Shown: positions 1-64,000, counted from the first letter of the stretch. The stretch is 64,000 nt of DNA from Guillardia theta CCMP2712 (GCF_000315625.1 NW_005434614.1:2402-66401); one strand, 5' to 3'. Notes: generated by a model not told the origin, from the sequence alone. Numbers and translations: made by a program.

Positions 1-360
1 GTTTGCTTCTTTCGCTTCTAGTTCATTTTGTATCATTTCTGAGTCGCGATCGTACACACCTATTTGGCTCAAATTCATGTGTCCTAGTGTATTTTATTTG
101 TTTTTACATCGATAGTTTTTTCCTAACCTCGCTACTGTTTGCTTCTTCCTTCCCTCCTCCCTCCTCCTCCCTCCTCCTCCCTCCTCCTCCCTCCTCCCTC
201 CTCCTCCCTCCCCCTCCTCCCCCCTCCTCCTTCCCTCCTTCCTCTGATTCCATCTCCTCGTTCCCTACCATTGTTCTGCCATTCCTTCTCTCCCCCTTCG
301 CTCCCTCACCTGGTTTCATTTCTTTGTACACAGAGGGGAGGGAGGGTGTTACCTGACGAA
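1..360 (-). CDS. Fragment of a spliced gene running off the window edge, product unknown
   Basis: Minus-strand donor/acceptor pairs around micro-exons (CAG|GTAAC near 352; AAG|AAATGAAACCAG|GTGAG at ~310-322; TAG|GACACATG...ATAG|GTGTG at ~60-83). A GGGAGGA satellite fills one intron. Confidence 0.3.
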
Positions 361-379
361 GAGTGTACAGCTAGATGGA

Positions 380-2020
380 GGGGGTAGGGGTTATCTGGTA
401 CAGGGTGTATACTCCAATTGACGAGTGGAACTCAAGGGGTGGGGTCACATGTCATGATTCTTGGGGTAGGGTGTGTTGCGTCTCGGAGGGAAAAGTTTAC
501 TCCATCTTGAACGTTGAGTAAAACTTTGAGCTCTGGTCGCCAAATTGAAGCCGCCGCTGTAGTAAAATGACTCCGGGGAGGGCCTGCCAGCCTGTGAGCC
601 TGCGGCCTCGGACGGGCCAGCGGCCGGCCCGGCGGGACGGGCCGGGGGCCGCCGGGGGCCACCGGGGGGTGCGACCGTCCGACAGTCACACGTGGTTACT
701 ACCCGGCGTCGTACCCGGGGGCTTTACGCAAAGTTAAGTGTTAAAAATCAGTACGAGGACAATCAGGAGAGTCATGTCAAAGAGGCTTGACCCCGGGCCC
801 TGACACCGTCGCTGTCGCACTCAGTGGCCACCGACTGCGAACCAAACCAGGGGTCACTGGGGGCTGGGCCCCCGGAGCCTGCCCGCCCGGCGGCCCCGGG
901 CCCGCTACCGTCTCCCATAGTGTGACAGTTGCCGCTCAGTCACTCGGAGTGCCGCTTTTCCGTCGAGCCTCGGAGTGTGTGTGACCCGGCCCCCGCGACT
1001 CTTTCCGATTCGCCGCCGCCAGGGCCGGGCGCCTGCCGGGCCGCCCAGCCTGGCAGGTTTCCGGCGGATCGGACCGGCCGGCCGGCACCACTGCGGGCCG
1101 CCGCCGCACCGGCCGCGTGACACTGGTACTGACTGAGGACGGATTACGTCGGGGGTCCTCCTCAGGCTCATCAGACTCGAAAGGTCACATGCTGATGAAC
1201 ACCCCCCTCGTAAATACCACCCCCTCTTGCTCAATGCTTCATGTACCCCTACCCTTCAAAAAACAAAAATTGTGAATGCCACCCCCCGTATATCTTTATC
1301 ACCCGGTACCTTTCGATGACTTTGCAAGGTACATAACCAGGTCCATTCAGACGCTTACAGGGGTGCATCTCTTGCCTACCCAGGTTCCTCTAGTACCCAC
1401 CCTTTACTGTGTATCCCAACGACTATGAAGGACTACCCCATGTGATCCACCTCTAAAGCTCTCCACCCTCTTCAACATGCATCACCCCCCCCCCCCCCCC
1501 CCCCACCCCAAAGTGTGTTGGATACTGGGGGTTGGGTAGGGGTACGCATCAATAACCTTCAATGTGAAATTTTGAACGTGGGGCAGATGATTTGAAAAGT
1601 GTTTTTCTCTTTCGTCGAAGCTTGATACTGTATTAGATCAGCATTAGTACGAAGCATAGAAGATTTCCTGGGTAGAACGGGTCATTTGTAGCACAAATTA
1701 TTTTTTCAAGGTTTACCAGTACATTTCATAATCTCAAACATGACTGTTCAGCGGGGATGACAGTGGGACGGGTGCTTTAAGGCGGGGTAGGGTGGGGTCT
1801 ATTTCTCGATGGGGTTGGGGTGGGCATTTTCTACCGGACGGTGTGAGGGACAGCTTGTACCATAAACCAGGTGGGGTACTATATTTGGGGTGGGGGTGGC
1901 AATTCATTTCAAGGATAATGGGGTAGTCTCACATTCGTGCTAGAGCAAAATTAGGGAATGAGGGGTGGGTAGAAGATATCGAGGGGGTAGGGGTGAATCT
2001 TTGATCCGGTAGGTGAGGGT
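380..2020. promoter_or_regulatory. Divergent intergenic region: GGGGTA/TACCCC clusters, GGCC/CCGG-rich island (~570-1120) and conserved AT-rich core (723-808)
   Basis: G-rich 380-480, GC island, C-rich 1200-1510 ending in a ~20-nt poly-C, then G-rich 1520-2020. No credible ORF. Lies between a minus-strand and a plus-strand gene. Confidence 0.55.
723..808 (+). repeat. Dispersed conserved element, copy 1 (copy 2 at 63105-63168)
   Basis: Collinear shared blocks TTTAC.CAAAGTT, GTTAAAAATCAGTACGA (740-756), GGACAA, GAGGCTTGACCC (782-793), CCCTGACACCG (798-808). Confidence 0.85.
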
Positions 2021-2604
2021 GTGGACAGACGTGCGGGTTTCAGCGCGTATGGCGCAAGCCGAGTGACCGAGTCGGAGGGAACTGGAAGCTTGCAAGGTTG
2101 GGATATGAGAAAGATGATATGCGAGATGAAAGAAGTTGGCTATGTCTGTTGGATTGTGTTGTTTGTTCTCTTCTCTTGTATAATTGCCTCCTGTCGATCC
2201 TGTTTCCATTGCCCAGCCATCGTACTGACGTGTTCACGTTGTTCAACAAGTTTGGAGATGATACACTCTTCAACATGTATTATCAGCACCATGATTATCT
2301 TCTGTTTGTGTCTTTTACTCTCCATGGCGTCTTGTGAAACATGTTTTTTTGTCTGAAGTACTTTTGTCTTCTACTCAGGGCACTGTACATTTGGTGCTGG
2401 TAAGAAGCTACAAAACAGTCCGTTTCTCAAGAGCGTTGTTGTCGTGAAGAGCCTTTTCTACACGCACAGTTTTTTTGGATGCTAGAGGACTCTGAAGAAA
2501 CGTTGGATAGAGAACTTTCAATGCACTCGGTCGCTACAACGGTTGCCCAGGTATGTTACCACTGTAGATCCCGTTCGTGGGACGTCTGACGGAAATGCAG
2601 TCGA

Positions 2605-4257
2605 ATGGCTCGTCTCCAAGACAAATCCAATCGAATCCAATCAAAGAAGATGCTCACCTCGATGGATGGAGACAAATCAGGTGAACTTTTCTTTCTCTGC
2701 CGTCTTCGAGCATTGAGGCATGAATCCAGTGAAAAGTTGATCGACTTGGCGGTGGGTGGCGACGAGGATGTAATGAGATATGGAGACTTGATCGTGAACG
2801 AGAAAGCGATCAGGAGATTTCTTGCTGCGAACAAAGGCAATGTGGACAAGGCCTTGCACCAGTTTGTCAAGCACTTGAAATGGCGCGAAGAATATCAGCT
2901 GGACGCAATTGTCGAAGAGGACTTCTCGGACATGCTCGAGCTGAATGAAATCTACTGGGCAGGGAAGGATCTGGAGGGTGTTCCTACTCTCACCTGGCTC
3001 TTGCGGAAGCATGATGCCAAACGGCAAAGCGCTGACCGTTTCGTGAGATTCCTCGTCTTTCAAATCGAGCGCGGCTTGAGGGCCATGCCGGACTATCCGA
3101 ATGGGAGGTTCAACATAGCAGTGGATCTGTCGCACGTGGGATACAGCAACATGGATCATGAAATGTCCGTTAAGCTCCAGGCTGTGTTGACACAGAATTA
3201 CCCCAAAGTCAGGAAGGCCTTGTATGTCTTCCCTGTCAATTGGTTTGTTCAGCTTTTCTGGGACACGCTGTTGAAACCTATTCTTTCGACTCTTCAACCT
3301 GACATCGAGGATAAGATCTGCCCTCTGCGGGGAGACTACAAGGCAGAGCTTCTGAAACGCTTTGACATCAGTGAGATTGAAATCGCATTTGGTGGAGAAC
3401 TTGACGTCGAAGGTCGCAAAAATCCCAAGTTTGTGCAATACATTCCAAGGGCTTATTGCGTTGATGTGAAGCGAGAGAACGATGAGTTGGTCAACAGTCA
3501 GCCAATTGCTCCTGTGGTAGAGCAAGTCGGACAGACGAATCACAAGGAGCTTGAAGATAATTCAGAATCTGAGTACGACACACCAGACGCATCACCGGTA
3601 ATACAACCGTTAACTGCAGATGAAACGATTCCACCTATGGAAGAAAAGTACGAGGACAACAAGGGGAACTCTTTGCAGACAGAAGACAAGGAGCAGGAGA
3701 TGAAAAAATCCAACAGGGATGTCACTGAGGGCTCGAAGTTCAATCCCGTCGAAACTTCTCACAGGCAGAAACTTGTTGAACTGAACGACGAGACTCTCAG
3801 AGTCTTGCTGTGCAACGGCCACAAATACGTGGAGGGCAATGGCCACAAATACGTGGAGGGCAGCGGTGACGACAACCTTAATAATGATCAGCACACAACA
3901 TCCGCAGGGGAAGTTTCAGCGGAGCCCGAGCATGCTAGCCTGCAGGCTGAGGACGAAGGGGTTGATCGTGAACGGTCAGCGATCCACCTGGGAGCTCGCA
4001 GGGGATCCACTGAAGAGGCTGGATCCAGTGAGGGCAGAGATGGGGAACTGGATGGGAAGGAGGAGAAGCAAGTTTTGTTTGACCTGGGCATGGCATTGGC
4101 AGCAAGCACACAGCTACTGCCGTCACCTGTTGCTTCCCTCCCACACCCGACGGGGAAGAAGGGTTCGGAGGAGAACCATGCGGAAGACGACAACCCGTTG
4201 GAGTTCTTCATGTCGCAAGTAGAGGTGTTCCGATTATTGCAAGTCATCATGAGATGA
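2605..4257 (+). CDS. CRAL-TRIO/Sec14-like lipid-binding protein (core exon; further exons up- and downstream, to roughly 5000)
   Basis: RRFLAANKGNVDKA...HLKWR (CRAL-TRIO N), GKDLEGVP, AVDLSHVGYSNMD, QNYPKV..LYV, EIAFGG. A 49-nt intron at 2681-2729 probably changes the N-terminus relative to the ORF track. Confidence 0.88.
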   Translation: MARLQDKSNRIQSKKMLTSMDGDKSGELFFLCRLRALRHESSEKLIDLAVGGDEDVMRYGDLIVNEKAIRRFLAANKGNVDKALHQFVKHLKWREEYQLDAIVEEDFSDMLELNEIYWAGKDLEGVPTLTWLLRKHDAKRQSADRFVRFLVFQIERGLRAMPDYPNGRFNIAVDLSHVGYSNMDHEMSVKLQAVLTQNYPKVRKALYVFPVNWFVQLFWDTLLKPILSTLQPDIEDKICPLRGDYKAELLKRFDISEIEIAFGGELDVEGRKNPKFVQYIPRAYCVDVKRENDELVNSQPIAPVVEQVGQTNHKELEDNSESEYDTPDASPVIQPLTADETIPPMEEKYEDNKGNSLQTEDKEQEMKKSNRDVTEGSKFNPVETSHRQKLVELNDETLRVLLCNGHKYVEGNGHKYVEGSGDDNLNNDQHTTSAGEVSAEPEHASLQAEDEGVDRERSAIHLGARRGSTEEAGSSEGRDGELDGKEEKQVLFDLGMALAASTQLLPSPVASLPHPTGKKGSEENHAEDDNPLEFFMSQVEVFRLLQVIMR

Positions 4258-6000
4258 CGATCTATTCTCAAATCGACGACAAACGTGGCATCGTGTTTGC
4301 GGGCGCTCTTCTTGCAAGGCATCCAGGCAGTGTTTTATACATCAGACGTGACATTCTCACATATATGTGCTGAATTCAGTGAATCAAGTTTATATTCCCA
4401 CAAAGCGACACTCTGCCCACCTACTCGCGTTTCTTCCGCCTCCCTGCATGTTCGATATTGTTTGTCTTCATCCACAAGTCATCCCTGCTCAGATCTCGCA
4501 GGTGGTGCATCTGACTCTGGTGCTGCGTCTCCACCTGAAACGCCTCTGAAAAGATGTCGCGCTCAATCTCGTCCCTCCTCCTGAACTTCTCGACTAGCAA
4601 GAACATCCCAACCCCCTGCAGGTATGCTGTGAACGCAAAGTACACGTCAGGACTGACGGTGTGCGGAAGAGAGAGGGTTGACCGAGGAAGATGTCGAAGT
4701 GCGAATGTGTATGATCAGTGAAGAACTGATCTCTCATCAAGACGAACGGGATGTGCAGAGGAGAGAAGAAGCATGTGAAGGTGACGAGAGATGAAATCTG
4801 CCATCCAGCATGTCAGCACAGGTGGAGGACATGCAGGCGGGAGCCGGGAGCCGAGAGGGGTAATGAAAGTTTGGGAGGGAATGGTCACGTGTGGCAGACT
4901 CTTTGCTTGTCGCATCCCGTAAGCCTGGAAGCTGAAGGAGAGGAGGAGGTCAGGGCGGCGCAAGAGAACATCTCCATCGGAGCCTGACATGGTGGAGAGG
5001 AGAACATATGCTGAAGTCACGAGGACGAACAAGGAGAAACCTTTGCAGAGTTCCTGGTGCTGGACTCTCAGTGCATGAGGGAGAAGCGGGAGGAGGACGC
5101 ACCTCAGAGTGAGGAGCTTTCCATTTTCCCGTGTTGATCGCCATGAACAGCCAGAGGAACTTTCAGCATGAAAGTCATTCCCTTCCCTTCTCCTCGCCTC
5201 CTCCTTCCTCTTGCTCCCTCACTGAACCCCCTGGAAGCCTCATTTCTCCTCCAGTGTCTCTCGATTCAAAAATCTTCTCCTTCACCCGTTCCCCCCCTTC
5301 TCTCATTCCTTCTTCCCTCCTCAACTCCTTCCTCACTAGTCTCCTGGTCTTCTCTGCGTTTTCCAGCTTCCCGCTTCCTGTCCTCCCCTTTCCCCTCCCC
5401 ACTTCCTCCACTTCTCCTGTCGTCCCTCTTCTCCCTTCCTCTTCTCCCTTCCTCTTCCTCTTCCTCTTCCTCTTCCTCTTCCTCTTCCTCTTCCTCTCCT
5501 TGTTCTCACCGGCATGTACAGGATGCACATCAGCGCCTTCATCAGCGCCCATGCCCGACTTGTGCGCATTCCGTTGGTGACAGGGGAGCCCTGCGATGGG
5601 CTGTGTGGGCCTTTTCCATATAGTGAGCGACTTAAGAAATCGATTAGGATGAGGGGGGTAGTGTTGGGATTTCACTCAAGCTGAGAAACATGGCAGGGGT
5701 GATGCAGGAGGGAGGGGAGCGGGGAGGGGAGGGGGAGGAGAGGGAGGAGGAAGGGGAGGGGGCAGGGGAGCTGAAGAGGGGAGAAGGTGGTGGTGAGAGG
5801 AGGGAGGAGGGAGGGTGAGGAAGTGGGAGGAAGAGGGGAGGAGAGGGAAAGGGGCAGGGGAGGGGAGAGAGAGAGAGGGAGGCAGTAGGAGAGTAGATAG
5901 TAGAGAAATATATGTGGAGGGTTGGGGGTGGAGGGTGGAGGGGTAGGAAAGGGAGGGAGTGAGGTGTCTTAAATAATAAAAAGGAAAGGATTGTGCCTAA

Positions 6001-6100
6001 NNNNNNNNNNNNNNNNNNNNNNNNNNNNNNNNNNNNNNNNNNNNNNNNNNNNNNNNNNNNNNNNNNNNNNNNNNNNNNNNNNNNNNNNNNNNNNNNNNNN
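6001..6100. other. Assembly gap (further gaps at 16072-16785, 19507-19606, 23096-23195)
   Basis: N runs, each next to simple repeats or purine tracts. Confidence 1.
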
Positions 6101-8675
6101 TCCCCCTCAGCTCCATCCCTCATGTAGGGCTTGACCACCTGCAGCGAATGGTCAAAGCGGGCGCGTCTTTGCGACTTCTCACGTCGAGCAGCATCTTGGG
6201 GAGGTGATTGTGACTGTAACTGCACGAGAGAGTGAGTGCGAGGAGGAGGAGGAGGAGGAGGAGGAGGAGGAGGAGGAGGAGGAGGAGGAGGAGGAGGAGG
6301 AGAATGGTTCACATGTTAATCTTGACATCGAGCTTGTACCCTTGAAACTGCGAGAGGGAGTCAGACAGCCTTGTCACGCCTGCTGCTCAACCAAGGAGCA
6401 TGCACACCTTGTTCAAACACTTCCCTATCGCATCTACAATCCATGACATGCTGGTTTCAAGTATCAGTTTGGCAGTGGAGCAGGTGTTGCTCTCTACTCG
6501 TTGCCAAAGGCTCCTCCCCCCAGGATTGTGAGGACTAGGCAACAGGACCCATCTTGTCCCTCCCTGCCCTCTGTCAAGATGTGCACAGCACGTGCCATGC
6601 ACTCACTGCAAGCAACTTGACTCCACCGCTGCCCAGAAGCATGCTTCGTAAGAGACGTCGAGAATCCGCTGCATGCTTCGTCATATCCTCCGGGACCAGA
6701 ACAGTCTGGTCTACCTTGGCGATCAGCTCCCACTCGTCAGGGGCGCAGTCTCTTCAGGGAGAGGTGAGAAGCAAGAGGGAGCGAGCGGCAGTACTCACGA
6801 GTACGATACAGGACAGGCAGAGCAGAGGACCTTGGTGACGTACTGCTGGGCAGAAGGAGGAAGAAGAGTCCTGGTAGTCCTCTAATTGCCCAAGACACGC
6901 TTCCACAGTCCTTCCCGCACCTTCCCCAGTCGCAGCTGGTGACCTCGACGTCTCTATGTACACCGACCTGCATGGCTGGTGAACTCGTGCACCGATGGCA
7001 GCGAGCCTGGCAGCGAGCGGTGACCTTAACGGAGCTGAGGAGCTCCTCCAGCCCTGAAGGATTACTGGATGCTGGAGGAGAAGCGATGAGGACGAGTATG
7101 GAGGAAAGCAGGCTGAGAAGAGCTCGTCACCTGCTCCAAGGCACTGTGTGGCCTTCCGGATGTGCTTGCGATCCTGATGGTCAAGATCAGGATGGAGGAG
7201 CATGCATGGAGGGCGTCAGACAGGTAGCAGGTATCCCCCGGTGACCGGCAGCTCCACTTTAAGCTTCTTAATGAAATCGTCCAGGTTGTTACTTGCAAGC
7301 GAGCCCTCAGGATGGTAAGAACAATCTCAGGGTCAAGTTCTAACATCATGCGGTCCGAGGTCTGCCCGTGCTGTACGACTTTCCCGTCCTCGTAGACGGG
7401 AGCGAAGTAGTTCCGATAGACTTGGGGCTCGCAGTCAGAAACGGCCCCAACCCCCTATCGTCCCTTACCAGCTGCTGGAGCACAGGCGATGGCGCACGCA
7501 GGGCCTTGCGTGCGATCGAAGACGTACCCCGTTAGCTTGCAAGCCACGTCAGCCCCAGTCGCCTCCCAGGATCGGTGCTACTCCATCTTCAGGACGCGAG
7601 TACGGGCCCATGAACTCCAAACAGTTGAGCTGGGACGCTACCTGCCGAACTTTCGGTCCCACCGCCATGTCTCGTCACGAGGCCAGGGGAACCTGAAAGG
7701 TGGAGTAGCGATACTTGCTTGAAGCGAGGATGTTGGATACATCTCCAAACACAAACGAGACTGCAGGACAACAATCATTGCCACTTTCTCTATCGCATCT
7801 CAACACAACGACCTCTCAGCTTCCCTCGCAGAAATCCTTCAGGCTTCAGCTCCTGCAACTCGTCAGCCGCTATGCAGGGAGGAGGCATTCGCGCTCACCA
7901 GGAGCCTCCGAGCACGTGAAGAGAGCTCGAGCAAAGAGGGAGTCTCGAACGTGCCGATCTTGAACTCTCGCCCGTTACCTCTGCAGAACTACTGAGGAGA
8001 CAAACAAAGGTGAACTTGCTCTTCACCTGCTCACAAGGGCGTCTGGAGCCTTGAGGTAGAAGTTGCTCTGCCAGATCTCGATCAGAAAAGGATCTTGACG
8101 CGGGAACTCAACGAGTGTCAAACAAATACAGAACAAGGACAATCCAGACGGGAGGAAGTGAAATAAGAGGAAGAGGAATGAGTCTAAACTTTTACAGATT
8201 TTCGGTACACACGATCCTCGATCAGTGAGCTCCTGATCTTGTTCCCTCTGCTATGTTGACTGTGTGATCTCGTGATTCTTAAACCTCTCACCTTCTCCTG
8301 CTGCACATGATTCTTTTTCTGCTCAAAAATCCTAAAACATGTGGGTGTTTGCAAGGCAGATGCGAATCAAAGCATTTCGATCTCTATCAGATGAGCATGT
8401 CGGACTCCCTCAAATCTCACCTTCACATCGTCGTATTCTTCAGGCTCTTGGAATCCAAACACAGAATAGAACCAGTTGGTTTTGTCCTCCTCCTCCTCCT
8501 TCTCCTCCTCCTTCTCCTCCTCCTCCTCCTCCTCCTCCATCCCTTCATCTTCTTCGTCCTCCTCCCTCCTCCTCCCCTCGCTTACATCTTCTCCCTCCTT
8601 CTCTCCTTGCCCATCGTCATCGTCTCCTACAACCTCCCTGTCCACCACCGCAACATCGCTCCCTACAACGCCCAT
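6101..8675 (-). CDS. Conserved uncharacterised protein, probably macrodomain/PARG-like fold; multi-exon, 3' end runs into the gap
   Basis: Spliced exons give NWFYSVFGFQE, VASQLNCLEFMGP, YVFDRTQGPACAIACAP, VYRNYF, VGVHRDVEVT, VTKVLCSACPVSYS, RILDVSYEACFWAA, LVLTILGGGAFGNE, MSWIVDAI, LDVKIN. Confidence 0.8.
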
Positions 8676-8679
8676 TGCT

Positions 8680-9660
8680 TCCAGCTGGCCCGGTGGCCGG
8701 CGGCCCAGGCCGGGCCGCCGGGCCCGGAGAGTCGAGTCATTGTGGACTGAGACTCGGAACGACTGTCATATCCCTTTCCGTTTCAACTGTAACGGTCAAG
8801 ATCACAGACTCTTCAAGGGGTATTCGACAGAAACGCGTCCAAAATCATGGATATAGGACAATTGGATAAATAGTACAAATTGTTTGGATAGTAACGCTTC
8901 TTGGATTATTTCAAACGTAGGCTGACAAAAATCTTCGGTGCATGTCCTCCCCACCACCCCCTTCTTTCCCCTACACTACCCCCTAGTTCAAGGGGCACAA
9001 TTTCGAACTTCTTTGTTTTCAGTTTCTACAAGTTTATAAAAGAGTGACCAGCACCACTTACAAGGGAGCGCGGAGCGGGGGAAGGGGCATGTGCGGGAGG
9101 GAGGGAGGGAGGGAGGGAGGAGACGAGGAGCGAAGATGATGGCGAGGAGAGGGGGGTAAGAGGGATAGATGATATGAGAGACTATGGTTCAAGTTAGTGA
9201 ACAAGTGAGAAGCACAACAAACAGGGCAAAAGATAATAGCAGGAGAGTAAAAGGGTAACGAGAACAAACCAAGTAGGATAGAACGGGAGTGGTTGTTGAA
9301 GATTATGGGAATGCGACAGTCTACAACGAATGAATAAAAAGCAAGGAAAGGGAGGAAAACGGATGAATGATGGCGAGAAACACGAGAAAACGAGACGAGA
9401 GGCGATCAGGAGAGTGTGAGGAATTGATGATGTGGAATGGTTTTTTAGACCTGAGAGAAGAAATATTCATCGTGTGGCTCTGAAACGCTATGAGATCGGG
9501 TAGAAGCAGAAGATCTAAGGATGATCACAGACAAGAAAATTGCTATACTAGTGAATTTTGATTTTTTGGTGCTTTGTGTGGGACCCAATGTGTGGGAGGT
9601 TGCAAATAGGACAACAAAACCAAACGAAGTTGCCGAGCTGATCTTGATTGACGTAGGGCG
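8680..9660. promoter_or_regulatory. Divergent intergenic region with GGCC/CCGG island (8685-8730) and TACCCC tract (~8945-8990)
   Basis: Between ATG 8675 (-) and ATG 9663 (+). Same motif vocabulary as other head-to-head gaps. Confidence 0.5.
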
Positions 9661-9662
9661 GG

Positions 9663-12600
9663 ATGGCTAGCTCTATCCTCGATCCCCTCATCAACTTTTC
9701 AGCGTCCGTCGACAAGGCGGTAGCGTCATACTTGGAGAGATGGGGAAGGATTGTAGCCAAGAAACCATGGACAGTTTTCCTGGTCTCCCTTGCTGTGTTT
9801 GTTATCTTCGTGTCAGGAGTGTCCAAGTCAAAGCAAGAGACTGAGACTGAGAACCTGTGGACACCGTCTGGCTCACAGGTGCTCAAGGACAAGGATTTCT
9901 ACACTGAGATGTTCGGGTCGGGCTTCAGGGTCGAGACTATTTTCTTCAAGAGCAAGACGGGCTCCAACGTACTCACGTCCGAGCACTTCAAGGAGGTCTA
10001 TGACTTCGACACAAAGCTCCGACGCGACCTCGTTGTGCTGGTTGACGACGTGCCGTACAACTTCACCTCCATCTGCGCCAAGGCGAGGCCAGGCGACAAC
10101 TTTTGCCTCACTGGCGGCAGTCCGCTAGAGTTCATGTACGACATGGGCAGCCATCGCTTCGACTTCAACCTGATCGACACCGACGCCAAGTTGCTCTCCA
10201 GGATCAACACGGCCCAGCTCGTCTTCACCCCTTCCGACAGCCAGAAGCCTGTTGTTCTGGACATCTCGGATCGCCAGAAGCTGCTGGCTGGGAAGGAGTA
10301 CAAGGACGGCAAGATCGTCAGTGCCAACACGCTGAAGGTGACCTGGTTCGCGTCCAGGGCCAACGATACAAACCGTGGAGACTCCAACTGCTACAACTCG
10401 GTCACAAACCCCAAGGGCAAGAAGGGCTGCAACCCGACACTGGTGTGGGAGGGGAAGTTCCTGGAGGAGGTGGAGAAGTGGAACCAACAGAGCAAGCACG
10501 TCAAGGCCTACGTCCAGGTAGAGAGCTCGATCAGTAGGGTGCTGAGCGGAATCATCGGGGGCGACATCATCCAGCTCAACATTGGCATCGCGCTCATCGT
10601 AATTTACGCCATCCTCGTCCTCGGCAAGTTCCACCCTGTGCTCAGCCGCTCCGCCGTCGCCTTCTCCGGCGTCGCGTCCGTCGGGCTCGCAATCGGCGCC
10701 ACCTATGGGATCTGCGGCTATGCAAACATCCCGCAAACTCCAGTGACGACTCTGCTCCCCTTCATCTTGCTGGGTATTGGCGTGGACGACATGTTCGTGC
10801 TGGCAGGCGCGCTGGATCGGGCTCCCCGACACCATAGCCTTGAGGACAGGATTGCGTACATGATGAAGAGCGCAGGGTCGTCGATCACGCTGACGAGCAT
10901 GACAGACATGCTCGCCTTCGCTCTTGGGACCATCACAACTTTTCCAGCCCTGCGCTACTTCTGCTCCTACGCGGCGATCGGCATCGTTCTCGACTACTTC
11001 TTCCAGATCACCATCTTCTCTGCCTGCATCGTGTGGGACGAGCAGAGAATTATGGCGCAAGGGAGAGACTGCTTCTGCTTCTGCGCCCCTTGCGCTAAGA
11101 AAGGGTCGAGCTGCACCTGCTGCTACGTCGAGGAGGAGGAGATGAGCAAGTCGTGCTGTAACGACCGCTGCTGCATGCGGGAGGGAGGCTACCTCCGCTA
11201 CTTCATCGCGGAGTACTATGCTCCCCTCCTCACCAACCTCTACTTCAAGATCGGCACCATCCTCGTCTTCATGGGACTGCTCGCCGTGGGGGCCTACGGC
11301 CTGACTCAGCTGGGGGAGGACTTCAGCCTGAGCTACTTCGTTCCCAGCGACAACCCTCTTCAAGAAGTCTTCAAGATCCGCGACGAGGAGTTCAGGACAG
11401 GAGGGATCAAAGTTGATGTCTTGATGGACCATCGCAAGCAGCCGGCGGCCTACGGCCTCCACACGGCCAAGACCAAGGAGGAGGTGAAGAAGATAGAGTC
11501 CTCTGTGGACACGTTTGCCTGGACGGTCAAGAACACCATGAGCAACCCGCTCACCAACTTCTCCTCCTTCGTCTACGACTTCCAGCTCAACCCCTCCCTC
11601 TTTTACGTCCCTTCTGCCGCCGCAAACTTGTCAACGCCGGCGTCCTGGCAGAAGCTGAGAAGCAGCGAGTACATGGATGGGGCGGACAAGCTCGAGACGA
11701 TGCAGATCAAGGACCCGAAGCTCTTCTACGACGTCTTCCACCACTGGCTCACCACCCCCTCCGGTGCCGCCTTCAGGGGGTACGTCAGCCCCTACGAGTG
11801 GTACGAGAAGTTCATCAGTTGGATCGAACTGCAGCCCCAGAAGAGGAACGTGTACAAGTACGAGCAGCAGGAGGTAGTCCTGGACAAGACCCCAGCTCCA
11901 GGAGGCAACAGCATCCACCCCTCTACCTACCGCCCGAAGGACCCCGTCCTCTTCTGCTCCCTCCTCAAGTACTTCCTCTCCACGAACCAGACTCTGGCCG
12001 ACCAGGTGAAGAACCTTGGGGATTCGCCCAGATGCTACCCAGAAGGGGGGGACGTGCAGGTCCACAGGATGAACGTGGAGATGAAGTGCAGGCTGGACCC
12101 CGGGCCCTGTCCCAAGTCGAACGCGAGCGCAGAGGTTGAGATCATGACGGGGATACGTAACAAGGTGAAGGAGGCGCCAGACGGTCTGCATCCCATCGCC
12201 TACTCCTTCTCCTTCCTCTACACGGAGCAGTACGCCGTCGTCCGAACGGAGGCGTTTTCCAACCTTGGCTTCTCCATCGCCGCTGTCGCCGCCGTCACGT
12301 TCGTTCTGATCGCCCACCCGCTGACGTCGCTTCTCGTCATCATCAACGTCGCAATGGTCCTGGTGGACATCACTGGGCTCATGTGGCTATGGAACGTCAC
12401 CATCAACTCCGTCTCCATCATCAACCTCGTCCTCGCCATCGGCCTCGCCGTCGACTACTCCGCGCATGTCGCCCATGCCTTCATGTCCGCCACGGGGACA
12501 CGCGACGAGCGAGTCAAGAAGGCGATGGAGGAGATGGGAGCTGATGTAATCCATGGCGCCCTCTCCACCTTCGTTGCTGTGCTGGTAACAGCTCCATCCA

Positions 12601-13164
12601 AGTCCTACATCTTCCAGATGTTCTTCAAGCAGGTGCCTTGACCCCCGTCCTCATGTCGTCCTTGCGCTCTATGTATCCTTTGACGTTGCTCCTGCTCCTC
12701 CTGCTCCTGCTCCTCCTGCTCCAGCTCCTCCTGCTCCTCCTGCTCCTGCTCCTCCTGCTCCAGCTCCTCCTGCTCCAGCTCTCGACCCTCATTGTTTTCC
12801 GCTGTCTGACAGACTGTCCTTTGTCCTACCTCTCGCCTCCTCGCCTCTCTCTTTATCTTCATCTGACTCTCCTCAGTTCTTCGGCATTTGCTTCTTCGGC
12901 GCTCTCCACGGCCTCTGCTTCCTCCCCGTCATCCTCTCCTTCATCGGCCCCAAGAGCCATCGCGAGGAGTACGTCACCGACACCAAGGAGGAGGGCGAGG
13001 CCGGAGTCAGCAAGCAGCCGGCGCTGTCGGTGGGTGCAGGAGTGTCCTCTCTTCCTCCTCTGAAGCTCTGGCAGTACGTCAACTCGATGGAGAAGAGCGA
13101 CGCCGTCTCGATCCCCAACATGGACATCGGAAACGTTCGGAGAGCTGCGAACCAGTCAGAGTAG
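9663..13164 (+). CDS. Patched/NPC1-family (RND) sterol-sensing-domain membrane protein
   Basis: ENLWTPSGS, SSD LLPFILLGIGVDDMFVL, GSSITLTSMTD, AIGLAVDYSAH. After an intron starting ~12633 the reading continues FFGICFFGALHGLCFLPVILSFIGP. Stop TAG at 13162-13164. Confidence 0.93.
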
Positions 13165-13475
13165 GAGGAGGTGTCATCATGGTTGTGGATGTGACTTTTG
13201 AGTGTGATGCTGGTGTGCGGAAATTTTGGGTGTTTTGTGTGTGTGTGTCTCTTGGAAATCAACAGGACGACGCTTGATTGCTGGCATTTGTAACTGTAGC
13301 TACTGATTATGAACAGAAATAAACAACATCTTTATGTGTTATTACACACCGTTTCTGCATGATACCGACAAGATTTCAGAGGAGATGGCAAGACGATTAG
13401 TTCTTTTCTTTTAATCGTTGAAAACAAAAAGATTGATGGGTGGTAAGGCAGTACATGAGAGGTAGAGAAGCTAGT

Positions 13476-14906
13476 TTAACGATCAGCGGAAGTGGCAAAC
13501 TTGACAGGACCGTCAGAGTTTGGAGCAAGGAGAACTCCAAGACAGTGCCTGCACAACAACAGGGTCAGGAGCTCTGATGAGAGGACACAATAACAGCAGC
13601 AGCAGCAGCAGCAGCAGCAAGACACAGGAAAGACACAGAGAAGAAGAACGCAACACAATGAAAAGGTGAACTTCCAACACATGTACAACCATCTTTTCAC
13701 ATTGAGGAGATTTAAGGAAAGCAAGAATACAAGAGAGACACTGGAAGGCTGTTTGACGATACCTTGCTTCCATCTCAGTGTGGAGGTGAGATGTGCAGAA
13801 ATCCAAGGCGAACGCCCTCTGCTTCCTCTCCTGCACAGAAAATTGTGAGAAGGTTGAGACGGTAAGGAGCGAGAGAGTCTGAGGGACCAAGCGAGGAAGG
13901 GAGGAGCGAGATGGCAAGGAAAAGGACAGTGCATATTGATTAAAAAGGAAGGAAATTATTGATGCCCGCATTGAAAGGGAAGATTCAAAAGATAGAAAGA
14001 TAAGGAGAAGTTCGAAAAGAAAATAAGGAATGAAAGATGAACAGGGAGAACGTTCTGGTAAAAGAGATACACGACAAGACATTGAATCAAGTTTAGAAGC
14101 ATGGGGTTCATCACAGATAGGTGTACTATTGATGTAAAGATGACAAGGATGTCATTCAACAAGAGAAATGAATATGACTGCTGTGTTGCAAGCTAACAGG
14201 AAATCCAAGAAATCGAGGTTGAGAGTGCATTGCTTTCAAAGAAACAGGTGTCGTACAGATATGGAGAGGAGGTTTACACGTAAATGAAAATGAGAGAACG
14301 TCAACGCAATCTGAAGATACAAAGACTGAGAGGCAAGACAGTTTTCCCTAGGTCAGCCATAATCTGGCCAGCCCGAGATGAAGCGTCAAGCCATGGAGGC
14401 GAGAACGGATGAATTACAGGCACAGGAAGCATGCAGATGACAGCGAAAAGGAAGAATGATGTCGGAGAGAAGAGACATGGCTCAAATTTGGAACAAGCAC
14501 AGCACAAGATGTACTAGGGTGAGGGGTCATGCAACAGGAGCAAAGCAGATATGGAGAACAACAATGAAAGGGAAGGGTTAATAAGAGATAGAAGATATGA
14601 AATGAAAAACGGCAGGAAGGATTCAAGCCAAAAAGGATGATGAAGTCGAATGAGCGGACAAAAAGACAAATCCAACACAAGATAGATGCTTTGACGACGC
14701 AAACGGTGGAACCTAATATGCTAACGAGAATGTGGAGCAAGAGAAGGAGGAGAAGAAGGACAAGAACGATGGCAGATTGTGATCAGGAGGATCATGAGGA
14801 TCATGAGGAGCTTACGCCGAAGGTGGCGGGGTCGATGAGCATGGTGGTCTGAAGCAGCTGAAACATGGCAGGCGCCGCGATCTATTTCCGGTTGGAGGGG
14901 CACCAT
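13476..14906 (-). CDS. Small multi-exon hypothetical protein
   Basis: Exons with canonical sites, e.g. CAG|ERKQRAFALDFCTSHLHTEMEAR|GTATC joined to HCLGVLLAPNSDGPVKFATSADR*. First exon ends at GTAAG near 14815. Confidence 0.4.
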
Positions 14907-15251
14907 CCTTATAACAGGGGTCCTTGTATAGAGAGATAGGGGTACTCGACAAATGGGAAAAACTCAGTGGAGATGGACTCCTGCTTCCCAAGCAATTTGG
15001 CCGGCCCGCCGGCCCGTTATCAGAGCGTTACTGAAGAATTCTGCGTATGAGGGTGATGAGCAACGCCCTAAGAGCTTTCGGGAAATCGAGGATCGCTAGG
15101 GAGGAAAGGAGGATAGGAATCTAGTGGAAGGAAGAGGAGCGAGTCTACAAGAGCAGGAGGACGAGATCGACAAGGACGTCGAGCCGAGAAGACAAGGCGC
15201 AGGGAGATCTCGGAGACCTCTCCGATGAAACTCTGAGAGCAAAGGAGGGCG

Positions 15252-17640
15252 ATGGGCTTGCGGTACTGCGGCTGGCAATCTACTTCGATAGTGCTGCTCC
15301 TGTTTTGCTGGGGAGCTAGGGGAGAACACGACTCTTGTCGATTCTACCTGGAAGAAATGACTGGGAGAAAGTTTGGCCTTTGCCATTACGGGTTGAACGT
15401 GGAAGGGTCCGGGAGAGGAATCCGAATAGACTTCTTGGAAGACTCAAGACATCTCTTGTCCAAGACGACGATTGAGCATGCAGAGGTTCATTGCAGCATA
15501 GAGATGAAAGGGAACTCTTCCTTCCCTCATCATCAGCTCCCTGCACACTGGGTGTTGTCGTACCAGCCAGCACCCAGTACAACCTTGGAGGAGGTGTACA
15601 TCCCGGTGTACGTTGACTTGATGCACAAGAAAGAGTCTTGTGTGTCGGATGTTCACTTGGGCTACGATAAGATCTTGAGTACGTGGGTAGGAGATGCCAT
15701 GAAGGGATCAGAGCGTCATGGCAGAGCTCTGACCCTCTCTCCCCTTGGCCAGTTCGGAAGTCAGCCAGGTAGCAAGGAGTTTGAAGCTCATTGCGACCTG
15801 GAGGTGCTGCTGGGGAACGATGCTACAGGTGACCCGATGCCTCTGACGTGCTGGTTTGTGACTTGATCCCTTCCCGGCCCTCAGATGTTCTGCAGATCAA
15901 AGAGCAGGTGAGGGAGAGAGATGGAGATTGTCGATAGTGGCGAGGAGAGTGTTGATGGTAGAGGGAATTTAGTCGAGAGAACAGGGAGGGAGGGAGGGAG
16001 GGAGGGAGGGAGGGAGGGAGGGAGGGAGGGAGGGAGGGAGGGAGGGAGGGAGGGAGGGAGGGAGGGAGGGANNNNNNNNNNNNNNNNNNNNNNNNNNNNN
16101 NNNNNNNNNNNNNNNNNNNNNNNNNNNNNNNNNNNNNNNNNNNNNNNNNNNNNNNNNNNNNNNNNNNNNNNNNNNNNNNNNNNNNNNNNNNNNNNNNNNN
16201 NNNNNNNNNNNNNNNNNNNNNNNNNNNNNNNNNNNNNNNNNNNNNNNNNNNNNNNNNNNNNNNNNNNNNNNNNNNNNNNNNNNNNNNNNNNNNNNNNNNN
16301 NNNNNNNNNNNNNNNNNNNNNNNNNNNNNNNNNNNNNNNNNNNNNNNNNNNNNNNNNNNNNNNNNNNNNNNNNNNNNNNNNNNNNNNNNNNNNNNNNNNN
16401 NNNNNNNNNNNNNNNNNNNNNNNNNNNNNNNNNNNNNNNNNNNNNNNNNNNNNNNNNNNNNNNNNNNNNNNNNNNNNNNNNNNNNNNNNNNNNNNNNNNN
16501 NNNNNNNNNNNNNNNNNNNNNNNNNNNNNNNNNNNNNNNNNNNNNNNNNNNNNNNNNNNNNNNNNNNNNNNNNNNNNNNNNNNNNNNNNNNNNNNNNNNN
16601 NNNNNNNNNNNNNNNNNNNNNNNNNNNNNNNNNNNNNNNNNNNNNNNNNNNNNNNNNNNNNNNNNNNNNNNNNNNNNNNNNNNNNNNNNNNNNNNNNNNN
16701 NNNNNNNNNNNNNNNNNNNNNNNNNNNNNNNNNNNNNNNNNNNNNNNNNNNNNNNNNNNNNNNNNNNNNNNNNNNNNNNNNNNNNGATGATGATGATGTT
16801 GGTGGTGGAGATAGAGATGATGATGATGATGATGATGATAGAAGATGATGATGATGATGATGGAGATAGAGAAGAAGAAGATGATGATGATGGAGATGAT
16901 GATGATGACGATGGAATTGATGATGGAGATAATGATGATGGAATTGATGATGATGATGGAAATGATAGAGATGATGATGACGACGACGATGACGACGATG
17001 CTCTTAACAATTCATGATTCATGATTGCAGGATATTGTCCTTGGAATTTCTCATCCGTATCTTGCCTTTGTCCTGCGATCCCTCTCCTCGTCCTCGACCT
17101 CCTCCTCCTCCTCGACCTCCTCCTTGTCCTCGATATCCATGGAAGGAGAAGACACCAACGGCAATTGGTTGTCGTCATGTGAGATTTTTCAATCCTGGAG
17201 CTTCACGGGCAGCGAGGGTGAGAGGAAGAGCATAAGAAGGCGGAAAACTGCCGGGCAAACATGCGCGAGGTGAAAGCAAAAACGTTTCTTGCACATCCCT
17301 GCTGCAGCTTTTATCGCCTTCTTTCGTGTCTGGACCACTTCTACACGTGTTCTTCTTCTCTTCTTCCTGTCCTCCACTTCTTTACTTTATCTACACTTCT
17401 TTACTTCAACCTCACTTGTTTGCCTCAACTTCACTTCATCCTCGTTTCTTCACTTGATGTTGTTCTTGACTTTCGACCAATAGCAAGAGACTGTTTGTGG
17501 GCAATCACAACTTCGCGCAAGTTGTAGCAACAAGCTCACAAAACATCTCATGCGATAACTACAAGGAGCGATTCCTTTGCCGCGAGAGGCAGGACGGAAG
17601 AAAGGAAAATATCTACGACCTTCAGGTCCGAGAGGAGAGG
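15252..17640 (+). CDS. Hypothetical secreted protein, multi-exon, spans the N-gap; 3' end uncertain
   Basis: Signal-peptide-like MGLRYCGWQSTSIVLLLFCWGARG, ~200 codons of complex sequence, further AG/GT-bounded exons at ~17030-17270. Confidence 0.5.
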
Positions 17641-17899
17641 AGGGAGAAGGATGGAATGCAGAGCGCAGGAGGGAGAGAGGAGAGGAGAGGAGGGAGGATG
17701 GAGTGGAGAGCACAGGAGGGAGAGAGGAGAGGAGAGAGGGAGGGAGTGGCAAAGTAGGAGGGTACAGGGGAATGAGAGGAACTGAGGTGGGAAGGAGAGA
17801 GAAGGGAGGGGGATTGAAAGGAGCGGCAGTGGAGGAGTGGGTGGGAAAGTGAAGTAGCATGGGAGAGGATATTGATGATGTTTACAGCCGCTGGAATGG

Positions 17900-18740
17900 G
17901 TTCACTTCCATAAGGGAGGAGGGGATGTAAGGGGAAGGAAAGACCTCAGTATATCCTTCTGGAGACAGGCACTGTCCTCCCTCCCTCCCTCCCTCCTCCC
18001 TCCCTCCTCCCTCCTCCCTCCTCCCTCCTCCCTCCTCCCTCCTCCCTCCCTCCCCCCTCCTCCCTCCTTCTTCCTCCTTCCCTCCTCTCCTCTTTCCTCC
18101 TGTCTCCTGCTTCCTACTTCCTCCTCCTCACTTCTCGCTGTCTGCTTGCTCCTTCCCTCTCTCCCTCTTGCTCCTCTTCCTCTCCCTTCTGTCTCTGCTG
18201 CTGCTGCTCTTCTTCCTGCTCTTGCCATCCTCTCCTTCTTCCTTCTGCTGCTGCTGCTGCTGCTCCTCCTCCTCCTCCTCCTCCCCTTCATCGCACCCCT
18301 TATCTCGTCCTGTTTCTGGACTGAAGTTGAACTCCTGCAGGAGGGAGGAGCAGAGGTAGACAGCGGCATCATGTGCCTTGCAAGAGACATCGGCATCCGA
18401 CCAGGTGCTTTCTTGGACCTGACTTCTCCTCCAGCTCTCCTGCTCTCCTGCTCCATTCCTGCATCCTTCCTCTCTCCCTCTCCCTCTTCTCCTCCCCCTC
18501 CATCCCCCCCCTCCACTCAATCCTCTCTCCCTGCTCTCCCTGCTCTCCCTGCTCTCCCTGCTCTCCCTGCTCTCCCTGCTCTCCCTGCTCTCCTTTTTTC
18601 TCCTCCCTCCTCTCCTCCCTCCCCACTCCTACTCTCCTCATACTTCTCGTCAGATCGATTCTTCTGTGATGATCACCATCTGCTCTTCATCAATTCGAAC
18701 TCAGCCAGAGTCTCCCAGTATGTACATCCTCCTCCTCCAA

Positions 18741-18774
<34 letters not shown>

Positions 18775-19245
18775 ATCCTCATCCTCATCCTCCTCGTCCC
18801 CGTTCTCGTCCTCGTCCTCGTTCTCCTGCTCTTCTCATCTATCCTCCCCACTTTTCTTGCTTCTTCCTCCCTCTCTTCTCTCCTCCTCCAAATCTTTCTC
18901 CCTGATATCAATCAGCTCTCCTCTCCTACCTCGATCTTGCTGGATCTCAACCTCTCTCTACCTACCTTCGCATTCAGTCTTCTCCTCCTCTGAGTTTCTT
19001 TCAGAGTTCTTCCCTTCGCTCGGTTTGACTTCTCTGCCACTTACACTGTCAAGGTGACCAGAACTCATGCTGCTGCTCATCCACCTCCTTTTCCTCCTTC
19101 CCCTCGTCTTGCTCCTCCTCCTCCTCCTCCTCCTCCTCCTCCTCCTCCTCCTCCTGCTACTGCTGTTGATCCTTGATGCAGGCGCTCATTGACTGCTGCG
19201 GAGCATCTTGGCAATCTCACTCCTGCTCGCTAAATGGTGGTTTCC
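17900..19245 (-). CDS. Probable low-complexity (E/K/Q-rich) hypothetical protein
   Basis: Non-repeat segments such as [37 protein letters not shown] between satellite blocks. Exon structure unresolved. Confidence 0.25.
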
Positions 19246-19379
19246 GCGTCAGTCTACTGGCAGCAAGAGGAGGAGGAGGAGGAGGAGGAGGAGGAGGAGG
19301 AGGAGGAGGAGGAGGAGGAGGAGGAGGAGGAGGAGGAGGAGGAGCAGCAGCAGCAGGCGGAGTTCGTCGAGCATCACAA

Positions 19380-19451
19380 ATGCGGTGAGAGAGGATAGAG
19401 ACGAACGTCGGATAATTTGGAACTGGATCTGGTTGCTCCGCTCCTGCTCCA

Positions 19452-19506
<55 letters not shown>

Positions 19507-20615
19507 NNNNNNNNNNNNNNNNNNNNNNNNNNNNNNNNNNNNNNNNNNNNNNNNNNNNNNNNNNNNNNNNNNNNNNNNNNNNNNNNNNNNNNNNNNNNNN
19601 NNNNNNGAGTTCAAAGAGCAGCACGAATGGGGTGAGAGAGGAGAGAGAGGGAGGAAGGAGGAGGAGGAAGTGGAAGTGGTGGAAGTGGTGGAAGTGGAGG
19701 AGGAGGAGGAGGAAGGGAGGAGGAGGAGGAGGAGGAAGGGAGGTGCATAAACGAGGACAGCAGGTCACCTGCCCTGCTTGTCTGCTCCTGGCGCCTTCTG
19801 CTCAGCTCAAATGCTGCCGTGGGGGAAGCGAGGAGAGGCCGAGCTGTGCGGCCCATTCCTCCTCGTTCTCTCTGTAACGAACCTGCAAGGTGACCGTAAG
19901 AGGAAGTATGAGGGGTATGACGAGGGTGGTAGGTACCGGTCCGACGGCGAAGGAAGAACTCAGCATTCAGGATGGAAAGAAGAAGGAGCGGAAGGTGAAG
20001 GAGCAGGAGCGGGAGCGGGAGCAGAGTGGTCTACAGGAGGAAGAGGAAGAGGAGGAAGAGGAGGAGAAGAGGGAGAAGGAGGAGATGGAGAAGGGGGCTC
20101 CTCTCAAACTGGTGTTGGAGAGCAACCGTGCAGGGCAAGCTCACTTTCACAGCCTGCAAGTTTGGTCCTCCTCTCCCTCCTCCTCTTCCTGCTCGCTCCT
20201 CACCGTAGGCAATGAGATGCTGCACTCAGAACGGACACACCGTCTCCTCGATGTCTCTTCGTAGCTAGAACCCCCCTCCCCCCCTTCCTGCTTCACATCC
20301 TCCTCCTTCTCCTCGTCCTTTTTCTCCTCCTCCTCGTCCTCCTCATCATCATCATCATCCTGTTTCGCTTCGTCGTCGTTATCATCCTAGTCACTCTCCC
20401 TCTCCTCCCCTCCCCCTCCTCTCCCCCTTTTCCTCTCCACTCCCTTTTGAATATTCATTCTTTCAATGATGTACATCAACAATTTGCTGATTGACTCGTT
20501 CCTCTTGCCCTTTCCTTATCTCCTTCTTCACCCTTCTCCCTCTCCGCTCCTTTCCTCCCCAGTAGCTCCCCTCCTCCCACTGCTCAAGCTGGGCGCGCAG
20601 CGAGAGACTTCCTGA
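19380..20615 (+). CDS. Probable hypothetical protein, exon structure unresolved
   Basis: Acceptor-preceded segments at ~19890 and ~20210 and ORF 19890-20264, broken by a gap and satellites. Confidence 0.2.
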
Positions 20616-20629
20616 CGTTGTCGATGTCT

Positions 20630-22213
20630 CCGCGACTCAAGGAGCAGACCTAAGGAGCATGTCGATGAAACTGGCAGAGAAGAAGAGAGGAGGGGAGACA
20701 AGCAGAAGAGCGGAGATGAAGAGATGAGGAGATGCGGGGAATGTGGGAAGAGAGGGTAGAAAGGAAGTGTGGGAGGGGGGGAGGTGAAGGAGGGAGGAGG
20801 GAGGAGGGAGGAGGGAGGAGGGAGGAGGGAGGGAGGAGGGAGGAGGGAGGAGGGAGGGAGGAGGAGGGAGGAAGGAGGGAGGAGGAGGGAGGGGGTCGAT
20901 TACTCTTTTCTCCGGCGAGATGCTCTCATCTTGTGAGATTGCTTCGATTTCATCTAGAAAGCTGAGAATTTCTGTGAGGAACCAACTTGACACATCCGAA
21001 CGTCATGACAAACCTGTGCAGGAAGCAAGCCTCCTGCAGTCTGTATGCAAGTCCTCCATCCCTGTACCGAGAAAGATGAGAAGAGAGAGGGACCGGGAGG
21101 AAGAGAACAGAATGAGCGAGGGTAGCGAAGCCAGGGAGCGCGAGTTTGAGGGGAAGAAAGGAGAGAGAAGAGAGAAGAGAGAAGAGAGAAGAGAGAAGAG
21201 AGGAGAGAGAAGAGAGAAGAGAGAGGAGAGAGGAGAGAGGAGAGAGGAGAGAGGAGAGAGGAGAGAGGAGAGAGGAGAGGAGAGAGGAGAACGGAGGGAG
21301 GGAGGGAGAGAGAGAGTGGGGAGCGGTAGGTGGAGGTACTGGGGGAGATGCATGGAGCGAGAAAGGCACATAACAGGGTAGGTTATCTTGGTCGCTTGCA
21401 GTGCTACTGACCTCTTCCTCAACACCTTGATCTGAACTCTCCCATCTTCATCGCTGAGGATCATCCTGACCTCTCCGCCGGTCGGAGGATGCGACTGCGC
21501 AAAGTGTTGAGAGGAGGGCAAGACAGGAGCTCCCTGCGTCAGCAGCGACGGCACAATGCTGGGACAAGTGGGAGGGAAAGAGGAAGGGACGGAGTAGAGC
21601 GACGCAAAGAATGCAGCAAGGAGGAACAGGAACGGCAACGAGCTCTTGTCCATCGTCAGTGAAACATGTCATGATGGTAGCTGCGCGTTCTCTTTCATCG
21701 TTCTCACCGCACAAAGGGACTTATCCGGCAGGTCCCCTTGGAACGTCCAGTCCTCGGATCCCATCATCCACATGGCAAGGTACCTTGACAACCATCAGCA
21801 CAGCAGCATCCCACATTCTCGTCCTCACATGCGGAGGGCGCCAGCCTTTGCAGCGGTGAAGTCGATCGTGAAGATCGACGAGGGGTCTTTCACGCTATCT
21901 CCCTTCTTCTCTTCTTCCTCGGCATCACATCAGTCACCTCACTCTTGCTCGCTCTCTTCCCCCTTCCTCCCCTCCCAGCGCACCCCCCTGCTTCCTCCTC
22001 ACCTTTGCTCCCGAATCCTTTGCTCGCTTCCCCGAATCCTTTCCCGGCCATTATTGTGAACATTCCTCCTCGTCGCACCACAGGGGCAGATCTCGAACAC
22101 ACTGCATGCCGTGATGGGCAGCCAACCAATCCTCCTGACAGCGGACGAAAACCATCGGAAACACCGAGGAGGAGTAGAAAGGTACTGAGTGTGCCGAGGC
22201 TGGTGGGCAGCAT
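20630..22213 (-). CDS. Hypothetical plastid-targeted protein with GKGFG motifs
   Basis: MLPTSLGTLSTFLLLLGVSDG-FRP (signal + Phe transit start), basic transit peptide, MAGKGFGEASKGFGSK, then exons DPSSIFTIDFTAAKAGALR, YLAMWMMGSEDWTFQG, LTEILSFLDEIEAI. Confidence 0.6.
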
Positions 22214-22454
22214 GGTGGATCCTGTAGTATCAACATGAGAACCACCACCACCAGCAGCAGCAGCAGCGGGGAGGGGAACAGGGCAGCAGGGGCAGCAGCA
22301 CAGGACAAGGCAGGGATACAGCACAGAGCAGGGGGAGTGGAGACAAGGGAGCGGCAAAGCAGCGGCCAGGCTGAGGACTAGAGCATAGGCATGGAGTGGG
22401 GGTCGGCATTTTGTGGTTTAGTTCAGAAGGTTTAGTTAAATGTTACTAGTCGGT

Positions 22455-22726
22455 ATGCCCCCCCGTTGAGATAATCAGCAGTCACCCGTTGCTCCTTCTC
22501 CTTCTGCTGCTGCTGCTGCTCCTCCTCCTCCTCCTCCTCCTGCTCCTCCTGCTCCTCCTGCTCCTCCTGCTCCTCCTGCTCCTCCTCCTCCTCCTGCTCC
22601 TCCTCCTCCTGCTGCTGCTTCTCCTCCTGCTACTGCTTCTCCTCCTTCTCCTCCTGCTACTGCTTCTCCTCCTCCTGCTCCTGCTCCTGCTGCTTCTCCT
22701 GCTGCTTCTGCTGCTCTGCTGCTCTG

Positions 22727-22808
<82 letters not shown>

Positions 22809-23198
22809 CTCCTGCTGCTGCTTCTCCTGCTGCTGCTGCTGCTGCTGCTGCTTCTGAGCTGGTGAGGTTCTCGAGTCCTGCATTGCGCCGAGTCCTGCGG
22901 CTTTAGACTACTCCTATCCCTGTCCCTGGTCTTTCTTCTCATACTGTTACTGAGTCTTCACCCCTTGCTCACTGAGTCAGATAGTGATATTCTTGCATCA
23001 CAGCAACTGAACTTGGAGATTGAAGGTCGTCAGGTTCCATTCTGTCGGGCTCACCTGGCGCGAACGAGACGACTTCATGTCCAGGTCGTTCGACTNNNNN
23101 NNNNNNNNNNNNNNNNNNNNNNNNNNNNNNNNNNNNNNNNNNNNNNNNNNNNNNNNNNNNNNNNNNNNNNNNNNNNNNNNNNNNNNNNNNNNNNNCGA

Positions 23199-23293
<95 letters not shown>

Positions 23294-24769
23294 CAGTAGC
23301 AGCAGAAATTGTTTCATGTCTTTCTTTTGTGGCTGTGCATGTTGGGATATTGAACAAACGAGGAAATAATCGAAGACGAATCTTGTACCTTATTGACAGA
23401 ACGTCTTTCTGAAAAGTTGAGATCAGGATTGGCTCTTCAGGATGTCCGGGAAAGGTTTGGAGACATGGTGGCGTTTCAGACTTTCTACAGATCACAGCTC
23501 TGCGACGACTTTCTTTGCGCTGTAACACATTTGTAACAACTAATCTCGCGCAAACCTGATCGCCGTCACTCAGGCGTTAGATTATTTTGCTGCGCTTCTC
23601 AAGACTCTGGAACGGAAAGACATCAGAGAGAGGAGTGATGATGAATCTTTTGTTGTCACAACAGGTTGGTAGAGACGATGTCTAGTTGCGATCAGCACGA
23701 CTTAACTAGATCGCAGAGGAAGAAAAGGCATCCAGCATACTTGATCAGACAATGAGAGAAGTTTCGACGTAAGGAAGAAGGAAACATATTTCTTTGTTTG
23801 TAATCTATCACCCAGATATTACTGTTTCATCATAATGCATTACAGCAAGTCGCAAGCTGCGCAACAAGACCGAAAATTCTTCGAGACCCTCTACGCCTTC
23901 GTTTCCAACATTGTTTGCGCTGCCTTCCCCTTTCAACACAGGTCTTCATCTTCTCTTGCATGTCAGAGCCACTCTGAAGAGAGACCTTTCAACAGCTCGA
24001 CGATCGAAGATGAACTTGGAAGAATATTTCGAACTGAGACCTTCAATCTAACGCGTCGCAAGAACGATGCGAATCATCCAACGAAGCAGTTCTACACAGC
24101 GAAAGAACTCTTCGTCTTGAAGAATTCAGGTGAGTTTCTTCTTGTGTGTCCAAGTTGTCTCGAGGAGCAGAGGAGTGAGGGGCAACGGCAGGTGCAGGCC
24201 TTTCAGGGAAGAAGCTAACCAATTCCTTGCATGCTCGTAGACAGATCAACGCCTCGGTGTGTTGCGCTTTTCATGCTGTTGTGATATCGATTGTGCTCAT
24301 GCTGATTCAAGGTCAACGTTGCAATGAAGCAAAGGAGTGCTCTTACGGCAAAACTGCTACCTACCACCCACTCGATTCTGGAGCAGATGAACCAAAGTCG
24401 AGATGTGATCATATCATTGTTGCCTCTATGTGCAGATCTGATAATATCGGCAGAGCATTGCGAGATCCCGCAGCTCTGAAAATTTGTCAAGAAACGAATC
24501 TCGACAGGTGCTGCAATGACAGGATTTATTTTTGTTGTCATGATGATTATTTTGCAAAGAGCTCAAAACTCAGGATGAGAAAGGCCTATCCCCAAAGAGA
24601 CAGAGAGAATCAAACAAGATCGGCGACACCTTCCAGGTTACGTTATGATGATGTTATGGTGGCGATGGCCCTTACCTTTCAGTTGGACAGATTTTTCAAG
24701 CAAACCCCAGATGTTCCTGATATTCTCGTTTCCAAACTTGGAAGATCATTGAGTTTCGAATATGACTAA
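22455..24769 (+). CDS. PPP1R36-like (PPPI_inhib family) protein; boundaries approximate
   Basis: QQDRKFFETLYAFVSNIV ... IEDELGRIFRTETFNLTRR ... RRQINA matches my recollection of the PPP1R36 core (D.KFFES.Y.F ... IEEEVGRLFRT..FN..RR). Not verified by search. Confidence 0.6.
22490..22855. repeat. Compound (CTC/CTG)n microsatellite
   Basis: Long CTC and CTG runs. A (CAG)n tract at 23200-23305 lies beyond the gap. Confidence 0.95.
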
Positions 24770-25215
24770 AAGCCTGGAACCCGACTGAAATATGACCGGA
24801 ATAAAAACACTTTTCTTTTTTCTTTGAGATACTTCAGTGAAGTCATTGATGAAGCTTTGGTGTTTGTGTTGTTTCACATGAAGATATTCAATAACTTTCT
24901 TTCACAAACGACAATGAAGATGAAGGGTGATCGCTGTACCCCATGCTCATTACAGTCCTGCTTGTTCAGTTAGATTTTCTCTTGCCAGGGGTCATAACAA
25001 TGTTTTTCGAAGGTTGTAGAGTTTGTGCGAACAAATGTCTTGTGGAGAGGACGAAGGGAAGACAGAAGAAACTAGTGTGCCTTTGTGAATCATGGTCGTA
25101 AATCATCTTCGCAATGAACTACATCCAACCTTGTGCATTTTGTTTATCAACTCGACGAAAAAACGATCTGTTTGCAATTGTATTGCAAGGCAAGTTGAAA
25201 CATTTGCATGCGCTT

Positions 25216-26855
25216 CTATGACGCGTTCACTATGTCTGCAACGAACTTTGCCATGTCCCTGTTGTCAAGTCAAAACAACCCCGGACATCTCATACGAACT
25301 TTCAGACCTCTGCTCTTGCTGGCATGTAGAATGCGGCAAGTCGTCATAAGATTTCGCAACTACCTTGAGCCCATGCTCCTGCAGCGCTTTCACCTGACAA
25401 CAGCAAGTCACCACATAGGTACGGAGAGAATCGATCCAGGGGGACGAGGAGAGGAGTGTACGAGCACAAGGGAATGGACGGTGTCGGGGGTCAGAGGAGA
25501 GGATGATGGAGGTAGAAGGTTGAGCAAAACAAAATAGATGAAAGAGGAAGGAGATCAGCAAGATGAAGGACAGGAGGAGGAGGTAGGTGGAGGTAAAGAG
25601 AGGGAGAGGAAGAGTCTGACTGGACTCACTCCAATCTCCTGATTCGAGAAGTGGACTGTCATATCGTCTGCTCCGTGCCCCCAGAAGATCGGAGTCTCTT
25701 TGTTCGCCTCCTGGGTCCAGCTCCTAAAGCGAGCATCACAAACGAAAGACAGCTATCGCAGGCATGCTCACGAAAGCCCATTGCGCTCCATCAGCCAACC
25801 GCTGAAACAGATCGCACCTCCCAGGCGCTTCGGGTACCTTCGGGTGCCTGATGTGACGATGAACCACACAAAGCATCCACAGACCTCAAGACAGACTGGA
25901 TCGACAACGCCTGTTGACAAGAAAGCAACCCGGTCAGGATGGGGGAGTTTGATGGGTGTATTGTCTCACCCCTCCTTGTGAGAACCCTCCAATTATGATG
26001 TTCTTGGAATCAAAACCAGCTTTCTCCAGATCTCCGATCATGTTGTGTATGATCCCCACAGAGGACTGATGCCGCTATGAGTTCGCCTTCTTCCCTTTGC
26101 CAGACCTTCACCTTAATGTCATCGGGGTAATCTTTGGCGTCCGGCATGACAGGAATTTCCTTCGTTCGACGTCAGACGCAATCACGGAGAAACGAGCGGG
26201 GCAGAGCAAGGATGTGAAACAGGATGGATGTATCCTCTCTTCAAAATCCTATGTGAAGGAATGAAACGGGGAGGAGAAGCAGAGAAGAAGAGGTGAGGTG
26301 AAAACTTCAGTTTTCGTACCTCAATGTCGAACCAAGATGTCATTCGGTAACCACCATTGCACGTGACAGGCGCAATCTATGAACACCTCAGCATGGAAGA
26401 GATGGTTCAAGATGGCGGATCTTTGTTACCGGGGCATCGGGGAAGCGCCACTCGATGGGAGCTCCGATGTTCACCTCTCCCTGAAAACCAGCGATCTCGT
26501 CAATTGGGTTGGACCGGATTGAACCATTGACAAACAGATCTTAGCATCAGAGCCGCAGGAGACAACCGAGGTCAACACATAACACTTCGGGTCGAGCTAC
26601 AGGTCACACATCGTGTGACTCTGACTCCGACGACGAGTTGTGGGAGGAGGTTGGGGAACAGGGATCGGCGAAGCAGGCACCTGCTGTCCGTTGTGGTGTC
26701 CCAGGTACGAGCAGGAGATCAACGATCAGCATCAACAAGGAGCAGAGCATCATGCGATACAACAATCAACCATCACGCCTCACCCTCAAATTGCTCCAGC
26801 TGCTTCCACGATCACCAAGGCCATGGAGCCAGATCACGGCAATTCGTGCCGCCAT
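25216..26855 (-). CDS. Acyl-protein thioesterase / phospholipase-carboxylesterase (LYPLA/APT-like)
   Basis: Spliced: MAARIAVIWLHGLGDRGSSW, FPDAP, PVTCNGGYRMTSWFDI, IIIGGFSQGG (GxSxG nucleophile), KSYDDLPHS (catalytic His). Stop at 25216-25218. Confidence 0.92.
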
Positions 26856-26859
26856 GGCG

Positions 26860-28660
26860 GTGAAAACCTGGGTGAAATCCAATAGCTCATTGGGTTTTGC
26901 TAATCCTTTTTAAAGAAGGACTAAACCCATTAAGCTAAAGAAGGCCCTGATCGGCCGGGAGGGCCCGATAAAATTCCCGGGTCCGGTCATAAAGCCCCCG
27001 GCCGGCGTACTGACTGACTGAATTTGTGCGACAAAGTGAGGCCATGGCCGGTGCGACTGCTCAAGGAACTTTAAAGGGGTGGGGTTATCACCATCACACC
27101 CCTGTTAAACTCACATCGATCGCTAGATTGGGCAGGTAGGGTTGCTAACATAAGGGGTTGTGATAGTGTTGGGGTGGTGAGGGATGCTAGGATGAAGGGG
27201 TGTGTGGGGGGGGTGTATACCAGCCCCGGGAAGGGATGTAGTGGGTCAAGGCACGTGCCTTGGCAGGCGGGTATGGTACTGGCATTTTAGGGTGGGGGTG
27301 AAGTGTGGGTGGGGTTCATGGGTAGTGGTACGTGCAGTTGGCAAGTAAAGCTGATACCCTTTATTCATCATAAATTGATTTAGAGATTCGTGCATGTGTA
27401 GGGGTCACCAAATAGAGGACAGAGTTGGGTTGGATTAGAAGGGTTGCAGGGTTGGGTAGTGGTGGGTGGGGGGCAACCGTCAACTGAATTCAAGGGGCAG
27501 CAAGCCGGGGGAAGGGCGAGGGGTGGTATCTCATAAAGATTTGTACCAATACGAAGGGTCTGAAGAATTCTTCGATCTCATGGGTGGGTAGTAAAATGTA
27601 CCGGTTAGATAAAGTCTAAATCATGGATTAAATCACGGGTAGTTTGATTTGAGAGGAGGTAGGGGTGGGCCCAGGGCAAGTCCATTGACGTAAAGTTGAC
27701 TGAAAAGGAAAAAAAGCCGAGGAGGGTGTAGCAAGTTACAGAGGGGTGGGGTAACCTTCTCAACTATCAATTAGTAGGGAAGGGTGGGTAGGGCTATCTT
27801 CGCAAATGAGGATTGAAGGGGTACTTCATCCTCAGAAGTGGATGGTGGTAACCCTGAATGCGAGATCATAGCATCTACCTCTTGAATGATTGGTTCCACA
27901 ATTAAGAAAAGTGCCAGGAATGTACCAGTTGGACAACAGGGTATTGGCTATAGCTCAGCTTTGAAGAGCACCCCCCGGGGGGTCAAAAGAGTTGGGGTGG
28001 TGTCTTGGCAAGCGAACTCCGGGAGAGCTGAACATAAGGGGTGGGGTCCTATTCATGGAGGGTAGGTCGTATCGTAGTCTCTACCAAGTTCCTCGGACCC
28101 AAACAAGGATATCCAGGTGCTACCCTTTACCCATCATTTTGTGCTAAAATGTTGGGGTAGGACCTTTGTCGATACCGATTAGGGTGAGGCGTAAGGATAT
28201 GGCGGGGGTCAGAGAATGATGAAAGCGGGCCCTGTAGGGTGGGTGGGAATCTCGGAGGACTAGGTGGGGTAGTAGTCATAGATTGGGTTTGTGGAGGCCG
28301 TTTGGCATTTCGGGGTGAGGTCCGGGAATCTAAAAGGGTGGGTGAGTGGGTGAGGGTGGGACAAAGTAATAGAGGTGGGGTCAGGTATGTCTGATGGAAA
28401 TTCCCTACAAAAAGACGAGCAAGTGGGGTAGGTTAACATCTCAATTGTAGGGTGGGGTATACAATGTAGGATCGGTGGGTGGGTCCGTGAAGTAAATTGC
28501 GGGGGTAGTGGTGGGGCACTCAATGAAAGCGGGATATTCGGAGGTAGGGGTAGTGAGGAAACAGGGGTCAAGGGGTCAGGAGATCGGGGGACAGGGGGTG
28601 GTACTGGAGGGGGTGGTGTAGTGTTGGGAACGTGCAGCGACGACACGCGTCCTCGAGTTC
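26860..28660. promoter_or_regulatory. Long divergent intergenic region densely packed with GGGGTA/GGGTGGG motifs, small GC island at 26945-27055
   Basis: Dozens of G3-G5 runs followed by T(A/G) on the plus strand, no ORF, between ATG 26855 (-) and ATG 28664 (+). Confidence 0.6.
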
Positions 28661-28663
28661 AGA

Positions 28664-29947
28664 ATGCAGAAGGAGCAGAGAGCTTTGACCGTTCCCTCCA
28701 CCCAAGAGAGGGTCATCGCCATCGCCAAGGATTGGCTTGCTGGTGGTACTGCAGCTGGTATCTCGAAGACCGTCGTTGCTCCCATCGGTGAGTTGTATGA
28801 TTTTTTCGTGGTTGATGGATGAGGACCGGGGGAGGGGGGGGCGGGGGGTGCAAGAAGAGTACTGAGGATAGGTTGAGTGGCAGTCTGTCGGGTATAGGTG
28901 ATAGTAGGGTGAGATGATCTATTTAATGTAGTGCTAATGATCCTTGCAAATATTTTGCCGATAGACCTGGAACATTCACAGATGCTTTAGATTCTTTGCT
29001 GTTTCGCTACAACGAACTGAGAAAGCAATTCTGCTCGATTGGTTAACTTTGGTTTATTGATTGCAATATGCAGAGCGTGTCAAGCTCCTCATCCAGACTC
29101 AGGATGCCAACCCCAAGATTGCGAGTGGAGAGGTCCCTCGCTACACTGGCATCGTGAACTGCTTTGTGCGCGTCTCGAACGAGCAGGGTGTCAACTCCCT
29201 CTGGCGTGGAAACCTTGCCAACGTTATCCGTTATTTCCCCACCCAGGCCTTCAACTTTGCATTCAAGGATTTCTTCAAGTCAATCTTCCCCAAGTACAAT
29301 CAGAAGACTCAGTTTTGGCCCTGGTTCGGAGTTAACATGGCTTCTGGTGGTCTTGCCGGAGCTGCCTCCCTCCTCATTGTTTATCCTCTTGATTTTGCTC
29401 GTACCCGTCTTGGTGCTGACGTTGGCAAGGGTGCTAACCGTGAGTTCAACGGCCTCGTTGACTGTGTTATGAAGACCGCCAACCGTGGAGGTGTGATGTC
29501 ACTCTACCAGGGATTCGGAATCTCCGTTGCTGGAATCATCGTGTATCGTGGTGCCTACTTCGGTTTCTATGACAGCGCTGTTGGTGTATTCAAGCCCAAC
29601 AACGTTCTCATGAAGTTCCTCATCGCTCAAGCTGTTGTTGCCTCCTCTGGCATTGCTTCCTACCCCTTCGATACTGTTCGCCGTCGTCTCATGATGCAGT
29701 CTGGCGCCAAGGAGAGGCTTTACAACGGAACTATTGATTGCTTTGTCAAGATCTTCCAGAAGGAGGTGAGAAGCATGAATGAAGAAGTTTCGGTTCTAAC
29801 TGTAAATGGCAGGGTTTTAACGCCTTCTTCAAGGGAGCCGGAGCTAACGTTTTGCGTGGCATGGGTGGTGCTTTGGTGTTGGTTGGTTATGACAAGATCA
29901 AGGAGTTTATCAACCCGGATGCCAAGGGAGGCTCGTCCAGCGAGTAA
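28664..29947 (+). CDS. AAC: Mitochondrial ADP/ATP carrier; exons 28664-28787, 29074-29765, 29813-29947
   Basis: [15 protein letters not shown]|[68 protein letters not shown]. Canonical GT-AG introns. Confidence 0.98.
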
Positions 29948-30072
29948 GCTGATATCTGCAAATAACTTTTGTTTGTGAGTATGCAAAGCTTGGCAAACAG
30001 TTCGAAACGTTCTTGACATAATTTCTTGCATTAATCATTACAGTTTTTTTATTGGTTTGAACTTCAGATCAT

Positions 30073-31097
30073 TTATTCGCCCTCTATCTTGATGTATTTG
30101 ATGGATGACTTTCTCCTTACCATTGCTTTTCTTGACATGAAAATCTGCAACATGTCCTTTAGCGAGTCTACCGCGTAAAACAACACGGATGTTACATGTT
30201 TAGCATCGGCAAGTGAAAGTTTGTCGTTCTGGCCGGTTGATCTCTCCTGACTGTTTTGTGTATCCACGCTGTCGTTTCGCGTTCTGATATTATGTTGAGA
30301 ACTCAACTTCTTTCCTCCTGATACCGAAATCTCCTGCAGAATCTCGAAACGATTACAAAAACTTTGCAACCTCAATCACAGATACCCTTCCACGCTCGGA
30401 GCGAGCATTCCATGCAGATCCAATCACATTCAAACCGTGAAGAGTCATCTTGTTCTGTTTTAGTCGCATCAGAAAGGACCGAGTTGCATTTTCAGGTACA
30501 TGGCTGTAATCAAATGTTCGAAGTGTGGAGTTTTGAAGTAGGCTTTCGGCAAGTAGCTGAGCAACTTCATCTGTTATGCCACAGTTGTGTATGGTGAGAA
30601 ACTTCAATCTTGTGTTCACTGCGAGAGCTTCTGCAATTTCTGGGAACAGGCTTGAGGCACCAAAGATCAGTTATCCCACAGCAGAATGTACCATCGTCAC
30701 CTCTCCATGTTTGCAAGGTTCCATGCAACAGCATCCTCGACCTTGTCATCTTTGATTGCCTGCAGAAAGTCCTCCGGCGTCTCGAACCATGGCATTGCCT
30801 CAAGCTCGCAATCGTTTAGCCGGGGGCCTCGTTTTAGTCTACTTGAGTCTCTACCTCTGTTGATCCGCGTAATCCTAAATTAGGGTCTCTTCCCTGTCGT
30901 CATACGAGTCTGTTTCCTGTGGGTGCTGCGACTTTAGCGCTCTATCCTCTCCCTCCTCCCTCCTCCCTACTTCCTCCTTCCAGCCTCCGCCCTCCTGCTC
31001 TTTGATAAACGGAAGAAACAAAAAACAAAAAAGAATATTGTAAAATGTTTGAAACGGTCTATAACGCTTTGATCTCGCCAACAGCCATATTCGCCAT
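30073..31097 (-). CDS. Leucine-rich-repeat (RNI-like) protein, multi-exon
   Basis: NTRLKFLTIHNCGITDEVAQLLAESLLQNSTLRTFD is a typical RNI-like LRR. Flanking exons have GT-AG sites. Start approximate. Confidence 0.65.
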
Positions 31098-31420
31098 GGC
31101 TAAAATTGTTACTGGAGGGGTAGCGGGAGCGCGAGTTTCGATGTCGGTGGACGGGGTAGGAGGAGAGGAGGAGGCATGGTGAGAGCAGCAAGATGTAGTA
31201 GAAGATCGCAGCCGTCCTGTTGGTTGAGGTTCAGGCTGGTGCGAATGATGCTGGGGTGGTTTTGTTGGTGTCCCAGAGCAGTCAGAGTTGACCGGGGGAG
31301 GGGACAGAAGGAGCAAGGTGATGCTGTACTGGAAGCTAGCATTCGAACTGATAGAAGGGGAGGCTTGCATGGGCTGTTTCATCCTACATCAGCTGTCTCA
31401 TGACTTGTGTCTTCCAGGAC

Positions 31421-31958
31421 ATGCAAGCGAGGACTTGCTTGTGGCTTGTCGTCTCGCTCCTTCTCTGCCGTCAGGCAGCAGCAGCGAGTTTTGACCCCAA
31501 CTCTCCTCCGACATCGGACGAGGTGATATCTAGCTGCTGCTCTTCTCCTTGGCTCAGCTGTTTACGTCTGCTCACCTTCTCCGTGCGTACAGATCTACCT
31601 CGACATGCCATGGGGAGGTTCGCCGGTCGTGTCCTCCGAGGTAGGGGCGGAGCCGCAGGCCATGGATGATCCTGAAACCATGGAGTACACTGCCGGCACG
31701 TGCAGAGACCCCCAGGTCTCTCCCACCACCTGCTCACCGGACTGCATGTCGGCATGCCGATCGCCCCTATGCTCGTTGAACTGCCTCTGCGCTTGCAAGA
31801 ACGCGGAGCATCGAGCGATGGTGATCGCGTTGCTGAAGGAGAGGATCGTGAGCTCGCCCATGCTGGCGCAAGAGTTTGTGCGGATAGAGGAGGGTGGCAG
31901 GCATGCTCTTGTGGCTCAAGATCGACTGCGCGCAGACTTGGAGCAGACGAACGAATGA
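31421..31958 (+). CDS. Small secreted Cys-rich protein (one intron ~31523-31593)
   Basis: Signal peptide MQARTCLWLVVSLLLCRQAAA, then C..TTCSPDCMSACRSPLCSLNCLCAC. Confidence 0.65.
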
Positions 31959-32247
31959 AGGCGAGCGGACGAGACTGTTCCTAACGCCAAGAGAAGCGAG
32001 GAGGAGCAGTGAAGTGCGAGTCAATGTTTGAATCTTGTTGCTTGCACGGTGGACGGCGAGGGAAGGAGGAGGAGCAGAGAACAACGTGATGACGGCTTGT
32101 GTGGATGAGAGTAATCAGTTGCACTCTTGGATCAGAACAATCCCAGGCGATTGCAGCAAGTATTTGTTCCATAATGTTTTTCATTTGTTGTGAGATTGAA
32201 GAAACGAGCTAAACTGAGCTTCTTGCAACTTTTGCCTGTGAGTGCGT

Positions 32248-35200
32248 CTAGGTGTAAATTTTCGTCCACGTCTCGGTGTGGGGTGACGAATGGACTCTGT
32301 TTGTTTGTATCTGCGACCTCGTCAGGACTAGAGTGTGAACCTGAGGCGTCAAGCATGTCAGATCTCAGCAACATGAGACGACTCGCAAACCTCCTCCTCC
32401 ACGCTGCCTCCCCTAACAACCTTCTGAGCAATCTCAAGGGACACCTGAAGGACGCGGTGAGGGGGAGGCTGACAGCTCACTGCTCCTCACCTCCGTTCCT
32501 TCCTCACCCTTGACAAGCTCCAGGACCTGAAGGAGCGTGAGACGCGCGTGCCAGCCGCCACATCCTCCTACCTCAGCGAGCGACATGTCGTCCACGACTT
32601 GCTCGTTCACTTTGAGCAGGCGGTCCATGACCCGAATCCTCCCGTCCCCCTCCACGGATCCTCCGCTGTGAATCTTCTTGACGAACACCTTGCCAGTCGC
32701 CTCGTGCTTCTCCAGCAGCATGCCGACTCCAGCAGTCTTCCTTCCCCCCATGGCGCTGGCTGATTCTCGATCGCGACTCGACGGCGCATGCGCGGGCTGA
32801 TCGGCGTGCGGCGTTTGAGCCGGCTTCTTGTCGCCTTCTCTTGTCGCTCCATCGACGTTTCTCTCCCCATCCTGTTGCGCGTCAACTCTTGCGATTGAGG
32901 GAGCAGCGAAGGCGTGCAACATCACCTGCAGAGGAGCTGGAGTACCAGGAAGGGCAGGAACAGCGGGAGAGACAAGGGGAGGAGCAGCAGAAGGAGCAGC
33001 AGAAGGAGCAGGGGAAGGGGCAACAGCAGCAGGCGGAGGAGGAGCAGCAGGAAGGGAGGGGCCCGAGGCAGGAGACGTATGAGGAGCTTCCTCGTTCTTA
33101 GTTTTGAACTCCCTCAACTCCTTCAGTTCGTGAATGAGCACAGCCTGGTGAACATGAGGAGGAGCAAAGCGAGGGCTACAGCGTTACCCTGTGCTGGTAA
33201 GTCTCTTCCAGCTCAGCTCTGTGGCAAGCCCGTCAGTGCTGCTGCTGCTCGCCTGCTGCCGGCTCACCTGAGGCCCTGGTTCTCTTTCTCTCGAGCATCG
33301 AGCTCGAGGCTGAAGTACTTCTCCGCGTCCTGAAGGTCCTTGAGGTCTGTGCTCGTCATCCTCGGCTGCAGCTGGTCGCTCACTATCGGAGGTCAAGGAG
33401 GGGGAAGCCTACCGGCCCGTCCAGCGCGTCAAGGAGACTCTCGAGCTCACCGTCTCCTGCTCCCTTGCCGAATCGCAGCAGACGCAACACCTGATTGTGG
33501 GAGTGAGAAGAGGAAACGACGACGATGCCTCTCATGCTACAGTTGTACCTCCTCTGTTCTCGATCGTGGGTATTCCGCGATTGACTTCAAAATCTCGATG
33601 AGACGCTCTTTTCCTGTAAGAATTCTTAGCTCTGAATCCTTCATGTTGGTCATACAGCCTTCGTCTCACCGAGACCATTTGCGAGCAGCTGATTGACGTT
33701 GTGCGCAATCTCTTTATCAAGGAGAGCTTCATCATGTTCGGTGTGTGTAGTCTTCTTCTGTTGGCTGACTAAAGATCCTTGCGAATTCGCTTGTAATGTC
33801 ATCTCATCGTTTTCGAACCTTGAGACACCAGGTCAGTCGGGCTTGAAGGAGTTGTTCAAGCAAGGCGGGGTACAACCTCTCAAGCTTCGCTGGCTTCATT
33901 CGCTTGATGAGTTCCTCATGACAATGAAACAACTTCAACTGCATTGGATCGCATTCAGCACTTTCAAAGTCGACCTGCGCTTCAGAAACACACCTGAAGG
34001 TTTGTGAGCCTTGCGGAGAGCAACTGTTCGTTGATGACTCGAAGTCTCTCGATGTTGATGGCTTGATTCAACAGCAGCCTGAGCGAGTACTCTAGATCCA
34101 CACTGTCGACACCATCTGCCGGCCTGTCACTCCCTTTCGGCAAGGAGCAGCTCTCACCGAAGATGAGCTGCGAATGGTCTCGCGCCAAGAGGAAGAAATC
34201 CTCCATCTCACTTGCAGCGCTTGCGTTCGTCCTCCGTACCTAGAGGCACAGGATCAGGAGCACCTTGGAGACACTTGCTTCAGGCGGCACCTCCACGTCT
34301 CTGATCTCTCCGCTCCTGGAGCTCTGCACTGTCAACCTGCACTTGGACCCCACCCGGCCATCTCCGTACATGCGCTCGATCAGCTCGTCTTCTCCCATGG
34401 ACTTCACTGAAGCATCTTCCACTGGCGTTCCACTCTCTCAGACGAGCACATCGCAACAGGGACACTACGAGCCTTACCCGCATGTATCAGATCTCCAACC
34501 TGCAGCCCGTGGCACAGGTCGGCCACACTCCCAGGAACAACTGAAGTGACAGTGCAGGATCGAATGGTCCCATCGCCGGCTTTCTCGACTCCTGTCCCAT
34601 GTGAATCAAACTGATTGGTCGTCAGTGAAGAGATGGGTCACCTATACGGAATGCCAGAGTGGTTTCCGTCATGAAAGACCGGCTGATCAGATCCAATGGT
34701 TTCTCATGCACGTCACAGATACTGTTCCTGATATCCTGGAGGCTCCCAGATTCAAAGAAGAAATCAAGAGACTTCACACTGACCTGTAGGATGGCCAAGG
34801 CAGAGCGATCAAGAGCAATATCTGAGTTGCTTCTATCTGCGAACTCATAGAGACACTTTTGTTCTTCGTGCGTTTCAACTTCGATGTTCCGCTTGATGAC
34901 AACATCATAGCACGACTTGTCTGGCCTCTGGAATACTAACTTCACCAAACTGTCCTTGATGCCAGTGAGCAGCTTCTTTACAATCTCTGGCTTTGCCTGA
35001 TATCATCATCACAATCAATACCTGTTTCCTTCACAAGAAAGTGAGATACCAGCTCAACAGGGAACTCGTCGATTCCTAGCAGGATGTCTCCGACCGTGAA
35101 CGCTGCCCTCCTGCTTCTGTTCGATGCATCTCTCGCATCAACAACATCCTGTCCTCGTGACAGTCATCGTTTGAACCAGCGCTCGTCAGATACTCTACCT

Positions 35201-35891
35201 CCACCACGTGAGGGAGCATGTCGGATAGACGAAGTCCGACTGTATACAAGCTCGTGGACTCGTTCACAGTCTCGCAGTCAACGATGTCTTGCACTCTCGC
35301 GCCCTGCTGAGGGCTCGGCGACATGAGCGTGTCTGGTGCTACGAAGTGTGGCTCCGGGGGATCGAAGCTCGAGCTGCGAGGTCGAGCAAGAGTGAGGGAT
35401 CGGTGGGAACAGAGGAGGAGAAGGCATCGACCTGGTGTCTGAGATGTAAGAGTCTTCATCATGCTGGCGCTTCTCCCTGAGACCGTTCATCCTCATTCCT
35501 CCCCTGCCTGATGCTGCAGCGCCGTCAAGACTTTGAGGCTGCTATGATCCCACTGCCTGTCGGTTACAACATAGTCAGAAATTGACGATTCCTCCCTCCC
35601 TGCCTCATCTCTTGTCTTCTCTCCACTGCCTTTCCTCAACTTTCTCCCCTCTTGACCTGCCTCTAGGCAGTGCACTTGCCCACTCTACTGAAGATAAACG
35701 TGTTGAAGAACTAGAGACCAGGATCAATCGAGCTGGGGCGTTCCATAGAAATATTCAGAAGGCGATCTGACTCGTGACGGATAAACCGCTGATCACAACC
35801 GTGATCACTCCACAAGACAACATTGCCAACAACAGGACACTTGCCCCCTACACACATCTGAGATATTACGTCTCGCCGAAAGTGGAAACAT
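32248..35891 (-). CDS. Multi-PDZ coiled-coil protein
   Basis: C-terminal PDZ AGVGMLL...VFVKKIHSGGSVEGDGRIRVMDRLLKVNE...LVKGEEGTEV. Further PDZ-like ends (LIERMYGDGRVGSKCRLTV; KKLLTGIKDSLVKLVFQR). Pro/Ala linker and coiled-coil exons. Start approximate. Confidence 0.8.
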
Positions 35892-36119
35892 CCTATCATC
35901 AACCCACGAGCCACGGATCTCGTTCAACTTTCACACTGACATGTGAGGAGCTCAGCGGCTCTTGACTTCCTCTCTGTTCTCTTCTACGTGTCCGCCATCC
36001 TCGCTCCTGTTCCCTCCCTCTCACCATCCCCTCCCTCGCCTTCTCTTCCTCTTCTCCTTCCCCTCACCGCATGTAGGCTGCATCCGGCGGCAGCACATTA
36101 GGGCCACTTGTCGATAACC

Positions 36120-36570
36120 CTCATCCCCCGACCGTCGGACTGCCTCCAGAACCCGCATCCCACCTCAGACCCATCTGATCCAGCTGATCATCCCCCTCAT
36201 TCTCCCACATCCCTTGGTACCCCACCAGAGGTACTCTACCAGGTACCCCTCTAGGTACCCGTCTAGGTTACCCTCTAGGTACCCCACCCCCCCTGAGCGT
36301 TAGATACGAAAAACACACTTTGAAGGGAAGGGACCAAAAATAATAAAATGCATTTCGGGGGGGTCTACATAAATAGTTTTAAAAATAGTACCATAATCTA
36401 AAATTATTGTTATAAAAACTTTGGTCTCAAGACTTAGAGCTGGCAGTAGGGTGGGGGTGCAATTGTGTGGTTCAGAGGGGGTGTAAAAATGTCACATAGA
36501 CGGGGTGGGGTGCTGACTTGATAGGGTGGGGTAGAGGCTTTTATGGGGCGCTGTCGGGGGGGTATATGAT
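36120..36570. promoter_or_regulatory. Divergent intergenic region: C-rich arm, AT-rich centre, G-rich arm
   Basis: TACCC-rich 36120-36295, AT-rich 36335-36430, GGGGT-rich 36445-36565. Confidence 0.55.
36215..36288 (+). repeat. Tandem array of ~6 degenerate 12-bp units AGGTACCCCTCT
   Basis: TGGTACCCCACC-AG-AGGTACTCTACC-AGGTACCCCTCT-AGGTACCCGTCT-AGGTTACCCTCT-AGGTACCCCACC. Confidence 0.9.
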
Positions 36571-36765
36571 AGGCGAGATTTGTAGTGGAGGAGAAGAGTG
36601 GAGCAAAGAACAAAGATACGGGGAGGCGAAGAGGACAGTGGAGAGGGGACAGGACGAGGACAGCAGAGTAGACAGACAGCAAGGGGCAGTGACACTCACA
36701 GACTGCAGCGATAGAGAGCATTGCCATACTCACTCGAAAAAAGAGATTGCAGGACAACATCTTGA

Positions 36766-37423
36766 GTGGTTCTGAAAAGAGATATGCACATAGTAACTTA
36801 CATGGCGCAGGAGCAGCAGAGGATGCAAAGACATGCCCACCCTTCAGACAAAGGGGGTGATCGAGTGTCCAGGAAGGGTCACAGCCTGCTTGCTATAAGG
36901 TATCAGGTCAGGTCCCTCATGTTCGATCAGAGGCAAAGTTTACATCGCAGAGTTCTGTCCCATGTCAAAAGACCTCTATGGTTGTATGAGGAAGTCGAGT
37001 CGGTGCTTGAAGGAGTGAGTGAAGTTTCATCATGTGTAGTGGGCGTGGATCGCACAGTGAACGATATCAGCGACTTCCAGCAAGGACACAGGAGACCCTG
37101 TACAAAAACCGGCACCACTCGCGTTGGAGGGACTGGTCTACACTTACGGAATTTTAGGATCGTGCGACATATCTTAGGGTTTGACGATGGAAGAAGGCTG
37201 TGCGCCAAGCATGAGAAGTCATTCAAAGATCAAGGGAAGGAGGTGGATGAAGGCGACGTTAACGATAAGGTGGAATGGGGGAGAAGTGCAAGTCCGGTGT
37301 ACGGAATGCACATGGAGCATCACCTTGATCATTGGCTCCCCTTGCACGAATGCAGACCACTGCTACAACCTCCCGAAGATTTTGGAACCGTGGAAAAGAG
37401 TTGATGGAATGCCTGACATATAA
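36766..37423 (+). CDS. Hypothetical protein, exon structure unresolved
   Basis: Complex sequence with overlapping ORFs and several AG/GT-bounded segments. No domain recognised. Confidence 0.3.
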
Positions 37424-37618
37424 CAAGAACTAGTGAAGGGGTCGATTTGCGATTGATTTTTCGAATGCACAATCAAGTTCTCCTTTTCTCTGACTTAAAA
37501 TCGTTTTCTGGATAAGACACATTCCTATTCTCTTCTTGCTTCTCAGATTGTTTCGGCACGTCAGTTGTTATAATCCACATCAAAACTGAATAAAGAAGAT
37601 TCTTCAGTGCATTTAATG

Positions 37619-39734
37619 TTAACGAGTTGAAGTCCCTCCGAATCCAGTTGATCGACGAACCGTACCAGCTGCAGCAACATCATGTCAGCAACACTAGACC
37701 ACTTAATGCAGATCTAGATCAACGTACTCGAGGTCGAAGATCTCCTCTCCTCCGCCTCCTGCCTCTGCCTCTCGTTCGACTGCGAGCTCCAGCGTTGGCG
37801 AGGATAGCTCTCCTACCCAAAGAGATGAGCACAGAAAGTCTGCACATCGACTCATGTAACCTGGTATTGCGTGCTGGTATGATAGGCAGGGCGTCCGCCC
37901 CATCCCCATCCTTGGTGACCCCATCCTTTGCAGAAGCTCAGGAAACCACTGAAGCACCCCTCCTCCTACCTCCATGTCCTCCTGCACCTCCCCATCCGTT
38001 ACCCCAACCTGAGACTGTGTCTTAGCACCGCTCTCTTGTTTTCTTGCTCCTCACCCCATCCACCTCCTTGTCTGCCTCCAAACAGGGAGGCAAGCGTTCC
38101 TCCGATGGCTGCTCCCGTCCAAAAACCATTTGCACCGCCAAAGAAGCCGTTGTTCGCCTGGTACGCATGGGATGCACTGTAGGGTGGAGGAGGAGCATGA
38201 TGGGCGTCTGGGTTGTAGGGGGGTGGCCTTCCTCCATGAGCTCCCGACCCCCCACTCGCGCCTCCTGAGCTTGATCGCTCTCGCCTGGAGATTTCTCATC
38301 GCCAAGTTTTGGATTCAGGCATCTTACATGCAAACAAGAATTCCGATGCCAATCAAAACCGCAATTAGAATCCAGAAGGCAAGCGAGTCGTCGTCGGAGC
38401 TGTATGGAAACATCCCGTCATAATGGTGCACACACAAGGGCGGCGGCGAAAGTACGACCTGCCCGTGCTCCTTCTCGAGCCTCGCGATCCATGTCTTGAG
38501 TTGTCTTGATGGGGCCGGGAAGTGTCTCCTTGCTTTTCTGAAAGTTTGAGATTGGAGTCAACACGGGACAACCTCATGACTCAACACAGCAGAGAGATAT
38601 TCTATCGCGATTGCAAACTATGTGGGGTTGTTAACTGCTGTGGTCAAACATACTCGTGTAGTGCAAAGAATACTCCAGCCCGCAACTTCCCCTGAGCTTC
38701 AGGCGATCCGTCCTGCTGGAGTAACCTGCCACAATCAGAATCAAACATCGCATCAGAGCCGTCGGATGTCACATTTGGCAATGATAGCATGCCAAAGCAG
38801 CAGTAGCAGCGCCAAAAGGCTCCCGTACCTTCACAATTGACGTTGATTTCTCCAAGACGAAGGCTTGAGTCGAGATCGACATCACATCTGACATCAAGCT
38901 CAAAAAACTCTCATCCTGACGTCGGCAAGCTTGTTCACACCTCCACTGTACTTCTCCAAGATCATCTGCTCCTACATTACGACATTGGATCGCGCTAATC
39001 TCTTGTGCATGCCTCCTGCGGAACTCAGTCAGGAAAGTAGCGTCGCATATCGCAAGGAACGCACGAGCAGGCAGGTCCGTTCACGCAAGACAGCTGGGGG
39101 ACAGGAGCCGCTCTCCTTCCTTGCATGAAGTCCTTGTCATCACGAGTGTCTTCACAGCACCCTCCATCAACCTGCTGTCATCTTTCCCCTCCTGAAAGTC
39201 AAAACCTCGACGTCTCTGAGATCCATGGCGTCCGAATTCACGGCAGCACAGTGGCAAAGTACGCTGCCATGCAAACCCTCTCAGGGAAACAGCACAGAAG
39301 TGCGAAGCATGGAGATCCAAAGAGATATGCAGGTAGGTGGGCAGAGGAAAAATGACAACATAGAATCGTCGTCAGCAAGATAATTCAAACCACTTTGTGG
39401 GTTCGAAACTTGTACATGCACAAAACAGCCATTGTGGGTTAAAGAGGAATAAGCAGGGCCACAAAATGAGGATGAACGATGGAAAATTCATGAAATGGTC
39501 GCAACGGAGGAGTAGGAAGGAGGAAGGAGGAGGCAGTAGGGAGGCAGTGGTGGCCTGGGAGCAGGATGAAGGAGGAAGGAGGAACGAGGAAGGAGGAACG
39601 AGGGAGAAGGGAGGAGGAAGGAGGAAGGAGGAAGGAGGGAGGAGGGAACGGAAAAGGATCAGGTGAAGGAGGTGGAGGAGAGCTGCGGGTCTGTACCTGT
39701 GCATCAGCGCAAGGCGAAGGAGGAAAACCACCAT
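37619..39734 (-). CDS. SARAF: SARAF/TMEM66 (store-operated Ca2+ entry-associated regulatory factor) homolog
   Basis: Spliced: MDLRDVEVLTFRRE, GRRAAPVPQLSCVNGPAC, AIQCRNVG...EVQW, DLDSSLRLGEINVNCE, LRGSCGLEYSL, TM LAFWILIAVLIGIGILVCM, PPPPYS, GFWTGAAIGGTLASLFG, C-terminal STGFGGTSTR*. Confidence 0.9.
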
Positions 39735-40339
39735 GGCACAAACCTTGGTAAGATGGTGGCTAGTGAAATTACCGGTGCATTTTCAAGAGATTGAGGGGGT
39801 AGGGGTGATACATTTTTTGTATTCAGGGAGCGATGGCGGGAGTAATGGGGCGACCAGTAGGAATGGAGGAGGGGAGCGGAGGAAGGGGGGCGGGGGGGCG
39901 GAGGGGCGGGGGACGAAGCAGGGAGCAGGGAGGACATCTTGAAGAGGAAACGGTGGGAGGAGAAGGCAGGAGGAGAAAGTGTGGGAAACGGGTTTCGGAG
40001 GGAAGGAAGAAATATGCGTGTAAAAGGCGTTGTAATCGGGGAATGGCATGCGAAGGGTGATGGGGGTTGCGAGGGGGGGATGAGGATGGGAGGTGGAATG
40101 AGGGGGTTGTAATATGTACATGCAGGAAATGCTGATGAGATTAAGAGCTGAGAAGAGTTCTATATGCTTCTCATGACAGGTGCAGTAAGGTATGCGGAAG
40201 TATGAGTCAAAACCCGCAGACTGGTGAAGCTCGCAATTTTCCTTATCCCTTTCTATTTCCACCGTTTCCTCTCTTTAATTTCCTCCCCCCGTTGGTGCCA
40301 CTGTTGCCCTTGAATCGCTTGCCGCTACCATCGAATGCC

Positions 40340-43300
40340 TACAATTCCTTGAGGCTCGTGAACCAGCCTATGCAAAGACGAGAACAACCGGTGAGCCGCT
40401 CTTTCTCTTCCTCCTCAGACATGTAACTAGGATCAGTTTATTCCACAATCCAGAAGAAGGCGTGCGAGGCGGATGACAAGTGGTAAACTTCCCCCCATTA
40501 CAACCGCATGAACAGACATTCAGTTGCATGTGACGATCTGGTAGGCGGTGACGAGCCTTATTCGCCGTACAGCGACACGCTGCAGAGGGCAGACTCGGTT
40601 TCCAGTAGTGAGAATCCAACATTGTGAGCTTTGAGTTCAAGAGCTCACGTCGTTGATGTGACTTTCTCGTTTGAAGGGATAGTCGTTCCCATGTGAGCAG
40701 TACAGTACGGATACAAGACCAATCCGGCGCTACTGCAAATACCTCGTCATCGTTGATCAATCTCCAATCGGGGACAATAAGTAATGCTTTCGAGGCTGAC
40801 AAAAACATACCGTCAAGTCCACAGAGAGGTGGTCCTTTGACTTGCATTCTTGTGAGATGCTGAATGTGATCTTGTAAGATTTATCACTGTCACAAGCGAA
40901 GACAGAGACGACGGAAATCACATGTGTGTCCTCAACAGTAGAAAATGACGTTGACACCGGACCAGGTATTTGCTGCCTGTAGATTCCTCCAGAATCGTTG
41001 TGACTTCAGCTTGCCAGAAACAAACCAGAAAATTGACTCAGAAGAGATGAAAGCTAGTCTGCCGACAAAACGAGGCAGATCCAACTCCCCTGCCATCGCT
41101 AACAAAAGACAGGAGACTGATGAAGGTGTGGGCAAACATTCCGATAATCGTGGAATATAGTGATACCAAGCAGCAGAGCTCAGGAACACGATGCGAGGCA
41201 GCAGGAATGATGAAGGCTCGGAAAGCCCGGATTGGCGGGAGAGGAGCCCGTCGAGTTCCCGGTCTCGCCCAAGACGAAGAAGGGGAGCAAGATCCTTGAC
41301 TCCACAACACGTTGGAGTCAGACGAGGTAGACGACGAGTTCGAGGAGATGCTAGAGAAAGGGTAGCCAAGTGGTTCCGGGAGTAAGTGCCAAGAAGCATG
41401 TAGAAGAAGGATTAATCTATAGCGTGTTCTGCTTGTGTGCGCGGAGGGAAGAATGAAGTAGAGGCGGGAAGCAGAATGTTGTTGAATGTGCTCTACTTGC
41501 ATGAGACAAGGGGTATGAGGGTGTGAGGGTAAAGATGTGCATCGCAGGTAAAGGTGGACCCTTAGGGCGTAGGAGAAAGAGAAAATCTGCTTCACCTAAA
41601 GGTGGAGGAGAGGGGAATGCGTCTCAAAAAGAAGCACGGCCGGCTGGAGCAGGCCGGGCCCCCAGCCCATGCTTGCGCAGGCGGAGCCCGTCCAGGTCGC
41701 TGTCTCCTCGGAGACAAGGAGGGGGGCCGGGACGGTCGCCATCGCGGGAGCGAGGAGGAGGAGGGGGACGAGGTAGGAGGAGAAGAATTGTTCTCGCCTC
41801 GTCAGAACGTAACGTGCAGTCCAGGAAGTCCAAGTGGAAGCCCGACGTCGCCGAGTTGGAGCCGGTCAAGATCACCATCATCAAAGCGCTCCATGCCGGG
41901 TGAACGGAAGGGAGATCAGCAAGGTCAGTGGAGAAATTCAGCAACAACGCGCATGCGAATGGGGGGAAAGTGAGAACGGGGATGAGAGACACGGGGTCCA
42001 GCCACGAGGGCTGAGGAAGATGAGCAGATTCTAGTGGAAATGCATGGAGGATGCAAGGGATGTGGAAGCTGAAGGATTCGCAGGAGATGGTGGGGGATGC
42101 GGCAGAGCTGTCCAAACTAGTGGAGGAGCAAGCCCTGGAAAGCGGAAGAGAAGCCGGTCAAGTTCGTTGTCCCCGAGAGGGCGGGAATTGGGGCCTCGAC
42201 AATCGCCACTGCGGGAACGGGGAGGGGGACCAGGTGAGGGAGGCAGGATAAGGATAAACAGTGAGAGCAGTGGCCGTCTGGCGGCCTGTATGTTGTCTGT
42301 CATCTGTCGTCAAGATATTCAGCGCATGATTTGGTCGCCTGTAGTTTTTACTCTTGATCGTTCTCACACATATACCCGTTTGACAACTTTGCTTGACATG
42401 TACCTGATGTGTTACTTGGCTCCCTATGAATTGCGCCTGATTCAAACAATCAATGAATTTTATTGTAGATGAGAATGGAGGGCAGCGACTCAAGGAGGAG
42501 CGCGACCGACTCCAGCAGGAGCAGGCCGGGCCCCCAGCCCGGGCTGGCGCAGGCGAAGTGTGTCCAGGTCGCTATCTCCTCGGAGACAAGGAGGGTGGCC
42601 GAGGCGGTCGCCATCGCGGGAGCGAGGAGGAGGAGGGGGACGAGGTGAGAGAGGAGGAGGGGGACGAGGTAGGAGGAGACGGGGGCGGATGTGGGAAGGG
42701 AGAGACATCGATCAGGATGACCATAACGGAGAAGGAGGGGAAGAGGATGACGATGGAATGCAGCAGGGAGACAGCGGCGGCTGATATATTCGGCAGGAGC
42801 ACCAGGAGGAGGCCGGGGCCCCAGCCCGGGCTGGCGCAGGCGAAGTGTGTCTAGGTCGCTATCTCCTCGGAGACAGGGAGGGTGGCAGAGACGGTCGCCA
42901 TCGCGGGAGCGAGGAGGAGGACGAGGACGAGGTGAGAGCGGAGTCGAAGATAGTTGGTGATGTCAGCAAGGGAGAGATGGTCATTGAATGTTTGAAGAGA
43001 TAGAGCGAGAGGGGCAGGACGATGGAGAGAACCAGGGTTTCTAAGCAGGGAAGGGAGGCAAGAACATGATTGTGTGACATACTGCGCAGGGAATGTCAAG
43101 AACAGCAGGGCAGGAGCTGGAGGAGATCGGCCGCCTGTCAGGGACTCGTCAGGTGAAAGCTCTCATTGCCAGCTATAAGGGAATGACTATGAACGCCTTT
43201 CAGCTCCTCAGGCTCTCTCGGGGTCGATTGAAGGTCGTCAGCTGCATCAAGGTGAGCTAGCCTCTAGTTTTGCTGCCTTGCCTTCCTTGAACACTCCCAC

Positions 43301-43480
43301 GTCCCGGGCTCTTCTTATGGATTTTGCAGCAGTTGGCCAAGCTGCGGCTCGTGACGTCAGGTATCTTCGCTTCCGTTGATTGCTTTGCCTGTCAGCCTTA
43401 GTTGTGATTGTCGACCCTGTAGGAAATCTCCAGCGCTTCCACTGTCATCGTCTTCCACAAGCAATTCCCTTCAGCAAGTG
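40340..43480 (+). CDS. Arg/Ser(RS/SP)-rich, low-complexity, probably nuclear protein; boundaries approximate
   Basis: Exons [45 protein letters not shown] with GT-AG boundaries. Confidence 0.5.
41646..42935 (+). repeat. Three ~125-bp copies of an RS-encoding segment (41646-41775, 42518-42650, 42810-42935)
   Basis: Shared GGCC..CCCAGCCC...GCGCAGGCG...AGGTCGCT.TCTCCTCGGAGACA.GGAGGG...CGGTCGCCATCGCGGGAGCGAGGAGGAG. Confidence 0.92.
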
Positions 43481-43737
43481 AAACATGGTGAACTTTTGAT
43501 TTGTGATTGGGACTTTTTTGGCGACTGAACGATGCTTCTCCCGCCTCACTATCATTTTCTTCTTGAAGATCCGCATGGAAAAAGTTCTGCTGGCAAGATC
43601 GTGAAGTCCAGGGCGGAGTCGCTGGGGTAGTAATTCCTCCTCCTCCTCCTCCTCCTCCTCCTCCTCCTCCTCCTCCTTCTCCTCCTCCTCCTCCTTCTCC
43701 TCCTCCTCTAGAAACACGCGCTGAACAACTTTCTAGT

Positions 43738-46576
43738 ATGGCTGGGGTTGATCTACGGGAGGAATCTAAATTACAAGTTCATGTGATACAGCGAACAAAC
43801 AAAGATTGGTCTCTGACCCTCTTGACTCGCCAGAAGAAGGATGTTGGCGCCCTCGCTGCGGAAAAACCAAGTGCGGGCGCAAACTTCTACAGATTTCCTG
43901 CTGACACTTGACTGCAGCTGGACTTGCAGCTGGACTTGCTCATCTGCAGGGACCGGAAATCTCGACCCCCCCGATGTGACGCTCCCTTGATGGTTGGCGT
44001 CCCTGGACTGACCGGGCTGAGCAGCACCAGCCTGCAGATGAAGGCGAACGTGGAGACGGTGGAGAGGAGGGGGGCAGGGAGTTCAGATGTTGCAGACAAG
44101 ATTAACGAGGAGATAGCCTGCATCTCTTCGTCATATGGAGACGATTCTGAGGAGGGTGAGCGAACTTGACAGCTGCAAGTTCGGACTCGAGTGACCTTGA
44201 TGTCCGATCAGATCTCGTCAATGATCGCAAACAAGTCAAGTTGTTCAAGACAGGTGCTGATCTTGTGACTGTCCAACACAAAGAGACGTCGCAAGCTTGT
44301 GATACAACGATCGCTGCTTCCCTTCTACCCTGTCGCCCTGATCCTCTCCAGCAGATGCACTTCCACCCGACTTGGAGCTTCGGGTGAGGCAGCTAGAGGA
44401 CAAGGAACTTCGACTCGGCGAGCTAGAGAGAAGCTTGATGATGAAGGAGAACCAGATCATGACACAGATCGCGTTCGATGACATCCGGTGTGAGGCCATG
44501 GCGGCAGAGATCAAGAGCAACCAGCAGCTGCTGCAGAACCTGCAGTCGGAAGTCTCCCTGCTCCACCAGACCGTCTCCTCCCGGGACAGCGAGATCGAGA
44601 CTTTGAAGAAGAAGTGGGAGGACCTTCACGAAGCTATCGAGTGCAGCGTCTGCCTCGAGCGACCAGCCAAGGTCGCCTGCTCGCCATGCGGGCATTGCTT
44701 CTGCTGCGACGAGGCCTGTGGCTCCTCCTCCTTGCAGAGCTGCCCTGAGTGCCGCTCGTCCATTGAAGGGAGGACGCAGCTGTACGGGCCACTCTGCTTT
44801 CTGGAGCAGCTGATGAAGAAGGAGGGCGGTGCCGGCCATCTTGCAGAGTCCTCGAGGTCGCGCAGGTCGAGGAAGGAGGTAGAGGAGCTGGAGGAGAAGG
44901 TGCGGGGGCAGGAAGAGACGTGCAAGCAGAAGGAGGAGGAGATGGAAGAGCTGAAGGGTCGGCTGCAACTCATTTCGCAGGAGATGTCATTGCTGCACGT
45001 TCGCTGCAGAGAGTCGATCTCAATGACGAAGTCGAGGGAGGAGAAGGTCAAAGAGGATCTCTGCAGGATAGAGGAGGCGATAAACAGCTCGATCGATGGA
45101 GTAGAGAAGGTGAGAAGGGGGAGGAGGGAGGAATTAGTTGTGCTGCATGTTGTTGACTTCCCGGTCTTGCTCTAGAGCTTGGAGGACGGGCTTGTCGGGA
45201 TCGTATCTCGCAGCGTGAAGGCAGCACAGGCACGAGGAGACGTGCGGCTGATCGTCTCCTACATGCGGATGCTGCCGACATGCGCGACGGTGGCTGAGGA
45301 GGGTGTGAACGCTCTCAAGGTCTTCTTGGGCGACGAGCGCAAGAAGAGGCAGATCCTCGTGGGAGGTGGCCTGGACGTCCTAGCAGACGCGATGAGACAC
45401 TTCGGAGGGAACCCGATGCTGGTAAGGTCGGCGAGCCTAGCGATGGCGAGCGTGAGCCAGGAGGAGGAAGGGGAGCTTCTTGCGCTCGACGCGAGCAGCG
45501 TGCAGACGGTGCTGGAGGTGATGAAGGGAGGGATGAAGTCAGCAACGATCTCCATGCTGGAGGTCCTGTGGAACCTGTCGGTGCTGGACAGGAACAGGGA
45601 GACCGTCGCAGAGGCCGGGGGCATCGCCGCCATCGTGGAGGGCATGCGGCTATTCCAGGAGAACGCGACGGTGCAGGTGAAAGGGATGCTGGCGGTACGG
45701 AGACTCATCGAAGACCGTCGGGAGTATCAGATCCAAGTGGTGACGTGCAAGGGAGACGACGTGATCATCCAGAACCTCGTGTCGCACCGCTCCAACGACA
45801 GCCTGCTGGAGGAGAGCTGCTCTCTCCTGCGCATCATCGCCTGGGTGCCTAACGAGAGAAGCGAGATGATGATCTCTGTCGTGATCAGCTGCATGCGCGA
45901 GTGGCTGTGGCTCACCCGCCCCTCCATCCAGCTCCACTGCTGCGGATTCCTTCATGCTGCCGCCTCCTTCTCCAAGAACATCCCCATCATCGTCCTCGAG
46001 GGAGGCGTCGAGCTTGCGGTGAAGAGCATCCAGCTCCACAGGGCCTGCGACGAGCTCGTCCTGCTGGGGTTCAAGCTCCTGCAGAACCTCAGCAAGAGGA
46101 GCGAGGCGGCGAGGGAGAGGATCGTGCAGACCAACGCGATCAAGTTCCTGCTGGAGGTCCTCCAGCAGCAGCCCACCTGCGCCCTCGTTGCCGAGGCTTC
46201 CATCACCCTGCGCTTGCTCGTGGACGATGACGAGCACATGGCGAACCGAGTCATCCTGCAGGACGCGATCCGCTGCCTCTCCGAGGTGATGGAGGTCCAG
46301 AGCAGCGGCTCAGCTGCCCACCAGGAGGCCTCGAGCCTGCTCAAGCTGCTGCTGAGCCTGGAGAGCCCGCAAAGTCGTGCGGCGAGACTGGCAGAGGGAC
46401 GGGGGACGAGGGAAAGGGCTCTAAGGGCTGGGGAGAAACCTGTGGATCCCAGGCTGGAGGGGAACGAGGGCAGGAGAGGGGAGGGGCACGACGTGAAGAA
46501 GATCGACCTGGAGACGTACAGGAGCAGGAGGAGCGAGCCTGGGAGCAGCTCCTCCCGCCTGTTTACGAGGAAGTGA
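43738..46576 (+). CDS. Coiled-coil + RING-HC + armadillo-repeat protein (putative E3 ligase)
   Basis: CSVCLERPAKVACSPCGHCFCCDEAC...CPECR RING. ARM repeats (GGLDVLADAMRHF, LWNLSVLDRNRETVAEAGGIAAIVEGM). Intron ~45110-45176. Start inferred. Confidence 0.85.
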
Positions 46577-46599
46577 AGTGGAAGCTCGTCGCTCTGATA

Positions 46600-46632
<33 letters not shown>

Positions 46633-47040
46633 CCTGCTCGTGGTGGTGGTGGTGGTTTGATCTTGCTGTTCCTGCTCTTTCCTCCTGCTCTCCCCCTCTG
46701 CCGCCCTTTCTTCTTCCTTCCTGTTCTGATCTCGTTCTCGTCTCTCATTGTCCTTGTCGACTATTCTTATCTTCGTTCTTGTTCTTCTGTCTGGATTACA
46801 AGTCCTTTGCTACATATGCCTCCATGTGTTGTTCCGCCAACAACATCCGCGTCTTTGAACAGGAAACGGCACTTTCAGCCGTGTTCCGTCCTTCGCACTT
46901 CACATCATCGCAATCGAGATGTTCAGTTTTCACCTACCGGGTCCTTCTACTCCTCCACTCATCTTCTCCTTCTCTTGTCATCGTGAACATTTGTTACGAG
47001 ATGTTGTTAACATAGCAACTTATCATCATTTCTGCGCTGA

Positions 47041-48295
47041 TCAGAACAAAGCTCTCACTCCGTTCTCATCGTACTGAGCACCAGGCCTCTTGATGACGTT
47101 GCCATCGTCGTCGATGTACTGCACACAAAGTCACCACACTTGATGTCAAAAGTGTCGACGATGACGGGAAATGAAAAAAAGGAAGACTACAAATCAACTA
47201 ATTGACAGAACGAGAACATGTACAAACTGGTCGACAGCAAGAACACCGTGAAAAATATCTACAAAGACATGGGTAAGGACTTTGTTCACGCACCTCGCTC
47301 TTCTGTTGCAAGACAAATCTGCTGAACCTGAGTGCAGATGTCATGGACCAATTTACACAAACAAGGCAAGTCATAATAACTCAAGCCTAAAACAACAAGA
47401 CACATCACGACAACAGTTTCAACATCATCAGTCGTTTCGACAACAGTTTCGACATCATCAGTCGTTTCGACAACAAGACAGCGAGACGTACAGCTTGAAG
47501 AGAATCTTGTCAGTTGTCAGGAACTCAACAGAGGATCCTTGCTCTGTCGTTGAAAGAATCTTGGGAACCAAATCCGCAGCCACCTAGGGGTCGTCAAAAA
47601 CAAAATCAGTCCTTGCCTCCTCCCTGCCTCCCTGCTTCCCTCTCTCCCTGCTTCCCTCTCTCGTTTCCTTTCTCTTCCCCTCACTCCCCCCTGTCCTTCC
47701 TGCTCACTCGCTCCTCGTTCCTCGCTCGTTTGCCTTGCTCCCCCCACACCATCACCACCCATCTCCCCTCCCTTTTCTCACCTCCTCGGGCTGAGCCGCG
47801 AGTACTCCAAAGGGGAACTTGCGGAGCTCTACGTGCACTGATATCAGAAAAAATCCCTTCCCCTCTCCTCCCTTCCTCTCCTCCTCCCTTCCTCTCCTCC
47901 TCCCTTCCTCTCCTCCTCCCGTCTCCACTTCCCCTTCCCTCCCATTTCCTCTCCTTCTCCCCTCTCCTCTCCTGCTTTTCTCCTTCCCTCTCTTCCTCCC
48001 CGTCCCTTCCCTCCCCTCCGCTCTCTCTCCTTCCTTCCTCCCCTCCCTCCTCACCAGGCGTCGAGTCATCGAGCAGCAGCTGGGTGAAGACCATGCCTGG
48101 GGAGAGGGTATGCACCTGCTGCGGGTTCACAACAAGGAACAAGAGGCCAACAAACAAGAGACCTTGACGTCTCCCGGATACTCCTTCTTCTCGTATCCCT
48201 GCACTCCCTGCGGACAAATCACTCCTCCTGCCCCTCCAACCTTAATCATCATCTCCATCATCATCATCTCCATCATCATCATCATTCTCATCATT

Positions 48296-48328
<33 letters not shown>

Positions 48329-49803
48329 TCCATCATCATCATCTCCATCATCATCATCATCTCCGGTCGTCCGTTTCCTCTTCTCACCTTGGTGAGCTCA
48401 TCTACAAGTGACTTGGTCATCTGCGGCTGGCCGCGCTTGGTTGCTCCGTAGCAGACGTATCCTATCAGCCCGTCAGAGCGAGGGGGAGGGGGGGGATGGA
48501 GCGGAAGAGGGAGAGGGGACGGAGAGTTTACCTGGAGTTCCTCCTCCCTTCACGCCGCTGCACGTACAGCAATCTTACTATGCAAACTCAAGTAGGAGGA
48601 GCGGGAGAGAGGAGGAGAGGAGGAAATGGAAAGACGAGAAGGAAAACTTTTGGGAGGTCTCAGGGGGAGGAGAGGCAAAAGCGAGCGCACGGGAGGGGGC
48701 AGGGACAGCAGGAGCAGGAGCAGGAACAAGGAGGGGAGAAAGAGGAGGAGGAGCGTCACCTGCCAACGGTGTTGAAGACGTGCGAGGTAACGCCCGGCTG
48801 CTGGAGCATGGTCTTCATCGCGTACTGTTCCCTCCAGTCACCCACGGGAGGAGAGAAACATGCTGCTTCCTTACCTGAGTGCACAGGAGCGCTCCTAGCA
48901 GATTGACCTTGACGACGGCCTCAACCTGTCGATCAAGATCAGGAGACGCGGTAGAGAGCAGGGTTGTCGTCAGCGAGGTGCGTCGTCATTCTCTGCTCCT
49001 CATCCCCTCCAATCATCGACATCAGCATCAGCATCAGCATCAGCATCAGCATCAGCATCAGCATCAGCATCAGCATCAGCATCGCCGATGTCGTCATCTC
49101 CGATATCATCAGCATTAGCATTAGCATCAGTATCGTCGTCGTCGTCGTCGTCGTCATCATCATCATCATCTCTACTCCTTGTTAACAGGTCGTTCATTCA
49201 ACCTGCTCGACAGGAACATCGACGAACGCTCTCCTTCCTCCGTTGATGCCAGCGTTGTTGATCCAGTAGTTGATGGTGCCTGGAGCAGGGCGACGTCAGG
49301 AGGGCGTCGGTAGGAGATGGCGGCACACACCGAGCTTCTCCTTGGCGAAGGAAGCGAGCTGAGAAACACTGTTCTTGTCGCTGACGTCGGTGATGATCTC
49401 GTAGAGCTGTGCGTTGCTGTGCTTCTTCCTCAGGGCGTCAGCAGCCTGCGAGATCTTGGGGGAGATGTCGCAGATGACGACGCGATGTCCTCGGGCGAGA
49501 AACTCGTCAGCGTAGGAGAACCCGACTCCTCCTGCTGCTCCTGTGATCACCACACCGAAGGACGACGCTCGGGCTCCTCTCAACCCCTCCGAGCGCTGCC
49601 AGCTCGCTGCCGACAGAGCTGGCGCACCGACCTGCCTCGAGGCTCCGGCGAGAGAGAAGGATGATCTTCCGAGAGGCGAGGAGGGGGAGGAGGAGGCATG
49701 GAAAGCCTTGGAGGAAGCGAAGGAGGTGGAGGGGAGGGAGGAGGGAGCGAAGGCTCCCGCTCCCGCCGCCATCGTCGCCAACAGCGCTAGCGCGGCCGCC
49801 ATG
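47041..49803 (-). CDS. Plastid-targeted short-chain dehydrogenase/reductase, NYC1/NOL (chlorophyll b reductase)-like
   Basis: MAAALALLATMAAGAGA-FAP bipartite signal; VVITGAAGGVG; WINNAG; VNLLGALLC; YGATKRG (YxxxK); VHTLSPGMVFTQLLL; ends YIDDDGNVI...RALF*. Confidence 0.85.
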
Positions 49804-49919
49804 TAAGAGATCCGAAGGTATTGAACCGGTTCGATCCGATGGCCAATAAGCGCTCCATCCGATTTGAATCGAATTGGAGAGATGCTCTGAGGCAAGTCCA
49901 GAACTTGTACCGTAAATTG

Positions 49920-50305
49920 GATCCACCCTACCCCACCTACTGTACCATCAATGTGGTACAGTGAGTACCCCTTCTAGACTACAATACTACCCCACCCTGA
50001 TAGGCTTTGTTGAAGAACTTGCGCTCCACCACCCCTGCAATCGTTGAGCTTCCTTCGACTTCCCTTTTCCTACCCACGACCTTCATGTCGCACCCCCCCC
50101 ACTTTAACCCCTACCCCCTCAAATTATATGAATTTAACCCCCAGTATCCCACACTTCCAGACGACAAAATCGCCCCACCCTGTAGTTATTCCTGCGACTC
50201 TACATTGTCTCACCCCTACCCCACCATATTCCTTGTACCACCCCCCTTAACATCTGTACCCTGGTCATAATGACCACCCCACCCTTGTACCTTCACCGCT
50301 ACCTC
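49920..50305. promoter_or_regulatory. TACCCC-rich divergent intergenic region
   Basis: Dense CCCTACCCC/GTACCCC/CACCCC between ATG 49803 (-) and ATG 50312 (+). Confidence 0.6.
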
Positions 50306-50311
50306 TCAGCA

Positions 50312-50749
50312 ATGCTCGCTCTTCGCCGCAATGCACTTCGCGCGGTATGGCAGCCTCAGACTCTTCGAGCCGAACTGAAACCTGATCATGCTTGCGATAT
50401 GCCCTCTTGACATCAGCTACAACCATCTCCTCTCCACTCGCCTCCTCTTTCCTTCACACAGCTCATCCTTCGCTCAGTTGTTACTTTTGCTCTCGTTCCT
50501 GATGTTAACGTTGTATCTGCTTCGAGTTGGTCTTCTTAGCGATCGATCGAGATGGTTTGCTTCTTTGACATCTTCTTGTCTCTTTCAATCTTCTTATTTC
50601 CTGTTCCTTGATGTGTTGGAACTCCTTCATGTCCCGTTCCACCTCAGTCGCATCTTGGCCCTGCTGGGTTGATGAACTTGGTCATTCTTGCCTGCATCGT
50701 CTTCCTCAAGTCAACCTTTGTTATCCATCATCATCATCTCTATCATCAT

Positions 50750-50781
<32 letters not shown>

Positions 50782-50860
50782 GCAGCATCGTCATCATTAG
50801 CACCTTCATCATCATCATCATCTCCATCATCATCTCTATCATCATCTCCATCATCATCAT

Positions 50861-50910
<50 letters not shown>

Positions 50911-52311
50911 GAACCTCCATCATCATCATCAGCAGTAGCATCAGCATCATCATCATCATCAGCAGCAGCATCATCATCATCATCATTCCTCTCCTTCTCC
51001 TCATCCTCCTCCTTTCACCTTCTATGGATTGTCCTCGTGGCGTCTTCTTGACATCTTCGTTTAGGTGGCAAAAGGAACTCGGCACTTCTCCAAGAATCCT
51101 GACACTGAAACTTACCGGATCAAGTCCCAGGTTAGCGACGAGCAGTCACGACGTTTTTGTTTCAATGTTCATTCATGTGTGCTGACGAAAAAATGTATTG
51201 GATGTCTACTTGCACTTCTGACAATGTTTGTTGAATGCAGTCTTTGACAACCGACGTCTTCACTGGCTTCATAGCAGCCGTGAAGCAGTTCGGTATGTGA
51301 ATGACAATTGCGAGGCCCTGTGGTTGAAACGCTCCTCAAGGTTGGAGAGACATCTGGAAGCAACTCAGACAGTGCAAGGAGGCCAAGGTACATCACCGCT
51401 TCCTGCTGATTGTATCTGCAAGAATCTTATACTCTTTTGATCTTGCTCCTCCTCTACCACCACCTCCTCCTCATCCTGCCTCCTTCGCCTACGTCTGCCC
51501 TTCTTACTCCCTGTCTCATTCCCTTTGCCTTTCCGTTTGCTTTCGTCCATCCTGAATGTAAGAATGGTGTAGGTTGGAACTTTGGTCGGAACAGACAAAT
51601 TTGGGAACCGGTATTACGAGAACAGAGAAGATCAGTACCTGCGCGACAGGTCTGTCCCAGCTCTTGTGTCAACGAGCCTCTGAAGACATTGATCAGATGG
51701 GTCGTCTATAACACCGAAAAAATCCACATGGACTATGATCCAGCTCTGGTGAGTAACGAAAGCCTTGTCTTGTTAGAAACAAACATACTCCCACTGCTTG
51801 TTGACAACCTTGAGGTGAGTTGTGTCGTTCTGACTGTGATGTCTCAAGGTGCCGCCAGAGTGGCATGGTTGGCTGCACCATATCACCGATACCACCCCAG
51901 ATGAGATCAAGAGGAAGGTTGGGTTGCTCTCGGCGCTGAGACCTGGCTGATGCTCCCTGGCAGCACGGAGATGCGAAGTTCTTGACCGAGAAACAGTACA
52001 GTGAGGAGAAGCAGACTGGGCGAGATGTGAACGTGAGACGAGCGAGCGGTGCGAGATGGGTCCTGACGACAACATGCGCTCATGCAGTACAAGAACCCTG
52101 GGCATCTCCTTGGAGGAAGAGCGCGTGGTGACGGTTATTTGTCCAAGTCTGGCAGCGTCCGACCTGTGAGTTTGGAAGGCCTCAATGTCTCTTGTTGTCC
52201 CTCGATCGTTTGTCTCTTGTTGTCCCTGACAATCGGTTTGTTTGTTGTTGTCCCTGACAATCGCTTCAGGCATTCGAACCCTACGATCCCAAAGCTGATA
52301 ATTACGTTTAA
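50312..52311 (+). CDS. NDUFA12: Complex I accessory subunit NDUFA12 (B17.2)
   Basis: Mitochondrial-type N-terminus MLALRRNALR; GTLVGTDKFGNRYYE; RWVVY; VPPEWHGWLHH; last exon AFEPYDPKADNYV*. Confidence 0.93.
50725..50990. repeat. Intronic (CAT/CAG)n microsatellite; similar tracts at 16786-17000, 48245-48362, 49015-49170
   Basis: Direct reading of ATC/CAT, CAG and CATCAG runs. Confidence 0.95.
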
Positions 52312-52857
52312 TCTGCCGCGCTGTCAATTTTTTGTGCATGATTTTCAAGATGGAAGGGTTCAAACAGCTACAGCTTCTACAACAGCACAGCTGTTTTCTT
52401 GCTTCCTACTTCGATCGAAATGAAAATTGTGTTGATTTACCAGCATGCCTGCTCGCTGCCTCATGAAGGTGTCCTTCTGATCCATCCGACGTGACATGCT
52501 CAGTTGTAGTTTTTCAAACGCTCACGATCGTTTCAATGAGAGTTGTCGGAGGAGCCTACCTCTCCAACTTCCTGGGAAGTTGCCAACAGATCGGCACCAG
52601 CAACATCACAAAACTCCTTGACATCGCAGTATCCTTTCGCTCAATCCCAAAGTTTTTTCTTCAAGTCCCTTCACAACTTCCTTCCCTTCTCCCTGTAGCC
52701 TTCCTTTGCATCCACGTCGCCCCTCCCTCTTCCTCCCTCTCCCTCCTCTCCCTCCTCCTCCCCCCCCCCGTCCATCGCACCATCATCCGCCGCACCCGCT
52801 GTCCTGATCGCAACCCCCTCCCCTTCCCCTGGCTGCTTTTTCGTTAGGGCCGCCGCC

Positions 52858-54520
52858 ATGGGGCAAGTGACCTCAGTCTTACCGCACGAGGGGGGGGGCG
52901 GGGCACAGACGACACAGAGCTTGCAGGAGCTGGAGGATGGTAGAGATGGGAACGAGTACTTCCTGACGTCCTTCGACCATGGCGGAGCCGCCCTGACGGC
53001 TGAAGACGACTTTCTCCTTGCCCGTGCACACGGTACTCTGCTTGACGACTTCGACGAGGAGGAAGCGAGGAGCAGGAGGAGGGGGGAGGAGGAGTGGACA
53101 AGGTACAGCAACAAGCCTGACCTGATCACGTTCGATGATCTCGTGTCCTTGGACAACGGGGAGGAGAGAGACGTGAGCGACGGGGAGGAGGAGTATCCTC
53201 CCGCGAGCGCAAGTGCGTCGGGCCAGGTGCAGGGGAGGAGGAGGAGGGTGTCGGTGGAGGTGACGGCCGGTGAGAACAGGAGGAGAGTAAGCTGCAGCTC
53301 CTGCAAAACCTGAGCGACGTTGAGAGCAAGCTGGTGGACAAGTACCGAGAGTACGCGCGGCTACACCATGACATCGTGCCGATCAAGGTGAGAAACAAGT
53401 TGAGACAACAAACATGCTACCATTTGACTTGCTGATCATGTAGAATCGAGACAAGTCGAACCTCTTCTACAGGTTGCTTCCCCTTCTTCCACTCACAACT
53501 CCCGCTGATGCTCCTCGCCAGACCGCAGGGACAGTCGCCGGGCTGGCATCCGGGAGGGAGGTTTGCCTTCCGAGAGGACGCAACGGATGCGATACATGAC
53601 CTTCAGGTAGAGGAGGAGGAGACAGGAGGAGGTTTGTAGAGACGAGTCTTGTGATAACAGGAGCGAGAGATTGAGTTGGCCAAAGCTGAGAAGAAGAAAT
53701 TTTTGAAGGCGATCAAGGACGTGCGTTGGCTCCTCCCTCCCCCCTCCTCCCTCATTCCTTCCCATCCCTCCTCCCCATCTTGTCACTCTCTACCCCCTCC
53801 TCTCTTGCTCTCCTCCTCCCTCCTCCCTCTCCCCTCCCCGCTCCCTCCCCGCACTCCTCCCCGTGCCTGCTGCAGTGACTGACGGTTGCGAGAGCAGCGG
53901 ATTGAGCTGAAGAAGCAGAGGGTGAAGAAACACAACCGGGGTGCTCAAGCTCAAGTTTTCTCCTCGAAGTTCGATGTATGGAAGGGACAAGAACCCATCG
54001 ACTCTCCTCACGTCTTGCTGCTGCAGCAAGTCCTCGAGCATCAGGAGACTATGAAGAAGAAGGCCAAGAACAAGTCACTGTGAGTCGATGAGTGTGATTT
54101 GACAAGGCTCCCCTGACGCTCCTGCTTGCTCCAACAGCAACGCCACCATGACGAAACAGCGAGTCATGGAGGAGAGCTGCGAGAGGATGGAGAAGGTGAA
54201 GAGCCCATGAAGCAACGCTGCCCTGACAACATGCAAACAAGGACTTGCAAATCCATCAGGCGCGGGAGTTACGTCATGCCAACTATTACAAACAGCAGCG
54301 AATCCAGGAACTTCCTCCCCCCTTGTGCTCCCCGACGTCTGACAAGTTTAGCAGGAGGTGGTGGACCGCCGGCTGCACTCCCTCGCTCGTGCTCGGCGAT
54401 CGATCCACCACATCGAGGTTGAGCAGGAACTACTATGATAAGACAATCGTTCATTCCCTCCACTTCTGTACTTGCACCTTCCCTCCCTTCACCGAGTCTA
54501 CCAGCTGCCTTGACTGCGCC
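52858..54520 (+). CDS. Hypothetical multi-exon charged/coiled-coil protein
   Basis: GCCGCC-ATG start, MGQVTS N-terminus (possible myristoylation), successive GT-AG exons (HDIVPIK, GWHPGGRFAFRED, KAEKKKFLKAIKD). End approximate. Confidence 0.55.
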
Positions 54521-54574
54521 AGGTACTTGGACGCCTCCAGCTGCTTGTACGTCGCCTCCTCCTTCATGTACCTC

Positions 54575-54938
54575 TAAGTCATCGTCACCATCAAGACCAT
54601 CTGGACGCAAGACCCCAGCTCACCTCCTGCTGCTCCGCCTCCTTCTTTCTCAGCTGGTCATAGTCCTTCATCTCCCTCATCTCGTCTCGCGCATACGCAG
54701 TCGCGTACTTGGAGACAACCCGCGGAGCGCGCATGATGTCTGCGCCGCTCGCATGCGCTCGCGCGTGCTTCAGCCTTGTCATCACTCGATGGACCCGCTC
54801 TTGCTGCTCCTCGAGCACGGGCTCTTGCCGCTGGACTCGAGACATGGCGATCAGGAGGAGGAGGAGGAGGCATGCTGCAGGCGCCAGCAGGCGACCAATG
54901 CTCCACTTCACGCTCGTCATCACAGTTACCTTCATCAT
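54575..54938 (-). CDS. Small protein with N-terminal signal/anchor
   Basis: LLAPAACLLLLLLIAM followed by a helical charged region. Donor GTGAG near 54622. Confidence 0.45.
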
Positions 54939-55599
54939 GAAACATCAGCAAGTCCTAAACCAGGGTCGACCCCTCACAACGTCATGACTCCTCGTTTCAT
55001 CTCTACATGACCATTGCCCAACCATCAAGCGCTCCGTCGTATGGAGCAGCTCTCAGCATCTCATCCTCCGCTCGATACCATGTTTAAGCATCACTCGAGA
55101 TCTCATACACCAGTACTTCTTTACCCGCTCAGCTTCCGCCGCTCCATGGGTTTCTGCGCTTCAAGTTTCTACCCTTGTGTTCTATATCTCTTATATAGAG
55201 CTCCATTGCTCTCTTCGCCCCTGCCCTTTCGCCACATGCTTGTGCATGCACCGACCTTGTCGTTGTTCTGTTTGCATTCTCAACTCTAAAGCAAATTCAA
55301 TCTGCTTCTCGTATGCTCATCATCATGTTCTTGATCATCACATATTCTTCTCATCCTCCTCATCCTCTGTCCACATAAATGCCATCATAATCGAAGTCAT
55401 CTCGATCATGATCATCGTAGCATCCTCGCCAGCATCTCCTTCTCAATTTCTATCATCTCCATGATCAATTCTCATCTTCAACCTCCTCTCTCCCTTCCTC
55501 CTCCTCCTCCTCCTCCTCCTCCTCCTCCTCCTACTCCTCTTACCTCCACTTCGCTTTCACTTCGCCATACTGGCTCCTCCTGTTCAGGTCACCAAGATC

Positions 55600-55920
55600 A
55601 GTCTCTACCACCCCTACCCCCACATACCCCACAGTCCTACCATAGACTCCACCTCTGCACTACCCCCACCCTATCACTTACGACCTTCTACATAACCCCT
55701 CCTCACATTCACATTGGGTCCGACGTACCGTACAACACTACCCCCTCTAATACCAGCACCTCCCATTAGAAAGGTGGTACCAATAAGCTGAAAATTACCT
55801 ACCCTACCCTTACTGCTCCCCAATTTGTTCTGGACCCCTTCAAATTGCATATCCCCCACCCCTATTTCACTTCGAACCCCTGCCAGGAATACCCTACCAC
55901 CCCTAGTGGTACCGACAAGC
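55600..55920. promoter_or_regulatory. TACCCC-rich divergent intergenic region
   Basis: Repeated CCCCTACCCC, ATACCCC, CTACCCTACCC directly upstream of ATG 55929. Confidence 0.55.
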
Positions 55921-55928
55921 GATCCGCC

Positions 55929-57990
55929 ATGCCCGGCCCTCTCTCTCGCCTCCTCTTGCTCCTCCTCCTCCTCTCCGTTGCAGCCCCGGCAGCTCCTGCC
56001 TCCTCCCACTCCCCTGTCCTTCATGCTTCCTCGTCCCATGGCCTTAACCCCTCCCCCTCCTTCCTTGAGCCGAGGATGCAGCCGCGTGAGAGCTATGGGC
56101 TATCACTCGAACAGTTCGAGGCTGCGGAAGAACAAGTGCAGGAGGATCAGCTAGACGCGAAATTCGAGCAAGAAGTGAACGAACTCGATGATCTTGCACA
56201 GAGAGCCTCTTCCTTTCATGTAAGAGCTGAGCGCGGGTGAGGACAAGTTATGGTGTGAACCTTACAATGCCATGCAGGATCAGTCAGTGGAGCTGTACAA
56301 GAAGATTGAGAGCGAGATGGAGTTCAACCAAAGACTCATGCATGCGATCAAGAATGCGATGCCAGAGATCGACGCCATGCAGAGGAAGCCCTCTGAGAGG
56401 ACCAACAACGTGGCTGCGATGGGACTAATGAGCGTGAGTGGTTGTCTTTGTTCAGTAGCTCTGACCCTGATACTATCATGGCAGCGACAGGAAGTCGATA
56501 CGATGGACACATGGGATGACATGCAGACAAGCTACTTCCCCGCGGAGATCGGTAGCTCTCCTGTTCACGCCATGCCGAGGATGGGCAGGGAAGGCGGGAA
56601 GATGTTGCATGAAAGCCTGCGAGCCGGGTCGTCGATTCCTCACCTTAGAGGAGGAGGAAACGTCCTGGCGTTGGCAGAGGAGAAGCCCTACACAAGTCAG
56701 GAGAGGAAGCTCAACAGGCGTCTCTGCAAGGTCTGTGTGGTGCTGACCGTCCATGGCTGACTGGTGAGTTGACAGGCCGTTGGCAACGGAAACGAGACAG
56801 CGATCCGATCGCTCATCAAGGAGGGTGCGGATCCAAACTACAAGGTCTGCTACGTGCAGCATGCTCCTCCCGCTCATCTCCTGCCAGGGATGCTCCCCTC
56901 TAGGGTTCAGCGTGATGCATGAAGCCGTGAACAGCAAGCAGATCCGAAGGTGCCGCCCAGCGCGATCATGCCGGAGCAGAGGGAGGAAGGGCACTGACGT
57001 GGTGGTGTGAGCAGCGTCGAAGTTCTTCACTCGCTGGGAGCAGACGTGACCGTAAGAGACTCTCTCGGCTGGAACCTCCTGCATCAGGCGGCGAACAACG
57101 GAGACATGGAGATGGTAAGCGCATACCTCCTTTCTTTGCTACTGCTGCCACGTTGATGCCTCCTGCGATCGCCGTGGGGCTCTCCGCGTTGCCTTGAGAT
57201 CTGCATGCTGGACCTGCTCCTATTGCCGTCGAGGAGGAGGAGGAGGAGGAGACTGACTTGCTTCCAGTGCGTCAAGCTTGCCAAGATGGGGGTCTCTGTG
57301 GACACGAAGAACAATGCTGGAAGGACGCCGTCGACCGTCGCCAAGACAGCTGTAAACTGACTTGCCTGACGGCCCTCGGCCGTCGCTCTGATTGCTGGCA
57401 TGGCAGGGAGCGCGAGAGTGCTACAAGCAGCTGATGCAGATGGAGATGGACTTCATCAAGGTTTCTTGCCTTGCGCGCTCGGCGACTGCGCTAAAAACCC
57501 TGCTGCAGAGCAAGGCGCAAAGGCCTGTGGAGGAGGAGGAGGACGATGACGATGTGAGTGAAGCTGATCGCGTTGATGTCTTGACCTTGTCTCACCCTCG
57601 TTACCAGGACGAGGAGGACGACGACGAGGTGTGCACAGCGACGTGACCAGTCGGACTTTGCGATGATTCATGACGTCCTACAGGACCAAGAGGAGGCACA
57701 GCTGAAAAAGCAGCTGGAGGAGGAGCGTGCGGAGCAGGTCAATCATCTCAATTGCTCGCCGTGTATCGTTTTTTTCACCGCATACAAACAGGAGAAAAAG
57801 TTGGCGCAGAAGAAGTCGAGCAGCAAGCAGAAGCAGTAGAAAAGGAGGACATCAACCGCTCTCCTCCTCCTCCTCCTCTCTCTCTCCTCCTCCTCTCCTC
57901 TCCTCCTCCTCCTCCTCTCCTCGCGTTAGGTCATGGTGGGGTGGTCGCTGCCGCTGTCTCGCTGCACCACGCAGATCCCCGCGCGCTCTC
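55929..57990 (+). CDS. Ankyrin-repeat protein with signal peptide; end approximate
   Basis: [20 protein letters not shown]; AVGNGNETAIRSLIKEGADPNY; VMHEAV; LGADVTVRDSLGWNLLHQAANNGD; DTKNNAGRTP. Confidence 0.82.
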
Positions 57991-58255
57991 TGCGCAGCTC
58001 CATCTGCCCCTGCATGTCAGCACGAGGAATACGTCGAGTCTTGTGGTTACAAGGAGAAGAGCTGGGGGAGGTGGTGGAAAGAAAGGGGGTGTAATTTTTC
58101 TTGTGGGTTGACGAAGAGGAGGAGGAGGAAAAGGAAGATTAGAAAATCAATGAGTGACCTGATAACAAATTTCACTGTTTTGATCTCCTGCTGCTTGTCG
58201 AGCCTGAACACGATTGTCATGAAGAAATATTATCTCCATCATCATCACAACCACT

Positions 58256-58289
<34 letters not shown>

Positions 58290-58309
58290 TCATTATCTCT
58301 TTCTCCATC

Positions 58310-58851
58310 TCCATTGTCATCGTTTCAGGTCACCATCGTCAAGTGGACGGTTGTTCCAGCCCGTCCCAGCAATTTAGTTCGAAGTTCGTTGGCCTGCGGA
58401 GGAGGATAAGGTACAGGATAGGCTACTCCCCAGCCCCTCATCTCTCCTCGTCCTCCTATCCCATCCTCGGCTTGTAACTCCTCCCCGTCCATGTCCCTTT
58501 CTCTTTTAATCCTCCTCAGGCAATCCTCCTCTTACTCCTTCTCCGTCTCCGTCTCACCCTACTCTCCCCGCAATCCTTCCCCCCTCCTTCCCGTCCTCCT
58601 CTTCCTCCTCTCCCAATCCCTTGTTCTCACCGTGCAGGAACCAACAAACGGATGCCCATCCACTTCAACGATCCTGCTCAGCCTCTTACTCTCCTCTCCT
58701 CCACTGCAGGAAGTCAGTCCTACCTGTCCCCCGCCCTGATCACGTGGCCCCATCCCTCTCGCTCGCATCGTTCATTGTGTCGGGAGGCACTGCTCTCGGG
58801 GAGGATAGAAAAGACAACCTAGAGGAAGCGATCAACAAAAGGAGGAGGATC

Positions 58852-58913
<62 letters not shown>

Positions 58914-60528
58914 CAAGTGGTGGTGATAGTGGTGGTCGTGATAATGGCGGTGGTGGAGGAGGAGATTTCTCACTAGGTTTCCACTCCTGTCGAGTCTGAA
59001 CATAATGCCGCAACTGACGCCGCTCTCACCGCCTGCTCCCTCCTCAAGGCACCTGCAGCACCAGCAGCGTCATGCTACAGGAACGTCCCTCCTTGATCCT
59101 TCATCTCTCACTCGTCAAGGAGGAAGGACGTCTCCGATCCCTCCAGCGCCAGCGCCTCCATCATCTCCTCCGTCACGTCCTCGTCCTCAACCCCCGTCGC
59201 TGACACCGAGAAGGCGTTCCGGAAGATGCCCCGCACGTTGGGCTTCGATCCCAGCAGGAAGTTCTTGAGAGCTTGTCGCTTCCACCCTCTCACCCTCCCC
59301 TTCTCCTTCCCGCTCACCTGAAGCCCCCCCCTGCCCGCCTCCTCCGCCTGCCGATGCCCACTGGCGTGCCGCACCTGCTGCTTCTCCTCCTCCTTCTCCT
59401 CCCGATGGTGCACTCTTGTCTCGTCCATCGTCCTCCTCTCGATCGACCGTAGGTCGTCATGGTTCTTGCAGCAGCTGACTTCTCCCGGGATCCCCCATGG
59501 CGGGTTGGCAGGGTCGACCTGCGCGATCGCCATGGAGATCCTCTCAACCCACTTCTCGGCCTCTGCGAGGGAGGACGACTGCATGTACCAGGAGGCGCTC
59601 TCCCTCCCCTCCCCCTCCACCACCTGCAGCACATGATTCTCGGCATCTACCAGCGCTACCCTCGACTTGGGTTGCAGCAGGATTTGACCCCTGGGGAGCT
59701 TCACGCCTTCGGAGATCTTGAAGTAGGACAGGATCCCGTACTGCAGGAGGAACTTCCTCCGTACCCACTTCTTCCTCCACTTGTCCCCCCTCTTGGTCAA
59801 GAACCCTTCGTGCCTGATCGTCGGCGCATGCTCCCTTCCCCTCCCCACCTCCTCCCCCGATGCGCTCGCTGTCATCCATTCGTGGATCCGTTCTGCATTC
59901 TTGTAGAGCGCATCTTCGCCGGCACTCAACCTCTCATCCTCTTCCTCCTCTGCTTCATCTTCCTGCCCCTCCTGCCCCTTCTGTTCCTCCTGCTGTCCCT
60001 CCTGCTGTCCCTCCTGCTGTCCCTCCTGCTGTCCCTCCTGCTGTCCCTCCTGCTGTCCCTCCTGCTGTCCCTCCTCCTGCCCCTCCTCCTGCCCCTCCTC
60101 CTGCCCCTCCTGCCCCTCCTCTCCCTCCTGAGCTCTCGAGGCTACCGGTTCCTGCCCCTGTACACCTTCCACTTGCCCTGCTTCAACTGCTGCATCCTCC
60201 TCCCATCTCCCTTCCTCTCCCTCGTTCTCTCCTTCATGCTCCCTCTGCTCGCCCTCCCCGCCGCCATCGCCACCTCCCCCGCCCCCTCCACCTCCTTGGG
60301 CATTGCGCCTCTTCCCCTTTTTCCCCTGCGACTCTTTAGGGTGCTGCCCCCCGAAGCGTCCCCTGCCGTCCCCGTCCCCTGCCGCCGATGCGCTGCTATG
60401 ACGAATCCGCTGACTGCTCTGACTTTCTCCCCCGTCCTCCCCCTCCTCTCCACCACCTGGAAGTACTCCATCGCACCTCCTCCTCACTCCCTCCATCACC
60501 CTTTCTCCTCAATCGGATCCCTGGGCAT
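58310..60528 (-). CDS. PH-domain protein with EGQQ repeat linker; 3' end approximate
   Basis: HEGFLTKRGDKWRKKWVRRKFLLQYGILSYFK...PRGQILL...SSSLAEAEKWVERI. Confidence 0.85.
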
Positions 60529-60837
60529 GCTGTTGGAAGAGATGGAAAACGTCGAGTTGAAGTATGTATTATGAAACAAGAAAAGGACACGGGAGGAAAT
60601 GAAGACAAAATTTGCACCAATCTCGACCTCAACACGCCTGCGTCCTTCTCCCCGTCCTCTCCACCAACACGTTCTCCTCCGCCTCCTCCATCCCTTCGAC
60701 AGAAGCACATCTGCTCTCGAACCAACTTCGTCGACACGTAGACGTCCTCGCTGTCTCGGCCCCCCTCATGCACAAGGCCCGCGTGATACTTCTCCACTTC
60801 CTCCTCCTCCTCCTCCTGTTGACTCCTTCCCTCCACC

Positions 60838-62879
60838 TCATCGTCTGTAGTAGTAACCGTATCCTTGTCCGTGCGCCCCCGGGGCTCCTGGGGATCCTGG
60901 CGACCCGTGCGCCCCCTGTCCGGTAGTGAGCCACGAGCATCAGCAAGGTCATCGCGCTTACGTTCGATCCTGGTGCTCCCGACACACCAGGGGCTCCCGG
61001 CGCGCCATGCGCTCCAGGTACTCCTCCCTGCCGTCATGTCAGCGCCGGCCACCGGGTTGCGCCCGACTGTACTCACCGCTCCGTTGAGCCCGGGGGCTCC
61101 TTGCGTTCCTGGGGCTCCTGCAGAGAGAGGTCAAGAGAGGAGGAGGTGTGAGGAGCTCAGAGTCCTCACCAGCCGGGCCGGGCAGACCGTTGAGCCCAGC
61201 TGGGCCCGGCTGCCCGGGGATTCCTGGAGCGCCCATGGCCCCCTGAGGTCCAGCGATGCCGGGAAGACCGTGAGGTCCCATCGGGCCCACTGGGCCTGGC
61301 ACGCCGTTCTCTCCTCGCGGTCCCTCCTGCCCTGGTGGGCCGGGGGGTCCTGGGGCTCCGGGCTGACCAGCCGGTCCAGACTGACCCGGAGGACCCTGCG
61401 GGCCCGTTGCTCCAGTCGCCCCGGGGCTCCCATCCTCTCCCGCAGGTCCGACTGGCCCACTAGGCCCTGGCGCTCCCATGGGTCCAGGAAGTCCAGGTGC
61501 CCCAGGGATCGAGTGTCCTGTCGCTCCACGGGGGCCACGAATTCCCGGGTCTCCCCGAGGCCCGACGGCTCCTGGTGGGCCGGTGAGACCTGGTGGTCCC
61601 TGCAGACCCATCGGGCCTGGCTTCCCTCTGTAGCCTCGCGGGCCCTCCGGTCCCGGGATCCCATCCCGACCTGCCAGTCCTGGAGGTCCTTGGGGTCCCA
61701 TGGGTCCCATGGGTCCAGTTCTTCCTGGACTTCCCGCCACGCCCTGTGCATCTCCGTGTGAGGTGAAGGAGGAGAAGGAGGAGAAAGAAAAGGAGAATGG
61801 TCGTCACCTGCAACCCGGGCGGTCCCATCTTGCCTGTAATGGTGTCAAGTCATGGCCTGAAACACTGGGCAAGGGCGCTACTGCTCACCTGCTATTCCTG
61901 CTGGTCCCATGGGTCCTGGCACACCACGAGGTCCAGGAGGAGGCTGCTCCCGGCTCAGCCTCTCGAGCTCTCTTCGCAATCGATCATATCTATCGCACAA
62001 CCTCAGGCTCACAGAAAGGTTGAACAACAAGGGAAACCGTTGCTTCAGTTGCGAGTTGCGCTTCTCCAGACCTTCGATCTCGTCTTGCTGCTCGCTGCGG
62101 ATGGAGTGAAACTCCTTCTCCTCCAGCGCTTGCCTGGTTTCACTGTTTGATTGTTCAGACTCGCAAACGGGGCTTCCAGGAAAGCAAACTCACGTCAGCT
62201 GAGCAATCTGTGACAACCTGTCGAACTCCTCCTTGACCGTAGGGATGATTTGGGCTTGTGTCACTGTAACTCGAGGAGCTGCGCCTCTGTGCACTGTAAC
62301 AGCGCCCAGTGGTCCTCCCTGTACGACGATACTCCCAGAAGCCTTCGAAGGCACAACATCAGCAGCTTCGTCGCTTACATCGGCTAGGGATTGCGAGAAG
62401 TCATGGTTCACAAAGTGCCCTGTCAGGGTCACGCCTGAACTAAGAAGAGAGGAGTTGTGCGAAATGGCGGTCTGCGAAGAAGGCAAATCAGTGAAACGAA
62501 AGCCAAGGGGATTCAATAGACGGAAAGCAACATGGCGAACAAGTGTCTTTGGCAACAAGAAACCCACTGAAACATGATTGATTGAAACTAGCTTTCTCGA
62601 TTATTGTAACATCTACACTATCACAATCTCTTCATGTCTTCCAGCAGTTGGCCACAAAACTTCTCGCTGGTGTATGCCACACCCAACACCTCAGCCTTAT
62701 TTCCCATCTTCGTTTCCACTCCTCCCTCACCCCAATCCTTTGATCATACCATCACCAACTTCTCTCTGCCTTCTCCATACTCCATTTATTCCTCCTCCAT
62801 TTTCCTCCATAGTCACCTGCAGAGCCGCCATGATCAGCAACAAGGCGCTTCCTCCCGCCAGCCATCGCACAGGCTCCAT
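60838..62879 (-). CDS. Secreted collagen-like (Gly-X-Y) protein with preceding coiled coil
   Basis: First exon [21 protein letters not shown]|GT; coiled coil ([19 protein letters not shown]); more than 60 Gly-X-Y triplets in 61160-61740; ends [16 protein letters not shown]. Confidence 0.9.
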
Positions 62880-62889
62880 GGCGGCTCTT

Positions 62890-63750
62890 CGCACAGACCC
62901 CACCCCAACATATTCCACAGAAAAATCTAGAAAAGGGTGGGTAGGTGTCCTGTTCTAATACTACCCCGTCAGAACATATGGTGTCAGGGGGTACTGGTCA
63001 GCCCGGGCTGTGCCTCTGGTGACGGCGAGTGCCAGTGCGGCGCAGCCGCCGCCGGGGGCCGGGCCGCCCGGCCCGGCCAGTCACTGATTACTAGTACCAT
63101 ACCTTTTACTCAAAGTTTAGTTAAAAATCAGTACGAAGGACAACTCGGGAGGCTTGACCCTGACACCGCGGCCATGCCGCCGGGCGCCGGCACTGCTCAG
63201 CCTGGCAGTGATGGCCGGCGGGCGGCCCCGGACCGTGCGGGCCCGGCGGGCCGCCGCCGGCGGCCCGGGCCCGGCGGCCGCGCGCAGCGGCCGGGCTGAC
63301 CCCGGTCGGACCGTGAAAGTTACTGAAGGGACACCCCTACCCCAATAGATCCAGTTAGAAGTACCCCACCCTGTCTGTTCCTTCCTTCTCCGAGTCGGCC
63401 CCCCGTCTGCCACTGGCTTTACTACCCCCTCCTAATTGAACTGACCCTGTGATCTATCACCCATTTGCTGCGGAAGGATGGGGTACTATGAATACCCCAC
63501 CCTATAAACAGAGGATAACATCTGGACCCACCTTGCCTGTATCAAGCTATAAAATACCTTTTCTCCTCCCTCCACCCCTCCTTTCGAACAAATTTTCGCG
63601 AAAGGGAAAGCTGCCCACCCCTACCTACTCAGTAGTACCCCTGTATTCCCACGTGTGCGAGAACCCCACGCAACATACGCCAGGTACCCGTACCCTTGAC
63701 CTGATCCTCTACCACCGGTCAAAATTCAAGGGGAAATAACCCCTGGTCCC
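62890..63750. promoter_or_regulatory. Intergenic region with GC island (63000-63310), conserved core and TACCCC tract
   Basis: Same architecture as 380-2020, upstream of the collagen-like gene. Confidence 0.55.
63105..63168 (+). repeat. Dispersed conserved element, copy 2
   Basis: GTTAAAAATCAGTACGA 63120-63136, GAGGCTTGACCC 63149-63160, CCCTGACACCG 63158-63168. Confidence 0.85.
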
Positions 63751-64000
63751 TCCTCCTTCTATGCCGCCGGCGCCGCCTTTTGGAACAGCGGCATGAGCAC
63801 TGATTGAAAGGACCGCCCCCTTACCCCCTTACTTCCTTTATCTCCCTTTTCATCTTCCTCCAGTTTCTATCTTAACGCGTTTCTCCTTGTGCCATCCCTT
63901 CCTGCTGGGGTCTGTGGATTTCTTGAACATTTTCAAGGATCTCCTGAGGCACGGCAAAACTCAATTTTTGGGAAGTTTGCCAGCCGTATTGCTCCTTCCA

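Follow-up and report, generated by a model that had tools for sequence, protein, structure and literature searches.

The AT-rich core common to two GC islands of Guillardia theta is the best-preserved part of a dispersed nuclear repeat and most likely a mobile-element remnant

Two loci at opposite ends of a 64,000-nt stretch of Guillardia theta CCMP2712 DNA (the whole stretch analysed, in the following called the window) each carry a short AT-rich core between GC-rich arms, which a sequence-only reading had singled out as a conserved functional element, proposing as candidates a small non-coding RNA (ncRNA) gene, a protein-binding core or the end of a decayed transposon. The core is the best-preserved part, of about 34-50 nt, of a dispersed nuclear repeat present in a few thousand copies, and it is neither a gene nor a site specific to these two loci. 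The surrounding GGCC/CCGG arms are a feature separate from the core. Most likely, the repeat is an ordinary mobile-element remnant with an apparent link to the GC islands. Among the candidates, the end of a decayed transposon comes nearest to the data, as the core is dispersed at high copy number and has one sharp end. It behaves as a retroelement tail, running in one direction and forming direct tandems, and not as a terminal inverted repeat. On balance we favour the reading that the repeat consists of 5'-truncated, very short copies of the 3'-terminal tail of a putative retrotransposon in minus-strand sense. Neither strand of the core occurs in the papers searched, and the search gave no paper dealing with G. 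theta LINEs or with this repeat, which is undescribed in the literature and belongs to a known kind of element.

The two window copies, in the following copy 1 (left) and copy 2 (right), have an exact 17-mer in common (740-756 and 63120-63136, both on the plus strand). A search for this 17-mer allowing up to three mismatches gave two matches compared with 0.05 expected, and two matches were not reached in any of 100 shuffles. Further exact blocks present in both copies are GAGGCTTGACCC (782-793 and 63149-63160) and CCCTGACACCG (798-808 and 63158-63168), and TTTAC.CAAAGTT and GGACAA are likewise common to both, all of these blocks being collinear. Hence, the claim that the two loci share collinear blocks including the 17-mer is borne out far above chance. 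Its proposed extent needs correction, however: the blocks are present, but the common stretch begins about 40 nt further left with AGTCAC..TTACTA..GTACC. A gap-tolerant alignment of 684-812 with 63079-63172 shows 92% identity in ungapped columns, and 43 of its 133 columns are gapped, in line with the earlier statement that the copies differ mainly by indels. Accordingly, the two copies are near to each other in substitutions and distant by indels. Among the six insertions that the aligned stretch has in copy 1 only, three consist purely of G/C and are 6-7 nt long (CCCGGC, CGGGGG and CCCCGGG). They look as though the island-building process had entered the repeat copy. In the inward extension of copy 2, an extra A is present and about 14 nt are missing compared with copy 1 and the family consensus. 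In the inferred minus-strand sense, the copy 2 core runs into an A-rich 3' terminus, ...GAGTAAAAGG, ending at 63103. Besides, a short stub of the A-rich terminus lies about 200 nt to the left of copy 1 in the opposite orientation, as deduced from a consensus 16-mer with two mismatches and from inverted 10-mers at 514-523 and 521-530. The coordinates of the copies, of the neighbouring motifs and of the arms are compiled in the table.

Features of the two loci; positions are counted from the first letter of the window.
Feature	Position	Strand	Basis
Copy 2, core of about 34 nt, high-copy	63103-63136	-	Contig depth, loose ends
Copy 2, inward extension: GGACAA, GAGGCTTGACCC, CCCTGACACCG	63137-63168	-	Alignment, contigs
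Copy 1, core; 2 substitutions and a 2-nt insertion versus family consensus	723-757	-	Alignment
Copy 1, inward extension: GGACAATCAGGAGA, then GAGGCTTGACC, 7-nt pure-G/C insertion, CTGACACCG	758-808	-	
Third copy, 17-18-nt stub of the A-rich terminus (..CTTGAACGTTGAGTAAAA)	506-523	+	Sliding 16-mers of consensus
TAGTAA-N-TGACT motif, 37 nt past stub terminus, left edge of island 1	560-572	+	
Same motif, reading AGTCAC..TTACTA on the plus strand, 21 nt past copy 1 terminus	684-701	-	
TAGTAA..TGACT motif, about 9-10 nt past copy 2 terminus	63079-63093	-	
Island 1, left GC-rich arm; GC up to 0.87, CpG o/e 0.97	573-683	.	
Island 1, right GC-rich arm; ends in CGTGACACTGGTACTGA (1116-1132)	809-1132	.	
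Island 2, left GC-rich arm; 19-nt odd palindrome centred at 63065	62990-63078	.	
Island 2, right GC-rich arm; GC up to 0.93; CAGCCTGGCAG (63198-63208); ends in CGTGAAAGTTACTGA (63312-63326)	63169-63326	.	

For the genome-wide abundance, Logan contigs of two DNA runs (X1 and X2), an RNA contig set (X6) and one raw RNA-seq run were mapped to 61900-64000 (2,101 letters) at 80% likeness. In X1, one contig spans the whole mapped stretch at a depth of 57. The core at 63103-63136 is covered by 388 contigs in X1 and 220 contigs in X2, and the summed depth at 63118 reaches 232,757 versus the single-copy value of 57 in X1, and 12,820 versus about 4.2-4.9 in X2. Relative to single-copy depth, this is an excess of about 4,000-fold (X1) and about 2,600- to 3,000-fold (X2), corresponding to about 2,600-4,000 copy-equivalents, a figure that represents summed unitig depth and not a true copy number and that may be inflated up to about twofold by overlapping unitigs. 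The possibility raised beforehand that only two copies exist genome-wide is clearly at odds with these data, as hundreds of contigs carry the core. The T at position 63118 is private to copy 2; an A is found instead in 229,530 of the total depth of 232,757 (X1).

The contigs also define the edges and the direction of the repeat. Loose ends cluster sharply before 63102-63105, where the consensus of the flanks is random-looking (agreement 0.36-0.55), and similarity among copies extends from this edge inward only. At the opposite edge, loose ends accumulate at 63136-63138, in part because copy 2 has its private extra A there. The consensus behind these loose ends starts with GGACAATCAGGAGA, the same as copy 1 at 758-771, and runs for 14 nt. 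Another genomic copy matches 63119-63166 with one substitution and ten gap letters, and at least three copies share an inner boundary near 63166-63168. A few contigs contain direct tandem joints leading from 63136 back to 63103 ("goes back 34") with spacers of 4-38 nt, and no strand-changing joints are listed among hundreds of contigs. Likewise, no inverted partner of the 17-mer was found in the window with up to three mismatches. The window copies of 17, 66 and 86 nt have the A-rich terminus in common and differ in their other ends. As inner ends recur at 63136-63138 and about 63166-63168, the lengths are not random.

High copy number, one sharp A-rich end, inward-only similarity, a nested set of three window copies, direct tandems and the lack of inverted pairs together fit copies of a retrotransposon tail. 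The parent proposed is a non-LTR (LINE-type) retrotransposon whose extreme 3' tail, in minus-strand sense, would end in ...CTTTGAGTAAAA. Where the target DNA is nicked or broken, reverse transcription would start from this tail and would usually abort within a few dozen bases, leaving stubs of 17 to about 90 nt with one end in common. These features resemble the 5'-truncated, "dead-on-arrival" LINE copies arising from target-primed reverse transcription, with many dispersed copies, one A-rich sharp end and inward-only similarity, and the likeness extends to head-to-tail tandems, the absence of an inverted partner and the lack of function at individual loci. In contrast to LINE tails, the G. 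theta copies are very short and of narrow size (mostly about 35-50 nt; 17-86 nt in the window), show no target-site duplications, reside in palindrome-built GC islands and are known here from the putative tail alone.

Several observations do not sit easily with tail copies of the simplest kind. Both ends of the 34-mer recur and the tandem joints restart exactly at 63103, which argues against simple truncation, and the narrow length range of about 35-50 nt argues against random 5' truncation. Moreover, all three window copies have TAGTAA..TGACT beyond the supposed 3' end, indicating either site-specific insertion or a unit larger than the tail. Target-site duplications were searched for without a convincing result, the best direct repeats being GC-rich words of 8-10 nt with a mismatch that do not abut the ends, although the old, indel-rich copies weaken this test. 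Site-specific insertion, 3' read-through or a larger unit would fit the lack of such duplications, the recurring inner boundaries and the motif past the 3' end. A reverse-transcriptase motif was not found in the six-frame translation of the window. Yeast Ty1 cDNA and mammalian L1 provide established cases of retroelement cDNA being captured at DNA breaks or of LINEs inserting independently of their endonuclease. An origin of this type would explain the tiny fragments, the missing target-site duplications and the clustering at break-prone palindromic DNA. However, such events are rare in known systems and often lack the 3' end of the element, whereas in G. theta the 3' end is constant and copies number in the thousands.

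The arms surrounding the cores stand out in the window. Within the 64 kb, 100-nt windows with a GC content of at least 0.80 occur at the two loci only, the arms having GC values of 0.80-0.93 and a CpG observed/expected ratio of about 1 versus 0.67 for the window. Odd-length, C/G-centred palindromes are enriched in three of the four arms (10, 6 and 8 versus 2.7, 0.9 and 2.6 expected from dinucleotide shuffles), with the 10 palindromes of 809-1132 comparing with 2.7 ± 1.7 in shuffles. No such enrichment was found in the cores or in a GC-rich collagen-like coding control (61100-61500). The AT core differs from the GC islands in being free of the odd palindromes that build the arms. Out of 63 palindromes in the window, 23 fall in the islands at 573-1132 and 62990-63326, which are its only two palindrome clusters. 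Both islands carry the core, oriented alike, with GGGGTA tracts to its left and TACCCC tracts to its right. The earlier description of both loci as bounded by TACCCC consequently holds for the right side of both islands, but on the left the tracts are of the GGGGTA type. Similarly, the statement that the arms do not align with each other fails for the right arms, since local alignment of 1023-1106 with 63178-63259 scores 51 versus 27 ± 3.8 in 300 dinucleotide shuffles (z 6.2). These segments are homologous, and 809-1022 (about 215 nt) is extra in the right arm of island 1 compared with copy 2. RNA contigs (X6) do not cover 62894-63035 or 63178-63745, corresponding to the arms of island 2. Taken together, the arms are GC- and CpG-rich, palindrome-enriched, untranscribed islands of 220-570 nt near a gene start, with RNA contigs checked on island 2. 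A search of the literature gave no description of such palindrome-built islands in G. theta.

The TAGTAA-N2-7-TGACT motif occurs three times in the 64 kb, each time beyond an element terminus and in one relative orientation. The right end of each island reads CGTGA-N-GKTACTGA (1116-1132 and 63312-63326), a motif confined to the islands. For TAGTAA..TGACT and CGTGA..GKTACTGA, candidate roles are a target site, an extension of the element at its 3' end, or marks of the island ends. With respect to the relation between repeat and islands, either the stubs would land preferentially in islands, or islands would expand by short G/C insertions that surround the stubs and enter them. That a repeat stub serves as the landing mark or seed of palindrome-built GC islands appears rather unlikely. 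In such a case, aborted reverse transcription at a fixed target next to TAGTAA..TGACT, or repair of the resulting break, would trigger local copying in reverse, and by this process short G/C palindromes would continue to accumulate in and around the stub.

An alternative that treats core and arms as one unit, which we consider unlikely, takes each whole island, consisting of motif, core, arm and end motif (248 nt for copy 2 and 449 nt for copy 1), as an old element or functional module, with the AT core as a selectively kept candidate protein-binding site (origin, boundary or promoter-organising) and with arms changing fast via G/C insertions. Collinearity indeed continues past the core (AGTCAC..TTACTA, GTACC, core, GAGGCTTGACC, CTGACACCG, CAGCCTGGCAG, CGTGA..GKTACTGA), aligned blocks keep their high identity despite heavy indels, and both palindrome islands of the window hold the core in the same orientation relative to GGGGTA/TACCCC, untranscribed and before a gene start. 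However, most genomic copies match copy 2 over about 34-50 nt only, with random-looking flanks of which some are not GC-rich, and some copies lie within RNA contigs. A near-invariant 34-nt sequence that occurs a few thousand times, in part as tandem duplicates, would be less usual for a binding site than for a mobile element, and no copy was found in the 8-kb contig set of a related cryptophyte or in metagenome, genome and viral collections, the latter evidently being without this alga. Highly improbable are readings in which the core forms the terminal inverted repeat of a DNA transposon or MITE, or in which the GC arms serve as the inverted repeats of a foldback element. The arms do contain mutually complementary stretches, on both strands the fold of island 2 is better than that of shuffles (z -3.7 and -3.9), and the stub at 506-523 is inverted relative to copy 1. 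Nevertheless, the outer end of this stub points towards the outer end of copy 1, an arrangement that does not suit a single element, and neither copy has an inverted core partner on its inner side, in line with the joints in hundreds of contigs being direct throughout, without change of strand. At 80% likeness, the arms match only about ten loci and do not form a repeat family, and folding of island 1 is not better than in shuffles (z -0.5 and -1.9). The fold of island 2 results from strand-symmetric GC palindromes and, hence, is not evidence for an RNA either. A coding reading of the minus strand across the GC arms was rejected, as open frames are expected from 90% GC alone. The idea of a Fanzor/omega-RNA was dropped, since about 34 nt are conserved across copies and a conserved long scaffold is missing; for GtFz1, a TTAAN motif has been described (PMC10432273).

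The remaining alternatives assign the core to an RNA. An ncRNA gene family or a spliced-leader (SL) RNA gene would have either a plus-strand exon ending in ...AAAAATCA directly before GUACGA or an Sm-like site on the minus strand, and we regard it as extremely improbable. The GT following ..ATCA on the plus strand, GAUUUUUAA on the minus strand and a copy number as high as that of SL RNA genes would suit it. The small ncRNA gene suggested by the sequence-only reading is nevertheless not supported, as no Rfam match, no fold signal and no RNA from the locus were obtained. Searching the whole window against Rfam at gathering score gave no relevant match, and four short slices (including 141-161-nt ones) searched at E ≤ 10 did not match any snRNA or SL family, returning only chance-level E values of 0.58-9.9 and nothing at all for the 141-nt slice. 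Folding of the core was indistinguishable from shuffles on both strands (z +0.4 to +0.8). RNA covering the core carries the A variant at 63118 throughout and therefore derives from other copies. The raw RNA-seq run was sampled thinly, with the neighbouring gene also being almost without reads. The SL RNA with a donor between CA and GTACG likewise finds no support: in the RNA contigs, neither loose ends nor a junction occur at the proposed CA/GT position (63130/63131), and the core is preceded and followed by unlike sequence, loose ends lying before 63101-63102 as well as at 63136-63138. Over the core, the RNA contigs sum to a depth of 3,210, only about twice that of one neighbouring gene (1,434), whereas a general leader would require orders of magnitude more. 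Moreover, the flanks are unconserved, unlike the introns and promoters of SL RNA genes. Relict spliced-leader sequences occur in dinoflagellate genomes as short, high-copy and at times tandem tags before genes, a pattern similar to that of the G. theta core, which in contrast lacks SL junctions and 5'-end enrichment in RNA. SL trans-splicing is not known from cryptophytes. Also very unlikely is a repeat derived from a U5-like snRNA or another abundant small RNA, consisting of partial retro-pseudogenes or a SINE-like body on the plus strand. The plus strand reads CCUUUUACUCAAAG ... GGAGAG ... GAGGCUUGACCC (63102-63160 and 722-793), an arrangement that parallels loop 1 followed by the stem's 3' strand in metazoan U5 snRNA. 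Besides this presumed resemblance to the U5 loop 1 region, the core of copy 2 can form a long imperfect hairpin with the motif in its loop. However, the Rfam U5 model does not match at E ≤ 10, even on the 141-161-nt slices, and Sm site and 3' hairpin are both absent. The sharp edge of the family would fall at the loop and not at an RNA end, similarity fades toward the would-be RNA 3' end, opposite to retro-copying from a 3' end, and the likeness of copy 2 is partly due to a deletion private to this copy.

That both copies lie upstream of a minus-strand gene can be confirmed for copy 2, the left neighbour of copy 1 being located outside the window. The gene left of copy 2 starts with an ATG at 62879-62877 and a signal-peptide-like first exon. 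Its exons show an RNA depth above 1,000 (X6), and its introns at 61990-62037, 62143-62193 and 62472-62816 (48, 51 and 345 nt) are confirmed by RNA. A 92-nt RNA contig (X6 record 20) fits the genome over 62817-62878 only, with about 30 unlike letters at the start codon and no AG acceptor. These letters could stem from an upstream 5'-UTR exon, a chimeric contig or another source. Further on, a collagen-like ORF of GPP repeats is found at 61039-61740 (minus strand). On the other side of island 2, RNA contigs are present at 63748-64000, where the minus strand, as judged by eye, appears to read ..EILENVQEIHRPQQEGMAQGETR with a stop near 63873. If so, island 2 is flanked on this side by the 3' end of a minus-strand gene and on the other by the start of the following one. 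Elsewhere in the window, low-complexity CT-rich/GA-rich and codon-repeat tracts occur at 130-240, 5400-5560 and 59900-60100 (CCTCCT.., (CTT)n and (GAAGGACAA)n-type), and gaps of N are present at about 16,100-16,800 and, shorter, near 5,900.

Sequence collections were scanned with a 25-mer of the consensus and a gapped 21-base pattern. Metagenome contigs gave zero and then two matches, the latter being chance matches in prokaryotes, genome contigs gave three chance matches in prokaryotic MAGs, and viral contigs gave none, with these collections evidently being without this alga. The window also contains a CRAL-TRIO ORF (2605-4257), which has no database entry in this exact form and whose database twin is present on a 2.4-kb transcript contig only. 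On 8-kb ENA metagenome contigs from a related cryptophyte, which carry a 58%-identical relative, the core was not found apart from a 13-nt chance match, and the GC-rich stretch on these contigs shows no enrichment of palindromes.

The conserved core in diverged GC arms is, hence, most likely a mobile-element remnant with thousands of copies and not a new RNA gene, origin or spliced leader, and annotators of cryptophyte genomes should mask the repeat. Since both islands of the window hold the core and copy 1 has received pure-G/C insertions, the stubs represent dated, alignable markers of island growth. They may also reveal whether a retroelement targets the islands. If the stubs indeed acted as seeds of the islands, a retroelement tail would organise thousands of promoter-side islands in G. 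theta.
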